DNA of 64,000 nucleotides from an uncultured Candidatus Saccharibacteria bacterium (GCA_964423445.1 CAYREQ010000003.1:821-64820); one strand, 5' to 3'. Positions 1 through 64,000 are shown, counted from the first letter of the stretch. A program made the numbers and translations. The notes: generated by a model from the letters alone, not told the origin.

Positions 1-432
1 TCACTCCTTTCTATCTTTGCTATTATTTTTTGTGTACCAGACAAATTTTTTATTAGTTCTCTACATTCCAAAATATCTTTAACTGAAGACACAAAAGATA
101 CTGCTATATATTCCAAATCTTGCTCTACGGCAAATTTTATATACTCTTTATCTGCTTCAGTGATGGCTCTGACTGAGCTATGATCAAAGGTATGACCAGA
201 TTCTTTTTGTATTCTTGGACCAGGTAAATCAGCAATGATGGGAATTTCTCTATTGTGTACTTTTGATAATTTTCTTATCAAATCTATAGTCCCCTTTTTT
301 AAAGTCAGATCTCCCCAAGAAAAATTAAGTCTAGCCACGTCTATATGCTTTTCTATCATCAAGCCAAGTGTTTCTTCTACTGAAGATATAGGCCCTATGG
401 TCGCTATTATTTGTGTCTTGGAATTTTCCATA
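1..432 (-). CDS. pyk: pyruvate kinase, N-terminal part (gene continues beyond window start)
   Basis: Reverse-strand translation from the ATG at 430-432 gives MENSKTQIIATIGPISS...ARLNFSWG...IIADLPGPRIQ. This matches the canonical pyruvate kinase N-terminus (KIIATIGP, ARLNFSHG, GPxIR motifs). Not in the ORF track because it runs off the window. Confidence 0.7.
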
Positions 433-435
433 AAT

Positions 436-1053
436 TTATTTTGTCTGTCTTATCTCTTTATTTATTATATGCCCATTGTCATCAATGTCATAAATCAAAA
501 TTGCGTTAAAAGGTATTTCCAAGTCAGCCACATCTTCATCCGAAATACTTTCTATATATTTCACCAAAGCTCGCAGAGAATTTCCGTGAGCCACTATGAG
601 CACATCTTTACCTTCTTGTACTTTTGGTACAATTTCTTTTAAATAAAATGGCAATACTCTGTCATACACCATCTGCAATGTCTCTCCATTTGGTATCGCA
701 TAATTCCAGCCTCGGCGTAATTTTTTAAATTCTTCTTCACCTAGGAGCTTTTCCATATCAAATTTATTCTTGCCGGTATAGTCTCCATAATCGCGTTCAT
801 TTAAGGCAGAATTATGTTCGGTAGGGACTGCAGTTTTTTTACATACATCAAGAATACAATTCAGTGTCTCTATTGTGCGCACAGCTTTTGAAGCAAAAGC
901 GCAATCTATATTTACATCTTTGATGAGTAGTCCGACAGCATCGGAATCTTTTACTCCCTTATCGGTGAGGTGCACATCTTTTATCCCTGTCCATTTACCG
1001 AGCTTATTCCATTCTGACTCTTGGTGTCTGGCTATGATCAATTTACCTTTCAT
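436..1053 (-). CDS. gpmA: 2,3-bisphosphoglycerate-dependent phosphoglycerate mutase (histidine phosphatase family)
   Basis: Has the RHQESEWN motif (RHGESEWN-like catalytic His), about 205 aa, and sits immediately upstream of pyk. Confidence 0.75.
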   Translation of the reverse strand: MKGKLIIARHQESEWNKLGKWTGIKDVHLTDKGVKDSDAVGLLIKDVNIDCAFASKAVRTIETLNCILDVCKKTAVPTEHNSALNERDYGDYTGKNKFDMEKLLGEEEFKKLRRGWNYAIPNGETLQMVYDRVLPFYLKEIVPKVQEGKDVLIVAHGNSLRALVKYIESISDEDVADLEIPFNAILIYDIDDNGHIINKEIRQTK

Positions 1054-1055
1054 AT

Positions 1056-2030
1056 CTATTTAGTGATTATATTTTTTAATTCTTTACCTTCAAAGAAATC
1101 TATGATATTTTGTGCAGCTACTGTAGCCATAGCTTCACGTGCATCCAGATTTGCCGATGCTATATGTGGAGTAAGGACTGTATTTTCTAACTCGAGTAAG
1201 CCAGCAGAAATATTTGGCTCAAATTCAAACACGTCTAGTGCTGCTCCAGCAATAACTTTTTCTTTTAATATTTTTTCTAGAGCCACTTCATCTACCACAG
1301 GACCACGAGAAGTATTTATCAAATAAGCTGTAGGTTTCATTAGTCGTAAAGTCTTTTCATTTATCAAGTGATGTGTTGATGGCAAAAGTGGCACATGTAG
1401 ACTCACAAAATCTGCTTGCGGTAATAATTCTTCTAAAGAATTACAAAATACTACGCCGAGCTCGTCCTCCAATTTTTTATTTCTATTTATATCTGTGTAG
1501 ATTATTTTAAAGCCTAAACCTTTGCAGAGCTCGGCCACTTTTTCTCCTATCCTTCCGTCTCCCACTAGCCCCACTACTTTCCCAGAAATATTTGTACCTA
1601 AAAAACCCATCGGCTCCCAGCCTGCGTATTTTCCATGTCTCACAAATCTATCTGCTTCTACTATTCTATTTGATAAAGCTAAAATCATACCTATGGCATG
1701 CTCAGCTACAGCGAGAGAAGACAAATCAGTCGGTGCATTGGTGACGGTCACTCCCTTGGTCTTTGCTTCTTCTATATCAATGTTGTCATAGCCAGAAGCA
1801 AAATTTGAAAATATTTTTACACTAGGTGCCACCTCAAAAACACTTTTATCAATCTTGTCCGTCAGTAGTGTGATTACTCCATCGTATGGTTTTTGTTTTA
1901 ATAAATTTATTATCTCATCTGTACTCAATATCTTATCTCCTTTATTTACATCTACACTATAGCCATGCTCTTCTAATAGAGAGACGGCTATCTTTGGTAT
2001 TTCTCTCGTAATTAAAATGTTTTTTGTCAT
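1056..2030 (-). CDS. D-isomer-specific 2-hydroxyacid dehydrogenase (glyoxylate/hydroxypyruvate reductase or PGDH-like)
   Basis: Has a GLVGDGRIGEKVAE NAD-binding Rossmann motif and the catalytic-domain arrangement typical of the D-2-hydroxyacid dehydrogenase family. Confidence 0.7.
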   Translation of the reverse strand: MTKNILITREIPKIAVSLLEEHGYSVDVNKGDKILSTDEIINLLKQKPYDGVITLLTDKIDKSVFEVAPSVKIFSNFASGYDNIDIEEAKTKGVTVTNAPTDLSSLAVAEHAIGMILALSNRIVEADRFVRHGKYAGWEPMGFLGTNISGKVVGLVGDGRIGEKVAELCKGLGFKIIYTDINRNKKLEDELGVVFCNSLEELLPQADFVSLHVPLLPSTHHLINEKTLRLMKPTAYLINTSRGPVVDEVALEKILKEKVIAGAALDVFEFEPNISAGLLELENTVLTPHIASANLDAREAMATVAAQNIIDFFEGKELKNIITK

Positions 2031-2111
2031 ATTTACATATTAACACTTATAGCTAAATTATAAAAACCAACCTTTTAAGCTGGTTTTTATAATTTTATAT
2101 ATATAAATTTA

Positions 2112-2297
2112 TTACATTAATGGCTTTGCATCAGCCTCAGACATAAACTTAAACATGTTTCCTCCGCACTTAGTACAAGTACCTTTTGCAGAGTATCTTC
2201 CCTTTTCGTTTTTTGTAACTACTGGGTTAGACATGACCTGCATTGTAGGCTTATTATTTTCCCTACATTTCATACACAAAGCTTTTAATTCTGCCAT
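2112..2297 (-). CDS. small zinc-ribbon protein (two CxxC pairs)
   Basis: 61 aa with CMKC...CTKCGG motifs and no other recognisable domain. Confidence 0.4.
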   Translation of the reverse strand: MAELKALCMKCRENNKPTMQVMSNPVVTKNEKGRYSAKGTCTKCGGNMFKFMSEADAKPLM

Positions 2298-2361
2298 AGA
2301 TTTTATAATTAACTATTAATATAACTTAAGTATAACACAAAAGTATAGTAATATAGTAAAT

Positions 2362-3003
2362 ATGTCAACAAAGCTAATATATTTCGTCAGACACGGTGAG
2401 ACCATTTTAAATGCCCAAAATATCAGGCAAGGAGCTGAAGGCGGGCTCACCGAGCTCGGGAAAACTCAAGCATTGGAGACTGCAAAAAGGTTTCCAAAAC
2501 ACAAAGGACACCCCGAAGTCATCATAACGAGCCCATACGAGCGTACCCGTGAGACAGCAGAAATAATAGCCAAAGAGCTAGGTATGAAAATAGAGTATTG
2601 TGATCTACTGGTAGAGCGTAGAAACCCATCAGAGATAATCGGCAAATGGGGTGAAGATCCAGAGGTAAAAAAAATTGTGGACCAGATGGACAAGAGCTTC
2701 CACGAAGACAATTTGCGAATTTCTGACGAAGAAAACTTTGTAGATTTAAAAGCTCGTGCCAAAAAATTATTGAAATATATCAAAAGAAGACGAGAACATA
2801 GAATAATCATGATTACCCATGGAATATTTTTGAAAATGGTAGTGTCATATATGATAGAGGGCGAAAAACTCACTGCTAGTGAATACAATAAATTGAGTGT
2901 CTACAACCCAGTAAACAATGCGAGTATGGCTATAGTCTCTTACACTGGACACTGGTTTAAAAAAGATGAGTGGAAAATACTAGTCTGGAACGACTTGGAC
3001 TAA
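2362..3003 (+). CDS. histidine phosphatase family protein (phosphoglycerate mutase-like)
   Basis: Has the RHGET motif near the N-terminus and is about 213 aa. Confidence 0.6.
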   Translation: MSTKLIYFVRHGETILNAQNIRQGAEGGLTELGKTQALETAKRFPKHKGHPEVIITSPYERTRETAEIIAKELGMKIEYCDLLVERRNPSEIIGKWGEDPEVKKIVDQMDKSFHEDNLRISDEENFVDLKARAKKLLKYIKRRREHRIIMITHGIFLKMVVSYMIEGEKLTASEYNKLSVYNPVNNASMAIVSYTGHWFKKDEWKILVWNDLD

Positions 3004-3719
3004 ATACCTGCGACTCCAAAAAGTTTTCCTATTCCAAAAGTTACCACCATAGCTAAAATTCCACCCAAGACTACTCGAAGGGTAGCTTTTCTCTTACTAG
3101 CTCCACCGACATATGCAGAGAGCGTGCCTGTGATTACAAGTGCAAAAAATACTGAGATAAATGTAGCGGTGATTTGCATAGATGCGGGAGCTACAAGTAT
3201 AGCGATGATAGGTATGATAGCTCCACAGAAAAATGCGAGAGCAGATGCATAAGCTGCGTGAAATGGATTTGTCAGGTCATTTGGATTTATATTTAATTCT
3301 GCGTCCACGTGTGCTGCAAAAGCATCTTTATCTGTGAGCTCACGAGCTACTACTTCGGCTGTTGTGCGAGAAAGGCCTTTACCTTGATAAATTACAGTCA
3401 GCTCTTCGAGCTCTTGCTCTGGCATATTTTCTATTTCCCAAAGTTCTTTTTTAAGTAAAGCTTTTTCTGTATCTCGTTGACTACTGACAGATACATATTC
3501 GCCGACAGCCATAGACAAAGCTCCAGCCACGAGTGCTGCTACACCCGCAGTCAATATAAAACTTTTATCATGAGATGCTCCAGCCACGCCCACGATGACA
3601 GCTGCCACCGATACAATACCATCATTGGCTCCGAGCACAGCAGCTCGGAGCCAATTTAGTTTGGAGTTTGTAGAAAAACTATTTAATTCTAAGTGTAAAA
3701 GCGGGTCACGAGAAGTCAT
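3000..3719 (-). CDS. VIT1/CCC1 family iron/manganese transporter
   Basis: Has LRAAVLGANDGIVSVAAVIVG and multiple TM helices characteristic of the VIT/CCC1 (DUF125) family. Confidence 0.65.
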   Translation of the reverse strand: MTSRDPLLHLELNSFSTNSKLNWLRAAVLGANDGIVSVAAVIVGVAGASHDKSFILTAGVAALVAGALSMAVGEYVSVSSQRDTEKALLKKELWEIENMPEQELEELTVIYQGKGLSRTTAEVVARELTDKDAFAAHVDAELNINPNDLTNPFHAAYASALAFFCGAIIPIIAILVAPASMQITATFISVFFALVITGTLSAYVGGASKRKATLRVVLGGILAMVVTFGIGKLFGVAGI

Positions 3720-3748
3720 GACTACATTATACCATTTTTTACCTCAAA

Positions 3749-4162
3749 TTACGCTGAGAGTATAAAGGCAGCCACCATCACAGCCACGAAAGCAAAGCCA
3801 GACATTATAAAGATTTGTTTTAGCCAATATTTCCTTTTAGTGTTTGCCCAGATTACAGCACCTACTTGTGTAGGCACTACAAAGCCAATCCAAATCCAAA
3901 AACCAACGTGATAAATACTAAATTCAGGCATATATGGTGCTAGGCCTGCTAGAGACACTGTCATAAAAAATGTCAGGAATAATTGCAGAGCATAAAAAGG
4001 CATCATTTCCTTTTGCATTTTCTTTAACTCTTCTTTTGATAAATGTGTGCATTCCATTATCTGCATCCATGTCTTACCGAAAAGAATCGGTGAATACCAG
4101 ATAGCTCCTAATACAAACTGCACTATACTAGCTATAAAAACCAATTTATAATTTATATCCAT
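3749..4162 (-). CDS. DUF1761-like membrane protein
   Basis: Hydrophobic 137-aa protein with a WYSPILFGKTWM segment resembling DUF1761. Confidence 0.4.
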   Translation of the reverse strand: MDINYKLVFIASIVQFVLGAIWYSPILFGKTWMQIMECTHLSKEELKKMQKEMMPFYALQLFLTFFMTVSLAGLAPYMPEFSIYHVGFWIWIGFVVPTQVGAVIWANTKRKYWLKQIFIMSGFAFVAVMVAAFILSA

Positions 4163-4204
4163 ATGTTTATTTTGTTACTTTTAATATACTAAAATAATAT
4201 CACT

Positions 4205-4726
4205 TTAGTTTATTTCAGCACAAGCCACATCTGTGAGTTGTAAATTGTATAGAATTTTACTTTGATCTTTGTATACGTAGACACCATCTCCCCTGTCTAC
4301 CATCTCCCCAAATCCGATACTAGCTGTGCCTTCACCAAATATAAATTTCAATTGCTCTTTTGTATTCATGCCCTCAGCTAGTGTGTCCCATGTGGCATCC
4401 ACTGTTCGTGCCATCATCACTTTATCTACTGCACTGACTGTACCTTCAAATTTTCCTATTTTTTTATCTTTCTCTGCTGGCAAGAGATTCAACTCTCCTA
4501 ACACTTTCCCCTCTTTATTGTCTATGAGCATTTTGAGTGTAAATTTATCAAAGAAACCCTGCTCATTTGTTTTTCCTTTTTGCATAAAGCAAAGCTCTAC
4601 GGGTTTTACCTCTTCTACTACTGGTGGAGTTACGACGACAGGAGAAGACATCTTTTTATTGTTTATTAAAAAGAAAGCTCCTATTACTAGTAATACCGCA
4701 AACACTACGATTAGTATTTTTTTCAT
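4205..4726 (-). CDS. membrane-anchored/secreted hypothetical protein
   Basis: N-terminal signal-anchor (MKKILIVVFAVLLVIGAFFL) and no recognisable catalytic motif. Confidence 0.4.
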   Translation of the reverse strand: MKKILIVVFAVLLVIGAFFLINNKKMSSPVVVTPPVVEEVKPVELCFMQKGKTNEQGFFDKFTLKMLIDNKEGKVLGELNLLPAEKDKKIGKFEGTVSAVDKVMMARTVDATWDTLAEGMNTKEQLKFIFGEGTASIGFGEMVDRGDGVYVYKDQSKILYNLQLTDVACAEIN

Positions 4727-4743
4727 GTATTTATTATATCACT

Positions 4744-5130
4744 CTATCTATATAGATGTGCTGTTCGTTTTAATTCAGCTCGGATGATTTTATGATTTGG
4801 CACTGTTTGTGCGACCAAATTCCAAAAATTTACTGAGTGGTTGAATTCTTTTAGATGGCAGAGCTCGTGCACGATAATATAATCCGCAATATGTGGAGGT
4901 AAAAACAATACTTTATAATTGAAATTCAAATTGCCCTGTTTGGAGCAGCTACCCCACCGAGATTTGGTATTTCGTATAGATACCCTACCCACCCGAAAAC
5001 CATATTGAGTATTAAGTGTAGCTATTTTTGTATGTACCAAAGCTCTAGCCTCTTCTTTATATTTTTTATAGTCCCACCTAGTGTATTTCTTTTTACCTAG
5101 AAAATTTAAAATCTGATTTACAATCATCAA
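4744..5130 (-). CDS. DUF45/YgjP-like zinc metallopeptidase (HExxH), paralog A
   Basis: Has the HELCHLKEFNH motif. It is about 80 percent identical to the 11218..11601 product and shares an identical >40-nt nucleotide core (aaatggcagagctcgtgcacgataatataatccgcaatatgtgg). Confidence 0.6.
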   Translation of the reverse strand: MMIVNQILNFLGKKKYTRWDYKKYKEEARALVHTKIATLNTQYGFRVGRVSIRNTKSRWGSCSKQGNLNFNYKVLFLPPHIADYIIVHELCHLKEFNHSVNFWNLVAQTVPNHKIIRAELKRTAHLYR

Positions 5131-5193
5131 AGAATTTTAGCACAAATGACTGAAAGTTAATTTGTGTTGTATCTACTTTTATTAAAAACTGCT

Positions 5194-5742
5194 TTAATCC
5201 AAGATATCCCACAGATGTAGAGTCAGAGCGGTGCGCTCGCCTTTGTGTGGTTCGGCCAATTTCAGCATGATTTTTTCTGTAGGTAGATTTTTCAATTTAA
5301 AAGCTTTTTGAAAACCTTTTCTAGTGCCTAGATCACCCACGGGCAATACATCCGGCCTATTCAATGCAAATATTAAAAACATGTCGGCTGTCCAAGGACC
5401 GATGCCTTTCACGGCGAGTAAGTGTTCTTTGACCTCGGCATCTGTCATCTTGTGAAAATTTTTATGATTGATAGTTTTATCCAAAAATTTCTCTGACAAA
5501 TCTTTGAGGTAGCCAGACTTTTGTGGAGATATGCCAGCAGATTTTAATTGTGCAATATTAAATTTTAAAAAAGCTTCAGGCGTCGGCTTTTTCTTTCCAA
5601 AGAGCGCTATAAATTTTGCATAGATAGCATTGCCTGCTTTAGTAGAAATCTGCTGATATATCATCGCTCGCGCCAAAGACAAAAAAGCATTCTTTGTCGG
5701 TGTAATCTTCCGTAATTTCTTTTTATTTATTTTGAGTTTCAT
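5194..5742 (-). CDS. HhH-GPD DNA glycosylase (AlkA-like 3-methyladenine DNA glycosylase II family)
   Basis: Has the VKGIGPWTADMFL helix-hairpin-helix Gly/Pro motif followed by a catalytic Asp region. Confidence 0.65.
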   Translation of the reverse strand: MKLKINKKKLRKITPTKNAFLSLARAMIYQQISTKAGNAIYAKFIALFGKKKPTPEAFLKFNIAQLKSAGISPQKSGYLKDLSEKFLDKTINHKNFHKMTDAEVKEHLLAVKGIGPWTADMFLIFALNRPDVLPVGDLGTRKGFQKAFKLKNLPTEKIMLKLAEPHKGERTALTLHLWDILD

Positions 5743-5766
5743 ATATATAATAAATATAAGTGATCT

Positions 5767-6108
5767 CTAACGGGACATAATTTCTATAGAAAAATTAAAT
5801 TCTTCGCCGTCGTAAAGATTTTCTTCAAAACGAACTTCTTTTTTTAGTGGTAAGACATATGTATTTGATCTCTTGTCTGGAAATATAGAAGTCTGCCACT
5901 CTGTCTTTTTTACTTTCGCTTTCACATACACAGCTCCCCACCCTCGGCGAAGATTCCCCTTTTGCATTTCCTTTATCTTTTCTGAAATTTTCTCTGGCAA
6001 ATAAGCAAACCTCCAAGCTCCTTTATCGTCCCCTTTTGCCCGAACGCCATTTTGCCAAACAATAACTTTGCTTTTAAATTTGAAGATGGTTTTAGATTTT
6101 TTTTGCAT
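5767..6108 (-). CDS. DUF1905 domain protein
   Basis: Segments WRFAYLPEKISEKI...RGWGAVYVKAKV...WQTSIFPDKRSNTYVLPLKKEVR match the DUF1905 signature. Start/stop spacing indicates translational coupling to the upstream ORF. Confidence 0.5.
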   Translation of the reverse strand: MQKKSKTIFKFKSKVIVWQNGVRAKGDDKGAWRFAYLPEKISEKIKEMQKGNLRRGWGAVYVKAKVKKTEWQTSIFPDKRSNTYVLPLKKEVRFEENLYDGEEFNFSIEIMSR

Positions 6109-6110
6109 AT

Positions 6111-6515
6111 CTATTTTAATATATAAATCGAAAGTATGTTTTTTAGATTAACGCTCAAAATTGGAAAAGAATACGCACCAGCAACTTTCCATGAGTGAGA
6201 ATTTTTAATTGTTGGAAGAATTTTTTTTAACACCTTGTCATGAGGGTATAAATACCAATTATCATTTTGCTTATCCTGAAAACAAATATATAGGTCTTTT
6301 TTAAGATATTTTCTTTCAAAAGTTGCTCTTCCTTTTAATTGAACTCGCAAAAATTCTTTACCATTAAAATTTAAAGCAATAAAATCTGCTCCCATCCAGT
6401 CATCAGAAAGCTTAATGGTTGTGTATCCGTAATCAGCAAAGATAGCCGTTACCTTTTGGAAATTATAAATCTCTTTCTGTCTTGCGTTAAGTTTGTTATA
6501 TGAGATTTTTTTCAT
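6111..6515 (-). CDS. hypothetical protein with possible PD-(D/E)xK-like motif
   Basis: 134 aa. The ADFIALNF...EFLRVQLKG segment resembles a D...(E/Q)xK nuclease motif. It overlaps the upstream 571-aa ORF by 4 nt. Confidence 0.35.
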   Translation of the reverse strand: MKKISYNKLNARQKEIYNFQKVTAIFADYGYTTIKLSDDWMGADFIALNFNGKEFLRVQLKGRATFERKYLKKDLYICFQDKQNDNWYLYPHDKVLKKILPTIKNSHSWKVAGAYSFPILSVNLKNILSIYILK

Positions 6516-8227
6516 TTTTTAACATAGTATGTTTTTTCTAGTTTTACATTTCCTTCTTTATATTGAAAAATATCTAGGTCTCCACCGATCCATACCTTCC
6601 ATTTTTTCATATCTGGAGATATTGTAACAAAAAAATTTATTTTCTCTATAGGTAAACCTTTTAAATTACTTTTTTCGCCTGGAATCCAGAAACTAACACT
6701 TAATAATATTGGTAAATTATTATTCTCTGGTGAAGTTTTTTCTACTAATTTACTCAGGGCATTTTTAAAATCATTATCTAAGCTATAAGCTTGTAGCTTA
6801 TCTATGTCTGCAGATACTTTTCTTTGGTTGTATGCACCCTTACTCTCGGTTAAATCAAGATATTTATTCGGGTAAAAAGCTACGACATCAATATATTTTC
6901 TCTGTTGACTTCTTCCTGTGCCTGCTTGAGGTAGGATCGCACGATCACCCTGAGCACCTGGGTAACTTATAGATATTATTTTAAAACCATTTTTTTTCAA
7001 AACTTGATGAGATACAATGTAAGTTACATCATCCTCTTCTATAAAATTTCTTTCTGCTATTTTTGTTGCACTTAAATTACCTTTTTTGTTTAAAAAATCG
7101 AAGTTAATTTTCCAGCTCAAAATAATTCTATCATTACCTTTTTTATCTTGTATGATAAATTTTTCAGAATTACAAAATATTGCAAATAATTGCTTATTAA
7201 GCGTGTTAAAATTTTCTAGAACAAACCCTGTGATGTCTATATAATTCGAAATAAGTTTAGATGATTTTAGGTATTTATTATCCTCCAAGTATTGATTGAA
7301 ATTCCCAATCTTGTCTAGGTTTGTTCCTTTTATAAAAGCCTTCAAAAAATCATAATTACTCTTTAATTTATTTAATTTAAAAACTTTATCTCCAGTGGAG
7401 GGGAAAATTATTTTCGATATTATTTTTTTATTGTATCTATATTTATAATACCAAATCATTCCTCGCTCGGGGTCCATGCCGTGCCCCATACGATTAAATT
7501 TAAAATAAAGAGATTTTTCTTCATTTATCCATTTCAGCCTTGAGCTATTGAATTTTTCACTATTATCTTCTAACTCAATCTTGGATATTTTTTCTATCCA
7601 ATATTTCAAATTTAAATCTTTCTTTAATATAGGTAAAACATTCCTAGCTAAACTTTCTTTTTTTATTTTTTCAAAATTATCTTCAGTATATTTTATTGTT
7701 TTAGTTAATAGTGATGAAAATTCTTTTATATTAGGTGGACAGGAAAAATATTCTTTATCTCTCTTTACATAATTTGAAGATTCAAGAGGCCACTCAAGGT
7801 GAAATGAAGGTACCCCGAATTTTTTATAAATAAGAGCATAGGGCTCAATTATATTAAAATTTGTATTTCCTCCATGCTTACTATTTGAAAGCTTTAAGGG
7901 TGAAATCTTTATGTAAAAACACTCGCCTGCAACAGCGCCAATATAACCATCGAACCTTTGAAGTTCATGGTCTTCTGTTATTACTGCTTCTGAAAACTCA
8001 ATTACAAATAAGGGTATCTCTTCTTCGTCTTTTACAAATGAAATTAGAATGTCTGGATTTTTAAATTTTAAAATTTTTGAAACCCTTGAACCTTCAATAT
8101 ATCCAACACTCTTTGATAAATACACTAATTTAATGTGGAGGTGTGGAAAAGTCTTACTTATTATTGGGCGAACATAGTGATTGGCTTGTTCGTATGATTC
8201 ATAATATATCCTGATTTCTTGATTCAT
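6512..8227 (-). CDS. candidate Type II(S) restriction endonuclease
   Basis: 571-aa Lys/Asn-rich protein immediately downstream of two DNA MTases. It has no Walker A motif. The C-terminal segment IDVVAFYPNKYLDLTESK fits a PD-x(n)-ExK nuclease motif. Confidence 0.45.
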   Translation of the reverse strand: MNQEIRIYYESYEQANHYVRPIISKTFPHLHIKLVYLSKSVGYIEGSRVSKILKFKNPDILISFVKDEEEIPLFVIEFSEAVITEDHELQRFDGYIGAVAGECFYIKISPLKLSNSKHGGNTNFNIIEPYALIYKKFGVPSFHLEWPLESSNYVKRDKEYFSCPPNIKEFSSLLTKTIKYTEDNFEKIKKESLARNVLPILKKDLNLKYWIEKISKIELEDNSEKFNSSRLKWINEEKSLYFKFNRMGHGMDPERGMIWYYKYRYNKKIISKIIFPSTGDKVFKLNKLKSNYDFLKAFIKGTNLDKIGNFNQYLEDNKYLKSSKLISNYIDITGFVLENFNTLNKQLFAIFCNSEKFIIQDKKGNDRIILSWKINFDFLNKKGNLSATKIAERNFIEEDDVTYIVSHQVLKKNGFKIISISYPGAQGDRAILPQAGTGRSQQRKYIDVVAFYPNKYLDLTESKGAYNQRKVSADIDKLQAYSLDNDFKNALSKLVEKTSPENNNLPILLSVSFWIPGEKSNLKGLPIEKINFFVTISPDMKKWKVWIGGDLDIFQYKEGNVKLEKTYYVKK

Positions 8228-8231
8228 GACA

Positions 8232-9353
8232 TTATTTTTCTAAAAATATTAAATGCTCTTCTTTTTTAATAAGTGATGAAAAACTTGGATTAAACATCCT
8301 AGAATGCTTCGACATTGGCGCACTGGCTATGTCCATAAATTTTAGACCAACTTCTTTTGAAATTTTTTTCATAATTTTATTCATTTTAATTAGCTTTTTA
8401 TCTATAACTGAATCTCCAATAATTATAAAAATTTTTCCGCCCTTTTTTATTATTCTCTTTATTTCTATTAAACACTTTTTTATGTCTTGTTCCCATTTTT
8501 GTGGATCTTCTTTCAAAGAAGAAAACTCGTGCCTTGATCCTATCTCGTTTAATTGTGCATATTTCACATCCATGTCTAGCCAATGTTTTCTGTGTTTATG
8601 GTAAAGATAATAATCATAGGTATTAGCATATGGGGGAGAAGTGATTATTAAATCAACCGAGTTTTTATTTAGCTTACTTAGATCTCTACTGTCTGCTTGA
8701 AAAACCTTTAGTTTAACCTTTGAATCTTTGGTTTTTTGAAAAAAATCTAAGTAAATACTTTTTATTTCTATTGATTTTTGAATAAAAATTCTAATTGTTT
8801 CTAGATCTTTTATATCCTTATTTATTGCAACATATCTAGTATTACTGTCTTGATTTGAAACTCTAACTAAAATTGAAGAAAAAATTATAAAAAATAAATC
8901 TTTTAATTCTTGTTCTTTCAATTTTAAAATCTCTAACTTTATAAAAGACAGCTCTTTAATTACATTACCTTGAAACCAGTGATCTATATTTTCATAATGA
9001 AAATTTTTAATATTTTTTGACTTTTTATATTTAATTGGCAATTCCTCGCAAAATCTATCTATTTTATTTAACAAATTTGGCGACAAGGGCTTTGCTTTAA
9101 CTTGTGATAAAAGACAAGAAAGAGGATTTATATCACTACCAAAAGAAGAGTGCCCCAGAAGAGTTGCTTCTAGTAAAGTGGTGCCAGACCCGACAAACGG
9201 GTCAAAAACTATATCTCCCTTTTTACCGAATTTTTGAATTATTTTCCTAGGAATAAATGCTGGAAACTTACAAGGAAACGCATGAAAATTATGTAGAGAA
9301 TGATTTCCTTCTTTTTTTGTATTATTAAATATATCTTTTAATTCTTTACTCAT
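8232..9353 (-). CDS. DNA methyltransferase (N4-cytosine/N6-adenine, SPPY motif)
   Basis: Has an AdoMet motif I (DIVFDPFVGSGTT) and a catalytic motif IV (ITSPPYANTYDY). Its start overlaps the stop of the upstream MTase. Confidence 0.7.
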   Translation of the reverse strand: MSKELKDIFNNTKKEGNHSLHNFHAFPCKFPAFIPRKIIQKFGKKGDIVFDPFVGSGTTLLEATLLGHSSFGSDINPLSCLLSQVKAKPLSPNLLNKIDRFCEELPIKYKKSKNIKNFHYENIDHWFQGNVIKELSFIKLEILKLKEQELKDLFFIIFSSILVRVSNQDSNTRYVAINKDIKDLETIRIFIQKSIEIKSIYLDFFQKTKDSKVKLKVFQADSRDLSKLNKNSVDLIITSPPYANTYDYYLYHKHRKHWLDMDVKYAQLNEIGSRHEFSSLKEDPQKWEQDIKKCLIEIKRIIKKGGKIFIIIGDSVIDKKLIKMNKIMKKISKEVGLKFMDIASAPMSKHSRMFNPSFSSLIKKEEHLIFLEK

Positions 9354-10225
9354 TACAAAGGCTTTCTAAAAACTACAATAAAAGAACAATTCTGGTTGCT
9401 GTAAAAAACACTTGGGTAACCTAGAAGCACTAAACTTCTCTGGGCATTTTGATTCCATACAATCAAATCTTGATAAAGCCATCCTGCTTCTTTACCTACA
9501 TTTGCCAAATCAGAATGAAAATCAATATATGGAATCTTGTTTTTTGTGTCTCTATAATCTTTTACTACCCACACGCTATACCCACCCTTTTTTGTTATTA
9601 TTAAATTGTCTTCTAGAATTGATTTAATTTCCTTAAGAAAACTTCTGTAATCCAGATTGCCAAAATCCTCTAACTTTTTACTATACTGTTTAACGGTTGA
9701 GTTATTAGCATATTTAATAAGTGAAGTTTTGTGGGTATTTTTTCTATCCTTTAAAGATCTTTGAATAAAGTTAGCGTATGGAGGAGAAGTAAAAGTGAGC
9801 TGCACTGAATCTTTTTTTAAATATTTTTTCATATTACGACAATCATCATTGTAGATTTTATGAAAAATTTTATTTTTCAATTGACTAAAAAGATTTTTCT
9901 TTTCTTTATTTAAGACACTTTTAGCAATTTCATAAAATCTTTCATTTAATTCTATTCCTACTCCTGATCGCTTTTGCATACAAGCACTAGTAACCGTTGT
10001 TCCAACACCAACAAAAGGATCAAAAATTAAATCCCCTTCTTTTGAATACATTTTTATTACTCTGTCTGCAAGTGCAATTGGATAAGTTGCTCCATGTTCT
10101 CGGTGGTAAGACTCTCTTTGAGAGCTTACATCATCCCAAACATTCCTACTCAATAAAGTCCATTCTCTAGGACTTAAACCATTAAAAGATCGTTCTTGTT
10201 TTTTATTTATATCTTTTTTATTCAT
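9353..10225 (-). CDS. DNA methyltransferase (N4-cytosine/N6-adenine, SPPY motif)
   Basis: Has HGATYPIALADRVI...LIFDPFVGVGTT (motif I region) and FTSPPYANF (motif IV). Confidence 0.7.
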   Translation of the reverse strand: MNKKDINKKQERSFNGLSPREWTLLSRNVWDDVSSQRESYHREHGATYPIALADRVIKMYSKEGDLIFDPFVGVGTTVTSACMQKRSGVGIELNERFYEIAKSVLNKEKKNLFSQLKNKIFHKIYNDDCRNMKKYLKKDSVQLTFTSPPYANFIQRSLKDRKNTHKTSLIKYANNSTVKQYSKKLEDFGNLDYRSFLKEIKSILEDNLIITKKGGYSVWVVKDYRDTKNKIPYIDFHSDLANVGKEAGWLYQDLIVWNQNAQRSLVLLGYPSVFYSNQNCSFIVVFRKPL

Positions 10226-10315
10226 AATTTTATATAGAAAATATCAGGCTAAAAACTTCAAAAAGTATAGCATTTTAATGCCAATATTTAAAGCATTATA
10301 TTTATATGATTGTTC

Positions 10316-10531
10316 CTACACTAACTTTTTGAGTTCGGCTTCGTATTTTTTCATGACTAGCATGCCGGCGTCGGTCTGGCTCATGCCAGACTTTACCTTT
10401 TCTTGCACTTCTTCAGCAATCTTTTTGAAAAGCTCTGGATTTTTCTCCATCATAGCCACAAACATATCTATCTGTGCCTCCGGCACACCTTTGGCCTTCA
10501 GCATCTTTTTAAGTAAAAAATTTTGAAACAT
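10316..10531 (-). CDS. small helical hypothetical protein
   Basis: 71 aa, charged, predicted alpha-helical, with no known motif. Confidence 0.3.
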   Translation of the reverse strand: MFQNFLLKKMLKAKGVPEAQIDMFVAMMEKNPELFKKIAEEVQEKVKSGMSQTDAGMLVMKKYEAELKKLV

Positions 10532-10605
10532 AGTCCAATGATTATATCACCCCAAACAATTCTCCACAAATCCACCCCAAAGCTACTTTACTCAGCTAAA
10601 GTACT

Positions 10606-11163
10606 TTAGTTGAATAAAGTAGCTTTGTATTTTGAAAATAAAATCTTGCCCCAGACGAGTAGCAAGAGCACATAGTTTGTAATCATGAACCATTGATTGC
10701 TCCACTGGATACCATATGCAAATTTGTAATCAGATAAAGGGAAGAGAAATGGTGTCGGGAAAAATGCTATCACATGCGTCGGAATATCTATGAGTATGTG
10801 CAGAGCCCAACCAAAGAGCTCATAGCGAGGACGCTTGAAAATAACCCACACCACCAAAAACACAAAAGCCCATATCACGAGCGAGTGGCTGTAATTGTAT
10901 AGATTGAGCGCGAGATCAAAACCATTTTGATATTCTCCTTCCACCATCGCTGGCTTTCCAAAGAAAGAAGCTCCACCTGTGCCGGACAAAACATAATAGA
11001 AACGAAGTATAAAAGGAATAGTAAAAGCAAATAAATCTGGAAACACTCCCCAAAATCCTGTCCACATTGGATTAATGTGAAATTTATTATTTTCTTTTTC
11101 AGCTAAAGCATTTGCTCCCCTAGCGCCAGCATTTGCCCAAAGTGTATGTGCGAGTATATCCAT
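10606..11163 (-). CDS. membrane protein, possible DUF457-type membrane-bound metal-dependent hydrolase
   Basis: MDILAHTLWA N-terminus and multiple TM helices; assignment by resemblance only. Confidence 0.35.
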   Translation of the reverse strand: MDILAHTLWANAGARGANALAEKENNKFHINPMWTGFWGVFPDLFAFTIPFILRFYYVLSGTGGASFFGKPAMVEGEYQNGFDLALNLYNYSHSLVIWAFVFLVVWVIFKRPRYELFGWALHILIDIPTHVIAFFPTPFLFPLSDYKFAYGIQWSNQWFMITNYVLLLLVWGKILFSKYKATLFN

Positions 11164-11217
11164 TTATTTTTATATTATTATTTATAAATTTTTTTCGTAG
11201 ATTACATTATAACCTTT

Positions 11218-11601
11218 TTAGCGATACAAGTGTGCTGTACGCCTTAGCTCAGCTCGAATATTTTTATGGTCTGGCACGACCCTAGCCACCAAATTCCAGA
11301 AATTTACCGAATGATTAAATTCTTTCAAATGGCAGAGCTCGTGCACGATAATATAATCCGCAATATGTGGTGGTAAAAATAAAACTTTATAATTAAAATT
11401 CAAATTGCCACTCTTTGAACAGCTACCCCAGCGAGATTTTGTGTCTCGGATAGATACCCTGCCCACAGAAAAACCATAATATTTATTTAGCTCATGTATC
11501 TTTTGGTGTACCAAAGCTCGGGCATTTTCTTTTTCTCTTTTATAGTCCCACCTAGTATATTTTTTCCGGGTGAATAATTTTAAAATTGAATTCGCTCGCA
11601 T
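11218..11601 (-). CDS. DUF45/YgjP-like zinc metallopeptidase (HExxH), paralog B
   Basis: Has HELCHLKEFNH and is near-identical to the 4744..5130 product. Confidence 0.6.
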   Translation of the reverse strand: MRANSILKLFTRKKYTRWDYKREKENARALVHQKIHELNKYYGFSVGRVSIRDTKSRWGSCSKSGNLNFNYKVLFLPPHIADYIIVHELCHLKEFNHSVNFWNLVARVVPDHKNIRAELRRTAHLYR

Positions 11602-11638
11602 AGGAGAATCTTAACATACAAACAAATACAAGTGAGAA

Positions 11639-11671
11639 ACCGCCTGTGGGACGCGGAGTCCCACAGGCGGT
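11639..11671 (-). terminator. GC-rich intrinsic terminator hairpin
   Basis: ccgcctgtgggac-gcgga-gtcccacaggcgg is a 13-bp perfect stem, followed on the minus strand by GUUUCUCACUUGUAUUUGUUUG. It lies immediately after the stop of 11671..12048. Confidence 0.6.
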
Positions 11672-12048
11672 CATGATGATACTCGATAATTAGGGGTTAT
11701 CATTACGGTCCCCCTTTCATCTTCAAGGCCGGCGATTTGACGACAGATAAGCTTGTTCGTCTTCCAAAGATGAGCCCATTTTTCGGTAAACTTCTTATGA
11801 AGCTCCTGTTTATAGCTATCTTTGAAAATTGCCCAATGATTCTCATCTTTGGGGGTTAGTGTGTACCGGATGACTTCCATGTGTTTTTCGTCGAAGCTTT
11901 CTAGGTCGACAAGCTTTTTGTATCCGACGAAAAAACAATTGGTTTCTTGGAGTGCGGAAAGATATTCTTTTTCTACCCACTCCTGAAAAGGGGCACTATC
12001 ACCAGAAGCGACAGCAAACGTTAAGGCAAATATAAATGTACCGTTCAT
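11671..12048 (-). CDS. secreted hypothetical protein
   Basis: Has an N-terminal signal peptide (MNGTFIFALTFAVASG) and no known domain. Confidence 0.4.
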   Translation of the reverse strand: MNGTFIFALTFAVASGDSAPFQEWVEKEYLSALQETNCFFVGYKKLVDLESFDEKHMEVIRYTLTPKDENHWAIFKDSYKQELHKKFTEKWAHLWKTNKLICRQIAGLEDERGTVMITPNYRVSS

Positions 12049-12176
12049 AACATCTCCTCGTGACCTTGGTCACATATTTAAAAAAATAGGAACTAAAACT
12101 ATCTTCGTTATACCACATAAACACAAAAAAGCTACTTTAGTATACTAAAGTAGGTCTGTGAAAATATATATAAAAA

Positions 12177-12398
12177 TTAATCTTCTACCACCACCAACTT
12201 GCTCGGGTGGTGATGCCCGTTTACTATACGGACTTTTTTTACCGAGACTTTAAAATGCTCGGCTACTAGCTCTACTACCCTAGTATTTGCCCTATTCATC
12301 TCAGCTTTTTCTTTTACGGAAATTTCAAAATGATCCGTGGATTTTTCTTTCCAAATTTCTTTTTTCGCTCCTGCGGTGACTTTGACATGAATATACAT
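12177..12398 (-). CDS. DUF167 (YggU-like) protein
   Basis: HVKVTAGAKKEIW...ISVKEKAEMNRANTRVVELVAEHFKV pattern typical of DUF167/UPF0235. Confidence 0.5.
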   Translation of the reverse strand: MYIHVKVTAGAKKEIWKEKSTDHFEISVKEKAEMNRANTRVVELVAEHFKVSVKKVRIVNGHHHPSKLVVVED

Positions 12399-12400
12399 CT

Positions 12401-12889
12401 CTATTTTAGATAACTATCAAAATAAATAGCATGGCAAGTATAACCACCTGGATTTTTTTGTAAATAATCCTGATGATAATCCTCGGCTAAATAAAATTTT
12501 CCTAGTGGCTCGAGTGTAGTCACTACAGGATTAGGCCAGCGTCCAGATTTATTTACTATATCTATAAAATTTTCTGCCTCAGCCTTTTCTTCTTCATTTC
12601 CATAGAAAATAGCCGAGCGATAAGATGTGCCTATATCATTTCCCTGCCTATTTAGAGTAGTCGGATTGTGAATTTGAAAAAAGAAATCTAGCAACTTTTT
12701 ATAAGAAGTTTTTTCATCGTCATATTCTATCTCCACTGCTTCAGCGTGGCCTTCGTGATTTTGATAAGTCGGGTTTTCTACACTGCCCCCTGTATAGCCG
12801 ACTTTTGTATCTATTACACCTTCTTGTTTACGGATAAGCTCCTCCAAACCCCAAAAACATCCCCCAGCCAATACTATTTTTTTAGTCAT
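12401..12889 (-). CDS. msrA: peptide methionine sulfoxide reductase MsrA
   Basis: Has the GCFWG active-site motif and HQDYL near the C-terminus. Confidence 0.8.
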
Positions 12890-12915
12890 ATAATGATTAT
12901 ATCTTAATTAATAAT

Positions 12916-13980
12916 TTACTTTTTTTCACATTCTTTTTTCAAAGCCTCCATATCAGCCGAAGTAAGAGTCATATTTTCACTTTGATTTAATTCATACATT
13001 ATAGCTTTTGGATCAGACACATGCTCCAAGCCTAGTGAATGCCCGAGCTCATGAGCCAGCACTCGTACCAATTTTGTCCTATCACTAAATTCATATATAT
13101 CTATCTCGCTTTTAAGCCCATCACTCACATATAATCCTTCTTCAAAAGTTTCTCCGCGGGAGACATTTACAGTATTGTATTTATCTACTGATAAATTTAG
13201 AGTATTGATGAGACGATTCAAGACTACGACGAGAGCATTTATCTCATCAGCTTTTTCATTTAAATTATTTTGTAAAACTTTTATTTGATTTGATTCTTTG
13301 TCCAAGGAGGATTGAGTAGCTACTAATTTTTCATATTCTCCTTCGGGTGCTCCTCCCCTCTTGTTCCAATAGTCTACATCTCGCTCGTAGGCACTTTGTT
13401 TTTGATTAAAAGATTCTACTTTTCTATTAAAACTTATCTTTTCTTGCTCATACTCAGACTCGAGAGAGTCTAATTTTATTTTGAGTGATTCATATGAAGC
13501 TCTGGTATTTTCTACGGCAATTCCTAGATTTGAAAGTTTTTTTGTGGCTTGCTGTCTGTAGTCATAGACTAGATTGATCTTCAAAGTATCGGTAGCGGTA
13601 TCAAATTCTTTATATTCAAATAATTCTTTGCCATATGGTTTTTCCCAGATTTTCTCAGCCTCAGCGAGAGCACTCAAAAAATATTCTTGTGAGATTCCAA
13701 ATTTGTTATCAAAATTACCAATATTGTATGGTATCGGCTCTACGCAAGGATTCAAGCTAGAGCTCAAATGTAAAAATTTTCTTATTTGATCTATTTGTGG
13801 CCGAAATTGTCTATTTAATTCAAAACGAAAATGAAAAGCTACAGCAAAAATACCCACTATCAATATTGTCTGCAAAAGCTTTTTCATATTTTCTATTATA
13901 CTAGATAAAATGAGAAAATCCGCCACCACGAATCTCCTCGTTGGTTGCGGATTGTATTTTTTATCATTGCTGGTGGGCAA
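12916..13980 (-). CDS. membrane-anchored zinc metalloprotease (matrixin/M10-like) with coiled-coil region
   Basis: Has HELGHSLGLEH (HExxHxxGxxH) with a downstream Met-turn (AIMY), plus an N-terminal TM helix and long heptad-like segments. Confidence 0.6.
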   Translation of the reverse strand: MPTSNDKKYNPQPTRRFVVADFLILSSIIENMKKLLQTILIVGIFAVAFHFRFELNRQFRPQIDQIRKFLHLSSSLNPCVEPIPYNIGNFDNKFGISQEYFLSALAEAEKIWEKPYGKELFEYKEFDTATDTLKINLVYDYRQQATKKLSNLGIAVENTRASYESLKIKLDSLESEYEQEKISFNRKVESFNQKQSAYERDVDYWNKRGGAPEGEYEKLVATQSSLDKESNQIKVLQNNLNEKADEINALVVVLNRLINTLNLSVDKYNTVNVSRGETFEEGLYVSDGLKSEIDIYEFSDRTKLVRVLAHELGHSLGLEHVSDPKAIMYELNQSENMTLTSADMEALKKECEKK

Positions 13981-13988
13981 TGATTGTT

Positions 13989-14177
13989 TTATTTTGATTT
14001 TTTTTCTTTTCCTACCTCCTTTTCAGCGTAGTAGATGATCTCAATGAGCGTCCCTTCCACGACGTGAGGTGGGTTGCTTATTTTGAAATCATCAGGTGCT
14101 ATGTCACCCTCATTTAGAAAAGCCACAAGAGCGTCATTGTTCGCGAATGACGCTGTAAACCATTTTTTCATGAACAT
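13989..14177 (-). CDS. small hypothetical protein
   Basis: 62 aa with no motif. Confidence 0.3.
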   Translation of the reverse strand: MFMKKWFTASFANNDALVAFLNEGDIAPDDFKISNPPHVVEGTLIEIIYYAEKEVGKEKKSK

Positions 14178-14244
14178 ATGTTCAAAATCCCTCCGTGTTG
14201 TTTATAACACAATTTTAGAAAAAATCAAGATATTATAGAAAATT

Positions 14245-15228
14245 TTATTTTTGAGTGAGAGTGTATCTATCCAAGATAGCTTCAAACATAAGTGGAGCTA
14301 CGATAGTGGCGTCGGACTCTATCACAAACATAGGGGTCTCTGCGGTGAGCTTGTCCCAAGTAATTTTTTCATTTGGTGTAGCTCCTGAGTATGAACCATA
14401 AGAAGTAGTGGAGTCTGAAATCTGGCAGAAATATCCCCAAGGGCGGACTTCTTTTTTCAAATCATATTTTATAGATGGCACTACGCAGATTGGAAAATCT
14501 CCTGAAATTCCTCCACCAATTTGGAAAAATCCGAGCCCTGGACCGTCTTTTGCGAGCTCTTGGTATGAATCATAAAGTGACATCATATATTCTACCCCTG
14601 TCTTCATGACTGTAGGGCTCACTTCCCCTGCCTTACAATAACCAGCGAAAATATTTCCTAGTGTAGAGTCTTCCCAACCTGGGACGACTATTGGTAAATT
14701 TTTCTTTGCAGCTTCGAGTAGCCAGCAGTGCTCTGGGTTTCCTTCGTATTTACCTTTTAATTCATCAGATAAAAGTATCTGGTAAAAATATTCGTGTGGA
14801 AAATAACGCTCACCTTTTTCTTGTGCTTCACGCCACTTTTTTAAAATGATTGGCTCTACTACACGAAAAGCTTCTTCTTCGGGTATAGATGTATCTGTGA
14901 CTCGTCTCTCACCGCGCTCGAGTATCGCCACATCATCTTCTTTTGTAAAATATCTGTAGTCTGGGTAATCTTTGTAGCTATTGTGCGCTACTAATCTAAA
15001 TACTGATTCCTCCAAGTTTGCACCGGTGCAAGAAATGGCATGAATCTTGTTTTCTTTTATCATGGCAGCCAACGTCACACCCATTTGTGCCGAACTCATA
15101 GCTCCACCCATGGCTAGCATCATCTTGCCTCCATCGTCTAGGTGTTTTTTAAAAGCGATAGTAGCATCCTTCATCGCTCGAGAATTAAAATTATGGAATA
15201 AAGTTTTAAATAAATCTAATATATTCAT
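14245..15228 (-). CDS. deoxyhypusine synthase family protein (DHS/homospermidine synthase-like)
   Basis: ISCTGANLEE and QIGGGISGDFP segments resemble the DHS VTTAGGVEED and GGG nucleotide-binding regions; about 327 aa. Confidence 0.5.
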   Translation of the reverse strand: MNILDLFKTLFHNFNSRAMKDATIAFKKHLDDGGKMMLAMGGAMSSAQMGVTLAAMIKENKIHAISCTGANLEESVFRLVAHNSYKDYPDYRYFTKEDDVAILERGERRVTDTSIPEEEAFRVVEPIILKKWREAQEKGERYFPHEYFYQILLSDELKGKYEGNPEHCWLLEAAKKNLPIVVPGWEDSTLGNIFAGYCKAGEVSPTVMKTGVEYMMSLYDSYQELAKDGPGLGFFQIGGGISGDFPICVVPSIKYDLKKEVRPWGYFCQISDSTTSYGSYSGATPNEKITWDKLTAETPMFVIESDATIVAPLMFEAILDRYTLTQK

Positions 15229-15500
15229 ATGTACAGTATATAATAAGTCCCCTAAAAATAGAAGCGGGCAATCGACAAATGTCGATTGCCCAGGGGTAGG
15301 ATTGGTATTGCGGTAGTTGGCAGAGGGGCTGTGTGCGAAGAGATATAAAATCTCCTCAAAAATGTTGGAATCCTAGAATGAACTAAGACCTATATTTATT
15401 ATATTCCTTTTAAAACATAGGCAATACCCTAAACTGTGCATAACTTTTATATATTAAGGCTATTTGCCTTTTAATGCTAAATATGCAATAATGGGTCTAT

Positions 15501-15743
15501 ATGAATCTAGTAGTGAACATTCTGCCATACGCGCAGATTATCCTTTCAGTAATATTGGTAACAGCTATAATGCTCCAGCAATCTGGTGCAGGTTTGGGTG
15601 GTGCTCTAGGAAGTGGCGATACTGGCAGTTTTCATCATACTCGCCGAGGTTTTGAAAAGTTTCTTTTTTACTTGTCTATAATTTGTGGAATTCTTTTTGC
15701 TCTATTTGCTTTTTTGTCTATCGTACTCAAAGCAAATATCTAA
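15501..15743 (+). CDS. secG: preprotein translocase subunit SecG
   Basis: Two TM helices flanking the Gly-rich loop LQQSGAGLGGALGSG, typical of SecG. Confidence 0.6.
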   Translation: MNLVVNILPYAQIILSVILVTAIMLQQSGAGLGGALGSGDTGSFHHTRRGFEKFLFYLSIICGILFALFAFLSIVLKANI

Positions 15744-15769
15744 AACTCTCCATAAAAAATTAATCTTCT

Positions 15770-17575
15770 ATGTCAAAGCTCTATAATCTTATACGTGGCT
15801 TAAAAATTATTCAAAAATTGCCTTCAAAAAAAGAAATAAATTCTGCTTTTTTTTCTTTTTCTAAAAAAGAGCGAGTGGTCTTTTCTGTGCTTTTTTTGAC
15901 CTTGATAGTGAGCACACTATTAATATTGAATACTATAAATAGGCATTTCATGGTGACTGTACCAATGTACGGTGGATCTATCTCTGAAGGTATCTTGGGT
16001 ACTCCCCGCTTTATAAATCCAGTATTAGCTATTTCTGATGCAGACCAAGATATGGTGGCACTCATATATTCTGGACTAATGCGAAAAGCTCCAGACGGAA
16101 GCTTGATACCTGATTTGGCAGAAAAATATGAAATTTCAAAAGATGGTCTTACTTATACTTTTACACTAAAAGAAAATATAACTTTTCATGACAATAAGCC
16201 TGTGACAGTAGATGACATAATCTTTACCATAGAGACAGCCAAGGACTCTATTCTGAAAAGCCCACAAAAGGCAAACTGGGACGGAGTCACTGTGACAAAA
16301 ATAGATGAAAAGACTATAGAATTTAAATTGAGACAACCCTTCTCATCATTTTTAGAAAATACGACAATAGGTATAATGCCAGCACATCTATGGAGAGACA
16401 CTCCAGTAGAACTAAATACTATAAACACAGAACCTATAGGCTCTGGGCCCTATATGGTAAATAGCGTCGGTAAGCAATCTTCTGGTTTGATAGATGGCTA
16501 TGAATTAAAAGCTTTTAAAAATTTTACACTAGGAAAACCGTACATTCAAAATTTGAGTTTACATTTTTATTCAAATGAAGATGCCCTCATTACTGCTGTA
16601 GAAAATAATGAAATAGACCAAGTAGGATCTATCACTCCATCTAATGCAGAGGTATTGAAAGAAAAAGGATATAGAATAGAATCAGCTGTCTTACCTAGGG
16701 TGTTTGGACTTTTCTTTAACCAAAATGAAAACCAGCTTTTTGTAAATAAGACAATAATCAATGCGATAAACCAAGCAATAGATAAAGACAGAATAATCAA
16801 TGAAGTCCTTGCAGGATATGGAGTAGCTATAGATGATCCTATACCACCAAATATGGTGCAGTATCAAAAATTAAATAGTAGCAATAATACTTCACGTGAA
16901 GAAACAATACAGAAAATACAAGCCAGTCTGACAAAAGATGGCTGGACAAAAAATGCCGAAGGATTTTTTGAGAAAACTTCACAAGAAAAAAAGACTACAA
17001 AAAATTCTAAAGGAAAGACTGTGACCACTGTCGGCAAAAAGACTACAAATGTTTTAGAATTTTCAATATCTACTGGTGATGCTCCGGAGCTAAACAAAGC
17101 AGCTCTTTTAATAAAACAGGACTTAGCAGAAATAGGCATAAAGGTTGATGTGCAAACTTTTGAAGTAAATAGTCTAAACAATGATGTAATACGTCCACGC
17201 AAATATGACGCTTTACTTTTTGGAGAAATTATAAACAAAGAATCTGATCTATATGCTTTCTGGCATTCTTCTCAGAGACGTGACCCAGGGTTAAACGTAG
17301 CTATGTATACAAATGCAACTGTAGACAAAGTACTGGAAGACGCTTTTGTGACCATAGATAGAGAAGCTAGAATCAAAAAATATGTTCAATTTGAAAATGA
17401 GATAAAGAAAGACATGCCTGCGGTTTTTCTTTACACTCCCAATTTTATATACTTAGTGTCACCAGATTTGATGGGATTGTCTATGGACCATATCACCTTC
17501 CCTTCTAATAGATTTTTAAATGTATATTCTTGGTATACAGAAAAATATAATGTTTGGAGAATATTTGCAAAATAA
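15770..17575 (+). CDS. ABC transporter substrate-binding protein, family 5 (peptide/nickel-type), membrane-anchored
   Basis: Length and overall conservation pattern of SBP_bac_5, with an N-terminal TM anchor. No cognate permease is adjacent. Confidence 0.6.
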   Translation: MSKLYNLIRGLKIIQKLPSKKEINSAFFSFSKKERVVFSVLFLTLIVSTLLILNTINRHFMVTVPMYGGSISEGILGTPRFINPVLAISDADQDMVALIYSGLMRKAPDGSLIPDLAEKYEISKDGLTYTFTLKENITFHDNKPVTVDDIIFTIETAKDSILKSPQKANWDGVTVTKIDEKTIEFKLRQPFSSFLENTTIGIMPAHLWRDTPVELNTINTEPIGSGPYMVNSVGKQSSGLIDGYELKAFKNFTLGKPYIQNLSLHFYSNEDALITAVENNEIDQVGSITPSNAEVLKEKGYRIESAVLPRVFGLFFNQNENQLFVNKTIINAINQAIDKDRIINEVLAGYGVAIDDPIPPNMVQYQKLNSSNNTSREETIQKIQASLTKDGWTKNAEGFFEKTSQEKKTTKNSKGKTVTTVGKKTTNVLEFSISTGDAPELNKAALLIKQDLAEIGIKVDVQTFEVNSLNNDVIRPRKYDALLFGEIINKESDLYAFWHSSQRRDPGLNVAMYTNATVDKVLEDAFVTIDREARIKKYVQFENEIKKDMPAVFLYTPNFIYLVSPDLMGLSMDHITFPSNRFLNVYSWYTEKYNVWRIFAK

Positions 17576-17632
17576 TAAATTTTACTAAACACATAGTCTT
17601 TGACTAAAATTAAAAATAACGAAAAATAAATT

Positions 17633-19576
17633 ATGAAAAAAACAAGATTACCCTTCAGTTCTTTGAGTATTGAAGAAGATAAAAAACCAAAAACACATGC
17701 TCACACAAATGAAAATCATTTAGGAACAGGAGAGCACAAGCATCCTGCACACTCAAGTGCACAAAAAACTAAATCAAAAGAAAAGAGTAGATCATCTAAG
17801 AGCTCTACTTATCAATACTCCAAAGGTGGACGTGGTGGAGGCCGTCAACCTCAAAGTCAGCACAAAAAACCAATTGAAGGAAAAATCCCACCACCAGTAG
17901 ATGGAAACATCCGAGTCATACCACTCGGTGGAGTAGAAGAAGTAGGAAGAAATATGATATTGATTGAATCCGAAAACGATATCATCGTACTCGATGTAGG
18001 ATTTCACTTTATAGATGAAGAAGAAGCTATGGGTGCAGATTTTACTCTGCCAAACTTTAAATATTTAGAAGAAAGAAAAGAAAAAATTCGTGCTGTGGCT
18101 ATCACTCACGGACACTTGGACCACATAGGTGGTATACCTTTTATCATGGACCGTATTGGCAACCCACCAATATATGCCCAGAACCTGACAATTCTAATGA
18201 TAAAAAAGAGACAAGAAGAATTTGTCGGCAAACCACCACTCACATTACACGTAGTGGATGAAAGTACAAAAATAAAATTCAACGAGCTTTCTCTCGGCTT
18301 CTTCCCTGTATATCACTCTATCCCTGATTCAATGGGAGTAAAAGTAGGTACACCATATGGAAATATCATAGTCTCTGGAGATATGAAATTAGAGCATGAC
18401 GGTGGTAAGCCAACTCCAAAAGAAGAAAAAAAGTGGACAGGTCTCGGAAAAGAAAATACTTTGATGCTTGTGGCTGACTCTACAAATGCCGAAGTCCCTG
18501 GATATTCAATATCTGAAAAAGAAGTTCAAAAAAATATTGAAGAAATAATCAGGACTACAGATGGCAGACTAATCATCGGAACTTTTGCTTCTCAGTTTGA
18601 CCGTATGATAAAAATTGTTGAGATTTGTGAAAAATATAACAAAAAAATAGTCGTCGAAGGACGAAGTATGAAAAACAATGTAGACATAGCAAAATTGGCA
18701 GAATTAATGAAGCCAAAATCTGACACATTTATCCAAGCCCAAGATATAGACAATTATCCACCAAACCGCATCGTAGTCATAGCTACAGGTGCACAAGGAG
18801 AAGAATTCGCAGCACTTATGCGAATGGCTACAAACAAACACAAATATATCCGACTAAATGCCAAAGACACTGTGATGTTTTCTTCATCTGTAATTCCAGG
18901 AAACGAAGTCAACATTCAAAAATTGAAAGATCATCTATATAGACATGATTTGAAATTAATCCATTATGGTATAGCAGAAATTCACTCTGGCGGACACGCT
19001 AGACAAGAAGACCTAGTCTGGATAAACAAGGCTGTAAATCCAAAATTCTTTATGCCTGGGTATGGAAACCACTCAATGCTGCGAATACATGCTCAGATAA
19101 TTCATGATAGAAACAATTTTCCAAAAGAAAATATAGTAGTACCAGACAATGGAACTATAGTAGAAATAGTAGATAAAGGAAACAAAATCACAGTACGAAA
19201 AGAAAAAGCACCAGCAAGTATGATGGTAGTGGATGGACTGTCTATTGGAAATGTCCAAGAAGTGGTGATGCGCGACCGCTCGATGCTGGCCCAAGATGGT
19301 ATGTTTGTCATCATTGCCCTACTTGATCAAAAAACTGGAAAATTGAAAAAATCTCCAGACCTTATATCTCGTGGATTCGTATATCTAAAAGAAAATCAGG
19401 AGCTTTTGCGTTCTGTCCGAATTGTCATCAAGAAATTAGTAGAAAATTCTACTTCTCGAACTACTCCAGCAAATTTTGACTTACTCAAAGCAGAATTGGG
19501 AGAAAATGTCTCAAAATTCTTATACCAAAAAACAGAAAAAAGACCATTGGTTATCCCTGTGATATTAAGCGTATAA
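17633..19576 (+). CDS. rnj: ribonuclease J (metallo-beta-lactamase/beta-CASP) with Lys/Gly-rich N-terminal extension
   Basis: Has the AITHGHLDHIGG metal-binding motif and beta-CASP C-terminal domain. Confidence 0.8.
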   Translation: MKKTRLPFSSLSIEEDKKPKTHAHTNENHLGTGEHKHPAHSSAQKTKSKEKSRSSKSSTYQYSKGGRGGGRQPQSQHKKPIEGKIPPPVDGNIRVIPLGGVEEVGRNMILIESENDIIVLDVGFHFIDEEEAMGADFTLPNFKYLEERKEKIRAVAITHGHLDHIGGIPFIMDRIGNPPIYAQNLTILMIKKRQEEFVGKPPLTLHVVDESTKIKFNELSLGFFPVYHSIPDSMGVKVGTPYGNIIVSGDMKLEHDGGKPTPKEEKKWTGLGKENTLMLVADSTNAEVPGYSISEKEVQKNIEEIIRTTDGRLIIGTFASQFDRMIKIVEICEKYNKKIVVEGRSMKNNVDIAKLAELMKPKSDTFIQAQDIDNYPPNRIVVIATGAQGEEFAALMRMATNKHKYIRLNAKDTVMFSSSVIPGNEVNIQKLKDHLYRHDLKLIHYGIAEIHSGGHARQEDLVWINKAVNPKFFMPGYGNHSMLRIHAQIIHDRNNFPKENIVVPDNGTIVEIVDKGNKITVRKEKAPASMMVVDGLSIGNVQEVVMRDRSMLAQDGMFVIIALLDQKTGKLKKSPDLISRGFVYLKENQELLRSVRIVIKKLVENSTSRTTPANFDLLKAELGENVSKFLYQKTEKRPLVIPVILSV

Positions 19577-19592
19577 ATAGTAAAATAAATAG

Positions 19593-20744
19593 ATGCAACA
19601 AACTAGAAAAATAATATATTTCGCCGGTTTTCTTTTTTCTCTTTCTCTGGCATTGATGATATATACAAACTCTAGCTTCCTATCTTCTTTTATGAACAAG
19701 GAGCTAGTGGGGCTGACTTTTGCTCTGGGTTCAATCTTTTCAATATTGGCCCTCATAATAGCACCAAATATATTTAGGAAAATAGGTGGACATAAATTTT
19801 TACTTCTAGTAATAGCCCTAGATGCACTATCCATACTATTGTGCACCTTAACAGATCATCCGTGGGTAGTGTCTATCGCATTTATATTTGGTTTTGCATT
19901 AAACACCTTGATAGTCTTTTCTCTGGATGAGCTTTTAAAGATATTTTCAAAAGATTCTGCCATAGGTAGTGTACGAGGTGCGTACCTAGCTATCTGCCAT
20001 ATAGCTTTTATACTGTCTCAATTGATATCTGGTACAATCTTGGAGTATTTTTCTTTTAAAGAGATTTACGGTGTAGCTTTTTTTGTAATGGTTTTATTTT
20101 TTATTTTTGCCTTTTTCGCTCTCAGGGAAACTCCTGACCCAAAATATGATGATTTGAAAGTTTTGCAATATTTGAAAAAGTTTTTCACAAATAAAAACTT
20201 ATTTCGGGCATATGGTATAAATTTTTTACTTCAATTCTTTTACTGCTGGATGGTGATATACACACCAATTTACTTATATAATTACGTACATTTTTCTTGG
20301 GAAGAAATAGGTATTATTTTTTCTGTCATGTTACTACCTTTTATCTTGGTCCCCTTCCATGTCGGCAGATATGGAGACAAGGTGGGCGAAAGACTGATGC
20401 TGATGTCTGGTTTTACCATTATTGCACTTGCTACAATTTCAATATTCTTTATAAACGATCACAAAGTCTGGCTATGGGCTTTGATATTATTTGCTACCAG
20501 AGTCGGAGCTGCCACTATCGAAGTCATGAGTGATGCTTATTTCTTTAAACATATAAAACCTGAAAATGAAGAATATGTAGGTATTTTTCGTAGCATTACA
20601 CCGTTATCCTATATAATTGGTCCTGTCGCTGCTTCAGCATTTTTCCTATTTTTACCTCAGTTTAATTTTATCTATGTAATACTAGGCACTATAATGCTAT
20701 TTGGAATTTATCTTTCTTCTACTATAGACAGAAAAGATATTTAG
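19593..20744 (+). CDS. MFS transporter
   Basis: About 12 TM helices and 383 aa, with an MFS-like GRYGDK loop. Confidence 0.6.
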   Translation: MQQTRKIIYFAGFLFSLSLALMIYTNSSFLSSFMNKELVGLTFALGSIFSILALIIAPNIFRKIGGHKFLLLVIALDALSILLCTLTDHPWVVSIAFIFGFALNTLIVFSLDELLKIFSKDSAIGSVRGAYLAICHIAFILSQLISGTILEYFSFKEIYGVAFFVMVLFFIFAFFALRETPDPKYDDLKVLQYLKKFFTNKNLFRAYGINFLLQFFYCWMVIYTPIYLYNYVHFSWEEIGIIFSVMLLPFILVPFHVGRYGDKVGERLMLMSGFTIIALATISIFFINDHKVWLWALILFATRVGAATIEVMSDAYFFKHIKPENEEYVGIFRSITPLSYIIGPVAASAFFLFLPQFNFIYVILGTIMLFGIYLSSTIDRKDI

Positions 20745-21190
20745 TTTTTCTTAAGTAAACTATTTTTATAAATTTTTTCTTTATAAGGTTTTAAGCGGAC
20801 TATTTTTACCAATAGTCCACGTTCTTTCAAATCCTTCTTGAGATTTTTTACATAAGCTTTTTGATCATAACCAAGAGCAATAATATCTGGTCGCTCTTTT
20901 AGGATATGCGGTATATGATTTTCTACGCCCGAGAGTACTACCCTATCGGCTAAAATACATTCTTTGAGTAGGCCCATCCTTTCTTTTTCATTTAATTTTG
21001 GATATTGTCCTTTTATTCTAAAAACATTTTTGTCGCGAGCTATTGATACCACTAGAAAAGAATTTTTTGCTAATCTTCGGGCTTGTTTAAACAAATTTAA
21101 ATGCCCCTCATGTAGACCGTCAAAGGTGCCAAAAACCATTATTTTATGCTTTTTTTCTATATTATTCTTTTCCACAATGTGTTTTGACAT
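20741..21190 (-). CDS. nucleotidyltransferase (archaeal RibL-like FAD synthetase / cytidylyltransferase family)
   Basis: Has the GTFDGLHEGH (HxGH) motif; the 149-aa architecture resembles RibL/TagD-type nucleotidyltransferases. Confidence 0.55.
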   Translation of the reverse strand: MSKHIVEKNNIEKKHKIMVFGTFDGLHEGHLNLFKQARRLAKNSFLVVSIARDKNVFRIKGQYPKLNEKERMGLLKECILADRVVLSGVENHIPHILKERPDIIALGYDQKAYVKNLKKDLKERGLLVKIVRLKPYKEKIYKNSLLKKN

Positions 21191-21235
21191 AACTTGAAGT
21201 AAGTATATACTAAGTAGGTTCCTTTTAAAAATTAA

Positions 21236-21415
21236 AGATTTGATTGGGGAAACTGGTTAGAATCCAGTACAGTGCCGCTACGGTATGTCCCGATTTGCTA
21301 AATGGCGAATCGAGGAACAAGTCCGAATACCAATCATTTTGTTATTTTATTAGTCCCGAGCAGGAAACCTTCTTTTTAAAAGAAGCTTCAATTCTGCACG
21401 AGCAGAATTTTTTTA
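21236..21415 (+). ncRNA. cobalamin (B12) riboswitch with terminator expression platform
   Basis: GGGGAAACTGGTTAGAATCCAGTACAGTGCCGCTACGGT matches the conserved GGGAA..GGTnnnAATCC....CnGnnCCGCnACnGT core (B12-box-like GCCGCTACGG). It is followed by the ttctgcacgagcagaa hairpin and a T7 run directly before the ATG at 21419. Confidence 0.6.
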
Positions 21416-21418
21416 TTT

Positions 21419-21907
21419 ATGCCCAAAAAACAAAAAATTACAACGATACTGACTGTCATAGCAATTATATTATTTTTGGCTGGTTCTTATTCTTTCTTAT
21501 CAAAAAAAACTGTAAATAATATATCTTCAATAATAGGAGAAACAATAGAAACTGAGAAAGAAAATCCTGAAAAACTAATAAACAATGATAGTAAAAATTT
21601 AGTAACCCAAAAAACTACTCAGGCTTACCTAGAAATAGAAAATGTGCGATACACGAGTAACATCGCACAAAATACCAGTGTCTACGACTTTATGAATAAA
21701 ATGAGAGTTGAGAAAAAAATAAACTTTAAAGACAAGACTTATACTGGCATGGGTAAATTTATCTATGAGATAAATGACGTAAAAAATATCGGAAGTAAAA
21801 ATTGGATTTATTATGTAAATGGCGAAAAAGCACAGGTGGGAGTTTCAGATTATAAAATAAATCCGAGCGATGTCGTGTCTTGGAAATTTGAAGATAATAT
21901 AAATTAA
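21419..21907 (+). CDS. DUF4430 domain protein (transcobalamin-like beta-domain, putative B12-binding), membrane-anchored
   Basis: The C-terminal NWIYYVNGEKAQVGVSDYKINPSDVVSWKFED matches the DUF4430 signature, and an N-terminal TM helix is present. It lies directly downstream of the B12 riboswitch. Confidence 0.55.
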   Translation: MPKKQKITTILTVIAIILFLAGSYSFLSKKTVNNISSIIGETIETEKENPEKLINNDSKNLVTQKTTQAYLEIENVRYTSNIAQNTSVYDFMNKMRVEKKINFKDKTYTGMGKFIYEINDVKNIGSKNWIYYVNGEKAQVGVSDYKINPSDVVSWKFEDNIN

Positions 21908-21922
21908 AAGTTAATTAAACAT

Positions 21923-23689
21923 ATGAAAAAAATAATAGAAATCTTTTTTGTTTTGACAATATTACTAAGTGCGACAGATTACACTTTTGCTACAGCTCCG
22001 AGTGCAACACTGACCATACGAGACAGTGGTAATATAATATTTACAGGCAATGTATCTATAGGAGAAGACAGCAACGTACTCTCCCTTTTAAATAATGCTG
22101 ATACAGAAAGCGATGATTTTGAAATTTCTAATATCCAAGAATTTTCTTTTGGGAAATATCTAAAATGTATAACTTATATAAATGGTGAGAGGTGTGATGA
22201 CTGGCAATATGTAGTAAATAATACTTCACCATTTTCTAGCATAGACCAGACTACTTTATCTGGCGGAGAAAATGTCTATGTATATTTTGGACCTCAAAAT
22301 AAAATAATTCTAGGCTCAAGTTCTATCACTACAAATGATGCAGTGACCCTGACAGCCCAAAACTATGATTATGAAAACGATACTTGGGTAGCTAGGACGA
22401 GTGGAACAGTGGGCCTCACTCAGCCAAACCCCTCAGACCCATGGAATCCGACTGAAGTATTGACAGCCCCTCTCGATGGCATAGGTCAAGCTACATTCAC
22501 CAAAGTCCCTGTCGGATCTTATAATGTCGGTATCAAAGAAGACTACTATTTCCCTACTGAGCCACTCACCGTGACAGCTTATGTACCATCAAATACCAGT
22601 GGTGGTGGAAGCAACATAGCAAATACTACAGGATTAGTCCTCGGAGCGACTACTAAAATACAATTTGATGTTGATAAAGCTTTCAAATTCTTGGCTTCAC
22701 AACAAAAAGAAAATGGTTCATGGGGAGACGAAATGTACACAGATTGGGCGAGCTTGGCATTACCAACAAGCAAACAAATGGAGCAAGTTATAAAATTAAT
22801 CAAATACCAAAGTGGCATTAAAACATCTGGTGTTTTACTGACTGATTATGAGAGGCATGCTATGGCCCTCTTGGCTCTCGGACTAAATCCATATAATACA
22901 AATGATGAAAATTACATAAAAAAAATCACAGATACTTTTGATGGAAAACAATTTGGAAGTATTGATGAAGATAATGATGACATCTTTGCACTTTTAGTCT
23001 TACAAAATGCTGGTTTTAAAAATGACGAAAAAATGATACTAGATAGTGTAGATTTTGTACTAAGTAGACAAAAAGAAAATGGTTCATGGGATGAAAGTAT
23101 AGATATGACTGGGGCAAGTATCCAAGCTCTTAAACTTTTCGATGAAAATGAAAAAGTGAAAACAGCTCTAGAAAAAGCAAAAGAATTTTTGAAGAAAAAT
23201 CAAAAGACAGATGGAGGTTTTGGAAATGTATCTTCTACTTCTTGGGCTATGGGAGGAATAGTAGCATTGAAAGAAAAAATAGAAGATTGGAAAAAAGAAG
23301 ATTTTGAAAATGAAGGTGTATTTTATAACCCTTTTGATTATCTAGCAAAAAACCAAGACATAGATGGAGGAATAAAAAATTCTATCAAAGAAGAAGAGTC
23401 TAGCTTGAAAAATAAAATCTGGGAGACAGCTTATGCTACAGTGGCAATGTCTGGTAAGACTTGGGGTGAAATAATGCAGAAATTTGAAAAACCAAAAGAT
23501 TTTACTATAGCCTCAAACTTCTCTGATAACACAGTAAAAATAGGTGCGACAGTGGCTCCTAAAAAAGTAAAACCAAAGACAGAGGCACCTGTTATACCTG
23601 TCTTAAACATTACAAATACAGAAAATACCCCTCAAATTCAGACAGAAAACAAAAATTGGTTTATGAAATTTATAAACTTTATTTTTTAA
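21923..23689 (+). CDS. secreted DUF4430-like domain fused to alpha/alpha-toroid (prenyltransferase/squalene-cyclase-like) repeat domain
   Basis: Has a signal peptide. The N-terminal region WQYVVNN...SGGENVYVYFG is DUF4430-like. Repeated QKENGSWGDE / QKENGSWDES / QKTDGGFGN / NQDIDGGI motifs are typical of alpha/alpha-toroid repeats. Confidence 0.5.
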   Translation: MKKIIEIFFVLTILLSATDYTFATAPSATLTIRDSGNIIFTGNVSIGEDSNVLSLLNNADTESDDFEISNIQEFSFGKYLKCITYINGERCDDWQYVVNNTSPFSSIDQTTLSGGENVYVYFGPQNKIILGSSSITTNDAVTLTAQNYDYENDTWVARTSGTVGLTQPNPSDPWNPTEVLTAPLDGIGQATFTKVPVGSYNVGIKEDYYFPTEPLTVTAYVPSNTSGGGSNIANTTGLVLGATTKIQFDVDKAFKFLASQQKENGSWGDEMYTDWASLALPTSKQMEQVIKLIKYQSGIKTSGVLLTDYERHAMALLALGLNPYNTNDENYIKKITDTFDGKQFGSIDEDNDDIFALLVLQNAGFKNDEKMILDSVDFVLSRQKENGSWDESIDMTGASIQALKLFDENEKVKTALEKAKEFLKKNQKTDGGFGNVSSTSWAMGGIVALKEKIEDWKKEDFENEGVFYNPFDYLAKNQDIDGGIKNSIKEEESSLKNKIWETAYATVAMSGKTWGEIMQKFEKPKDFTIASNFSDNTVKIGATVAPKKVKPKTEAPVIPVLNITNTENTPQIQTENKNWFMKFINFIF

Positions 23690-24293
23690 ACTCTACAATT
23701 TTACCAGCAGATATTTCTACTTTGTCAGCTTTGCGAAGGTGTTTGATATAAGATTTTGGGACAATATCAAAATATTTTACCTTGTCCAATGCACTGTCTA
23801 TGAGCCAGAGATCTTCACCTGATATAGCCCAATCCCCTTTTATACTATTTAAATTTAAAAACCCAGAATATTTTCGTAATGTTTTTTCTCCTGTATCTAA
23901 AAAATATTCATGAAAATAAGACATGACTAACTCACGGATATTTTTATATATAGGTTCACGATAGCGAAGCACTGCGTGATTTGTCTTTGAGAGTGCCCCC
24001 CATAGACCTCGCACTTTAAATGGAGTTACCACGTGGTCAAAATCCCCCTTCTTGGCTTTTAGACAAAGAAGATATGGTGTAAAACCATGCATAGATAAAA
24101 TATAAGCACCCAATATTGCCCCCTCCATGCAGTGAGCATTATTTTCACGGATTACACGTAATGGAGATTTTATAGTATCTACTTTATTCTTTTCAAAATT
24201 AAATGGTATAGAATTTAAAAAATCTTGCACCCGAGATGGTGTGTTTAATTTTTTAATTAGTGCCTTTTCAGCTTTTGTAAAGGCTAACATCAA
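23679..24293 (-). CDS. hypothetical protein, possible transglutaminase-like Cys-His fold
   Basis: The NAHCMEGAILGAYIL segment resembles a transglutaminase-like catalytic Cys loop; a weak inference. Confidence 0.3.
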   Translation of the reverse strand: MMLAFTKAEKALIKKLNTPSRVQDFLNSIPFNFEKNKVDTIKSPLRVIRENNAHCMEGAILGAYILSMHGFTPYLLCLKAKKGDFDHVVTPFKVRGLWGALSKTNHAVLRYREPIYKNIRELVMSYFHEYFLDTGEKTLRKYSGFLNLNSIKGDWAISGEDLWLIDSALDKVKYFDIVPKSYIKHLRKADKVEISAGKIVEFKK

Positions 24294-24298
24294 TATTT

Positions 24299-24976
24299 TT
24301 AGTCTAACTTAATACTTTTTATTATTACAGGATCTACTGGTCTATCACCTGGCAAAGTTTTTACAGAAGCGATCTTGTCTACTACTTCTATCCCAGAGAC
24401 TACTTTACCGAAAATTGTGTATGCTGGAGGTAATGGATAATCTACATGCATAATAAAGAATTGACTACCGTTTGTATTTGGGCCTGAGTTTGCCATAGCT
24501 AATACACCCTTCTTGTAGCCTATCTTTGTGTATAAATCAGACTTTGGGTCTATCTCATCAGCAAACTTGTATCCTGGACCTCCTGTGCCCCACATAGATG
24601 CCTTTGATTCGTCCTTGGTAAGTGGGTCACCAGCTTGTATCATAAAATCTTTGATAACTCGGTGAAACTTGATTCCATCATAAAACTTCTCATTTGCTAG
24701 TTTTTTGAAATTCTCTACAGTCTTTGGAGCGTCTTTTTCAAAAAACTCAATTTTAATATCACCCATATTTGTACTTAGTGTAGCCATTGTCGTTTTTTTG
24801 TTTATATCTTTTGTATCTACTTCTTCAACAGGAACATTTTGTACTTGCTCCTCTGGTGTCGTCTCTACAAGAGAATTATCATTAATAATATTTTCAGTTT
24901 TATTTCCTTTTGCAAAAAACCATATTCCCAAACCAAGTATAACTAAAACAACTAAAATGCTTATGTATTTATTCAT
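24299..24976 (-). CDS. peptidyl-prolyl cis-trans isomerase, cyclophilin-type, membrane-anchored
   Basis: Has FHRVIKDFMIQAGDP and ANSGPNTNGSQFFI cyclophilin motifs, plus an N-terminal TM helix. Confidence 0.8.
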   Translation of the reverse strand: MNKYISILVVLVILGLGIWFFAKGNKTENIINDNSLVETTPEEQVQNVPVEEVDTKDINKKTTMATLSTNMGDIKIEFFEKDAPKTVENFKKLANEKFYDGIKFHRVIKDFMIQAGDPLTKDESKASMWGTGGPGYKFADEIDPKSDLYTKIGYKKGVLAMANSGPNTNGSQFFIMHVDYPLPPAYTIFGKVVSGIEVVDKIASVKTLPGDRPVDPVIIKSIKLD

Positions 24977-24981
24977 ATTTT

Positions 24982-25530
24982 TTAATCTACTTTCTTGTAA
25001 AAATGTGCGACTAAAATTATCGTGATTAGAGCAAAGAATGCAGTAAGAGCTAGCATTGGTATGGATATATATCCACCAAATTCAGAAATGTATTGTTTAT
25101 AACAAGAAACTCCAGAAGCGTCGCAAGGAAGATTTGAAGCATCTACTGCAAAATAATACATGAGATTTTGATATACAGAAATAACAAAACCTACTAATAA
25201 CATAGGTAGTGTATATTTTATTATCTTCCTATCTTTAACCCAAGCAGCCATACCCGTGATAAATGCTATTGGAATAAGAAATGCTCTCTGGAACCAGCAA
25301 AGGTAGCAAGGCAAGAATCCTACTATCTCAGAATAAACGAGAGAAAAAGCTACAGCTGAAAAAGATATTACAAAGCTTAGCTCTAGGAAATGCTTATCAA
25401 TAAAATCCAAGTATGTGTTTTTCTTTGGTCCAAAGAAAAGAAGCCCAAGTGCTATCAAAGATAATATCTGCGTCAAGATAGCCCCTGCTCCTAAAAAAAG
25501 ATTTAAATAATGTACGGTTTCAAAATTCAT
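24982..25530 (-). CDS. disulfide bond formation protein B (DsbB/BdbC family)
   Basis: Four TM helices with a CYLC pair in the first periplasmic loop and a second Cys pair (PCDASGVSC). Confidence 0.6.
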   Translation of the reverse strand: MNFETVHYLNLFLGAGAILTQILSLIALGLLFFGPKKNTYLDFIDKHFLELSFVISFSAVAFSLVYSEIVGFLPCYLCWFQRAFLIPIAFITGMAAWVKDRKIIKYTLPMLLVGFVISVYQNLMYYFAVDASNLPCDASGVSCYKQYISEFGGYISIPMLALTAFFALITIILVAHFYKKVD

Positions 25531-25540
25531 AATTTTATAA

Positions 25541-25933
25541 TTATTGTGGTAATACGCAACTAGTCTTTTCTGCTAATTGTTCGAGTGGAATTTCACCATT
25601 TAATCTCTCGCCATTTAAGAATTCCCAAGTCGGATAGCTCTTTACTCCTTTGTCTATACAGATTTGTGTCTGACCATTTCCATCTACAGTGGAACATTCT
25701 ACGTAAGGTAATAATTTTGCAGAAGAACCAAACATCTTCTTTTGAGCTTGGCAGTGTGGGCACCAGAAAGCACCATAAAATACAGCACCTTTATCTTTTA
25801 GACATGTGGCAAATTCATCATATTTGCCTGGTGTGGTAGAAGCCTGACCTCCCCCACGTATTAATACAGTAAAAATTGTGCCCAAAATTAAAACACCTAT
25901 AACTATTAAAAATATTTTTGCATTGTTGTTCAT
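25541..25933 (-). CDS. membrane-anchored thioredoxin-fold thiol-disulfide oxidoreductase (DsbA/BdbD-like)
   Basis: Has a WCPHC active site and an N-terminal TM anchor, adjacent to the DsbB-like gene. Confidence 0.6.
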   Translation of the reverse strand: MNNNAKIFLIVIGVLILGTIFTVLIRGGGQASTTPGKYDEFATCLKDKGAVFYGAFWCPHCQAQKKMFGSSAKLLPYVECSTVDGNGQTQICIDKGVKSYPTWEFLNGERLNGEIPLEQLAEKTSCVLPQ

Positions 25934-25940
25934 AATGTTG

Positions 25941-26324
25941 TTATTGTAACATATTTATAATCTTTGGTAAAAAGATGAAAAAAGCCACTATTATAGACAA
26001 TATTACAGCTATCAGTACAGCTCCAGCAGCTACATCTTTTGTATCTCTCGCATATGGATGAAATTCGGGAGAAGTGAGATTTATGTCTATTTCTAAAGCT
26101 GTATTTATAGCCTCGGTGATAAATACCATGCCTATAGCAAAAATAATAAATAGCCATTCAATTTTTGAAATACAAAGAATATAGCCGAGGTAAACAGCAA
26201 GAATACTAAAAAATATTTGTAGCCATGCATTGTGAGTGGTCTTGAATAAAATACCTAATCCTCTCCACGCATGGGTCGAGCTTTTTATGCGATCTCTAAT
26301 TGAAAATTTATTTTTAGAATTCAT
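25941..26324 (-). CDS. dgkA: diacylglycerol kinase (DgkA family)
   Basis: Three TM helices with the EAINTALE...ARDTKDVAAGAV motifs of prokaryotic DgkA. Confidence 0.6.
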   Translation of the reverse strand: MNSKNKFSIRDRIKSSTHAWRGLGILFKTTHNAWLQIFFSILAVYLGYILCISKIEWLFIIFAIGMVFITEAINTALEIDINLTSPEFHPYARDTKDVAAGAVLIAVILSIIVAFFIFLPKIINMLQ

Positions 26325-26343
26325 GTATTACAAAAAGTTTTAA

Positions 26344-26586
26344 TTACCTCCATTTTGGCTGTGAGTCATCCTCTTTGAAAACTTCTTTCTGCCACTTATA
26401 AAAAGCTTGTTCTTCTTCTGTGAGATCAGAAGTTTTTATCCCCTGACTTAATAAATTAGAAATTCTTGAAGCAAGTAATTGTCTATCACCTGCAGTATAA
26501 TCACCAATAAAATCCCACCTTTTTTCTTGTTTTGGTAATGGTTCAAAATTAAGATTATTTTGTCCTGGTTGTTCAAATTTTGGCAT
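26344..26586 (-). CDS. hypothetical protein
   Basis: 80-aa charged protein with no motif. Confidence 0.3.
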   Translation of the reverse strand: MPKFEQPGQNNLNFEPLPKQEKRWDFIGDYTAGDRQLLASRISNLLSQGIKTSDLTEEEQAFYKWQKEVFKEDDSQPKWR

Positions 26587-26634
26587 ATTTATAGTATAAC
26601 ACCAGAAAAAATGAAAGCTACTTTGCTGTCTATC

Positions 26635-27816
26635 TTACTGATATTGAATATAGCTAGGTTTTGGGCTTAAATTTAAAAGCTCTTTTGGGGTCAGCATAGT
26701 TGTACTAGGTGGCCAAAGATCATTTTTATAGAATAATTTAAATCCAGTAAATTGGACAGGTTCTGGATAAATAAAGTTTTTATATGTTCCAATTTTTTTT
26801 GCTCCACCTCCCCATCCATCCATATGCATTATTATTTGTACTTCAGGCAAGGGTTTTATCTGTTTGTAATTTGTCACCATCTTGCCAGTATAACGATGAA
26901 CGATGAGAACTTTTGGTGGTAAATTATTTTCTTGTACAAGTTTTGCTAGATAGTTTGCTGTAAAATTTATGTCCGTAGCATCGAGCGTACCCACGACTTT
27001 ACCTGGTCGTATACCACTTTTCATAGAAAATTCTGGGTCGACACCGAGGTGAACATTTGGTAATTTTAAATATTTTTCAAAATATGGGACTTCTGCTTGT
27101 AAATTTGAAAAACCTACTTGAATATCCAAGAAGACAATCGCATTTATTTTATCAGCCATTTTAATCACTTTATCTATTTCAGTATCAGGCATACGAGCTC
27201 TGTATTTACCATCTTTACCAGCACTTCCTTGTGCCACTACTGCAATATAGTGAAGAGCAGGAATCACTGGAGTATTTGGGTCGGCTTCTTCCCAGCGTTT
27301 TACTTCCTTATCTAACCTTTGAAACATCTCTGCCTCTTCATATTGACCCAAGACTCCCATTTTTGTGGAGTATAAATTTCCATAATAAGCTACGATACGA
27401 TTGAAGGGTAATATTGCTCCATCATTTGGATAAGGAGCTTTTGCTGGCCAGAGAGTCGGTGGATTTGGTTTTGGCTCTACGGTCACAGTAGTCTCTACTC
27501 CAGTTTTTGGGTCTTTGACTATTTTTGTAGTTGGACCTTTAGGCTCGGGATTATTTGCCAATTCAAGCATTTTTTTATCGTAGGCTATTTTGTCTAGGGG
27601 TTCTATCTCTACTACATTATCTAGCTCAGTCCCCTTTACTAGGCCTTTTGGTTTTTCTTTTTGTGCCACCTTGTCACCAGAATATGAAATTGCATTGATG
27701 AAAAAATCTGGGAAAGTATAAAATGTCACTACTAGCAATAAAAAAAATACAACAAAAAAACCAAAGTGACTGGTGATATATATTTTCTTCAGGCCATTTA
27801 TTATATTTTTTTTCAT
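26635..27816 (-). CDS. membrane-anchored hypothetical protein with extracytoplasmic domain
   Basis: N-terminal TM anchor and a 350-aa C-terminal domain; a glycoside-hydrolase-like fold is possible but not supported by motifs. Confidence 0.3.
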   Translation of the reverse strand: MKKNIINGLKKIYITSHFGFFVVFFLLLVVTFYTFPDFFINAISYSGDKVAQKEKPKGLVKGTELDNVVEIEPLDKIAYDKKMLELANNPEPKGPTTKIVKDPKTGVETTVTVEPKPNPPTLWPAKAPYPNDGAILPFNRIVAYYGNLYSTKMGVLGQYEEAEMFQRLDKEVKRWEEADPNTPVIPALHYIAVVAQGSAGKDGKYRARMPDTEIDKVIKMADKINAIVFLDIQVGFSNLQAEVPYFEKYLKLPNVHLGVDPEFSMKSGIRPGKVVGTLDATDINFTANYLAKLVQENNLPPKVLIVHRYTGKMVTNYKQIKPLPEVQIIMHMDGWGGGAKKIGTYKNFIYPEPVQFTGFKLFYKNDLWPPSTTMLTPKELLNLSPKPSYIQYQ

Positions 27817-27822
27817 TCTTTT

Positions 27823-29010
27823 CTACAGATTTTTTGCTCTATCACCAAACTTTAGACTATATTGTTTGTTTTGATATTTTCTAACAATAACATAATTCAT
27901 GAGCCAAGTCATACCGAATAAAATCAAGAAATAAATAAGCCCTGAAAAACTAATGCTCGGTAGCTTGCTGGCAGACAAATAGCCCAATACTCCAGAAATT
28001 ACTCCGATACTTGTGATAGTCTGCAAGGATTTCAAATTGTTGCTGGTGCTCTGGTTTTTTATTTCTACCATGTTTGCAATAGCAGAAGACAAGTAATCTG
28101 AAGTCATCTTCCAAATTTCTTTTATGTATGTGAGGGTGTCTGTAAGAGTTTCAAATTTATATTCAAAAAGCATTATCAAGTCTTTATCAATATTTAAATT
28201 TTTAGCTATAGATGAACGCGTGCTCACATAAGCACCCATTTGGTTTATTCTATTACTTATCAAGCTAATTGTCTTTTGGTAAGTATCCAATTTTCCGCGT
28301 AGATTTTCCACGTCTTTTCCTTGTATTACTTTAGCTTCTTTGATATTTGATATTTCTTCCCAAATTGTACGATGAATATCTAAATACTTTTCCAATTGAT
28401 CTTTGAATTCTCGGAAAAATATCTGCATGCCTATAAGGTCTACCAATGATTTTGTAGAATCTATGGAGGCAGATATAAAAATATATTTTGAAGTTTTATA
28501 TACGGTCAAAGCGTCGCTGGATATTTTTGAATAAACTTCACCAAAAGTTTCTGTGTCAATTTTAAAATTACTGTTTTTACTCTCTCTAAAGCTGATGACT
28601 ACAGGGTGTACAGTCTTTATATTTGCTAATTTTTTAGGAGTCGGTGCCCCGCGTGAAAATATATACGATAAAGCTGGCCGTAATTTATTTTGATAATAAT
28701 CTTCTAGAATTTGATGAGTCTTGTCTATGTCTTCTTTATTGTTTGTGATTATTTCCAAAGTATACAATCCGTCTTCGTAATATCTAATCTCAATACCAGA
28801 ATCAGTCACAGCTCTTACATACTCAAAATAACCTGGCTCTCTAGAGACATGTTTCAACTTTAAAGCTTTGTGGAGCTTTTTTAATTTCTCTTTAGATAGA
28901 TGTAAATGTGAATCACCGTCACTAAATAAAAAATGTACTTCACTCAAATGAAGAGTGGTTCGCTGATACCATCCACCATAAGTGACTCGGAGTTGTCCTT
29001 CTTTCAACAT
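27823..29010 (-). CDS. hypothetical protein with C-terminal two-TM hairpin (distant CorA-like topology)
   Basis: Large soluble N-domain and two C-terminal TM helices with an LFGMTWLMNY loop loosely reminiscent of the CorA GMN region; weak. Confidence 0.3.
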   Translation of the reverse strand: MLKEGQLRVTYGGWYQRTTLHLSEVHFLFSDGDSHLHLSKEKLKKLHKALKLKHVSREPGYFEYVRAVTDSGIEIRYYEDGLYTLEIITNNKEDIDKTHQILEDYYQNKLRPALSYIFSRGAPTPKKLANIKTVHPVVISFRESKNSNFKIDTETFGEVYSKISSDALTVYKTSKYIFISASIDSTKSLVDLIGMQIFFREFKDQLEKYLDIHRTIWEEISNIKEAKVIQGKDVENLRGKLDTYQKTISLISNRINQMGAYVSTRSSIAKNLNIDKDLIMLFEYKFETLTDTLTYIKEIWKMTSDYLSSAIANMVEIKNQSTSNNLKSLQTITSIGVISGVLGYLSASKLPSISFSGLIYFLILFGMTWLMNYVIVRKYQNKQYSLKFGDRAKNL

Positions 29011-29040
29011 ATTTATATTGTAACAAAAAATAGTGAAATT

Positions 29041-30783
29041 TTAAACTCTCTCACCTATTTGCTGTCTCCACATAGCAGAATATAGTCCTTGTTTTTTGAG
29101 TAGTTCGTCGTGTGAGCCTGATTCTATGATTGAACCTTTTTCAAGTACATATATAGTATCTGCATGCATAATAGTAGAAAGTCTATGGGCTATGAGTATC
29201 GTAATTCTAGAGCCGATAGTAGACACATCTCTTATAGTCTTAGTGATTTCTTCTTCGGTCAGAGAGTCGAGCGCACTCGTAGCTTCGTCAAAAATTAAAA
29301 TATTTGGCAAGCGGAGCAACGCCCGAGCGATAGATAGACGCTGGCGTTCTCCCCCAGAGACTTTTACTCCACCCTCACCTATCAAAGTATCAAGTCCTTT
29401 GCCTCCACGAGAAAGTAAATTTTGGCATTGAGCATCATCTAATGCTTTTAAACATTCTTCGTCTGTAGCGTCAGGTTTTACGAAAATCAAATTTTCACGA
29501 ATAGTTCCCGCAAAAAGCTGAGTATCTTGGGTAACAAAGCCTATCTGCCTCCTTAAATCTTCTTTGTTCATAGATTCAAAAGCTGTGTCATTGTAATGTA
29601 TTTCACCTTTTGTCGGCAAATATAGACCTACGAGCAACTTGACCAAAGACGTCTTACCAGAGCCAGATGGACCTACGAAAGCAACTGTTTTCCCTTGTGA
29701 GACATCATAAGAAATATCGGAGAGTGCTTCTTCGTTTCCAGATTTATATTTAAAGGATACATTTTTGAAAGATAATTTTTTTATAACTCCAATATCTTTT
29801 GGATTTTGGACAGTAGCTTCTTTGGGTGTCTCAATAAGTTTCTGAAAATTAGTGAGCGATGCTTCGGCTTCCCTATATATACCTATTACATTGCCTAATT
29901 CTTGGAGAGGATTAAAAATAAAGAACGAATACACAAACAAAGAGAAGAATTCACCAAAAGTAATAACATGGGTAAATATCAAATACAATAAAAAGAAGAG
30001 CAAGCTAGTACGAACAAAGTTTATGACTGTACCTTGTATAAAAGATAACGAACGCAAATAACGAAGTTTTTTTAATTCTAAATTTAATATTTTTTCAGTC
30101 GTAGTATTTAATCTACCTATTTCTTGATTGGCGAGGCCGAGTGATTTTACTAATTCAATATTACGCAATGATTCGGTAGTAGAACCAGCCAAAGCTGTAG
30201 TCTCAGATACGATGACCATCTGAATATTTTTAATTTTCTTTGAAAGAATCATGCTCATACCAGCGATAATCGGAATAGTACCAAAAAGTACAAGGGCTAT
30301 GACCCAATAAATACTGGTAGCGTATATAGCTACAAAAATAAATCCTATCAAAGACACGAAAAGTACATTTACGACAGATGCTATCAATCTCTCTGTGTCT
30401 CCCCTCACTTTCTGTAATTTACCCAGAGTCTCTCCACTTCGCTCATCTTCAAAGACACTATATGGCAAAGACAAAGCGTGAGATACACCATCTCTATATA
30501 AATCTGCACCTACTCTCTGACTGATGCCGTTTAAAAAATAATCTTGAAAATTTTTCGCAGTACGAGAAATAAAAGCTGTGCCGACTATAGCAAGGAGTAA
30601 TAATCCGACACCATAAAAAAACTCTGTCTTAGTGTACAAATCAGGCTTCATGGCATACGTATCTATGACATGTTTAAAAATATATGGGTCTAGTAAAGAA
30701 AAAATTTGATTGATACTAGCCAACACCAAAGTCAAAACACAAAGCTTCCAGTATTTTTTTAAATAACGGTAAAAAATTTTCAT
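29041..30783 (-). CDS. ABC transporter, fused permease/ATP-binding exporter (MsbA-like)
   Basis: Six-TM N-terminal domain, then Walker A GPSGSGKTS, signature LSGGERQR and Walker B ILIFDEATSALD. Confidence 0.8.
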   Translation of the reverse strand: MKIFYRYLKKYWKLCVLTLVLASINQIFSLLDPYIFKHVIDTYAMKPDLYTKTEFFYGVGLLLLAIVGTAFISRTAKNFQDYFLNGISQRVGADLYRDGVSHALSLPYSVFEDERSGETLGKLQKVRGDTERLIASVVNVLFVSLIGFIFVAIYATSIYWVIALVLFGTIPIIAGMSMILSKKIKNIQMVIVSETTALAGSTTESLRNIELVKSLGLANQEIGRLNTTTEKILNLELKKLRYLRSLSFIQGTVINFVRTSLLFFLLYLIFTHVITFGEFFSLFVYSFFIFNPLQELGNVIGIYREAEASLTNFQKLIETPKEATVQNPKDIGVIKKLSFKNVSFKYKSGNEEALSDISYDVSQGKTVAFVGPSGSGKTSLVKLLVGLYLPTKGEIHYNDTAFESMNKEDLRRQIGFVTQDTQLFAGTIRENLIFVKPDATDEECLKALDDAQCQNLLSRGGKGLDTLIGEGGVKVSGGERQRLSIARALLRLPNILIFDEATSALDSLTEEEITKTIRDVSTIGSRITILIAHRLSTIMHADTIYVLEKGSIIESGSHDELLKKQGLYSAMWRQQIGERV

Positions 30784-30801
30784 GATTCAGTTTTTAGAAA
30801 A

Positions 30802-30969
30802 TTATTTAGCTGAATGCTCTTTGCTAAATTTAACTCCAATATAATAGGGCCAAATTATCAAAGCGAGGACTCCTTTCCAGAAAGAAAGGTGTAGGTAGCC
30901 TATAGAGAAAAGCCAGCCTATTGCCCAAAGTGTGCCAAATACATCTTGATTTATAATTATTGGTTTCAT
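30802..30969 (-). CDS. small membrane protein (55 aa), paralog 1
   Basis: Not in the ORF track (under 60 aa). It translates to MKPIIINQDVFGTLWAIGWLFSIGYLHLSFWKGVLALIIWPYYIGVKFSKEHSAK and shares the WLF(S/T)IG(Y/F)L.L(S/T)FWKGVLAL..WPY motif with the 32950..33111 product. Confidence 0.4.
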   Translation of the reverse strand: MKPIIINQDVFGTLWAIGWLFSIGYLHLSFWKGVLALIIWPYYIGVKFSKEHSAK

Positions 30970-30978
30970 ATATATATT

Positions 30979-31863
30979 CTACTTTATTTTTGCTATTTTT
31001 TCAACAACAGAATCTTTGATATCTTCCAAGAAAAGCTGTAAGTGTGGGAAAGCTATTTCTATATCTGCCTCGTCTAGTGCATGTTTTACTTCTTCGGTTA
31101 CTGCAAAGTGTATCCTCCTCTCGATAGACGCATCCCCTATCCAGACACGAACTTGAAGCTTTACGCTAGAATCTGCTAGCTCATCTGCGACTACGTCGGG
31201 GGCTGGATTTTTCAAGACACCATCTATCTTTGAAACTTTTGCGAGTATCGCTTCTCTCGCTTTTTCTATGGATTCTTTGTATGCAATACCTACAGAGACC
31301 ACTATTCTCGTGTCTCCATTTGTAGTGTGGTCTACCAATATATCATTTATTATTTTCTGGTTTGGTATGACTACATAAGTATTATCTTGAGTTCTAATTC
31401 TAGTACTTCGTATTGTAATCTCTTCTACGCGACCATACTCATTTTGATATGTGAGATAATCTCCTACTCGGAAAGGCTTGTCTATAAAAATCAAAAAGCC
31501 GGCTATGACATTTGATAAAGCGTCTTGGGATGCAAAACCTATGGCTATACCGACGACTCCGACTCCAGCCAAAGCTGAAGATACATTGAAGCCGAGCTGT
31601 TTGGCTATGGTCACTATCGCGAGGACCCCTAGAATGACTCTAAGTATTACGTCTATGATATTTATCAGAGCTTTTTCAACACGGAATTTTCTGAGGATAA
31701 AATTGAACGGAATAGAAATTATGAAATATAAAATCGTAAAAGAAATCAATACCAAGAAAGACCCAAAAATATTTGGCAACATTTCTATGATCTTTGCTTT
31801 TAAAACCATAGGCTCTAAATTAAAGAAAAATTTTGACATATTTTTATTGTAGCAATTTTGCAC
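30979..31863 (-). CDS. small-conductance mechanosensitive channel (MscS family)
   Basis: N-terminal TM helices followed by a conserved MscS beta-domain (FRVGDYLT...GRVEEITIRSTRIRT). Confidence 0.75.
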   Translation of the reverse strand: MQNCYNKNMSKFFFNLEPMVLKAKIIEMLPNIFGSFLVLISFTILYFIISIPFNFILRKFRVEKALINIIDVILRVILGVLAIVTIAKQLGFNVSSALAGVGVVGIAIGFASQDALSNVIAGFLIFIDKPFRVGDYLTYQNEYGRVEEITIRSTRIRTQDNTYVVIPNQKIINDILVDHTTNGDTRIVVSVGIAYKESIEKAREAILAKVSKIDGVLKNPAPDVVADELADSSVKLQVRVWIGDASIERRIHFAVTEEVKHALDEADIEIAFPHLQLFLEDIKDSVVEKIAKIK

Positions 31864-31874
31864 TAAATCTCAAA

Positions 31875-32456
31875 TTATTTTGACCTAGCGTTCTTTAAAG
31901 CATTACTCCACCATAAAAGCTGAGTAATCATACTCTTAGCCTTTTCAGTATACTTTGCAAAAAGTTCTGCTGGTGTACCTTGGCCAAACAATACTGGGAA
32001 ATATAATTCACCATTTATATTTATAGATTCTCGTATTGGAGACATTTGTAATTCTATAGCATTGAGGCGTAACTGCTCTACAGCCCGTGCACCACCTACA
32101 GTACCGTAACTCACAAAAGCCACTGGCTTGTTGTTCCATTCTTGGTATACCCAATCAAGAGCATTTTTTAATACTGCTGTAGTACCACGATTGTATTCTG
32201 GGGTGACTATCACATAAGCATCTGCTTCAGCTATCTTTGTAGTAAAACGAGCCACGGCTTCATTTTTATATGGTTCTGTCTTGTATGATGGACTGACTGC
32301 CTCATTGAAAAATGGCATCTCGTAATCTCGTAAGTCTAATACTTCTACTGTTACATCTGTCTCTTTCTTTAATTCTTCAGCTATCCAAGCTCCGGCTTTA
32401 TCACCAAAGCGACCCTCTCTAGTACTACCTATTATTACTTTTATATTGTGTGACAT
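31875..32456 (-). CDS. NAD(P)H-dependent FMN reductase (ChrR/YieF-like flavodoxin fold)
   Basis: The KVIIGSTREGRFGDKAGAWI N-terminus is typical of the NADPH-FMN reductase family. Confidence 0.65.
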   Translation of the reverse strand: MSHNIKVIIGSTREGRFGDKAGAWIAEELKKETDVTVEVLDLRDYEMPFFNEAVSPSYKTEPYKNEAVARFTTKIAEADAYVIVTPEYNRGTTAVLKNALDWVYQEWNNKPVAFVSYGTVGGARAVEQLRLNAIELQMSPIRESININGELYFPVLFGQGTPAELFAKYTEKAKSMITQLLWWSNALKNARSK

Positions 32457-32477
32457 AATTTTTTTTAAATATTAATT

Positions 32478-32780
32478 TTATAATTTATTTTTTTTAATTT
32501 CGTTTGGGCAAATTTGTTCAGAGAGACGTTTTAGGAGCCCTACTGTGTGCTCGGTATTTAGTGTGTATAATACTTCTTGGCCACGCTTTTCATCATTTAC
32601 TAAACCTGTCTCTTTTAATACTCGAAGATGCTGGGAAACCAAAGGCTGAGAGAGCTTTGTCTTTTTTACAAGCTCATTTACTGTTTTCGGACCAGAAAAC
32701 AGAGCTTCAATAATATGATATCGGGAGGTATTACCTATACCCTTCCCGAATTTTTCCATGTCATCGCATAAACTTCCCAT
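32478..32780 (-). CDS. ArsR/SmtB family transcriptional regulator
   Basis: Winged HTH: YHIIEALFSGPKTVNELVKKTKLSQPLVSQHLRVLKETGLV. Confidence 0.65.
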   Translation of the reverse strand: MGSLCDDMEKFGKGIGNTSRYHIIEALFSGPKTVNELVKKTKLSQPLVSQHLRVLKETGLVNDEKRGQEVLYTLNTEHTVGLLKRLSEQICPNEIKKNKL

Positions 32781-32949
32781 ATAAATATATTAGCATATGC
32801 TTATATGATATGCAAATAAAAAAAGCTTCTATTTATTTTCGTAAGAAATTATCATCTCGGTCAGGCTGGGTAACCAATATTTTTGAGTGACTAGTAACCC
32901 AAGACCGATGATTATCAATATAAATAAAAATATTCTAATGGCTTTCATA

Positions 32950-33111
32950 TTAACCAATGATAGAAAATGCCAAGCCTAAAAAGTATGGCCAGACGAATAA
33001 TGCGAGTACACCTTTCCAGAAAGTAAGCTTTAAAAATCCTATAGTAAAAAGCCACGCCATAATCCAGACACCTCCTGTAAACAAATTGTTTTCTATTTTA
33101 ATTTTTTGCAT
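32950..33111 (-). CDS. small membrane protein (53 aa), paralog 2
   Basis: Not in the ORF track. It translates to MQKIKIENNLFTGGVWIMAWLFTIGFLKLTFWKGVLALFVWPYFLGLAFSIIG, paralogous to the 30802..30969 product. Confidence 0.4.
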   Translation of the reverse strand: MQKIKIENNLFTGGVWIMAWLFTIGFLKLTFWKGVLALFVWPYFLGLAFSIIG

Positions 33112-33132
33112 ATATTAATTATATCAAATATA

Positions 33133-33435
33133 TTATTCCTTTTCCTCTCCCCACTGCCATCTAGGCTTTTCACCTTTTTTATAACAGATATAAATCAGTG
33201 CCACAGAATAAGCGATGAGTCTCGGTGCAAAAACAATGAGCGTATCACTAGCGGAGTGCTGTGTAGCATCAATCATCTTAAAACTATATACCAAGACTAA
33301 TACATAGATTAAAATCACTACCCAGCCCTGCCATTTTACTGGTGTCCAGCCCCAGCCATACAACTTTCTCTTAAACCAATATCCTTTTGGATTGTTGGTA
33401 AAATATTTATGCCATTTTTCAAAAAGTTCTTTCAT
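33133..33435 (-). CDS. small Trp-rich membrane protein
   Basis: Has YGWGWTPVKWQGW, then a TM helix, then a second hydrophobic segment; no known family assigned. Confidence 0.3.
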   Translation of the reverse strand: MKELFEKWHKYFTNNPKGYWFKRKLYGWGWTPVKWQGWVVILIYVLVLVYSFKMIDATQHSASDTLIVFAPRLIAYSVALIYICYKKGEKPRWQWGEEKE

Positions 33436-33438
33436 TTT

Positions 33439-33954
33439 TTAAAGATTTATACCTAGTAAGTTTAAAAGAATTGGAGCCAATGGGTCTGCACTCAATCCAT
33501 ATACCATTACTCCCCCTAATATTCCGGTGACAGAGATAGCTAAAAATCCATAGACTGCTAAAACTTTTGAAAAAGTATTGTTTGTAAATATTTTTTCAAG
33601 CTTAGCTGAAATACTCGTGATGATTCCAATTTTTAATTTTGGAATAAAACTTATATTCAAAATAGAAAGTAATTCACCTAGAAAAAGTGTTCCGTAAGTA
33701 AATGTAGACATTGATGCAAATAATGAGTGCATCTCTACGAGGTCATGATTTGGTTTTACCAAATGCTCTGCTGTCTCCCCTGTAGCTAGTGCTGCAAATG
33801 CTCCAAATATACCAGCGGTCAAAAGTACTTGCTCTATCTGCCTCCATGAAATACTTGGAAACCATTTTTTAAATGGCACGACTTTGATAAAAGAATATAG
33901 TAAAAGTAATGCTATAGGAAAATGCACAAAAACAGGATGAAAATTGTATGTCAT
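33439..33954 (-). CDS. DUF2231-like membrane protein
   Basis: HPVFVHFPIALLL N-terminus and four TM helices. Confidence 0.4.
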   Translation of the reverse strand: MTYNFHPVFVHFPIALLLLYSFIKVVPFKKWFPSISWRQIEQVLLTAGIFGAFAALATGETAEHLVKPNHDLVEMHSLFASMSTFTYGTLFLGELLSILNISFIPKLKIGIITSISAKLEKIFTNNTFSKVLAVYGFLAISVTGILGGVMVYGLSADPLAPILLNLLGINL

Positions 33955-33989
33955 ATATTAAGTATACTACTCTCGCATATCTAGGACAA

Positions 33990-34466
33990 TTAACCCCTAA
34001 TAGCTGATTCTATGGTAGCTATATCGATTTTTTTCATAGTCATCATAGCGTCGAAAGCTCTTTTAGATTCTTCTCCTCCTTTTCCCAAAGCTTGAGTGAG
34101 GGCGCGAGGTGTAATCTGCCATGATACTCCCCATTTATCTTTGCACCATCCACACTCGCTCTCTTTACCACCATTTCCGACTATGGCATTCCAATAGCGG
34201 TCTGTCTCTTCTTGGTCTTCTGTAGTAATTTGAAAAGAGAATGCTTCACTTTGTTTAAACATCGGACCACCATTTAATCCCATGCAAGGAATTCCATAGA
34301 CAGTAAATTCTACAGTGAGCACATCACCCTTTTTCCCATCTGGAAAATCACTAGGTGCATGAAAAACATTTCTCACCTCACTGTCAGGAAAAGTTTCTGC
34401 ATAAAACTTTGCGGCATCCTCTGCCCCTTTTTCAAACCAAAGACATATTGTATTTTTGTGTATCAT
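33990..34466 (-). CDS. VOC family protein (PhnB-like / 3-demethylubiquinone-9 3-methyltransferase domain)
   Basis: The CGWCKDKWGVSWQI C-terminal motif is characteristic of PhnB-like VOC proteins. Confidence 0.6.
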   Translation of the reverse strand: MIHKNTICLWFEKGAEDAAKFYAETFPDSEVRNVFHAPSDFPDGKKGDVLTVEFTVYGIPCMGLNGGPMFKQSEAFSFQITTEDQEETDRYWNAIVGNGGKESECGWCKDKWGVSWQITPRALTQALGKGGEESKRAFDAMMTMKKIDIATIESAIRG

Positions 34467-34508
34467 GTTTCTATTATATCAAAAGTATGTTATTTTAAGA
34501 AGGTAAAT

Positions 34509-34579
34509 TGGGAGATCGTCTAATGGTAGGACAACAGGTTCTGGTCCTGTTTATCTAGGTTCGAGTCCTAGTCTCCCAG
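34509..34579 (+). tRNA. tRNA-Gln (anticodon CTG)
   Basis: Cloverleaf: acceptor TGGGAGA/TCTCCCA, D-arm GTCT..GGAC, anticodon stem ACAGG/CCTGT with loop TTCTGGT, T-arm CTAGG-TTCGAGT-CCTAG, discriminator G. No CCA is encoded. Confidence 0.8.
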
Positions 34580-34625
34580 CATTATAAAATGCTATAATCT
34601 AGCTATTAAAAATAGCAATAAACAT

Positions 34626-35147
34626 ATGTCAAAAAATTTAATTTCAGTGCTTATATTGGGTGTGGTTCTAGTAGGAGGTTACTTTATAATTAAAAACGGT
34701 AAGAGGCCAGATACTGCTCCAGCTGTATACAATGAGATGAATAATGGAGAAGAAATAGCAAATAGTGCAGGTAAAAAGATGGCTTTTAGTGAATTCCTAA
34801 AGACAAATACTTCTTCATATAAATGTGATGTAAAGCAAGCTATGAGTGACTTTGAAAACAGTGGCACAGTATATGTAGACGGCCAAAAAGTCAGAGGAGA
34901 TTTTAGTACTATCGCTGAAGGTAAGACTATGACTACTTCCCTAATCGTGAGAGACGACACTTCATATATGTGGTCAAATGGAGAAAATGGTCTACCAGAG
35001 ATTGGTTTTAAAGCAAAAGTAAATAGTGAAAACAATCTAGAAGGATGGAGAGAAAGTATCGGAGATTATGATTGTGAACTTTGGACAGTGGATGAAGCGA
35101 TGTTTGCTGTACCTACAAATATCACTTTCCAAGAAGTGGGAGCGTAA
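34626..35147 (+). CDS. secreted/membrane-anchored hypothetical protein
   Basis: N-terminal TM/signal anchor and no motif. Confidence 0.35.
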   Translation: MSKNLISVLILGVVLVGGYFIIKNGKRPDTAPAVYNEMNNGEEIANSAGKKMAFSEFLKTNTSSYKCDVKQAMSDFENSGTVYVDGQKVRGDFSTIAEGKTMTTSLIVRDDTSYMWSNGENGLPEIGFKAKVNSENNLEGWRESIGDYDCELWTVDEAMFAVPTNITFQEVGA

Positions 35148-35153
35148 ATAAAA

Positions 35154-35900
35154 ATGAAAAGTAATAAAAATTATATCTACATAGCTCTATTTATTTTCTT
35201 AGTTATCATAGGATTGTATTTCAAGTATCAAAAGAGTGACACTACCCTCCCAATAGAAAATCCGAGCGGAGAATTGCCAAATGATAAAGCCTCAGTCACT
35301 ATAACTACAAAAGAAATAAAGGAGGCAAACTTTACCGGTAAAGTCTCAGTCGTCTCGGGTGATAATATCTTGGCAAAAAAAGCACAGTCTTATATAGACG
35401 AGGCTGTAAAGACATTTAAGGAACAAGCAGACAAAGACGTGCCAGATATCAGAAGAGAGTTTGGCGTAGATACTCCGTCTTCTCAATATGAGATAATCAT
35501 AGAAGCAAAATACATAACTAGTGAAAAGACAGAATCAGTGGCAATGCTCACCTACGAATACACTGGTGGAGCTCATGGAAATAATTCTTACAATGTCATC
35601 ACTGCATCAAAGACAAGTGGAGAGATTTTGGCTTTGAATAGTATGATAAAGACAGACAAGCAAAAATCTTTTACTGATTTTGTAAAAAAAGAATTATACG
35701 CTTGGCGACCATTTGATAGCACAGACACAGTAGTATTCACCGAAGAAGTAAGTGCTCTAAATTTTGATTCTTTCAAAAATTGGTCACTAGCCAATGAAAA
35801 TTTAATTTTATACTTTAGCCAATACGACATAGGCCCCGGAGTCTTGGGTCCTGTCGCCTACCCTATACCACTCGAAAAGGTAAAAGACATGCTGAAATAG
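35154..35900 (+). CDS. DUF3298/DUF4163 domain protein (RsiV/PdaC-like extracytoplasmic domain)
   Basis: Has an N-terminal anchor and the EYTGGAHGN hallmark of DUF3298. Confidence 0.55.
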   Translation: MKSNKNYIYIALFIFLVIIGLYFKYQKSDTTLPIENPSGELPNDKASVTITTKEIKEANFTGKVSVVSGDNILAKKAQSYIDEAVKTFKEQADKDVPDIRREFGVDTPSSQYEIIIEAKYITSEKTESVAMLTYEYTGGAHGNNSYNVITASKTSGEILALNSMIKTDKQKSFTDFVKKELYAWRPFDSTDTVVFTEEVSALNFDSFKNWSLANENLILYFSQYDIGPGVLGPVAYPIPLEKVKDMLK

Positions 35901-35903
35901 AAA

Positions 35904-35937
35904 TAAAAAAACCGCCAAATGTTTGGCGGTTTTTTTA
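35904..35937. terminator. bidirectional intrinsic terminator
   Basis: aaaaaaa-accgccaaa-tgtt-tggcggt-ttttttt lies between convergent genes (35900 end of the plus-strand gene, 35944 end of pyrG). Confidence 0.7.
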
Positions 35938-35943
35938 TTGTTT

Positions 35944-37590
35944 TTATTTTTTACCCTTACAAGCTTTTATGAAAGCTGAGAAGAGAGGGTGTGGGTTTAG
36001 TGGATGAGCTAAAAATTCAGGATGAAATTGTGTACCTACGAAAAATGGATGCTCTTTTTTAGGTAATTCTGCTATCTCCATCAATGTGCCATCTGGTGAA
36101 CGTCCTGAGAACACTAGACCTTTGGCTTCTAACTCTTCTACAAATGAAGGATTTACTTCGTAGCGGTGTCTGTGTCTCTCTATGACTTCGTCTTTACCAT
36201 AGCTAGCTTGTGCTATTGTTCCCTTCTTTAGTATGGCTTTATATTCTCCCAAACGCATAGATCCTCCATAAGCATTGTTTTTGATTATTTCTTTCTGAGA
36301 TTCCATGATATCTATGACTATATTTTTTGATTTTGGATTTACTTCTCTTGTGTTTGCATCTTTGAGACCGAGGACATTTCGTGCATACTCTATCACCATC
36401 ATCTGCATACCATAACAAAGTCCCAAGTATGGAATTTTATTTTTACGAGCAAATTCCACAGCCATAAGCTTGCCTTCTACTCCCCTCGTGCCAAATCCTC
36501 CTGGTACGATAATACCGTCATATTTTTTCAATTCTTTTAATTTCGCAGGATTTTTTTCAAAATCCACAGAGCTCAGCCAAGATATGATAGGCTTTTTATT
36601 TTGCATGTAAGAAGAGTATTTTATAGCCTCAATCACAGACAAATATGAATCAGACAATATAAAATCTCCGGTCTCAAAATATTTACCAATCATAGCAATA
36701 CTGACTGTATCTTTATCATTGTGTGCTTGTTTTGCAAAATTCTTCCAAGCACTCCATGCTTTATCATCAGGCTTCTTGCAAGACACACCCATGAGTTCAC
36801 AAAGCTTGTCGGACAATTTTTCTTTTTCAAAATTTAGTGGTATGTCATAGATACTATCCACGTCTGGTGCAGAAATTATACGGTCAGGTGGCACACTACA
36901 AAACATTGAAATTTTTTCTTTTCTTTTTTCATCTAATTTCACATCACTGCGAGCGATGATGAAATCAGCCTGCACACCAGAATTGTTTAATAGTCTGGCT
37001 GCATGCTGAGTAGGCTTTGTCTTCATCTCTCCTATCTTTGATGGTGTAGGTAGATAAGACACCATTATGAAAAATACATCTTTGGGTGCAGTAGTCTTCA
37101 TCATTCGAGCAGCTTCAAGGAAAAGAATATTTTCATATTCACCTGCTGTGCCACCGACTTCTATGATTACTACATCCGCATCTGCTACGACGCCTGCTTT
37201 TTTAATTCTATTTATGACTTCAAAAGGTATATCAGGGACGACTTGCACACACTTGCCTTCGTATTCTAGATTTCTCTCTTTTTCTATGACTGTCTTGTAG
37301 ACTCGGCCTGTAGTCATGTAATTGCCCCGAGTTAGCTTTAAATCAAGGAATCGCTCGTAGTTACCCATGTCTTGGTCTGTCTCATCTCCATCAGCTAGGA
37401 CAAAGACTTCACCATGCTCCACCGGGTTCATAGTACCAGCATCTACGTTTATGTATGGATCGATTTTTATAGCTGTAACATTTAGTCCGCGGTTCTTTAA
37501 AATAAGTCCTAGAGAGGAGGCGGTAATCCCTTTCCCTACTCCGGAAATTACACCACCCACTACAAAGATATATTTAGTTTCTTTTTTCAT
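35944..37590 (-). CDS. pyrG: CTP synthase
   Basis: N-terminal synthetase domain (IFVVGGVISGVGKG) and C-terminal glutamine amidotransferase domain (GLCYGMQ, catalytic Cys). Confidence 0.9.
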   Translation of the reverse strand: MKKETKYIFVVGGVISGVGKGITASSLGLILKNRGLNVTAIKIDPYINVDAGTMNPVEHGEVFVLADGDETDQDMGNYERFLDLKLTRGNYMTTGRVYKTVIEKERNLEYEGKCVQVVPDIPFEVINRIKKAGVVADADVVIIEVGGTAGEYENILFLEAARMMKTTAPKDVFFIMVSYLPTPSKIGEMKTKPTQHAARLLNNSGVQADFIIARSDVKLDEKRKEKISMFCSVPPDRIISAPDVDSIYDIPLNFEKEKLSDKLCELMGVSCKKPDDKAWSAWKNFAKQAHNDKDTVSIAMIGKYFETGDFILSDSYLSVIEAIKYSSYMQNKKPIISWLSSVDFEKNPAKLKELKKYDGIIVPGGFGTRGVEGKLMAVEFARKNKIPYLGLCYGMQMMVIEYARNVLGLKDANTREVNPKSKNIVIDIMESQKEIIKNNAYGGSMRLGEYKAILKKGTIAQASYGKDEVIERHRHRYEVNPSFVEELEAKGLVFSGRSPDGTLMEIAELPKKEHPFFVGTQFHPEFLAHPLNPHPLFSAFIKACKGKK

Positions 37591-37601
37591 GTTACTGACT
37601 T

Positions 37602-38519
37602 TTATTTGTTTAAATATTTCCTGACTGCAAGCACAGATGAAATCATACCCAAAAATACGCCAAACAGCAAATTCATTATAAATATCTGGAAAATATTTGA
37701 AACATAGTAATCATATATATTAAAACCAAAGAAATTTGTCATTTTAGCTCCTAGCCAAAATGTGACCGGCCAGAATATGACCAAGGTAATTATGGTAGCT
37801 ATAATACCGTAAATAACACCTTCCACCATAAATGGTCCACGAACATAAGTCTTTGAAGCACCCACCAAACGCATCACCCCTATCTCATCTTTTGAGATAA
37901 ATATTGCGAGTCTAATAGTGTTGAAAGTGATAATTATAGAAATGATGACCAAAATGAGCGTGATGAGAAAACCTAGTCTTTGAGCTCCAGAGATAATCGC
38001 ATTTAGTCTATCTATTACTACTTTGTTTTGGTGGTAATTTATCTTATCTACTATAGTATTTGAACCAGAGACTAGTGTATTGTCAGATTTTAGGAAATCA
38101 GCTATACCTTCATATTGCGAAATGTCTTTGGCTTTGATATTCAAATATGCACCTAGTGGGTTTGTGCCTATCTCATCCAATGCAGCGATGGTAGGATAAT
38201 CATTTTCATGTCGAGCACGGAAAAGCTCTAAGGCTTCTTTGGCGCTAGTATATGTGACATCAGCGACTTCGGGTAATTGAGAGATAGAATCTTTTAGAGA
38301 TAAAATCTTTTCTTCAGATGCTCCGACGGTGAAATATATGGTGATATCTACTTTGTCTTTGATATTATTTAAAGAAAAATAAAGTACTGACTGAAGTAAA
38401 ATTATAAAAGTTATAAAAGACAGAGTGACAGTGACCACTAAAACAGCGGCGAAAGAGACCAAAGTATTTCTAGTAAAATTTACCCAACCTGCTTTTATAA
38501 TTCTTTTAAATTCTATCAT
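37602..38519 (-). CDS. ftsX: cell division ABC transporter permease FtsX
   Basis: Four-TM FtsX topology with a large first extracytoplasmic loop, immediately downstream of ftsE. Confidence 0.75.
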   Translation of the reverse strand: MIEFKRIIKAGWVNFTRNTLVSFAAVLVVTVTLSFITFIILLQSVLYFSLNNIKDKVDITIYFTVGASEEKILSLKDSISQLPEVADVTYTSAKEALELFRARHENDYPTIAALDEIGTNPLGAYLNIKAKDISQYEGIADFLKSDNTLVSGSNTIVDKINYHQNKVVIDRLNAIISGAQRLGFLITLILVIISIIITFNTIRLAIFISKDEIGVMRLVGASKTYVRGPFMVEGVIYGIIATIITLVIFWPVTFWLGAKMTNFFGFNIYDYYVSNIFQIFIMNLLFGVFLGMISSVLAVRKYLNK

Positions 38520-38543
38520 TGTTTTATTTGTAAACTTTAAATA

Positions 38544-39218
38544 CTAATTGGCTTTTTTATGTTTTGTGTCTTTTACTACTTTTCCTTTTTCCATAGTGAC
38601 TACTCTCTTGTTTACTGCATCTATCACTCCTTTGTCATGAGTAGTCAAAATCACAGTAGTACCTAGGTCATTTATTTTTTTCAAAATTTGAATTATTTCA
38701 TGAGTATTTTGAGAATCCAAATTTCCAGTAGGCTCGTCTGCTATCAAAAGCTCGGGCTGGTTTATGATGGCTCTCGCTATAGCTACTCTCTGCTGTTCAC
38801 CCACTGAGAGCTGGTGTGGAAAATGCATCATTTTATCTGACATATTTACGAGCTCTAAGACGTTTGGAATATCACTTTGTATTTCTTCATCAGTCTTGCC
38901 TAATGCTTCCATAGAAAAAGCGATATTTTCGTACGCGGTCTTGTTTGGTAGTAATTTAAAATCTTGAAAAACTACGCCGATACGTTGACGAAGCTTTGTG
39001 AGGTCTTTATTTTTTAATTTATGGACATCTATAGACTCAAAAAATACAGTCCCGTCTGTAGGATTTTCATCAACTAAAATCATTTTTGTCAGTGTGCTCT
39101 TTCCAGCTCCTGAATGACCGATAATTGATACAAACTCTCCGGCTGTAATTGTTAAAGTGACATCGTCCAATGCCACTCCTTCTTTGTAAACTTTTGAAAC
39201 ATTGTTGAAGTAAATCAC
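38544..39218 (-). CDS. ftsE: cell division ATP-binding protein FtsE
   Basis: Walker A GHSGAGKST, signature LSVGEQQR and Walker B LLIADEPTGNLD, paired with ftsX. Confidence 0.8.
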   Translation of the reverse strand: MIYFNNVSKVYKEGVALDDVTLTITAGEFVSIIGHSGAGKSTLTKMILVDENPTDGTVFFESIDVHKLKNKDLTKLRQRIGVVFQDFKLLPNKTAYENIAFSMEALGKTDEEIQSDIPNVLELVNMSDKMMHFPHQLSVGEQQRVAIARAIINQPELLIADEPTGNLDSQNTHEIIQILKKINDLGTTVILTTHDKGVIDAVNKRVVTMEKGKVVKDTKHKKAN

Positions 39219-39230
39219 CTATCTATAATA

Positions 39231-40115
39231 TCATATATTTTTCTCCCCTTCAATAAAAATGTCTATCTCGCCATCTAAAACTATATCGACATTTGAGGTT
39301 TCCACTCCCGTCCTGTGATCTTTGACCATTTTATATGGATGTAATACATATGATCTTATCTGACTACCCCATTCTATCTCGGTATTCTTCATTTTCATGC
39401 TCTCTTCTATGCTTTTTTTGTCTTTCTCAGCTTGTTTAAAGATTTTAGCGCGTAAAATAGCCATAGCTTGGTCTCTGTTTTTTTCTTGGGAGCGCTCGGT
39501 AGATGCTGACACGGAAATACCTGTAGGAATATGGACTATACGAACTGCTGTCTCTCTCTTGTTTACATTTTGCCCTCCTGGGCCACTGCTCTTACTAAAT
39601 TCTATCTTCAAATCACTCTCGGGTATCATCACGTCTTTTTCTTCTAATTTTGAAAACTTTGGTAAAACCTCTACGAGTGAAAAAGAAGTGTGGCGAAGCT
39701 TTTTTGCATTAAATGGAGAGATACGGACGAGCCTATGCACCCCAGATTCATTTTTTAAATTCCCATAAGCATTCTTGCCTACGACTTCTATGGTGATATT
39801 CCTGTAGCCACCATGGTCATTTTTGTGGTCATGAATTAAAAATACTTCAAAATTCATCCTCTTTGCATATTTTTCATACATAGAGAAAAGCATTGCCGAA
39901 AAATCTTCAGCGTCATCCCCTCCTGCTCCAGAGATTACTGTCAATATTGCATTACCTTTATCATATTTTCCTACACCAGATAATTTATCTTTGAGTTCGG
40001 CTATTTGTTTTAAAACATTTTGTGCTTTATTTTTATCATTCCAAAAATCTGGACTTTGCATTTCCATCTCTAGCTCATCTATTTTTTTTTGTATTTCATT
40101 TTTATCTTCAGCCAT
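39231..40115 (-). CDS. prfB: peptide chain release factor 2 (short N-terminal domain form)
   Basis: Has an SPF tripeptide motif (RISPFNAKK) and a GGQ motif (SGPGGQNVNK). It starts directly after a tRNA gene, so no programmed frameshift segment is present. Confidence 0.8.
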   Translation of the reverse strand: MAEDKNEIQKKIDELEMEMQSPDFWNDKNKAQNVLKQIAELKDKLSGVGKYDKGNAILTVISGAGGDDAEDFSAMLFSMYEKYAKRMNFEVFLIHDHKNDHGGYRNITIEVVGKNAYGNLKNESGVHRLVRISPFNAKKLRHTSFSLVEVLPKFSKLEEKDVMIPESDLKIEFSKSSGPGGQNVNKRETAVRIVHIPTGISVSASTERSQEKNRDQAMAILRAKIFKQAEKDKKSIEESMKMKNTEIEWGSQIRSYVLHPYKMVKDHRTGVETSNVDIVLDGEIDIFIEGEKNI

Positions 40116-40131
40116 ATATTTATTATACTAG

Positions 40132-40202
40132 AGCCGAAGATGGGAATCGAACCCATGTTTCTACTTTACGAAAGTAAAGTTCTGCCACTGAACTACTTCG
40201 GC
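40132..40202 (-). tRNA. tRNA-Thr (anticodon CGT)
   Basis: Reverse complement folds as GCCGAAG-TA-GTTC..GAAC-T-TTACT-TTCGTAA-AGTAG-AAAC-ATGGG-TTCGATT-CCCAT-CTTCGGC-T. Confidence 0.8.
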
Positions 40203-40209
40203 TTTATCG

Positions 40210-40284
40210 TGGAGCCGTTGGTGGGAATTGGACCCACGCTCTCCATATTACCAATATGGTGCTTTACCACTAAGCTACAACGGC
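40210..40284 (-). tRNA. tRNA-Thr (anticodon GGT), CCA encoded
   Basis: Reverse complement is GCCGTTG-TA-GCTT..AAGC, anticodon arm CCATA-TTGGTAA-TATGG, T-arm GTGGG-TCCAATT-CCCAC, then CAACGGC-T-CCA. Confidence 0.8.
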
Positions 40285-40397
40285 GTACTTAAAACATAGT
40301 AGTGTATTTACCCTTATTTTGCAAAAATAAAAACACTAGAATTATTCTAGTGTTTTTCTGCGCGACTTAGAAGACTGTATTAAAATTATATTTATTA

Positions 40398-40766
40398 CTA
40401 TTTTTTAAAATAACTTTCATTACCTAAAAACGTAACTTGAAATCCATTTACTAATGCCACCATATGGGAATGTTTTGACTGGGACGGACCACAATAATGA
40501 ACTAAACTATCAATATTTATTTCAGCCAGCCTCTTTATAAATTCTTTTATATCTTTTTTGTCCCCTACTACGTCTATATCATGCTCTGTATAACCTCTAT
40601 TCTTTAAACCACCAACAATAAAAAGATTGAGTCCAGATAAATGTGGTTCAATTTGATCAAGTGTAATTTTTTTATATTTCTTTCCAAGGAGGTTGGTCAA
40701 CCCGTGACCAAAGACTCTTGAACCAAAATAACATAACTTACACGAATAAGAATTACTATTTGACAT
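40398..40766 (-). CDS. hypothetical protein (start trimmed to internal ATG to avoid tRNA-Asp)
   Basis: The ORF-track start at 40796 would overlap tRNA-Asp. The internal ATG at 40766 (MSNSNSY...) is more plausible. A weak nucleotidyltransferase-like hG[GS]...DIDVV pattern is present. Confidence 0.3.
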   Translation of the reverse strand: MSNSNSYSCKLCYFGSRVFGHGLTNLLGKKYKKITLDQIEPHLSGLNLFIVGGLKNRGYTEHDIDVVGDKKDIKEFIKRLAEINIDSLVHYCGPSQSKHSHMVALVNGFQVTFLGNESYFKK

Positions 40767-40769
40767 CTG

Positions 40770-40844
40770 CGCGATCGACCGGACTTGAACCGGCAACCTC
40801 TTCCGTGACAGGGAAGCGCTCTAACCAAATTGAGCTACGACCGC
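40770..40844 (-). tRNA. tRNA-Asp (anticodon GTC)
   Basis: Reverse complement is GCGGTCG-TA-GCTC-AATTTGGTTA-GAGC-G-CTTCC-CTGTCAC-GGAAG-AGGTT-GCCGG-TTCAAGT-CCGGT-CGATCGC-G. Confidence 0.8.
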
Positions 40845-40890
40845 ATAAAGACTATTATACATAAAAACGCCTAATTTCAAAGCATTTTTG

Positions 40891-40964
40891 TGTCGGCGGG
40901 AGGAATCGAACCTCCGACCTTGGGCTTATGAGTCCCACGCTCTAACCGTCTGAGCTACGCCGAC
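40891..40964 (-). tRNA. tRNA-Met (anticodon CAT; elongator Met or lysidine-modified Ile2, not initiator)
   Basis: Reverse complement is GTCGGCG-TA-GCTC-AGACGGTTA-GAGC-G-TGGGA-CTCATAA-GCCCA-AGGTC-GGAGG-TTCGATT-CCTCC-CGCCGAC-A. The paired G1-C72 argues against an initiator tRNA. Confidence 0.7.
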
Positions 40965-41041
40965 ATATAACAATAAAAGTTATTTTAATTCTTTTACTAT
41001 AACAGTTTTTCGTAAAAATTCAAATATTCTGTTATTATTCA

Positions 41042-43207
41042 ATGGTGAATCTATCTGACAAAATTGAAGAAAAATTCCGCCTAGATACAAACCAGAAAAA
41101 GGCTCTGTCAAAACTAAAGCTCTTTTCGGTGGCTGATTTGCTTTTCCACTTCCCTGTCCGCTATAGCGACATCAGCACTGTGATGAATATAGCTGATTTG
41201 TCTGTGGGTGATATGGCAACAATATATGGCAAAATATCTAAACTAAAAACCAAAAAAGCTTTTAGGACAAATATTCCTATGGCGGAGGGAGAAATAGAAG
41301 ACTTGTCTGGAAAAATAAAAATTACTTGGTTTCACCAAGCTTACCTAGCCAAGATGGTAAAAGATAATACCAATGTAAAATTGACCGGCAAAGTGACCCA
41401 AAGTAAAAATGGTATTTATCTAGCAAACCCAGAGGTTGAAAAAGTGCCTTATATGCCGATAGATTCACACGACACTTTATTTTCCAAAGACGAGATAGAA
41501 AATGTCGGTTTTTCTTATCCAATATATGTAGAGACCCGTGGTATTACTAGCAAATGGTTTTACCATGCAATTGAAAAAATATTAAAAGAACATACTTTAG
41601 ACGATATCCCTGATTACATACCAAGTGATATATTAAAAAAATACCACTTGCCTACCCTAAAGACTGCACTCATCTGGATTCATAAACCAAAGAATAAAAA
41701 AGACGCCGAGTCTGCAAGAAAAAGATTTGCTTTTGAAGAAGTATTTTCTATTCAGCTAGAACGCCAAAGAGATAAATTTGAATATAGAAAAAATAAATCT
41801 TTCCAAATAAAACCAGACGAAAAAGATATAAAAGAATTTTTGGGTAGATTTCCTTTTGAGCCGACGAAGTCACAAAAAAAATCTATCAAAACCATACTAG
41901 ATGATATGGGAAAAAACTTTCCAATGTCTCGCCTGCTCGAAGGAGATGTAGGCTCTGGTAAGACAGCTGTCGCAGCCACGGCAGCTTATGTGGCTGTGAG
42001 ACAAAGACCAAATGGCCAAAACTTTGGTAATCTAAATGTCGCCTATATGGCACCGACAGAGATACTGGCCACTCAACACTTTGAATCTTTTATCCAATAT
42101 TTTAAACATTTACCAATACAGATAGGCCTGATTACTGGATCTGGTTGTAGAAAATTCCCATCAAAATTAAATCCGGATGGATGGACTACAATATCTCGAG
42201 CTCAATTATTGAAATGGGTAGCCAATGGAGAAATTCCTATATTGATAGGAACGCATGCGCTAATACAAAAAAGTGTGAAGTTTAAAAACTTGGCATTAGT
42301 AGTGATAGACGAACAGCATAGATTTGGTACAGCTCAAAGGCGAAATCTTGTTCGCAAAGACAACATCGCTCCTCACCTACTGTCTATGACGGCGACACCT
42401 ATCCCCCGCACACTAGCCCTCACCATTTATGGCGATCTAGATTTATCACTCTTAGAAGAAATGCCACTCGGACGTAAACCTATAATCACAGAAATAATTA
42501 CTCCAAATAAACGCGAAGAAACTTATGAGGAAATAAGACATGAGCTTGAAAATGGCAGACAATTATATGTCATCTGTCCGAGAATTTTTGAGCCTGACCC
42601 TGAAAAAGAAATGGCCTTAAATGTAAAATCTGCAACAGAAGAAGCCAAAAGATTAAAGAAAGAAGTATTTAAAGAATATGAAATCGGAGTCTTGCACAGC
42701 AAGATGACTAAAGAAAAAAAAGAAGAAGTGATGGCGGAGTTTACTGATAATAAAATCCAGATATTGTGTGCGACATCTGTGGTGGAAGTGGGTGTAAATG
42801 TACCCAATGCAACAATCATAATCATAGAAGGTGCAGAGAGATTTGGACTAGCACAACTACACCAGCTCCGAGGACGAGTAATCCGAAGTTCACACCAAGC
42901 TTACTGCTATATATTTGCTGAAGCAAAAAGTGAAAAGACTATAGCGAGATTGAAGGCTCTTAAGACTGCAAAGAATGGTTTTGAATTAGCCGAATTAGAC
43001 TTGTCTCTGCGTGGAGCTGGAGAGCTAGGAGGCACAAAGCAATGGGGCATCACTGACCTCGGCATGGAAGCTATAAAGAATATAAAAATGGTAGAAGCTG
43101 CGCGCACCGAAGCGATAAGATTGATAGAAGAAGATCCGGAGTTAAAAAAATACCCTTTGCTAAAACAAAAAGTTCACCAAAAAGCCGGCGAATTTCATTT
43201 TGAGTAA
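41042..43207 (+). CDS. recG: ATP-dependent DNA helicase RecG
   Basis: Has an N-terminal wedge/OB region and an SF2 helicase core with Walker A GDVGSGKT, DEQHRFG (DExH) and QLRGRVIR (motif VI). Confidence 0.85.
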   Translation: MVNLSDKIEEKFRLDTNQKKALSKLKLFSVADLLFHFPVRYSDISTVMNIADLSVGDMATIYGKISKLKTKKAFRTNIPMAEGEIEDLSGKIKITWFHQAYLAKMVKDNTNVKLTGKVTQSKNGIYLANPEVEKVPYMPIDSHDTLFSKDEIENVGFSYPIYVETRGITSKWFYHAIEKILKEHTLDDIPDYIPSDILKKYHLPTLKTALIWIHKPKNKKDAESARKRFAFEEVFSIQLERQRDKFEYRKNKSFQIKPDEKDIKEFLGRFPFEPTKSQKKSIKTILDDMGKNFPMSRLLEGDVGSGKTAVAATAAYVAVRQRPNGQNFGNLNVAYMAPTEILATQHFESFIQYFKHLPIQIGLITGSGCRKFPSKLNPDGWTTISRAQLLKWVANGEIPILIGTHALIQKSVKFKNLALVVIDEQHRFGTAQRRNLVRKDNIAPHLLSMTATPIPRTLALTIYGDLDLSLLEEMPLGRKPIITEIITPNKREETYEEIRHELENGRQLYVICPRIFEPDPEKEMALNVKSATEEAKRLKKEVFKEYEIGVLHSKMTKEKKEEVMAEFTDNKIQILCATSVVEVGVNVPNATIIIIEGAERFGLAQLHQLRGRVIRSSHQAYCYIFAEAKSEKTIARLKALKTAKNGFELAELDLSLRGAGELGGTKQWGITDLGMEAIKNIKMVEAARTEAIRLIEEDPELKKYPLLKQKVHQKAGEFHFE

Positions 43208-43219
43208 TTTACTTATTGT

Positions 43220-43786
43220 TTATTTATAGTCTGGAATGATTTCTTCGTGGCCACCGACTCTACTAGAGATACGAGCAAGTGCGTAGAGTAAGCTAGATAG
43301 TCTATTTAAATATTGCAAAGTGTTAGGTAAAACTTCTGTTTTTCCTTCTTCTTTTACTGCCACCACTCTCCTCTCAGCTCGGCGTGCGAGTGTACGAGCA
43401 AAATCAAACATACCACCGAGCTCTGTCGCACCAGAAATGAAAAAACTATTTATTTTAGGCAAAACTCTCTCTATGCTATCTGTTATACTTTCAATCTTTT
43501 TTATTTTATCGTCTGTGATATTTTTATCAGCACCAGCTACCTGTGCTTGAATGATAAAAAGATTTTGCTGAACTTCTAAGACCACGTCTGCATATTGCAT
43601 ACGATGATTTTCGGGGTCGTCACGTTCAAAGCCCTGAGCTGCGGCCTTGGCACGAACAAAACCCAAAAAAGAATTCACTTCATCTAGTGTGCCGAGTGCT
43701 TCAGCTACGAGAGAGCTCTTTGATACTCTCTGGTCGCAACCAAATGTCTTTGTGGTGCCGTCATCTCCTTTTCTTGTATACAACAT
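43220..43786 (-). CDS. ATP:cob(I)alamin adenosyltransferase, PduO-type
   Basis: Starting at the internal Met, the product is MLYTRKGDDGTTKTFGCDQRVSKSSLVAEALGTLDEVNSFLG. This matches the PduO/MMAB N-terminal signature (IYTKTGDKGETSL...EAYGTxDELN). The ORF-track start at 43819 would overlap the nrdJ stop. Confidence 0.75.
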   Translation of the reverse strand: MLYTRKGDDGTTKTFGCDQRVSKSSLVAEALGTLDEVNSFLGFVRAKAAAQGFERDDPENHRMQYADVVLEVQQNLFIIQAQVAGADKNITDDKIKKIESITDSIERVLPKINSFFISGATELGGMFDFARTLARRAERRVVAVKEEGKTEVLPNTLQYLNRLSSLLYALARISSRVGGHEEIIPDYK

Positions 43787-43791
43787 AATTT

Positions 43792-46098
43792 TTATATTTC
43801 GCAGACGCCAGAGACACAAGCAAATTCTTTTGCACCTACTGTATTGTCTACACTTTCGTATTGAGAAAGTTTTGAGAAATCAATTTTACCTATAGCTTTT
43901 GAACGCTTTTCGTATTCTTCTTTTGTTATCTCTTCATATGGAGCGAGCTGATATACGTGTTCAGAGCGAGGAAGAAATGATAGTCCACCAATCCAATCCC
44001 AGTTTTCATAAACAAAGTTTCCTACTGCTATCCATTCATCTGGTCCTACATATATAGTCGCTGAAGGATTGTGTTCTACAAAGTGTTCTTTTAGTCTCTT
44101 CCACTCTTTCATCAATTCTAGGGCTGATACTTCATCTTTGAATATTGCACCCTTTGGAGCTTTTACTGGGAACTCTAGGACAAAAGTAGTAGCTGTAGAT
44201 TCTGCTTGTCCTACTTCTGGAAGACAAGGCACTCCTTGATCGCGAGCCATTTGCAATAGTGTATCTGTGTGTGAAATACGAACTCGGCGAATAAAGTATG
44301 GGGCATACCATGGGTGCATACCTGAACCCACACCTAGGAGCTGTCCAGAATTTCCATGAGGCTTTACACAAGTAATAGCAGTAGATTGATTGATACCAAA
44401 ACGCTTTGCATATTTTTTATTTACTTCTACAGAAGCAGCTTTTAGCATATCCAATACTTTATCTTCACGAATGATTGGATTGTCATAATATCCTGTGAGT
44501 GATACTCCGAGCAATCTCTCAGCATCACAATTTTCTTTCCACTTCTTTGAAAGGTAACCAAAATTTGTAAGAGTAGATTGATATGTTCCGAGCAATGTAG
44601 CTAATTCTATTTTTCTCTTTAGACTTTCCTTTGTGTCGTTTGGGCGGATAACGATACTAGTCAAATTACAAAATTGTTTTGATCGTAGATAAATTTCTCC
44701 ACAAGGATTTAATCCTATTTGTCTCTCATCTTTTATCGCTTCCCATCTACGTGCTGGGACTTGTTTCTCTAGTCCTGCTCGGTTGAAAATTCCACGCTCT
44801 CCTGATTTTGATTTTACCAATGCTGTCCATTCATCTAGGAATTCTTCTGCTCCTGGCTTTGCATTGTATACTGCAGAATTGTTTGCCATCGCACGTTGAC
44901 CTTCGGTCAAATAAAATTGTCCTTTCTTTGCATCTCGCATTTCTGTATCTTCAAGCTCTGATAGAGAGATAAGTGCACTGCGTCGTACTCCCCCAGCTAC
45001 AACTATCAAACCAATCTGACAGATAAGATCGTGCATATCTATGTTTGAAAGTCGGCGTCCTTGTTTAGATAAAATTTTTCTCTTAGCAAACTCCATCAAA
45101 TCCATAAGTGGTTGTGGGCCTGAAGCTTTTCCTCCTGCTGTCTCTAGGCGTGCTCCTGCTGGACGAATCATGCTGTAATCAAACTTCATATCTTTTCCAT
45201 CAAACCAAGCATCCAGTCCTTTTACAAAAGCATCTGCCCAACCTTCCTTACTATCTATTACTACATGAGTAGGCACTGTACCTTTTGTCTGCTTTTTTAT
45301 TTGTGGAAACTTTTGAACATTTTCCCACTCCACAGCAAAGCCAAGACCAGCTCCACACATAGATACATACATTATTTCTCCTAGGTCTTGAGTACATGTA
45401 GGTGCTATATATGAACAATTGTAAGCCCAGACATTAGACTGACGACAAGCTTTGCCTGCAGACCATAAAAGTCTCATAGAAGGGCAAATATCTTGATTTA
45501 AGATAGCTTCTCGTACTTCAGAGTACTCTTTGGCTGTGAGTTTATCTCCTAGGTTTTCCTTCATATAATCCATGTATCGGTTTATGGTCTCTATCCATGT
45601 CTCACGGCGACCAAGCTCAGGAATCCATCTAGAATAAAATTGATAGAAAATATATTCTGAGTAAGGACTAGAAAAATATTTACTAGATTCTTCTACAGCT
45701 AGACGCACAGCCTCTGGCACTGGACCAAATTCTGCTCGTAGTTCTGATCTTTTGTTTCGGTAAAGAATATATTTCTTTGCTGTATCAGTAAAACCAGTCT
45801 TCATCAATTCTTTTTCCACCAAGTCTTGGACTATTTCTACAGTAGGTAAGAATTTTGCTCCTTTATTTTTTTTCACCAATTCAGATTGCAAATCAAGAAG
45901 GCTGTAAAAAACACTCTTGGCTACTTTATATGCTTCATTTTCTCCACCTTCGTTTGTAACTTCAAAAGCTTTATTTACAGCGTCCGCTATTATATCCAAA
46001 TCAAAATTCATCACTTCCCCACTTCTCTTGCGTATTGATTTTATTTTCTTTAGTTCGTTCTTGGAAATTTTTTCTACTGCCTTTGTTTTTGTTTTCAT
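43792..46098 (-). CDS. nrdJ: ribonucleotide reductase, class II (adenosylcobalamin-dependent, NrdJ-like) with N-terminal ATP-cone
   Basis: Has an ATP-cone (KRSGEVMNFDLDII), a radical-loop NPCGEI motif (class II-like, versus NLCxEI in class I) and a C-terminal Cys pair CVSGVC. No nrdB is present, and a PduO-type adenosyltransferase sits immediately downstream. Confidence 0.65.
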   Translation of the reverse strand: MKTKTKAVEKISKNELKKIKSIRKRSGEVMNFDLDIIADAVNKAFEVTNEGGENEAYKVAKSVFYSLLDLQSELVKKNKGAKFLPTVEIVQDLVEKELMKTGFTDTAKKYILYRNKRSELRAEFGPVPEAVRLAVEESSKYFSSPYSEYIFYQFYSRWIPELGRRETWIETINRYMDYMKENLGDKLTAKEYSEVREAILNQDICPSMRLLWSAGKACRQSNVWAYNCSYIAPTCTQDLGEIMYVSMCGAGLGFAVEWENVQKFPQIKKQTKGTVPTHVVIDSKEGWADAFVKGLDAWFDGKDMKFDYSMIRPAGARLETAGGKASGPQPLMDLMEFAKRKILSKQGRRLSNIDMHDLICQIGLIVVAGGVRRSALISLSELEDTEMRDAKKGQFYLTEGQRAMANNSAVYNAKPGAEEFLDEWTALVKSKSGERGIFNRAGLEKQVPARRWEAIKDERQIGLNPCGEIYLRSKQFCNLTSIVIRPNDTKESLKRKIELATLLGTYQSTLTNFGYLSKKWKENCDAERLLGVSLTGYYDNPIIREDKVLDMLKAASVEVNKKYAKRFGINQSTAITCVKPHGNSGQLLGVGSGMHPWYAPYFIRRVRISHTDTLLQMARDQGVPCLPEVGQAESTATTFVLEFPVKAPKGAIFKDEVSALELMKEWKRLKEHFVEHNPSATIYVGPDEWIAVGNFVYENWDWIGGLSFLPRSEHVYQLAPYEEITKEEYEKRSKAIGKIDFSKLSQYESVDNTVGAKEFACVSGVCEI

Positions 46099-46102
46099 AT
46101 AT

Positions 46103-46654
46103 TTAAATTATTTTTGGGTTAAGATTTTTAATAAGTGAGGGTTCTTCTTTTCTTTTTCTTTTCTTAATTAAAAACTTATATATGGCGGGAGATAAGACCA
46201 TGGCAAAAGTAATGTTTCCTAAGAGATGTAAAATCGTAAACGGTATTTGTCCGACTAGTGTACTAGTGAATGATTGATTGAAAAATATCGGACCGACAGT
46301 AAGTCCAGTAGCTATATCAAAAAATAAAGTGCCGAACACAGCGAAACGTACAAAATTCCATACATTTGCTTCTCTTTTCTTAAAATATAGTGCAGAAAAT
46401 AATCCTAATACTCCGTAAGCTCCTAAAGTAAAGAATGTCTGGATACCAATTGTGTTTGTAAGTAAGTCATAAAGAAAAATGCTGAGAACAGCAAAAGAAA
46501 TACTCATAAACATTCCAAACTTTTTACTAAATGGCATCATTGTCGCCAAAATCGGTTCCACATTTGGAGCACGTAGTGGAATAAGTCGCACCAATAAACA
46601 CACAAAAAGGCCGACGAAATATTTGAAGTAATTATTTTTTAGCGTAGCTTCCAT
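46103..46654 (-). CDS. small polytopic membrane protein (about six TM), possible vitamin-transporter substrate-binding (S) component-like
   Basis: 183 aa and highly hydrophobic, immediately upstream of nrdJ in the same orientation. The ECF-S/BtuM-like assignment is an inference from size, topology and context only. Confidence 0.3.
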   Translation of the reverse strand: MEATLKNNYFKYFVGLFVCLLVRLIPLRAPNVEPILATMMPFSKKFGMFMSISFAVLSIFLYDLLTNTIGIQTFFTLGAYGVLGLFSALYFKKREANVWNFVRFAVFGTLFFDIATGLTVGPIFFNQSFTSTLVGQIPFTILHLLGNITFAMVLSPAIYKFLIKKRKRKEEPSLIKNLNPKII

Positions 46655-46803
46655 GGATAACTATTATACACGAAAGTTCGCCCAAAAAATGTGGATAACC
46701 CTCTTTTTTTAGAGAAATTTTACAGAACAAAACACAGAAAAATAGTTGTCAAAAAAAACGACGGTAAAGCCATATATAATCGTTTATTTTTTTATTGAAA
46801 TTG

Positions 46804-46877
46804 TCCGTCCTCTTGGATTCGAACCAAGGACCCCAGAGGTATAAGCTCTGTGCTCTAACCAACTGAGCTAAGGACGG
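46804..46877 (-). tRNA. tRNA-Ile (anticodon TAT)
   Basis: Reverse complement is CCGTCCT-TA-GCTC-AGTTGGTTA-GAGC-A-CAGAG-CTTATAC-CTCTG-GGGTC-CTTGG-TTCGAAT-CCAAG-AGGACGG-A. Anticodon loop positions 34-36 are TAT. Confidence 0.7.
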
Positions 46878-46950
46878 ATGTAAAGCATACGAATACGGGA
46901 AATAAGACAGATAATCAGGAATTTTTGGTTACTTATGTACTATATAAGAC

Positions 46951-48888
46951 CTAACCAACTATTTCAAGTTTTGGTTGTTCTTCTTTTTTCTTTAAAACAA
47001 TGCCGTGAGCTGTCAGTATCTTTTCATATTCTTCTTGTTCTAGTGTCTCTACCTCTACAAGTTTCATTGCGATAGCCTTAAATGCTTTTTTATTTTCATT
47101 TAATACACGCTCTGCTGTCTTTAATCCATCACTTACTATTCTTGAAACTTCAGCATCTACCTTTGTAGCAATATTTTCAGAATATTCTTTTTCTACCATC
47201 TCACCATATTGAGTTCTATTGTTTCCTCCTAGGGTGACAGGACCAATGACATCTGACATTCCCCATCTAGTCACCATAGAGCGAGCTAAATTTGTCGCTA
47301 CTTTCAAATCGCTAGAAGGTCCGGTAGTAATATCTCCAAACATCATTTGCTCGGCCGCATATCCACCTAGAGACATAGCAATGTCATCTATAAATTCTTT
47401 TTTGGATTGTAGTCTTCGCTCTTCTAGTGGAAGTTTTAATGTGTAACCTCCAGCAGTACCACGAGCGATGATAGAAACTTTGTGCACAGGATCAGCAAAA
47501 GGTAATACTGAAGCTACAAGTGCGTGCCCTGCTTCATGATAAGCAGTGATTTCTTTTTCTTTTTTAGAAAGCAAATGACTTTTTCTCTCTGGGCCAAGCA
47601 TGACTTTTTCAATTGCTCGAATCAAATCAAACTGAAAAACTTTTTTACGATTTTCTCTAGCAGCCAATATCGCACCTTCGTTCATGAGTGAATATAAATC
47701 TGCACCAGAAAATCCTGGGGTTCGCTCTGCAATCAATTTTAAATTTATATCTTCAGCGAGTGGTTTTTTCACTGCATGAATTTCAAGTATTGCTTCACGG
47801 TCAGAACGATCTGGTAAATCAAGCATGACCTTTCTATCAAAACGTCCTGGACGAATAAGTGCTGGGTCTAAAACATCTGGTCTATTTGTAGCGGCCATGA
47901 CTATGACTTTGTCATTTGGCTCAAAACCATCCATCTCCACCAATATCTGGTTTAATGTTTGTTCTCTTTCATCGTTTCCTCCTCCAAAACCACCTCCGCG
48001 AGTACGGCCTATAGCATCTATTTCATCTACAAATATGATAGCTGGAGCTGCTTTTTTAGCCATTTTAAACAAATCTCTTACGCGAGAAGCTCCGACACCT
48101 ACAAACATCTCTACGAATTCACTACCAGATAAATGGAAAAAAGGTACTGAAGCTTCCCCTGCTACAGCACGAGCGAGTAGTGTCTTTCCTGTGCCTGGAG
48201 AACCTGTCAGCATCACACCTTTTGGAATTCTAGCTCCAATGTCTAAAAACTTTTTTGGGCTCTTTAAAAAGTCTACTATTTCTTTCAATTCTTCTTTGGC
48301 TTCTTTACATCCAGCTACATCTTTAAAAGTGACTCGGCTATTTTTGTCATTTGGGTCTGTGATGCGAGCTTTAGATTGACCAAAAGTCATGGCTTGGACA
48401 CCAGCACCTTTCATTTGCCTAGAAATATACCAAAAGAAAATTACTATGAACAAAATCGGCAATAAGAAAGGAAGAATATTTAAAAGCCAGAAAGAAAATC
48501 CATTTTCATCTTTTATTTTTATTTGTGTTTGAGACAATGCTTCACCGGTGACACCATAATTGAAAAGCGTCTGTGACAATGAAGAACCTACCTCTTTTTT
48601 AGATTTCTTTACCTCGTCATTTGTATAAGTGATAGACAGTGTGTCTCCTTCTACTAAAATCTCTCTTACCTCTCCCACAGACACGCTATTTGCCAAATCA
48701 GAAATTGAAACTTCGGGAGTTTTTTTATTGTTTCCAGAAACTAATATATAAACAGCCGTAATCAGCATGAATACAAATACTGCACCCAAAATACTAGTAG
48801 ACAATTTTGTCTCTCTTTTTTTCTTGCCACCATTTTGACCAACTTTTTTCTTTAGAAAATTAAAATCCATTTCGTAATGATAGCACAA
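46951..48888 (-). CDS. ftsH: ATP-dependent zinc metalloprotease FtsH
   Basis: N-terminal TM helices, an AAA module (GSPGTGKT, Walker [10 protein letters not shown]) and HEAGHA zinc-binding motif. Confidence 0.9.
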
Positions 48889-48912
48889 AAAACACGAAAA
48901 GTGAAGATGTTT

Positions 48913-49416
48913 TTAATACGGATTTTCTCGTAATTTTAATTTGAAAGCAATAAAACAAGCAAACGGATGAAGGACAAAATTTATAAAAATACTAAGAATA
49001 AAAAAAGTAAATGAAATGTAGCCGAACAAAAGAAATACCACACCTGTGAGTATCATATAATCTCCATGATCTACGACAGGAAGAAATTCTCCATCTTTTT
49101 TGTGCATCCTTCTTTTTATAATACTTCCTAGTGTGTGCCCTATATATACTAAGATTGGAATACTAGCCCACACAAAACTCTCTGTGATAAAAAATAAAAA
49201 TATACTAAAAGTAAAAGAAAGTATAATACCCACGACTGTAGTAGATTCCCCTACCAGTCTATCTTTACCGTATTTTAGACCACCATCTATGGGTTTATCA
49301 AAATTTTTTGTTTTTGGAAAATATCTTTTAATAACATACAAAAAATTTAAAAGAATATTTGATACCCAAACAATAAAAAAATATATTAAAAAATTATTAA
49401 TAGTTTGAGCTATCAT
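48913..49416 (-). CDS. polytopic membrane protein, possible CTP-dependent cytidylyltransferase (CdsA/CarS-like, DUF46)
   Basis: The SIIKRRMHKKDGEFLPVVDHGDY segment loosely resembles the CdsA/CarS C-terminal catalytic motif. Confidence 0.3.
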   Translation of the reverse strand: MIAQTINNFLIYFFIVWVSNILLNFLYVIKRYFPKTKNFDKPIDGGLKYGKDRLVGESTTVVGIILSFTFSIFLFFITESFVWASIPILVYIGHTLGSIIKRRMHKKDGEFLPVVDHGDYMILTGVVFLLFGYISFTFFILSIFINFVLHPFACFIAFKLKLRENPY

Positions 49417-50752
49417 AAAAAGAAGGGTTTAATAAAATATAATTATAAATATTATTTTTCTTTAATTCACCATCTAATACAGATAGTGGCTCTGGAATAC
49501 AATTGTTTATAAAAATATTTAAATCTGTATGCCAATTTTTACCAATTAAAGTTGAATTGCCATTATTTATAACTATGTATTTTGAAGTAGTAGATATCTT
49601 ACTTAAAAGTGGCTTGTCTAAGACAAGAGTGGCTGACACTTTCTCAAAAGGTGCTCGCTCCATACATGTCACACCTGGTACAGTGACCGGCATATAAGTG
49701 ATATTTTTTTCTAACTTTTTAGACACATCAGCAATCGTCCCTGTTTCTTTTATATTTAATATTTCTACCTCCCTATTTTCTTTGTTGTAAACAAAAACCC
49801 TCTCGCCTTCATGTAATACAATATTTGAATAGTTATATATGTCACGGTCACGTACACCTGAAACCCAAAAACTTATTGAAAAAAGTAGGACAAGTGGAAT
49901 AAAAAACTGTAAACGAATTTTTTTCTCTATGCCATAGAGCAATATGGTGTAGAGCAATAACAATACAGACACATAAGCCACGACAAGACCATTGCCATAC
50001 ATAAATGAATCTATATATATACTGAGTGCGACGAGGCTGATTCCGATAAAAGCTAAAAAATAATAAAAATTAATATTTAATTTTCCTTTATTTTGTAAAA
50101 CAAAAAGAATAATGAAAATTATACTGAGATAAAAAGCTTGATTGAATACTCCCCCATCTATGGCTGTCTTAATTAAAGAAAAAGAAATAATGGCATAACC
50201 AATGATTAGAAAAAATTTTTGTCTATTATTTTTATCTTCAGTAAATTTTTTAAAATTTGAAACAAAGTATATTATCGTCTGTAATAATACAGCTACTAAA
50301 AGTATAGCCCCAAATAAAAATACATAGCTTGGGAAAAATCCTATATAAGCACCGCCGGCATCCATCGTCATCAATTGTGTTTTACCAAAAAAAGAAAACA
50401 CTTGCCCAAGAATGCCTTTGGCTATATGTGTATGATATATGACAGAGCTAGAAATTTCTCCATTTTTACCTGTAATGAAAAAATCTGTCAGTGAAAAATT
50501 ATTTATTAGTGTATATGATATCTGGAGTATAAACCCATAAATATAAAGACACAGTATTCCGATAGTAAAATATATCCATTTAAAATTTCTAAAATTATTA
50601 TTTCTAAATAAAAAATAAAGTATTGTTAGCAAGCAAAGATATAAAAGAAAAAGCAAAGCTTTCACTTCGCTTCTACCTCCAGCAAATATATTTACAAAAG
50701 AATATATTGTTTGGAATATCATTATATTAAAATGAGCCAGCCCCAAAACCAA
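49397..50752 (-). CDS. large polytopic membrane protein with C-terminal extracytoplasmic domain (function unknown)
   Basis: About ten TM helices followed by a roughly 150-aa soluble C-terminal domain, immediately downstream of a type IV pilin gene. The start may be at the internal Met at 50722. Confidence 0.35.
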   Translation of the reverse strand: MVLGLAHFNIMIFQTIYSFVNIFAGGRSEVKALLFLLYLCLLTILYFLFRNNNFRNFKWIYFTIGILCLYIYGFILQISYTLINNFSLTDFFITGKNGEISSSVIYHTHIAKGILGQVFSFFGKTQLMTMDAGGAYIGFFPSYVFLFGAILLVAVLLQTIIYFVSNFKKFTEDKNNRQKFFLIIGYAIISFSLIKTAIDGGVFNQAFYLSIIFIILFVLQNKGKLNINFYYFLAFIGISLVALSIYIDSFMYGNGLVVAYVSVLLLLYTILLYGIEKKIRLQFFIPLVLLFSISFWVSGVRDRDIYNYSNIVLHEGERVFVYNKENREVEILNIKETGTIADVSKKLEKNITYMPVTVPGVTCMERAPFEKVSATLVLDKPLLSKISTTSKYIVINNGNSTLIGKNWHTDLNIFINNCIPEPLSVLDGELKKNNIYNYILLNPSFYDSSNY

Positions 50753-51248
50753 AACTCTGAGCCTTTGACTCTAAGTTTTGAGCAAAAATTGCATATGCCC
50801 CAGATCCTAATCCACCAACACCAAAAGACGTACCAGGTGCATTGTATCTATAAGTAAAAAATCCTTTAGAACGATTATTTGCTATTTGTTTGTTAAAACA
50901 AGATATACCACACGGATCTACTGGAAGCTCGGATATGTGGTCGGACAAATCACTCTCTAGGTCTGCCCAAGAAAAAGGAGAAGACCCCATATCATTGGCA
51001 AAGCATCCGGTATCAAAAGCTTCTGGGTCAGAACATGCGGCATTGCCAAAATCAGGTGCGTGCCCGTAATCATAAATATATAATTCTATGGCATTGCGAA
51101 TTTCTTCTATGTCGCGCATCCTTTTAGCATCACGTCCCCTTTCTCTGGCTGAACTTAGAGCCACCATGACTACAGTAGCCAAGAGCCCTATTATCGCAAC
51201 CACAACTAGTAGCTCTATTAAAGTAAAACCTTTTTTATGTGAAGCCAT
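50727..51248 (-). CDS. type IV pilin / pseudopilin (prepilin N-terminal methylation domain)
   Basis: KKGFTLIELLVVVAIIGLLA class III signal and hydrophobic helix. Confidence 0.7.
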   Translation of the reverse strand: MASHKKGFTLIELLVVVAIIGLLATVVMVALSSARERGRDAKRMRDIEEIRNAIELYIYDYGHAPDFGNAACSDPEAFDTGCFANDMGSSPFSWADLESDLSDHISELPVDPCGISCFNKQIANNRSKGFFTYRYNAPGTSFGVGGLGSGAYAIFAQNLESKAQSFGFGAGSF

Positions 51249-51305
51249 ATCTAGATATTATAAATCTATATAATATTATATTCAACTATATGATAAGATT
51301 AATCT

Positions 51306-51752
51306 ATGGCTAATTATGCAGAAAACCGAAAAGCTAGGTTCAACTACGAAATCTTGGAAAAATACGAGGCTGGTATTGAGCTACTTGGTACAGAAGTAAA
51401 GTCTGTACGAGGTGGACAAATGTCTCTAGAGGGAGCTTTTGTACTCGTGCGTGGTGGTGAAGTATTTTTAATCAATGCAAATATACCACCTTATCAAATA
51501 AAAAATGCTCCAAAAGATTATGATCCCCTACGAAACAGAAAACTTCTCTTAACTAAAAAAGAAATTGCTGAACTTGCGACCAGTGAAAAGAATAAGAGTT
51601 TGACAATTGTCCCAATTTCAGTGTATAATAAAGGTAGAAAAATCAAAGTAAACATTGCTCTGGTAAAGGGTAAGAAAAAATTTGATAAACGCGAGACTCT
51701 AAAAAAACGCGACACTGATAGAGAGCTTCGCAGAGAATACAAAGGAAGTTGA
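51306..51752 (+). CDS. smpB: SsrA-binding protein SmpB
   Basis: NRKARFNYEILEKYEAGIELLGTEVKS is the canonical SmpB N-terminus. Confidence 0.85.
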   Translation: MANYAENRKARFNYEILEKYEAGIELLGTEVKSVRGGQMSLEGAFVLVRGGEVFLINANIPPYQIKNAPKDYDPLRNRKLLLTKKEIAELATSEKNKSLTIVPISVYNKGRKIKVNIALVKGKKKFDKRETLKKRDTDRELRREYKGS

Positions 51753-51869
51753 GTGTAGAGAGCAGAACACACACGGACAAGGCTTTCATATTTATATGAT
51801 GGAGGGTGAAACAAACCTGTGGGATGCGTGTGGTGATGTGTTCTGCTCTGTGCATTGAAATTTTAATAT

Positions 51870-52266
51870 GGGGATGCAAGGCATAGACAGTAGGCCTATT
51901 TGTATTGATGCATACCGAGTATGTACGTAATCTCGTAAAAATTCGTACAAATGTTAATTGCAAAATTGACTTCTAAAGTAAAAGCTTCAGCTTCTCCATA
52001 CTTCGGTATGAAGGACTTTGCTTTTGCTCCAGCTTTCGCGTAAGCCAAGCTGGTGTCTATCTTATAGACTTCCGATATATAAGAATAGGCAAAATATTAT
52101 CGGGATAAGGCGTTATCCGCTCGAATATACGCACTAAAACACAGAGCTAGATTAAGGGATATTTGGCGCACTTAAGAATTCTTTAATTTAAACAAAAAAG
52201 TGTGCTAAGTATGTAGATTTCAATATAATAACCTTCTGCACGGGGATTCAATTTCCCCCATCTCCA
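51870..52266 (+). ncRNA. ssrA: tmRNA (SsrA)
   Basis: The 5' GGGGATG pairs with the 3' CATCTCC-A (discriminator). The T-arm is GGGGA-TTCAATT-TCCCC. The internal reading frame GCA AAA TTG ... GCT TTT GCT CCA GCT TTC GCG TAA (tag ending ...FAFAPAFA*) is preceded by a CTCGTAAAAATTCGTACAAATG context resembling E. coli PK1. It lies directly downstream of smpB. Confidence 0.65.
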
Positions 52267-52362
52267 CAGATTTCATAAAAAACCTCTTTTGGTTGACTTT
52301 TAAACCTAAATAAGCTATATTTTAACTAGTTTCAGGTACTTAGCCTGCTACATTTATACCAA

Positions 52363-52869
52363 TTGCGTGAAAGAATAAACAACCAAATAAGGGCTCGTGA
52401 ACTTCGGGTTTTAGATAATGAAAACAAAAATCTAGGAGTTTTGAGTATTAAGGATGCTCTAGAAATGGCGCAAAATATGGGTTTAGACCTTATCGAAATA
52501 GGTCCTACGTCCAATCCCCCGATCGCAAAGATAATGGATTTTGGTAAGTATAAATATGAAGCAAGTAAGAAACAGAAGAAACAGAAAGCAAGTGCAAAAA
52601 ATACAGAAACAAAGTTAGTCCAAGTAAAAATAGGTACGGGAGACCATGACCTAGAGTTAAAAGCTAAAAATGTTTCAAAGTGGCTAAAAGAAGGACATAG
52701 AATAAAAATTGAACTTTTCTTGGCAGGCCGTGCAAAATATATGGATGAAAAATTCCTAAAAGAACGTTTAGATAGAATATTACATTTAATAACTGAGGAT
52801 TATAAAGTATCAGATCCATATAGAAAGGGTCCAAAAGGTTTAACCACAATAATAGAAAAAGCAAAATAA
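52363..52869 (+). CDS. infC: translation initiation factor IF-3
   Basis: RINNQIRARELRVL...LDLIEIGPTSNPPIAKIMDFGKYKYE matches IF-3. The reading frame starts at a TTG with no in-frame ATG, consistent with the atypical infC start codon. Confidence 0.8.
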   Translation: MRERINNQIRARELRVLDNENKNLGVLSIKDALEMAQNMGLDLIEIGPTSNPPIAKIMDFGKYKYEASKKQKKQKASAKNTETKLVQVKIGTGDHDLELKAKNVSKWLKEGHRIKIELFLAGRAKYMDEKFLKERLDRILHLITEDYKVSDPYRKGPKGLTTIIEKAK

Positions 52870-52873
52870 ATTT

Positions 52874-53068
52874 ATGAAGGGAATGAAAACAAATAAATCA
52901 TATAGCAAGAGACTAAAGCTTACAAAAAAAGGTAAAGTAATTGCTCGTAAGCCTGGTTTCAACCATTTCAATGCAAAGCAATCACGAACTTCACAGCTCG
53001 GTGGTCGCAAGAGACAAAATTTTGTAATTAAAAATAAACCAAAGAGTCACCTACTACCATTTAGTTAG
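52874..53068 (+). CDS. rpmI: 50S ribosomal protein L35
   Basis: Basic 64-aa protein with KSYSKRLKLTKKGKVIARKPGFNH, in the infC-rpmI-rplT arrangement. Confidence 0.65.
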   Translation: MKGMKTNKSYSKRLKLTKKGKVIARKPGFNHFNAKQSRTSQLGGRKRQNFVIKNKPKSHLLPFS

Positions 53069-53086
53069 TCGGTAAATAAAAAATAT

Positions 53087-53431
53087 ATGACAAGAGTAAA
53101 AAAGGGAGTACACGCATTAAAAAGAAGAAGAAGCGTCTTGAAGCAGACCAAAGGTATGCGTCATGGTCGCTCTACAAAAGAACGACAAGCAAAAGAAGCT
53201 CTGCTTCATGCTGGTAATTATTCTTTTGCTCACCGAAAAGACAAGAAGTCTCACAACAGAAAGCTTTGGAATATAAAGATAAACGCTGGTAGCCGTGAAC
53301 TTGGTATGTCTTATTCAAAGTTGATGGGTGCATTAAAGGTAAAAAATATAATGCTAGACCGAAAGATACTTTCTGACTTTGCAGAAAATCATCCAAATAC
53401 TTTCGCTAAGGTTCTAGAAGCCGTAAAATAA
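53087..53431 (+). CDS. rplT: 50S ribosomal protein L20
   Basis: MTRVKKGVHALKRRR...RKLWNIKINAGSRELGMSYSKLMGALK matches L20. Confidence 0.85.
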   Translation: MTRVKKGVHALKRRRSVLKQTKGMRHGRSTKERQAKEALLHAGNYSFAHRKDKKSHNRKLWNIKINAGSRELGMSYSKLMGALKVKNIMLDRKILSDFAENHPNTFAKVLEAVK

Positions 53432-53436
53432 ATAAA

Positions 53437-53467
53437 TAAAAAAATCCCCGTTAAGGGGATTTTTTTA
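53437..53467. terminator. bidirectional intrinsic terminator
   Basis: aaaaaaa-atcccc-gttaa-ggggat-ttttttt lies between rplT (+) and the convergent gene ending at 53469. Confidence 0.7.
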
Positions 53468-53468
53468 T

Positions 53469-54083
53469 TTATTTATTTGGTGGAACAATTTTATATTCAG
53501 CTATCTTGTCTTTTTTTACGAGGGCTATAATTTCTTCTATCATCTTCTTGGGGTCAGTCCCTTTGACTATTTTATCATTTGGCCTATTCCCTTTTGCCAA
53601 AATATCTTCTAATTCAGCTCCCATTTCCCAAGGGCCTTCATATATACCTATAGGCTTACCATCTTCAAAAGCTACAGTAAACTCATGTATAGTGCCTATA
53701 CGTCCACAACCACAGATAACAGCATCAGAAGAACGTGTAAGCAACAAATCTCTTCCTGGGTAGCCAAATCCTGTGTATACTATCAAATCCATATAATCGA
53801 GTGGGAGTTTATATGTTTCCACATGTTCTTTCTCGGATGATGCTGGAGACATACCTATAGAAATACCGCCTGCTTCTTTGGCTCCCATAGCAGCCCAAAG
53901 TGGAAAGCCAGTAGTAGCTCCAGTCACAAGCACTGCACCTTGTCTTGCAATCTCTCGGCCGAGCTCTTTTGCTTTTTCGAGTGCATCTACTCCGCAGTGA
54001 CCTGTCTCAGCTGCTCCTGAAACACAAATTTTTATTTGATTGTGTCCGTGTTTGTTTAAAGAATCCAATGTTTTTATATCCAT
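53469..54083 (-). CDS. Rossmann-fold nucleotide-binding protein (LOG/TIGR00725-like)
   Basis: N-terminal ICVSGAAETG and ICGCGRIGTIHEF (PGGxGT-like) segments resemble the LOG/SLOG family. Confidence 0.4.
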   Translation of the reverse strand: MDIKTLDSLNKHGHNQIKICVSGAAETGHCGVDALEKAKELGREIARQGAVLVTGATTGFPLWAAMGAKEAGGISIGMSPASSEKEHVETYKLPLDYMDLIVYTGFGYPGRDLLLTRSSDAVICGCGRIGTIHEFTVAFEDGKPIGIYEGPWEMGAELEDILAKGNRPNDKIVKGTDPKKMIEEIIALVKKDKIAEYKIVPPNK

Positions 54084-54162
54084 ATTTTGATTATATCAAT
54101 GAAACAAACATAATGCAAAATTTGTAAATTTTGCATTATGTTTTTAAAAATAAATTATTTTT

Positions 54163-55527
54163 TTAGCAAACTAGATCTACACTAGTTCCCTGTTCTGGAG
54201 CGTATGCATCTATGGCTAGATTGTCTCGCAATTTTTGAACTAAGAACATTGATGACTTTGGTTCACCCATGACTACAAAAACTTTTTTTACTGAATTTTG
54301 CATATCGGAGACAAAGTTTAAAAGTCCGTCTGAGTCTTTATGTCCTGAGTATCCATTTATGGTTACTATGTGAGCTCTAACTACTACATCTTCTCCTGAG
54401 ATTCGTACTGTCTTTACTCCTTCTTGAATCAAACGCCCAGGGCTGCCGACAGCCTGATAGCCAGCCAAAAGCAATGTATTGTTTGGGTCTGGTAAATAAT
54501 GCCTCTCATGGTGTACTACTCTACCACCCGTAGACATACCACTACCAGCAATAACAATTTTAGGGTTTGGAACATTCCCTATCATTCTGGATTCTTCAGA
54601 TTTTAAAGTGCTGTGAAGCCCCGGGAAATCAAACAGATATTTATCATGGGACATCGCCTTTTGAGCTGCTTCGTTGAAGTAGTCTTTGTATTGTTTAAAG
54701 ACATCAGTCAAACGGATAGCTAATGGGGAATCTAAAAATATAGGCATGACTGGTATTCTGTTTCCTTCTACTAAAGCATTTAATTCAAATAAAAGCTCTT
54801 GGGATCTTTCGAGGGAAAATGTAGGTATTATTAGTGTACCTTTCCTTTTATAATTGTCTTCTATGGTTTCTTCTAAAAACTTTCGGCGCTCATCTCGTGA
54901 TTCATGATTTCTATCTCCATAAACACTCTCCATGATTACATAGTCTACATCAGTCACTTTTTCTGTATCGGGCAATATTGGTGAAGGACTATTACCCAAA
55001 TCTCCTGTAAATAAAATCTTTTTACCATTATAAGTAAACATGATCATCGCAGAGCCCAAAATATGGCCAGCGTTTAACATGGAGACTTCTACGTTTGGAG
55101 TCACATTTATTTTTTCATGGTAATCAAAACCTTCCCAGAGAGACATGGCTAGTCTCAAATTTTCAACTGTATAAATTTTATCTAGTCCAAGTTCTGTATT
55201 TTTAGACAAGATACCAGTGGTGTCTTCTAGCATCGGAGAAGACAAGGCTTTGGTGGGCTTGGTGGAATAAATTTTTCCACGGAAACCTTCACTAATTAAT
55301 TTTGGTATTCTGCCTACATGGTCTACGTGTGAATGAGTGACAAAAAGAATATCAATTTCTTTGGGGTTGTATGGGAATACTTCCCAATTTATATCATCTG
55401 CCAATTTTAAACCTTGAGTAAGACCACAATCTACTAATATTTTTTTACCATCAATTTCTAAAAGAAAATTAGCCCCTGTGACTGAGCCCGTACCTCCATA
55501 AAATGTTACTTTTGCTTTTTTATCCAT
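54163..55527 (-). CDS. MBL-fold beta-CASP ribonuclease/hydrolase
   Basis: Has VTHSHVDHVGRIP (HxHxDH) and a beta-CASP-like C-terminal region. Confidence 0.7.
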   Translation of the reverse strand: MDKKAKVTFYGGTGSVTGANFLLEIDGKKILVDCGLTQGLKLADDINWEVFPYNPKEIDILFVTHSHVDHVGRIPKLISEGFRGKIYSTKPTKALSSPMLEDTTGILSKNTELGLDKIYTVENLRLAMSLWEGFDYHEKINVTPNVEVSMLNAGHILGSAMIMFTYNGKKILFTGDLGNSPSPILPDTEKVTDVDYVIMESVYGDRNHESRDERRKFLEETIEDNYKRKGTLIIPTFSLERSQELLFELNALVEGNRIPVMPIFLDSPLAIRLTDVFKQYKDYFNEAAQKAMSHDKYLFDFPGLHSTLKSEESRMIGNVPNPKIVIAGSGMSTGGRVVHHERHYLPDPNNTLLLAGYQAVGSPGRLIQEGVKTVRISGEDVVVRAHIVTINGYSGHKDSDGLLNFVSDMQNSVKKVFVVMGEPKSSMFLVQKLRDNLAIDAYAPEQGTSVDLVC

Positions 55528-55529
55528 TG

Positions 55530-55949
55530 TTATAATTGTACCTTATTTTCTAAACTAGGCATAATATTTTTTAAATAATATAAAATAGCGACCAATCCCC
55601 CAGATAAATCAAAGAATATATCAGAAACAGAGTCTAATCTATTGGCAACAAACAAATTTTTAACAAAATAGCTGTTTGCAGAGAATTCAAACACCTCCCA
55701 AGAGATTCCTATAAGAAAAACACCCAGCATAATTTTTAAAATAGAGCCTGAAACCTTACCATTTAGTAGATTTTTATAAGATAAAATTAAAATGAGAAAA
55801 AGGCCAGACCAAAACCCACCTAAAAAGTGCATAGGCATATCAAAATACCAAATAGAGTAATACCAATAGAATTTTGTAGCTAAAATCTGTGCAGAGAAAA
55901 GTAAAATAATAAGTGCAATTAAGATTTTTACAAGCTTTCTGGTGTTCAT
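55530..55949 (-). CDS. VanZ-like membrane protein
   Basis: Four TM helices with conserved D/H/G positions (FDMPMHFLGGFW...SDIFFDLSGG). The ATG at 55949 is preferred over the TTG at 55964. Confidence 0.4.
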   Translation of the reverse strand: MNTRKLVKILIALIILLFSAQILATKFYWYYSIWYFDMPMHFLGGFWSGLFLILILSYKNLLNGKVSGSILKIMLGVFLIGISWEVFEFSANSYFVKNLFVANRLDSVSDIFFDLSGGLVAILYYLKNIMPSLENKVQL

Positions 55950-55974
55950 TTTGATATTATACAATATTAAAAAA

Positions 55975-56138
55975 GAAAAAACCCGGGACTATACAAAGTC
56001 TCGGGGTGCTTCTTAGGACTATCTCAGATATATTACCATAGCTTTTAAGCTAAGTGGGTGCCAGACGTTTATAACCAAGGCTATAAATGATCGAGGCTCC
56101 CAAAAATTGTTGTCTAGGTAATAACCGGAAATAACCCT
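55975..56138 (-). ncRNA. candidate small RNA or 5' leader with intrinsic terminator (unclassified)
   Basis: On the minus strand, a sigma70-like promoter (TTGCAG, 16-nt spacer, TATACT; plus-strand complement at 56145-56172) precedes a roughly 165-nt relatively GC-rich non-coding segment. It ends in the hairpin ccgagac-tttgtata-gtcccgg followed by a U-run. No ORF longer than a few codons is present. Confidence 0.3.
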
Positions 56139-56214
56139 ACTAAAAGTATACTCTCTACAAATTTTTCTGCAAGAAAATTTTTAAAAAAACACGAATTAAA
56201 AAGAAAAACAAGTT

Positions 56215-56250
56215 TGACAAAAAAACAAAAGCTCCCTTTTATGGGAGCTT
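56215..56250 (-). terminator. intrinsic terminator downstream of ndk
   Basis: agctccc-ttttat-gggagct hairpin followed on the minus strand by a UUUUGUUUUU tract. Confidence 0.65.
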
Positions 56251-56262
56251 TTGTTAAATTAA

Positions 56263-56778
56263 TTATTTTCTAGTCTGAGTAAACTTTTCGTGAACGTTTT
56301 CGTAGTCAAAAAGTTCATTTTCAGCAAACCAATGTGCTATTTCTAGTTTTGCTTCAGCGCTATCTCCAGAAGCATGCAAGATGTTTGGTAGACCTATTCC
56401 TTGCTCATCTGCATGAGCAAAACTCATATGAGAATAATCACCTCTGATTGTACCTGGTTGTGCACTTTTTGATTCTGTAGGACCTACCATTTTACGAACG
56501 ACAGCCACTGCATCTATACCTTCTAATACGATAGCTATGACAGGTGCACCTTGCATCATTTCTACTGTAGTATCAAATATCTTTTGACCATGACGAGTTA
56601 TCATAGTACCTATACCTTCGTAGTGCTGATGAAAAAATTCAGTATTTGGTTGTAGCATCTTTGTGCCGACAATCTTTAGACCGACTTTTTCAAATCTTGA
56701 TAATATTTCACCTACTATGCCACGGCTGACAGAGTCAGGCTTGAAAACTATTAGTGTTCTTTCTTGTTGTTTTTTCAT
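56263..56778 (-). CDS. ndk: nucleoside diphosphate kinase
   Basis: Has LIVFKPDSV, GTIRGDY and NILHASGDSAEAKLEIAHWF motifs (catalytic His region NxxHxSD). Confidence 0.8.
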   Translation of the reverse strand: MKKQQERTLIVFKPDSVSRGIVGEILSRFEKVGLKIVGTKMLQPNTEFFHQHYEGIGTMITRHGQKIFDTTVEMMQGAPVIAIVLEGIDAVAVVRKMVGPTESKSAQPGTIRGDYSHMSFAHADEQGIGLPNILHASGDSAEAKLEIAHWFAENELFDYENVHEKFTQTRK

Positions 56779-56817
56779 ATGTAGCTATATTAACAGAAAA
56801 AACCACCCTTGTAAAAT

Positions 56818-57399
56818 CTACTTTTTTACCATTCCTTCAAAAGTTATTGAGGAATATTCCCTAACATTAAATCCATAAATCTTATAGACACTCCCTGCTG
56901 TGCCTATGACACCAGCTTCGGGGTCGAGCCCGAGCTCTTTCGCTCCGATTTTTACTTTTTCATACGATGTTGATTCTATTTCCAAGTAAGTAGGAATAAA
57001 AGGCCAAAAATCTATATCAAAAACTACATCTCCTTTTGTGTAACGTATTCTTTTATTTTTCTCTACTTTATCTTCTATAAGACCCATGGCTTTCATCATC
57101 TGACAAGTTCTTTCGTAATTATCTACTATTATTTCTATTTCATTCATACCGATGTTTTTCATTTCACCATCTTCTGTTTTTTCTTTTATACTTTTTTTAA
57201 ATGTTAATGTGGTCTCTTGGCCGTCTGTTCTTACTCTCATCCATCCATCTCTGCCGCCTACATGATTTTCAGTAAAATAAAAAATGGTGCGAGTATAATC
57301 ATACTCCCCTGTTTTAGTCGCCCCTATTTCTAATAGTTTCTTTTCTAAACTAGGTACATCAACTTCTAAAAATTTTATTTCAAATTCTTCGTTGTTCAT
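56818..57399 (-). CDS. CYTH domain protein (class IV adenylyl cyclase / triphosphatase family)
   Basis: Has an N-terminal EFEIKFLEV (ExExK) motif and the beta-barrel pattern of CYTH. Confidence 0.6.
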   Translation of the reverse strand: MNNEEFEIKFLEVDVPSLEKKLLEIGATKTGEYDYTRTIFYFTENHVGGRDGWMRVRTDGQETTLTFKKSIKEKTEDGEMKNIGMNEIEIIVDNYERTCQMMKAMGLIEDKVEKNKRIRYTKGDVVFDIDFWPFIPTYLEIESTSYEKVKIGAKELGLDPEAGVIGTAGSVYKIYGFNVREYSSITFEGMVKK

Positions 57400-60170
57400 T
57401 AATCCATCGTCTGATATCTGCTCATAATCTCGGCTTCCACTTCAGCTCTATCACGACCAAATTTTATATAAGATAGCTCTTTTAGACTATCTACTATGTC
57501 AGGATTCCCGCGCTCTGGAGCTATGGTCTTTATATTAAATGGTTTTGTGGGCTGACCTTTTACCAGCATACTCATGTAGGCATTGTAATTGTCTAGCTTG
57601 GTTATATCTTTGGCTGTAAATTGAGGTTTGAATTTTGGCTCAAGAAATGTGGCATCCTCTGTACCAACTCGAAAGACAGCCATAGAACCTACGTTTCCAA
57701 ATACAGAATTTTTTATTTTTTCATCCAATTGTTTTATATACTGGTGAGCTATGTTCAATGAGAGTCTATATTTACGGGCTTCAGATAATATAGAAGATAT
57801 AGAGTCTGTGGTGACATTTTGGAATTCATCTATATATAGATAAAAATCATTCATTGGTTTACCAAACATATCTACGCGAGAAAGTGCAGCCATCTGAATT
57901 TTTCCTACCAAAACCAAACCAATAAGGTTCGCATTTATATCACCGAGGCGACCCTTTGATAGATTTACTAAAAGTATCTTCTTTTCATCCATTATCTTTC
58001 TAAAATTGAAAACAGAATTTTGCTGAAGCACCACTGGACGCATGATATCGTTACTAATAAAGTTATCAAACTTTGAGGAAATATACGGCACAAAGTTTGC
58101 GAGACTCTGATCCCCTGTCGTCTGCTCTGCGTTTATCCAAAATTGTTTTATAATTGGATTTTTACAACGAGCTAACTTCATGTCACGAAATTCTTTGTCT
58201 CCTAAAACTCTAGTAATTTCTAGAAGGGTTGAACCAGATTCTGGGTCTTCCATCACAAGAAAAGCACTATTTCTAAAATATTGTTCGAACATCGCACCTC
58301 CTCCTATCTTCATATCAAAAAGTTTATTGAAAATACCCATTAGTTCATTTACTACAAAAGTTTTCTGTTCTGGGTATTTTGGATCATACTCGAGCATGTT
58401 TAATCCCATTGGACGAGATGTGTAAGCTGGGTCAAAATAAATCACATCATCTATTCGCTCTTTTGGTATACGAGAAAGTATGGTCTGTATGTCTGTGCCA
58501 TGAGGGTCTATATAACAACAGCCATCTCCATTTTTTATATCTTGAGTTATCATGTTCAGCATGATATTTGTCTTACCTGTTCCAGTCTGACCGATGACAT
58601 AAAAATGCCTCATTCTATCTTCACGTGCCATCTTTATTTCTGTGTCTTTGCCTCGGTAACTATTTATACCGAGAGTAATACCATCATGGCCTATCTCTAT
58701 AGGTGCTGGGGCTATACCAGCCTTAGCTTCTTTTAATTGTGGCTGGCTACCTATGCCGACTGGAAAATGAAATACCGAAGCAAGCTCTTTTAAATTCATC
58801 GGTAATATTTTTTCAGGAGAAAAAGAGCGGAAAGAATAATCATGGAAAAGTTTCTTCAAATCATGACCATGCATTTCTTCAAATACAAAAGAATTACTAG
58901 CTGCTTCGGAAAACTGATTAAAAGAAGACTCTATTTCTTTTAAAATGGCCTGGGCTCGCTCACGTGTCTCCCCTGAAGCTATCACTCGGATATTTGCTTT
59001 CATGATACTGCTCTTTATTTTATTGCCTATTTTTTCTACAGCACCTTCGTCTACAGAGCGCCTGCCTCGCATGTATTTATCTTTGTTTTTTACTTCAGGG
59101 TCTCTAGTTTTTTCACCAAATATCAAATGCTTGGCTACTTTTTTAAAGCCTTTACTCCATTTATAAAAATTATCAGATGCATTTTTTACAGAATAACCGT
59201 CTTTGACATCATCAAGAATTTTATGAAACTCTGTTATAAATTTGTCTCCAGCTGGAGCGACCACGAGTTGTATCGCTGCACCTTCGCCTTCTGTCTGAAG
59301 TTTTGAGAATACATTTAGTATTGTATTCATTGGATCATGGTCTATGTGATCATAAGTCTTTATAGGTAAGACTCCACGCTCGGTAAAAGATGCATATGCT
59401 CCAGCCGAACCACCGTCTGGGTTGAAAATATTATAATCATCTGTCACTTCGTGAACTTTTGCATGGTGATAAAAAGCCAAGACTTGTTTTTCAAAAAGTG
59501 TTATATGTTTGTTTGGCACGCCGGCATACACCACGACTTGATCTGTTTGGTTGCTAAGTGCAATCTCTAAAGTAAAATAAATTTCATCTCTATTAAATCT
59601 GTCAGTGGCTATGGACTGCATACCAGCATAAAATTGCTCCATAGCACCTATAAATTCTTTAAAGCCTTTTGATTTGTCAGCTTCATCAGTAGGAGGTGGC
59701 AGAGTAATCTCAAACAAAGTCATATTTAGAGATTTATAAAGTGGTGTGCCCTCTTTAAAATCACTTACAAATTGTCCTGTTTTTAAATATTGAACAAGCA
59801 GTCTATGAAAATCATCATCTATGTGCGGACTATTCATTCCTTCCACTACTTCAAGTGCATTTTTTATACCTCTAGTTATCACGATTCCCAGGAGCTCTTC
59901 CATTATTACATCGTGTGATTCTGGTTTGAGTGCTAAGACAATATTTTCTTTTTCACTTTTTTCAATTCTATTACTAGGATGAACAGCATTTTCTATCGGA
60001 ATATTTCTATAAGCTCCTACTACTTCTTTGGCTGCATCATCTCCTGCATGTTCAAAGTGGCCGGTCTCAATCAAGTCTGCTTCTCTTTTTGCCACATGCG
60101 CACGCAAATAATTTAGCTCCTCTTCTGGAGACTTAAATTTTGGCATTTCCTTGAAAAAGGATGGTTCCAT
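57399..60170 (-). CDS. VirB4/TraC/T4CP-superfamily ATPase with large N-terminal domain of unknown function
   Basis: Has Walker A HFYVIGQTGTGKT and a distant Walker B FYLYIDEFQN, followed by ARKYRLSLNIAHQYIKQL, a pattern typical of type IV secretion/conjugation ATPases. The roughly 520-aa N-terminal region has no recognisable motif. Confidence 0.5.
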   Translation of the reverse strand: MEPSFFKEMPKFKSPEEELNYLRAHVAKREADLIETGHFEHAGDDAAKEVVGAYRNIPIENAVHPSNRIEKSEKENIVLALKPESHDVIMEELLGIVITRGIKNALEVVEGMNSPHIDDDFHRLLVQYLKTGQFVSDFKEGTPLYKSLNMTLFEITLPPPTDEADKSKGFKEFIGAMEQFYAGMQSIATDRFNRDEIYFTLEIALSNQTDQVVVYAGVPNKHITLFEKQVLAFYHHAKVHEVTDDYNIFNPDGGSAGAYASFTERGVLPIKTYDHIDHDPMNTILNVFSKLQTEGEGAAIQLVVAPAGDKFITEFHKILDDVKDGYSVKNASDNFYKWSKGFKKVAKHLIFGEKTRDPEVKNKDKYMRGRRSVDEGAVEKIGNKIKSSIMKANIRVIASGETRERAQAILKEIESSFNQFSEAASNSFVFEEMHGHDLKKLFHDYSFRSFSPEKILPMNLKELASVFHFPVGIGSQPQLKEAKAGIAPAPIEIGHDGITLGINSYRGKDTEIKMAREDRMRHFYVIGQTGTGKTNIMLNMITQDIKNGDGCCYIDPHGTDIQTILSRIPKERIDDVIYFDPAYTSRPMGLNMLEYDPKYPEQKTFVVNELMGIFNKLFDMKIGGGAMFEQYFRNSAFLVMEDPESGSTLLEITRVLGDKEFRDMKLARCKNPIIKQFWINAEQTTGDQSLANFVPYISSKFDNFISNDIMRPVVLQQNSVFNFRKIMDEKKILLVNLSKGRLGDINANLIGLVLVGKIQMAALSRVDMFGKPMNDFYLYIDEFQNVTTDSISSILSEARKYRLSLNIAHQYIKQLDEKIKNSVFGNVGSMAVFRVGTEDATFLEPKFKPQFTAKDITKLDNYNAYMSMLVKGQPTKPFNIKTIAPERGNPDIVDSLKELSYIKFGRDRAEVEAEIMSRYQTMD

Positions 60171-60202
60171 TAATATAAGTATACAACAAAAATAAAATTT
60201 TC

Positions 60203-60979
60203 TTAAATTTTTGTCAGGATTTCTGGGTCACCGTCAGTGATGAGAATAGTGTGTTCAAAATGTGCGCTTCTTTTTCCATCATCTGTGTGAAAAGTGTAGC
60301 CATCATTTTGTAGTGATACATGTTTTGTACCATTATTTAGCATCGGCTCTATGGCCAAGACCATGCCTGGTACAAGCTTTGCACCCATGCCGACTTTACC
60401 GAAATTTGGCACAAATGGATCTTCGTGAATCTTTACACCTACTCCATGCCCAGCCAAGACTTCTACAATGCCATACTTACTGCCTTTCTTTCCCTTCACA
60501 AAACTTTCTATAGCGTGGCCTATGTCCCCTGTTCTATTTCCCGCTCGTGCAGAATCTATACCCACCATGAGCGCACGCTCTGTGGTATCTAAAAGTTTTT
60601 TATCTCCATTACTTATTTCTCCGACAGGCACAGTGATTGCCATGTCTGTAAAAAGCCCTTTATGTTTTATTACTAAATCTATAGAAACAATATCTCCTTC
60701 TTTTAAAATTCTTTTTATATTTGGTATACCATGGACAACTTCATTATTTACAGAGACACAAAGCGTAGCTGGAAAAGGAATACTCGCTCCTTCTGGTTGA
60801 TAATTTAAAAGAGCTGGCTCATCACCCATATCACGGATTAGTTTTTCAGCATATTTATCCAAATCTTTTGTAGAAACTCCAGGTGCTACCATATCTCGTA
60901 CTTTATAAAGCACGGTAGCCAAACGTTTACCACATTCTCGTAGTATTTCTATTTGTTCTGGTGTTTTTATTATTATCAT
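60203..60979 (-). CDS. map: type I methionine aminopeptidase
   Basis: Metal ligands in the conserved context (D..D, HGIP, HxxE, AIEPM) and the 258-aa type Ia length. Confidence 0.85.
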   Translation of the reverse strand: MIIIKTPEQIEILRECGKRLATVLYKVRDMVAPGVSTKDLDKYAEKLIRDMGDEPALLNYQPEGASIPFPATLCVSVNNEVVHGIPNIKRILKEGDIVSIDLVIKHKGLFTDMAITVPVGEISNGDKKLLDTTERALMVGIDSARAGNRTGDIGHAIESFVKGKKGSKYGIVEVLAGHGVGVKIHEDPFVPNFGKVGMGAKLVPGMVLAIEPMLNNGTKHVSLQNDGYTFHTDDGKRSAHFEHTILITDGDPEILTKI

Positions 60980-60980
60980 A

Positions 60981-61667
60981 TTAAGAGATTATCGTACCAG
61001 CAAACTTTTCACCATTTAAGCATTTTGCCAAATTATCTATCGGCTTGCCGTTCATAATCACAACTTCTATCCCTGCCTCCTCTGCATCTTTAGATGCAAT
61101 AGGATCAAATGGGGAATTTAGTCTTGCTGTCCATTCACTTGGGATAATTTTTCTATACTCATCCCATGAAAGTGATTCTAGTTTTTTAGCATTTGGATTT
61201 GTTCTTGGGTCAGAATCGTATACGTAATCGGTATTTGATAAATTAATTATTTTTTTTGCACCAAGATTTTTTGCCGCTTCTACTGCGTCCCAGTCTGTAC
61301 TTTTACCAGGTTCGTGAGCCGCGCCAATTACTATAGGTTTTTCAAAAACAAAAGGCATAGCTAAATTATCAATTACCTTGTCATGGCTATACCCTGTAAA
61401 AGAAACTCGCAATAGTTGAGCATTTAATCTAAGCGCAGCAATTCCAATCCAATCCAAATCATCATTTGATGGATTTTCTGTGAGCTCTTTCGCTGCCATA
61501 TTATAACGAGTATTTACTTTTCCACCACCAGTTATGATTACAAACTTTTTACCATTTGCGACTTGTGACAAAATTAATTTTTTAAAATCTTTTAAAAAAT
61601 CTATATCTAACTCATTTGGAATAATAAGTGAGCCTCCCAGTGAAATTATGATTGTTTCTTCGTTCAT
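60981..61667 (-). CDS. pyrH: amino acid kinase family protein, archaeal-type UMP kinase-like
   Basis: IIISLGGSLI N-terminal P-loop-like motif of the carbamate/UMP kinase fold; the roughly 228-aa length resembles archaeal PyrH. Confidence 0.5.
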   Translation of the reverse strand: MNEETIIISLGGSLIIPNELDIDFLKDFKKLILSQVANGKKFVIITGGGKVNTRYNMAAKELTENPSNDDLDWIGIAALRLNAQLLRVSFTGYSHDKVIDNLAMPFVFEKPIVIGAAHEPGKSTDWDAVEAAKNLGAKKIINLSNTDYVYDSDPRTNPNAKKLESLSWDEYRKIIPSEWTARLNSPFDPIASKDAEEAGIEVVIMNGKPIDNLAKCLNGEKFAGTIIS

Positions 61668-61668
61668 A

Positions 61669-62262
61669 TTAATTAAAATTAAGCGCCTTTATAATATCTT
61701 TATGAACGTCTTCCACTGATTGTTCACCATTTATTGTATATATAGTATAACCAGCCTTATCTTTAAAATAATTCATCGCTGGTACTACGTTGTTTACATA
61801 TTCATCGAATCTTTTCTTGAGTCCTTCTGGGGTGTCGTCTGTCCTACCTCGAAGCAAATTTCTCTTCATGGCTTCAGCTTCACTCAATTCAATGTAGATT
61901 ATTTTTACATCTTCTCTTTTATAAAAAGATATTTTTTCTTCAAAAAACTTTGCTTGAAATACTGTCCTTGGATAACCGTCAAAAATTACATGCTTTTCAC
62001 CTGTGATCTCTATCTCCATAGCATTTGAGACAAGCTTGTTTGTCTCTTCGTCCGGCATTAATTTTCCAGAATTTAAAATATCTTGGACTCTCTTTGTATC
62101 TTCATTTGTATCTGTAGAATTAGCAATCTTTCGAAAAATTTCCCCTGTACCTATATAGACGCAACTACCCCCTTCTTTTTTAAGAAAGTCTTGCAATAGA
62201 GCTACCTGTGTCCCCTTGCCTGAGCCTACTATTCCAAAAAATACGAAAGTTTGCATTTGCAT
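61669..62262 (-). CDS. adk: adenylate kinase
   Basis: Has FFGIVGSGKGTQ (P-loop) and FDGYPRT motifs. Confidence 0.85.
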   Translation of the reverse strand: MQMQTFVFFGIVGSGKGTQVALLQDFLKKEGGSCVYIGTGEIFRKIANSTDTNEDTKRVQDILNSGKLMPDEETNKLVSNAMEIEITGEKHVIFDGYPRTVFQAKFFEEKISFYKREDVKIIYIELSEAEAMKRNLLRGRTDDTPEGLKKRFDEYVNNVVPAMNYFKDKAGYTIYTINGEQSVEDVHKDIIKALNFN

Positions 62263-62320
62263 ATAGTAACAATAACGAATTTATGCTTAAAAATCAACCT
62301 TATGCTATAATCCAAACAAC

Positions 62321-62890
62321 ATGGAAAAGAAACAAATTATAACAATATGTGGGGGGCTCGGTAGTGGTAAATCTAGCACAGCAAAAATGGTGGCAGAGCA
62401 ATTGGGCTTTGAACACTTTTCTTCTGGTGATTTCTTTAGACAAGTAGGGCTAGAACTCGGACTATCTATAAATGAACTAAATAAAAGAGCAGAGACAGAC
62501 ACAAAAATAGATGAGATGACAGATGAAAAACTCCGAGGCATGCGAAATAGTACAAAAGTAGTCATAGACTCTCGCACTGCTTTTCACTGGATACCAGAAT
62601 CTTTTAAAGTATATTTAGACCTACCGGTAGAAATAGCTAAAGACAGAGTCTTAAACAGCTTGAAAGAAAACAAGCTCCGACAACAAAGCGAAAATTCTAC
62701 GACCATAGAAGAAGTCTACGGGAAAATGATAGAAAGATTTGATAGTGAGCAAAAGAGATATTGGGATTTATATAAGATAAACAATAAAGATATGTCTCAG
62801 TATGACTTAATAGTAGACACAAATAAAAACAACCTGCGTGAGGTTGTTAATATCATAGTTTCAAACTATAAAAAGTGGATAGAAAATTAG
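62321..62890 (+). CDS. cmk: cytidylate kinase family protein (archaeal-type (d)CMP kinase-like)
   Basis: IITICGGLGSGKSSTAK P-loop and roughly 189-aa NMP-kinase fold. Confidence 0.55.
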   Translation: MEKKQIITICGGLGSGKSSTAKMVAEQLGFEHFSSGDFFRQVGLELGLSINELNKRAETDTKIDEMTDEKLRGMRNSTKVVIDSRTAFHWIPESFKVYLDLPVEIAKDRVLNSLKENKLRQQSENSTTIEEVYGKMIERFDSEQKRYWDLYKINNKDMSQYDLIVDTNKNNLREVVNIIVSNYKKWIEN

Positions 62891-64000
62891 TATTCTCTCA
62901 TAGACACTTGCGCGTCTACTTTTTTCATTAGATCTAGAACTACAGAGACTACGATGAGGACAGAAGTACCTCCTATCGCTAGAGAAGAAATACCTGTGAT
63001 GTGTTGCATGATTATAGGTAATACAGCTATAAAGCCCAAGAATACTGCTCCAAGTAGCGTGATGCGAGTAAGCACGTGTGAGATGTAATTTGAAGTAGAA
63101 ACTCCTGGACGGACACCTGGAATAAATGCACCGTTTTTCTGAAGATTTGTAGAAAGAGCTTCAGGGTCAAATGTCACTGCAGTGTAGAAGTAAGTAAATA
63201 GGAATACCAATACAAAGTATAGTACTGCATAAAGCACAGTAGTGTTATTAAACTTCAACAAAAATGCAGAAACTTTTAAAACAATAGGGTGGCTCAATTT
63301 AGACAAGACAGTACCAATCATTTGTGGGAAAGATAATATAGCCAAACCGAAGATTATTGGAATAACTCCTGCTTGGTTTACACGTAGTGGAAGATATGTA
63401 GAGCCTCCACCATACATCTTCATACCACGGACACGTTTTGCATAAGTGACAGGTATAGGGCGTTCAGCTTCAGTGACGAGCACGATAGCTGCTATGATTA
63501 TAAGACCAGCCACCAAGAAACCAATGTAAAGTGGAGCTTGTGATGCATCAAAAGTAAATAGAAGCTGACTGACTTTTGCAGGAAGAGCAGACACGATACC
63601 AGCAAAGATTATAAGTGATACACCATTACCGATACCAAATTCTGATACTAGCTCACCTAGCCACATAAGTAATACTGAACCAGCTATGACGATAAATAGG
63701 TTCACAATTCTATCAAAACTTGTAAGATCTACTAAGATACCTTGATTCTCTAATATAGATAAAAGTGCAAAGCCTTGAATACCTGCAAGTGGAATAGTAA
63801 GAAGTCTAGAGTATTGAGTAAATCTCTTTCGTCCTGCCTCCCCTTCCTCGTGGTAAATTCTCTTTAAAGCAGGGACCATGATAGTGAGAAGTTGCATGAT
63901 GATTGAACCAGTAATGTATGGACCAACACCGAGCATGATTATAGATAAATTAGTTAGCCCTCCTCCAGAGAATATGTTTAATATCCCTAGAAATTGATTG
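62887..64000 (-). CDS. secY: preprotein translocase subunit SecY (5' end beyond window)
   Basis: The frame stays open to the window edge. Translation ...FSGGGLTNLSIIMLGVGPYITGSIIMQLLT matches the conserved SecY TM2 region. The ORF-track Met at 63936 is internal. Confidence 0.85.
   Translation of the reverse strand, partial: NQFLGILNIFSGGGLTNLSIIMLGVGPYITGSIIMQLLTIMVPALKRIYHEEGEAGRKRFTQYSRLLTIPLAGIQGFALLSILENQGILVDLTSFDRIVNLFIVIAGSVLLMWLGELVSEFGIGNGVSLIIFAGIVSALPAKVSQLLFTFDASQAPLYIGFLVAGLIIIAAIVLVTEAERPIPVTYAKRVRGMKMYGGGSTYLPLRVNQAGVIPIIFGLAILSFPQMIGTVLSKLSHPIVLKVSAFLLKFNNTTVLYAVLYFVLVFLFTYFYTAVTFDPEALSTNLQKNGAFIPGVRPGVSTSNYISHVLTRITLLGAVFLGFIAVLPIIMQHITGISSLAIGGTSVLIVVSVVLDLMKKVDAQVSMREY

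Follow-up and report, generated by a model that had tools for sequence, protein, structure and literature searches.

We describe here a three-gene transcription unit, conserved in Paceibacteria (Patescibacteria/CPR), that would import vitamin B12, activate it and use it for deoxyribonucleotide synthesis, a reading that we consider probable (roughly 0.75). In the window, by which we mean the whole 64-kb stretch of DNA that was analysed, the unit lies on the minus strand and encodes a small membrane protein, a ribonucleotide reductase (RNR; NrdJ) and a PduO-type adenosyltransferase. The ORFs, their family assignments, the homology of the membrane protein to CbrT, the synteny and the riboswitch positions are direct observations. 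Since a probable importer, a B12-dependent RNR and B12 activation are combined in a single operon, DNA synthesis in this tiny-genome bacterium probably depends on scavenged B12. The genes and their upstream boundary are as follows.

46803..46877, minus strand: tRNA-Ile (anticodon UAU; ARAGORN, Rfam), upstream boundary of the operon
46103..46654, minus strand: ORF of the 183-aa membrane protein, proposed corrinoid (B12) uptake component, CbrT-related, with ECF S-component fold
43792..46098, minus strand: NrdJ, 768-aa class II RNR of monomeric RTPR type (ORF, profiles and 1L1L match)
45742..46038, minus strand: N-terminal ATP-cone domain of NrdJ, about residues 21-119 (PF03477)
43220..43786, minus strand: PduO-type ATP:cob(I)alamin adenosyltransferase, 188 aa (PF01923, TIGR00636)

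Operon structure and enzymes

The three ORFs and their order had been proposed in a preliminary description of this DNA, and the ORF listing reproduces them exactly, all three on the minus strand. A gap of 4 nt separates the stop of the membrane gene from the ATG of the RNR gene, and the 5-nt gap described between the RNR stop and the adenosyltransferase ATG was confirmed by reading the sequence: the RNR gene ends in TGC GAA ATA TAA, AAATT follows, and the adenosyltransferase gene opens with ATG TTG TAT ACA AGA AAA GGA GAT GAC GGC ACC ACA, which reads MLYTRKGDDGTT. The latter ORF is extensible to a TTG at 43819 (ORF listing), but in the protein that starts at the ATG the Pfam and TIGR profiles match from residue 2-3 onwards. 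Judged by their profiles, all three ORFs are strong matches and chance ORFs are excluded. Upstream, the sequence shows a T-run after the tRNA-Ile and before the operon promoter.

The earlier assignment of the RNR to class II holds, as the protein is RTPR-like and carries the class II NPCGE finger loop, and no nrdB follows its gene. Its closest solved relative is the L. leichmannii RTPR (1L1L; E=3.4e-45, residues 151-766 aligned), and by far the best model is TIGR02505 (RTPR; E=4.9e-86), with a score of 289 bits that lies below the 340-bit cut-off; NrdJ also matches PF02867. The finger loop around the catalytic cysteine is NPCxE in class II, NLCxE in class I and MGCR or MCCR in class III (PMC9669993). 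In NrdJ, the NPCGEI previously noticed aligns with the catalytic-cysteine loop of the L. leichmannii enzyme, and the C-terminal CVSGVC (CxxxxC) is aligned to the RTPR cysteines. The match to PF21995 (RNR-II_ins_dom; 31.9 bits, cut-off 27) indicates that the long loop-1 insertion domain is present, an insertion that in monomeric class II RNR mimics the dimer interface (PMC9669993). The ATP-cone, also noticed earlier, is a full-length match to PF03477 (E=3.2e-16, positions 2-88 of 88) and resembles that of 5OLK (E=2e-12); the alignments of all 78 NrdJ homologs from related loci include the N-terminus. Neither nrdB nor nrdG adjoins the RNR gene, whose operon neighbours, when checked, were the S-component gene upstream and pduO downstream. 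We conclude that the RNR is a class II enzyme, probably of the monomeric RTPR type and predicted to be adenosylcobalamin-dependent.

For the third product, the PduO-type assignment is borne out by PF01923 (E=3.6e-43; 148 bits, cut-off 24) and by TIGR00636 (PduO_Nterm; 128.2 bits, cut-off 108.45). Its sequence contains, as MLYTRKGDDGTT, the (T/K)xGDxGxT pattern that we take to be the N-terminal nucleotide-binding motif of PduO-type adenosyltransferases. By these profile and motif matches, the gene downstream of the RNR is a bona fide PduO-type adenosyltransferase gene.

Fold and homology of the membrane protein

The six transmembrane segments proposed for the 183-aa protein appear as six helical segments in its AlphaFold2 model (pLDDT 76.7). 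The top Foldseek matches of this model were all S-components (probability 0.97-0.99), with TM values of 0.52-0.59 to YkoE, 4HUQ_S, RibU and ThiT. The protein itself reached no curated Pfam or NCBIfam cut-off (best PF12822, 14.8 bits against 30.7); its relatives match S-component Pfam families (PF12822, PF07155 or PF20221) with E values down to 5e-13, and individual relatives match the RibU-type PF07155 about as frequently as DUF6580. In existing annotation, members of the family are called 'hypothetical' or DUF6580-like, and some are named ECF substrate-specific component by JGI.

Among PDB sequences, the narrow family profile (A1) matched only 6FNP_A, that is, CbrT (E=0.005). The broad profile (A2), searched against 177,635 PDB sequences, matched the same chain over nearly its full length (E=2.7e-13, 53 bits); the next S-component followed at 0.014, and beyond CbrT there was no significant match. 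Alignment of the membrane family with CbrT by hhalign gave a probability of 97.3% (E=2.4e-11), and the motifs in common, R..PNV(E/Q)P, G(I)WT, AY and H..GN, are polar and go beyond mere hydrophobicity. The 6FNP entry is ECF-CbrT, the vitamin B12 transporter of Lactobacillus delbrueckii (PMC5997447). The membrane protein is, at the level of sequence, distantly but specifically homologous to the B12 S-component CbrT, and it is a probable vitamin-B12 importer. Neither of the two outcomes that the preliminary description had named as contrary to it, a class I RNR and a match of the membrane protein to an unrelated transporter family, was found.

Gene neighbourhood in relatives

Of 80 related Patescibacteria loci, 78 have the membrane gene immediately in front of nrdJ, a synteny that is partly due to common descent. 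pduO comes after nrdJ in 67 of 78 loci, and 10 of the remaining 11 present a contig end or an incomplete nrdJ. The order of the three genes holds despite differing ftsH and recG flanks. The membrane family also has a divergent branch, with 27-42% identity over tblastn segments, in which a B12-linked neighbour was found in 27 of 52 loci. The most frequent is DUF4430, at position +1 (12 loci), followed by a QueG/RDH-like protein (7 loci), class-B B12 radical SAM (5-6), an NrdJ of a different type (4), and PduO and a toroid-like protein (1 each). Taken together, the neighbourhood in relatives supports a putative B12 link of the membrane protein.

Promoter and DnaA-box-like site

Two elements were read upstream of the membrane gene.

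46690..46698, minus strand: DnaA-box-like 9-mer TTATCCACA, 28 nt upstream of the extended -10
46663..46670, minus strand: extended -10 element TGTATAAT (sequence read), conserved in relatives

Only 8 nt lie between TATAAT and the ATG of the membrane gene, and a near-leaderless mRNA with a putative start at this promoter is predicted. The TGTATAAT element is kept in 58 of 81 regions upstream of the membrane gene, and a TA[TA]AAT -10-like hexamer beginning 13-15 nt before the ATG is present in 33/81; it went unlisted by a simple consensus promoter scan because it has no -35 match. The 9-mer TTATCCACA agrees with the consensus DnaA box at 9/9 positions and is the sole exact match in the window. 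In the relatives, the 8-mer TTATCCAC is found in 56 of the 81 upstream regions (69 when one-base variants are allowed), its spacing to TGTATAAT is fixed at 28-33 nt in 49 of them, and 56 of its 91 occurrences in 1.14 Mb of loci are at the promoter site. Both the DnaA-box consensus and the control of nrdAB by DnaA have been described (PMC8203912). DnaA might bind the predicted DnaA-box-like site, and these data suggest a possible control of RNR genes by DnaA in CPR bacteria.

Cobalamin riboswitch and putative capture genes

The preliminary description had called for a search for a B12 riboswitch upstream of 46654. None was found there, even at E<=1, and the interval holds the tRNA-Ile and the promoter. 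A riboswitch upstream of the membrane gene was likewise absent from 21/21 scanned loci of close relatives, and 20 scanned loci of the divergent branch contained no riboswitch. B12 transporter genes are typically riboswitch-repressed, and we count the lack of a riboswitch upstream of the membrane gene, unlike in such genes, against our main reading; the original prediction of CbrT was reportedly based on the cobalamin-riboswitch control of its gene. The window does contain one cobalamin riboswitch, which belongs to a functionally linked, putative capture module outside the operon.

21199..21352, plus strand: sole cobalamin riboswitch of the window (RF00174; 42.5 bits, gathering score 31.5)
21419-21907, plus strand: DUF4430 protein (PF14478, E=5e-11)
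21923-23689, plus strand: alpha/alpha-toroid protein, 588 aa (SQHop_cyclase_C, E=9e-10)

The DUF4430 and toroid genes sit behind this riboswitch, 22 kb from the operon, and the match of the toroid protein to Cobalamin_bind (PF01122) is weak and below the cut-off (E=1.4e-4). In transcobalamins, DUF4430 forms the C-terminal domain (PMC4350170). We propose that the two products form an extracellular B12-capture pair in which transcobalamin-like domains are split over two genes and which would bind B12. In 12 related loci these genes lie directly downstream of pduO. Of the 11 loci of relatives that were scanned, 10 have a cobalamin riboswitch separating pduO from the DUF4430 gene, and locus L077 also has one after pduO. 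The logic of capture, uptake, adenosylation and use put forward earlier is strengthened by the 12 relatives in which the riboswitch-controlled DUF4430 and toroid genes are contiguous with the operon.

Proposed mechanism and alternative explanations

In the mechanism that we propose, the promoter upstream of 46654, with its extended -10 and its DnaA-box-like site, would drive a near-leaderless mRNA of the three tightly packed genes. The six-helix S-component would bind a corrinoid at an outward-facing pocket and bring it through the membrane by 'toppling', working alone or in complex with an ECF module whose genes lie elsewhere. The PduO-type adenosyltransferase would then form adenosylcobalamin from imported cob(I)alamin and ATP, an adenosylation that would also keep the vitamin trapped in the cell, and the RTPR-type RNR would use adenosylcobalamin to generate a thiyl radical at the NPCGEI cysteine for ribonucleotide reduction, with the C-terminal CxxxxC re-reducing the active site. 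The DUF4430 and alpha/alpha-toroid capture module would act as a separate unit repressed by the cobalamin riboswitch. In this scheme, the substrate, the mode of transport, the DnaA control and the leaderless initiation are what we infer.

The leading suggestion of the preliminary description for the membrane protein was BtuM, a family of solitary B12 transporters and decyanases that ligate cobalt via a cysteine. The wider part of that suggestion, an ECF-S-like protein, stands with the fold and the homology to CbrT; the assignment to the BtuM family does not. It is true that the small six-helix S-component fold is common to both, that an adenosyltransferase gene is co-localised, as btuR is with BtuM (PMC6072759), and that no ECF module lies nearby. 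However, the BtuM entries of the PDB were unmatched by both family profiles (A1 and A2), even at E<=10, and BtuM came only at Foldseek rank 41 (probability 0.25, TM 0.49). The cobalt ligand of BtuM is Cys80 in loop 3 (PMC6072759), whereas loop 3 of the window family, inspected for the conserved Cys/His ligand that had been anticipated, reads T-N-T-I-G and holds neither residue; the sole cysteine of the window protein (C19, in TM1) varies across the wider family. With the sequence match and the loop-3 cysteine absent and the fold rank low, we disfavour BtuM and regard it as very improbable. We also find it unlikely that the protein is an S-component for another substrate (riboflavin, a queuosine precursor, a nucleoside, cobalt or a lower-ligand base) whose gene only happens to be in one operon with nrdJ and pduO. 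Such a protein would fit the lack of riboswitch control of the membrane gene and the matches to the RibU-type PF07155 (19/35 and 19/73 members); moreover, the fold gives no readout of S-component specificity, and the QueG-like neighbours in 7 divergent loci make a queuosine precursor equally possible as substrate in that sublineage. But the PF07155 match is unspecific, because CbrT too matches it weakly, and the family profile leaves the solved RibU, ThiT, BioY, FolT and PanT unmatched while giving E=2.7e-13 for CbrT. Furthermore, B12 use or binding is what unites the neighbours across two divergent lineages (NrdJ of two types, PduO, DUF4430, B12-radical-SAM and QueG/RDH).

Within the preferred reading of a B12 importer, a sub-hypothesis concerns energy coupling only: the protein may be a conventional group-II S-component that needs an EcfAA'T module encoded elsewhere, to which we give somewhat less than even odds. 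The system would then be ordinary ECF-CbrT, with its S gene placed by chance in an RNR operon. As a rule, group-II S genes lie apart from the genes of the ECF module. The JGI name of some members points the same way, as does the homology to CbrT, which requires its module (PMC5997447). Solitary CbrT gives no B12 uptake in E. coli (PMC5997447), and this failure, together with the lack of an ECF module in the window or consistently nearby, counts against our main reading. Against the sub-hypothesis, the 64-kb window contains no ECF-type ATPase pair and none recurs within <=10 kb across 148 loci, and the presence of an adenosyltransferase partner is reminiscent of BtuM, which works free of a module. 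In addition, the TM1 AxxxA of CbrT (ALLTA), presumably the EcfT-docking motif of group-II S-components, aligns with variable bulky residues in the window family. A joint reading is conceivable, if rather doubtful, in which a solitary CbrT-like facilitator, free of an ECF module and driven by adenosylation trapping, would receive B12 from the DUF4430 and toroid pair, and in which, in the ancestral five-gene layout, a riboswitch inside the operon would be an internal attenuator. Just as tentatively, the capture genes would be transcribed only under B12 scarcity, and the importer, the RNR and the adenosyltransferase would stay on under DnaA control. If true, the locus would be a self-contained minimal cassette from B12 acquisition to use, and DNA precursors in a large CPR clade would be strictly reliant on B12 from other organisms.

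Patescibacteria have tiny genomes and are reliant on other organisms, and the metabolites that link them are poorly defined. The locus predicts that a large Paceibacteria clade requires exogenous B12 for its deoxyribonucleotides. It also points to a candidate importer in a family that is so far uncharacterised (no mention of DUF6580 was found in the literature searched), and the same evidence would tie the DUF4430 and toroid proteins to B12 capture.

Comparison with known systems

We regard the locus as a well-supported functional prediction for a kind of system that is already known. BtuM-BtuR of Thiobacillus denitrificans (PDB 6FFV/8C7P) is a precedent for the pairing of an S-component with an adenosyltransferase and for metabolic trapping, since there, as here, a small S-component-like protein adjoins the cobalamin adenosyltransferase gene (PMC6072759). 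The likeness extends to the metabolic trapping of imported B12 that is proposed for the adenosyltransferase and to the lack of an ECF module nearby. In contrast, sequence homology is not detectable between the membrane proteins, the window family lacks the loop-3 cysteine ligand, and the window operon also encodes the B12-dependent enzyme itself. The adenosyltransferase is PduO-type and belongs to another family than BtuR, which is of the CobA type.

ECF-CbrT and the window protein are similar in size (182 and 183 aa) and have in common the S-component fold, sequence homology over about 150 residues and the motifs PNV(Q/E)P in loop 1, G-I-W-T, A-Y and H-x-x-G-N. Their identity is about 20%, and CbrT lacks the residues that are invariant in the window family (D63, D113..T116-G and G-Q136-I-P-F-T140), whereas the latter lacks the conserved TM1 AxxxA. 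Unlike that of CbrT, the window gene has neither an associated riboswitch nor an ECF module nearby, and it is the first gene of an RNR operon.

NrdJ shares with the L. leichmannii RTPR (1L1L) the loop-1 insertion domain, the catalytic loop with NPCGE and the pair of cysteines at the C-terminus. Its N-terminal ATP-cone, however, has no counterpart in the L. leichmannii chain; the alignment begins at chain residue 31, corresponding to query residue 151. Finally, the E. coli nrdAB promoter has the consensus DnaA box TTATCCACA directly upstream of an RNR operon promoter (PMC8203912), an arrangement found here with a single box, in front of class II instead of class I RNR genes and in a CPR lineage.

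Organization and conservation of the operon

The preliminary description had recognized three tightly packed ORFs on the minus strand of the window, and their coordinates proved to be exactly as it had claimed. They are listed below together with the tRNA gene that marks the upstream boundary of the operon.

Genes of the operon and its upstream boundary
46803..46877, minus strand: tRNA-Ile(UAU), upstream boundary
46103..46654, minus strand: ORF, membrane protein of 183 aa
43792..46098, minus strand: ORF, ribonucleotide reductase (RNR; nrdJ) of 768 aa
43220..43786, minus strand: ORF, adenosyltransferase (pduO) of 188 aa counted from the ATG

The stop of the membrane gene and the RNR ATG are separated by 4 nt, and direct reading of the bases showed the 5-nt gap previously described between RNR and pduO (TAA, AAATT, then ATG); the twelve codons beginning at this last ATG, also read directly, give MLYTRKGDDGTT. 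At the downstream end, 12 nt lie between the pduO stop and the end of a convergent recG-like gene. The source contigs of the window protein proved to be short Logan contigs only, and these bear the same trio. The G+C content of the sequence is 35-39%, and the closest relatives of all three genes were found in Patescibacteria MAGs labelled Paceibacterota or Nomurabacteria. Many TPA_asm records with the Paceibacteria-type operon (L001, L006, L016, L022, L079 and others; L001-L080 denote the best 80 related loci) bear the title 'uncultured Candidatus Saccharibacteria', and one that of 'Gammaproteobacteria'; these titles are probably loose taxonomic labels of the source records.

The context in close relatives was analyzed in the best 80 genome loci. 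The nrdJ gene lay directly 3' of the membrane gene in 78 of them and was followed by pduO in 67 of these 78, a contig end or an incomplete nrdJ accounting for 10 of the other 11. This order was kept at NrdJ identities of 56 to 92%, and also in loci without the ftsH and recG flanks; in the two loci without nrdJ (L079 and L080) the neighbours were inspected and were uninformative. A tmRNA gene is present at 51870-52269 (plus strand) of the window, a few kb from ftsH, and likewise in several relatives (L036, L050 and L062). The clade seems to have kept ftsH-tRNA-operon-recG, with the tmRNA close by, together as one block of the genome. In most bacteria AUA is read by a lysidine-modified CAU tRNA; the UAU-anticodon tRNA-Ile directly 5' of the operon is an unusual isoacceptor, and may bear on AUA decoding in this lineage.

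The assignment to class II of the RNR, initially described as having an ATP-cone and an NPCGEI radical loop, holds. The best curated model was TIGR02505 (adenosylcobalamin-dependent ribonucleoside-triphosphate reductase; E=4.9e-86, 289 bits, short of the trusted cut-off of 340), the score for the class II insertion domain PF21995 exceeded its threshold, and the closest solved relative was the monomeric RTPR of L. leichmannii (1L1L; E=3.4e-45, aligned residues 151 to 766). In the 1L1L alignment, NPCGEI fell on the catalytic-cysteine loop of RTPR and CVSGVC on its C-terminal redox pair. The ATP-cone is full-length, at residues 21-119 (45742-46038, minus strand; PF03477, E=3.2e-16). ATP-cones usually act via oligomerisation; the enzyme that keeps one here, in the window as in all 78 NrdJ homologs (L001-L078), is a class II RNR of the RTPR type and presumably a monomer. 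It is known that about 11% of class II RNRs carry an ATP-cone, whose role there is unclear and which has been termed cryptic, and that the finger-loop motif is predominantly NPCGE in class II as opposed to NLCxE in class I (PMC9669993). The downstream protein scored above both curated cut-offs, in agreement with its earlier description as a PduO-type adenosyltransferase. Judged by these profiles, the RNR and PduO assignments are secure at family level, and cofactor use and activity would follow from family membership.

Relationship of the membrane protein to CbrT

Searched alone, the membrane protein of the window gave only a sub-threshold match to PF12822 (E=0.03). It belongs to a compact and strongly conserved family, with 859 relatives in a 90%-clustered database (61-75% identity to the window protein for the 120 matches listed) and 265 cluster representatives (50% identity) at E<=0.001 among 1.84 billion proteins. 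Most of the matches listed carry no taxon name, and every name present belongs to the Patescibacteria group. A literature search on DUF6580 found no papers. The AlphaFold2 model of the protein (pLDDT 76.7) showed six helical segments, and its best structural matches were all ECF S-components (YkoE, 4HUQ_S, RibU and ThiT; probability 0.97-0.99). A profile built from 35 close relatives matched a single PDB sequence, 6FNP chain A (E=0.005), and one built from 73 diverse representatives matched the same chain over nearly the whole length with E=2.7e-13, the next S-component appearing at 0.014. Comparison of the family with this chain, CbrT, in HH-suite gave a probability of 97.3% (E=2.4e-11). The CbrT chain (182 aa) itself matches the S-component Pfam family, and 6FNP is ECF-CbrT, the vitamin B12 transporter of L. 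delbrueckii (PMC5997447).

The family and CbrT have several polar motifs in common (loop-1 R-x6-PNV(E/Q)P, G-I-W-T, A-Y and H-x-x-G-N), whereas D63, D113-x-x-T-G and G-Q-I-P-F-T are near-invariant in the family and missing from CbrT. Assuming a six-helix, positive-inside topology, we infer that the latter residues lie in the outer half, the substrate-binding side of S-components. The proposal of a BtuM/ECF-S-like solitary B12 uptake component stood in part: the ECF S-component fold was borne out, in a CbrT-like form, and BtuM membership was not. The latter was rejected because there was no sequence match, BtuM ranked only 41st by fold, and its defining loop-3 cysteine has no counterpart in the window protein. 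A cysteine cobalt ligand was likewise rejected, since the sole cysteine, C19 in TM1, is conserved among close relatives only. As to the conserved Cys or His that the preliminary description suggested looking for, no cysteine is conserved family-wide, and His143, which is common to CbrT, is the sole family-wide residue of either kind; that it is a cobalt ligand is speculation.

To get beyond shared ancestry, we chose a divergent subgroup with the loop-1 motif PNNDPIMG (loci numbered above L080), whose members share 27-42% identity with the window protein in tblastn segments. Sixty-eight metagenome loci were fetched and the neighbours could be analyzed in 52, of which 27 had at least one B12-linked neighbour. 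The G+C content of the divergent loci ranged from 29 to 68%, which indicates that they come from several lineages.

Neighbours of divergent family members
DUF4430 lipoprotein, immediately downstream: 12 loci (PF14478, E=5e-12)
QueG / reductive-dehalogenase-like Fe-S protein: 7 loci (TIGR00276, E=9e-18, partial match)
Class-B (B12-binding) radical SAM enzyme: 5-6 loci (Radical_SAM plus B12-binding domain; NCBIfam B12-rSAM families)
Dimeric-type, intein-bearing class II RNR: 4 loci (PF08471, E=2e-34)
PduO: 1 locus (tblastn)
Toroid-like protein: 1 locus, and a second, L105, by tblastn only

The common denominator of these neighbours is the predicted use or binding of B12. The dimeric-type RNR lies 2-3 genes from the family member (L101, 7710-12344, plus strand; L092, L093 and L121), and that of L101 bears a LAGLIDADG intein, with a TSCPD domain at its C-terminus. 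The QueG-like protein (Fer4_16 besides the partial TIGR00276 match) precedes the family member in L107, L108, L115, L120, L124, L125 and L136, at 63-68% G+C, and could mean either that B12 is supplied to that enzyme or that the substrate in this sublineage is a queuosine precursor.

Promoter and riboswitch

Alignment of the upstream regions disclosed a conserved element composed of GGTTATCCAC(A/T), a spacer and TCGTGTATAAT; the operon promoter was found only in this way, and a simple sigma-70 scan did not flag it. The window carries the following sites.

Promoter sites in the window
46698..46690, minus strand: TTATCCACA, DnaA-box consensus
46670..46663, minus strand: TGTATAAT, extended -10 element

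TATAAT is only 8 nt from the ATG of the membrane gene, so that a near-leaderless mRNA is predicted. The sequence TTATCCAC was present in 56 of the 81 upstream regions (69 with one-base variants) and stood 28-33 nt upstream of TGTATAAT in 49 of the 81, with an equivalent position in L001-L078. Over the 1.14 Mb of loci it occurs 91 times, and 56 of these sites are at this promoter. The lone window match is not significant (0.66 expected by chance), the evidence being the conservation across relatives. The conserved promoter places the membrane gene first in the predicted RNR transcription unit. In E. coli, nrdAB is under DnaA regulation, and the same has been suggested for the RNR genes of B. 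subtilis and of Caulobacter (PMC8203912); the DnaA-box-like site suggests that this RNR operon may also be under DnaA control. In about ten relatives (L003, L004, L005, L013, L015, L016, L021, L023, L037 and L038), and also in L029, L032, L042 and L043, the same promoter is found about 95 nt 5' of the ATG, and the resulting leader has a conserved hairpin of the GTTGC...GCAAC type together with a 'TTAGTATTATA' element; those scanned (L032, L042 and L043) had no Rfam match.

The sole cobalamin riboswitch of the window precedes two genes that we call the capture genes, after their putative role.

Riboswitch and putative capture genes in the window
21199..21352, plus strand: cobalamin riboswitch (RF00174)
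21419..21907, plus strand: DUF4430 protein, behind the riboswitch
21923..23689, plus strand: alpha/alpha-toroid protein of 588 aa, behind the riboswitch

In 12 loci the operon runs straight on into DUF4430 and toroid homologs. Eight of the 11 extended loci scanned had a cobalamin riboswitch between pduO and the DUF4430 gene at the gathering threshold, two more had one below it, and in L077 it lay just 3' of pduO. Upstream of 46654, where a B12 riboswitch was to be looked for, the window had none, either at the gathering threshold or with the limit relaxed to E<=1; none preceded the membrane gene in the 21 close loci scanned, and none occurred anywhere in the 20 divergent loci scanned. Because it is sited between pduO and DUF4430, with none upstream of the membrane gene, the riboswitch would control the capture genes only, and where the five genes stand together its place is that of a putative internal attenuator. 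Genomes differ in the riboswitch class before the DUF4430 gene: the window has RF00174, eight relatives (L032, L062-L064, L066 and L070-L072) have AdoCbl-II (RF01689), and L077, L059 and L050 have AdoCbl (RF01482). It appears that one type has replaced another while the genes behind it stayed the same. Immediately before the window riboswitch, and pointing away from it, stands a small cytidylyltransferase/FAD-synthetase-like gene (20741-21190, minus strand); the gene next to it (19593-20744, plus strand) encodes an MFS transporter.

Energy coupling and comparison with known systems

The AxxxA motif serves for EcfT docking in group-II S-components. The corresponding ALLTA in TM1 of CbrT aligns with variable, bulky residues in the membrane family. 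When ABC-ATPase motifs were scanned for an ECF module, the window gave only one fused ABC-like ORF of 580 aa (29041-30783), and the 1.1 Mb of flanks gave six scattered ORFs and no recurrent ECF-type ATPase pair. B12 uptake in E. coli was complemented by the full ECF-CbrT complex and not by solitary CbrT (PMC5997447); BtuM is module-free and is encoded beside an adenosyltransferase, an enzyme for which metabolic trapping of the vitamin has been proposed (PMC6072759). Considering that no ATPase pair is nearby and that ALLTA is unconserved, we lean towards module independence. Given that the protein is a transporter, we put its dependence on a module at somewhat under an even chance.

The observation made in the preliminary description is confirmed, and its interpretation is supported in substance, with three corrections: the membrane protein resembles CbrT and not BtuM, its gene has no riboswitch before it, and its working as a solitary component is putative. 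In the searchable literature we found no description of a B12 role of this S-component family or of its place in an RNR operon, and nothing relevant tying CPR/Patescibacteria to cobalamin, RNR, adenosyltransferase or ECF transporters. Two points are new: the well-supported B12 assignment predicted here for an uncharacterised S-component family, and the fixed place that this family holds in the RNR operon throughout one CPR clade. The parts of the system are all of known kinds, namely a class II RNR, a PduO adenosyltransferase, an S-component and a cobalamin riboswitch. The finding would gain interest if the transporter turned out to need no ECF module and the DUF4430-toroid pair to be a bacterial counterpart of transcobalamin.
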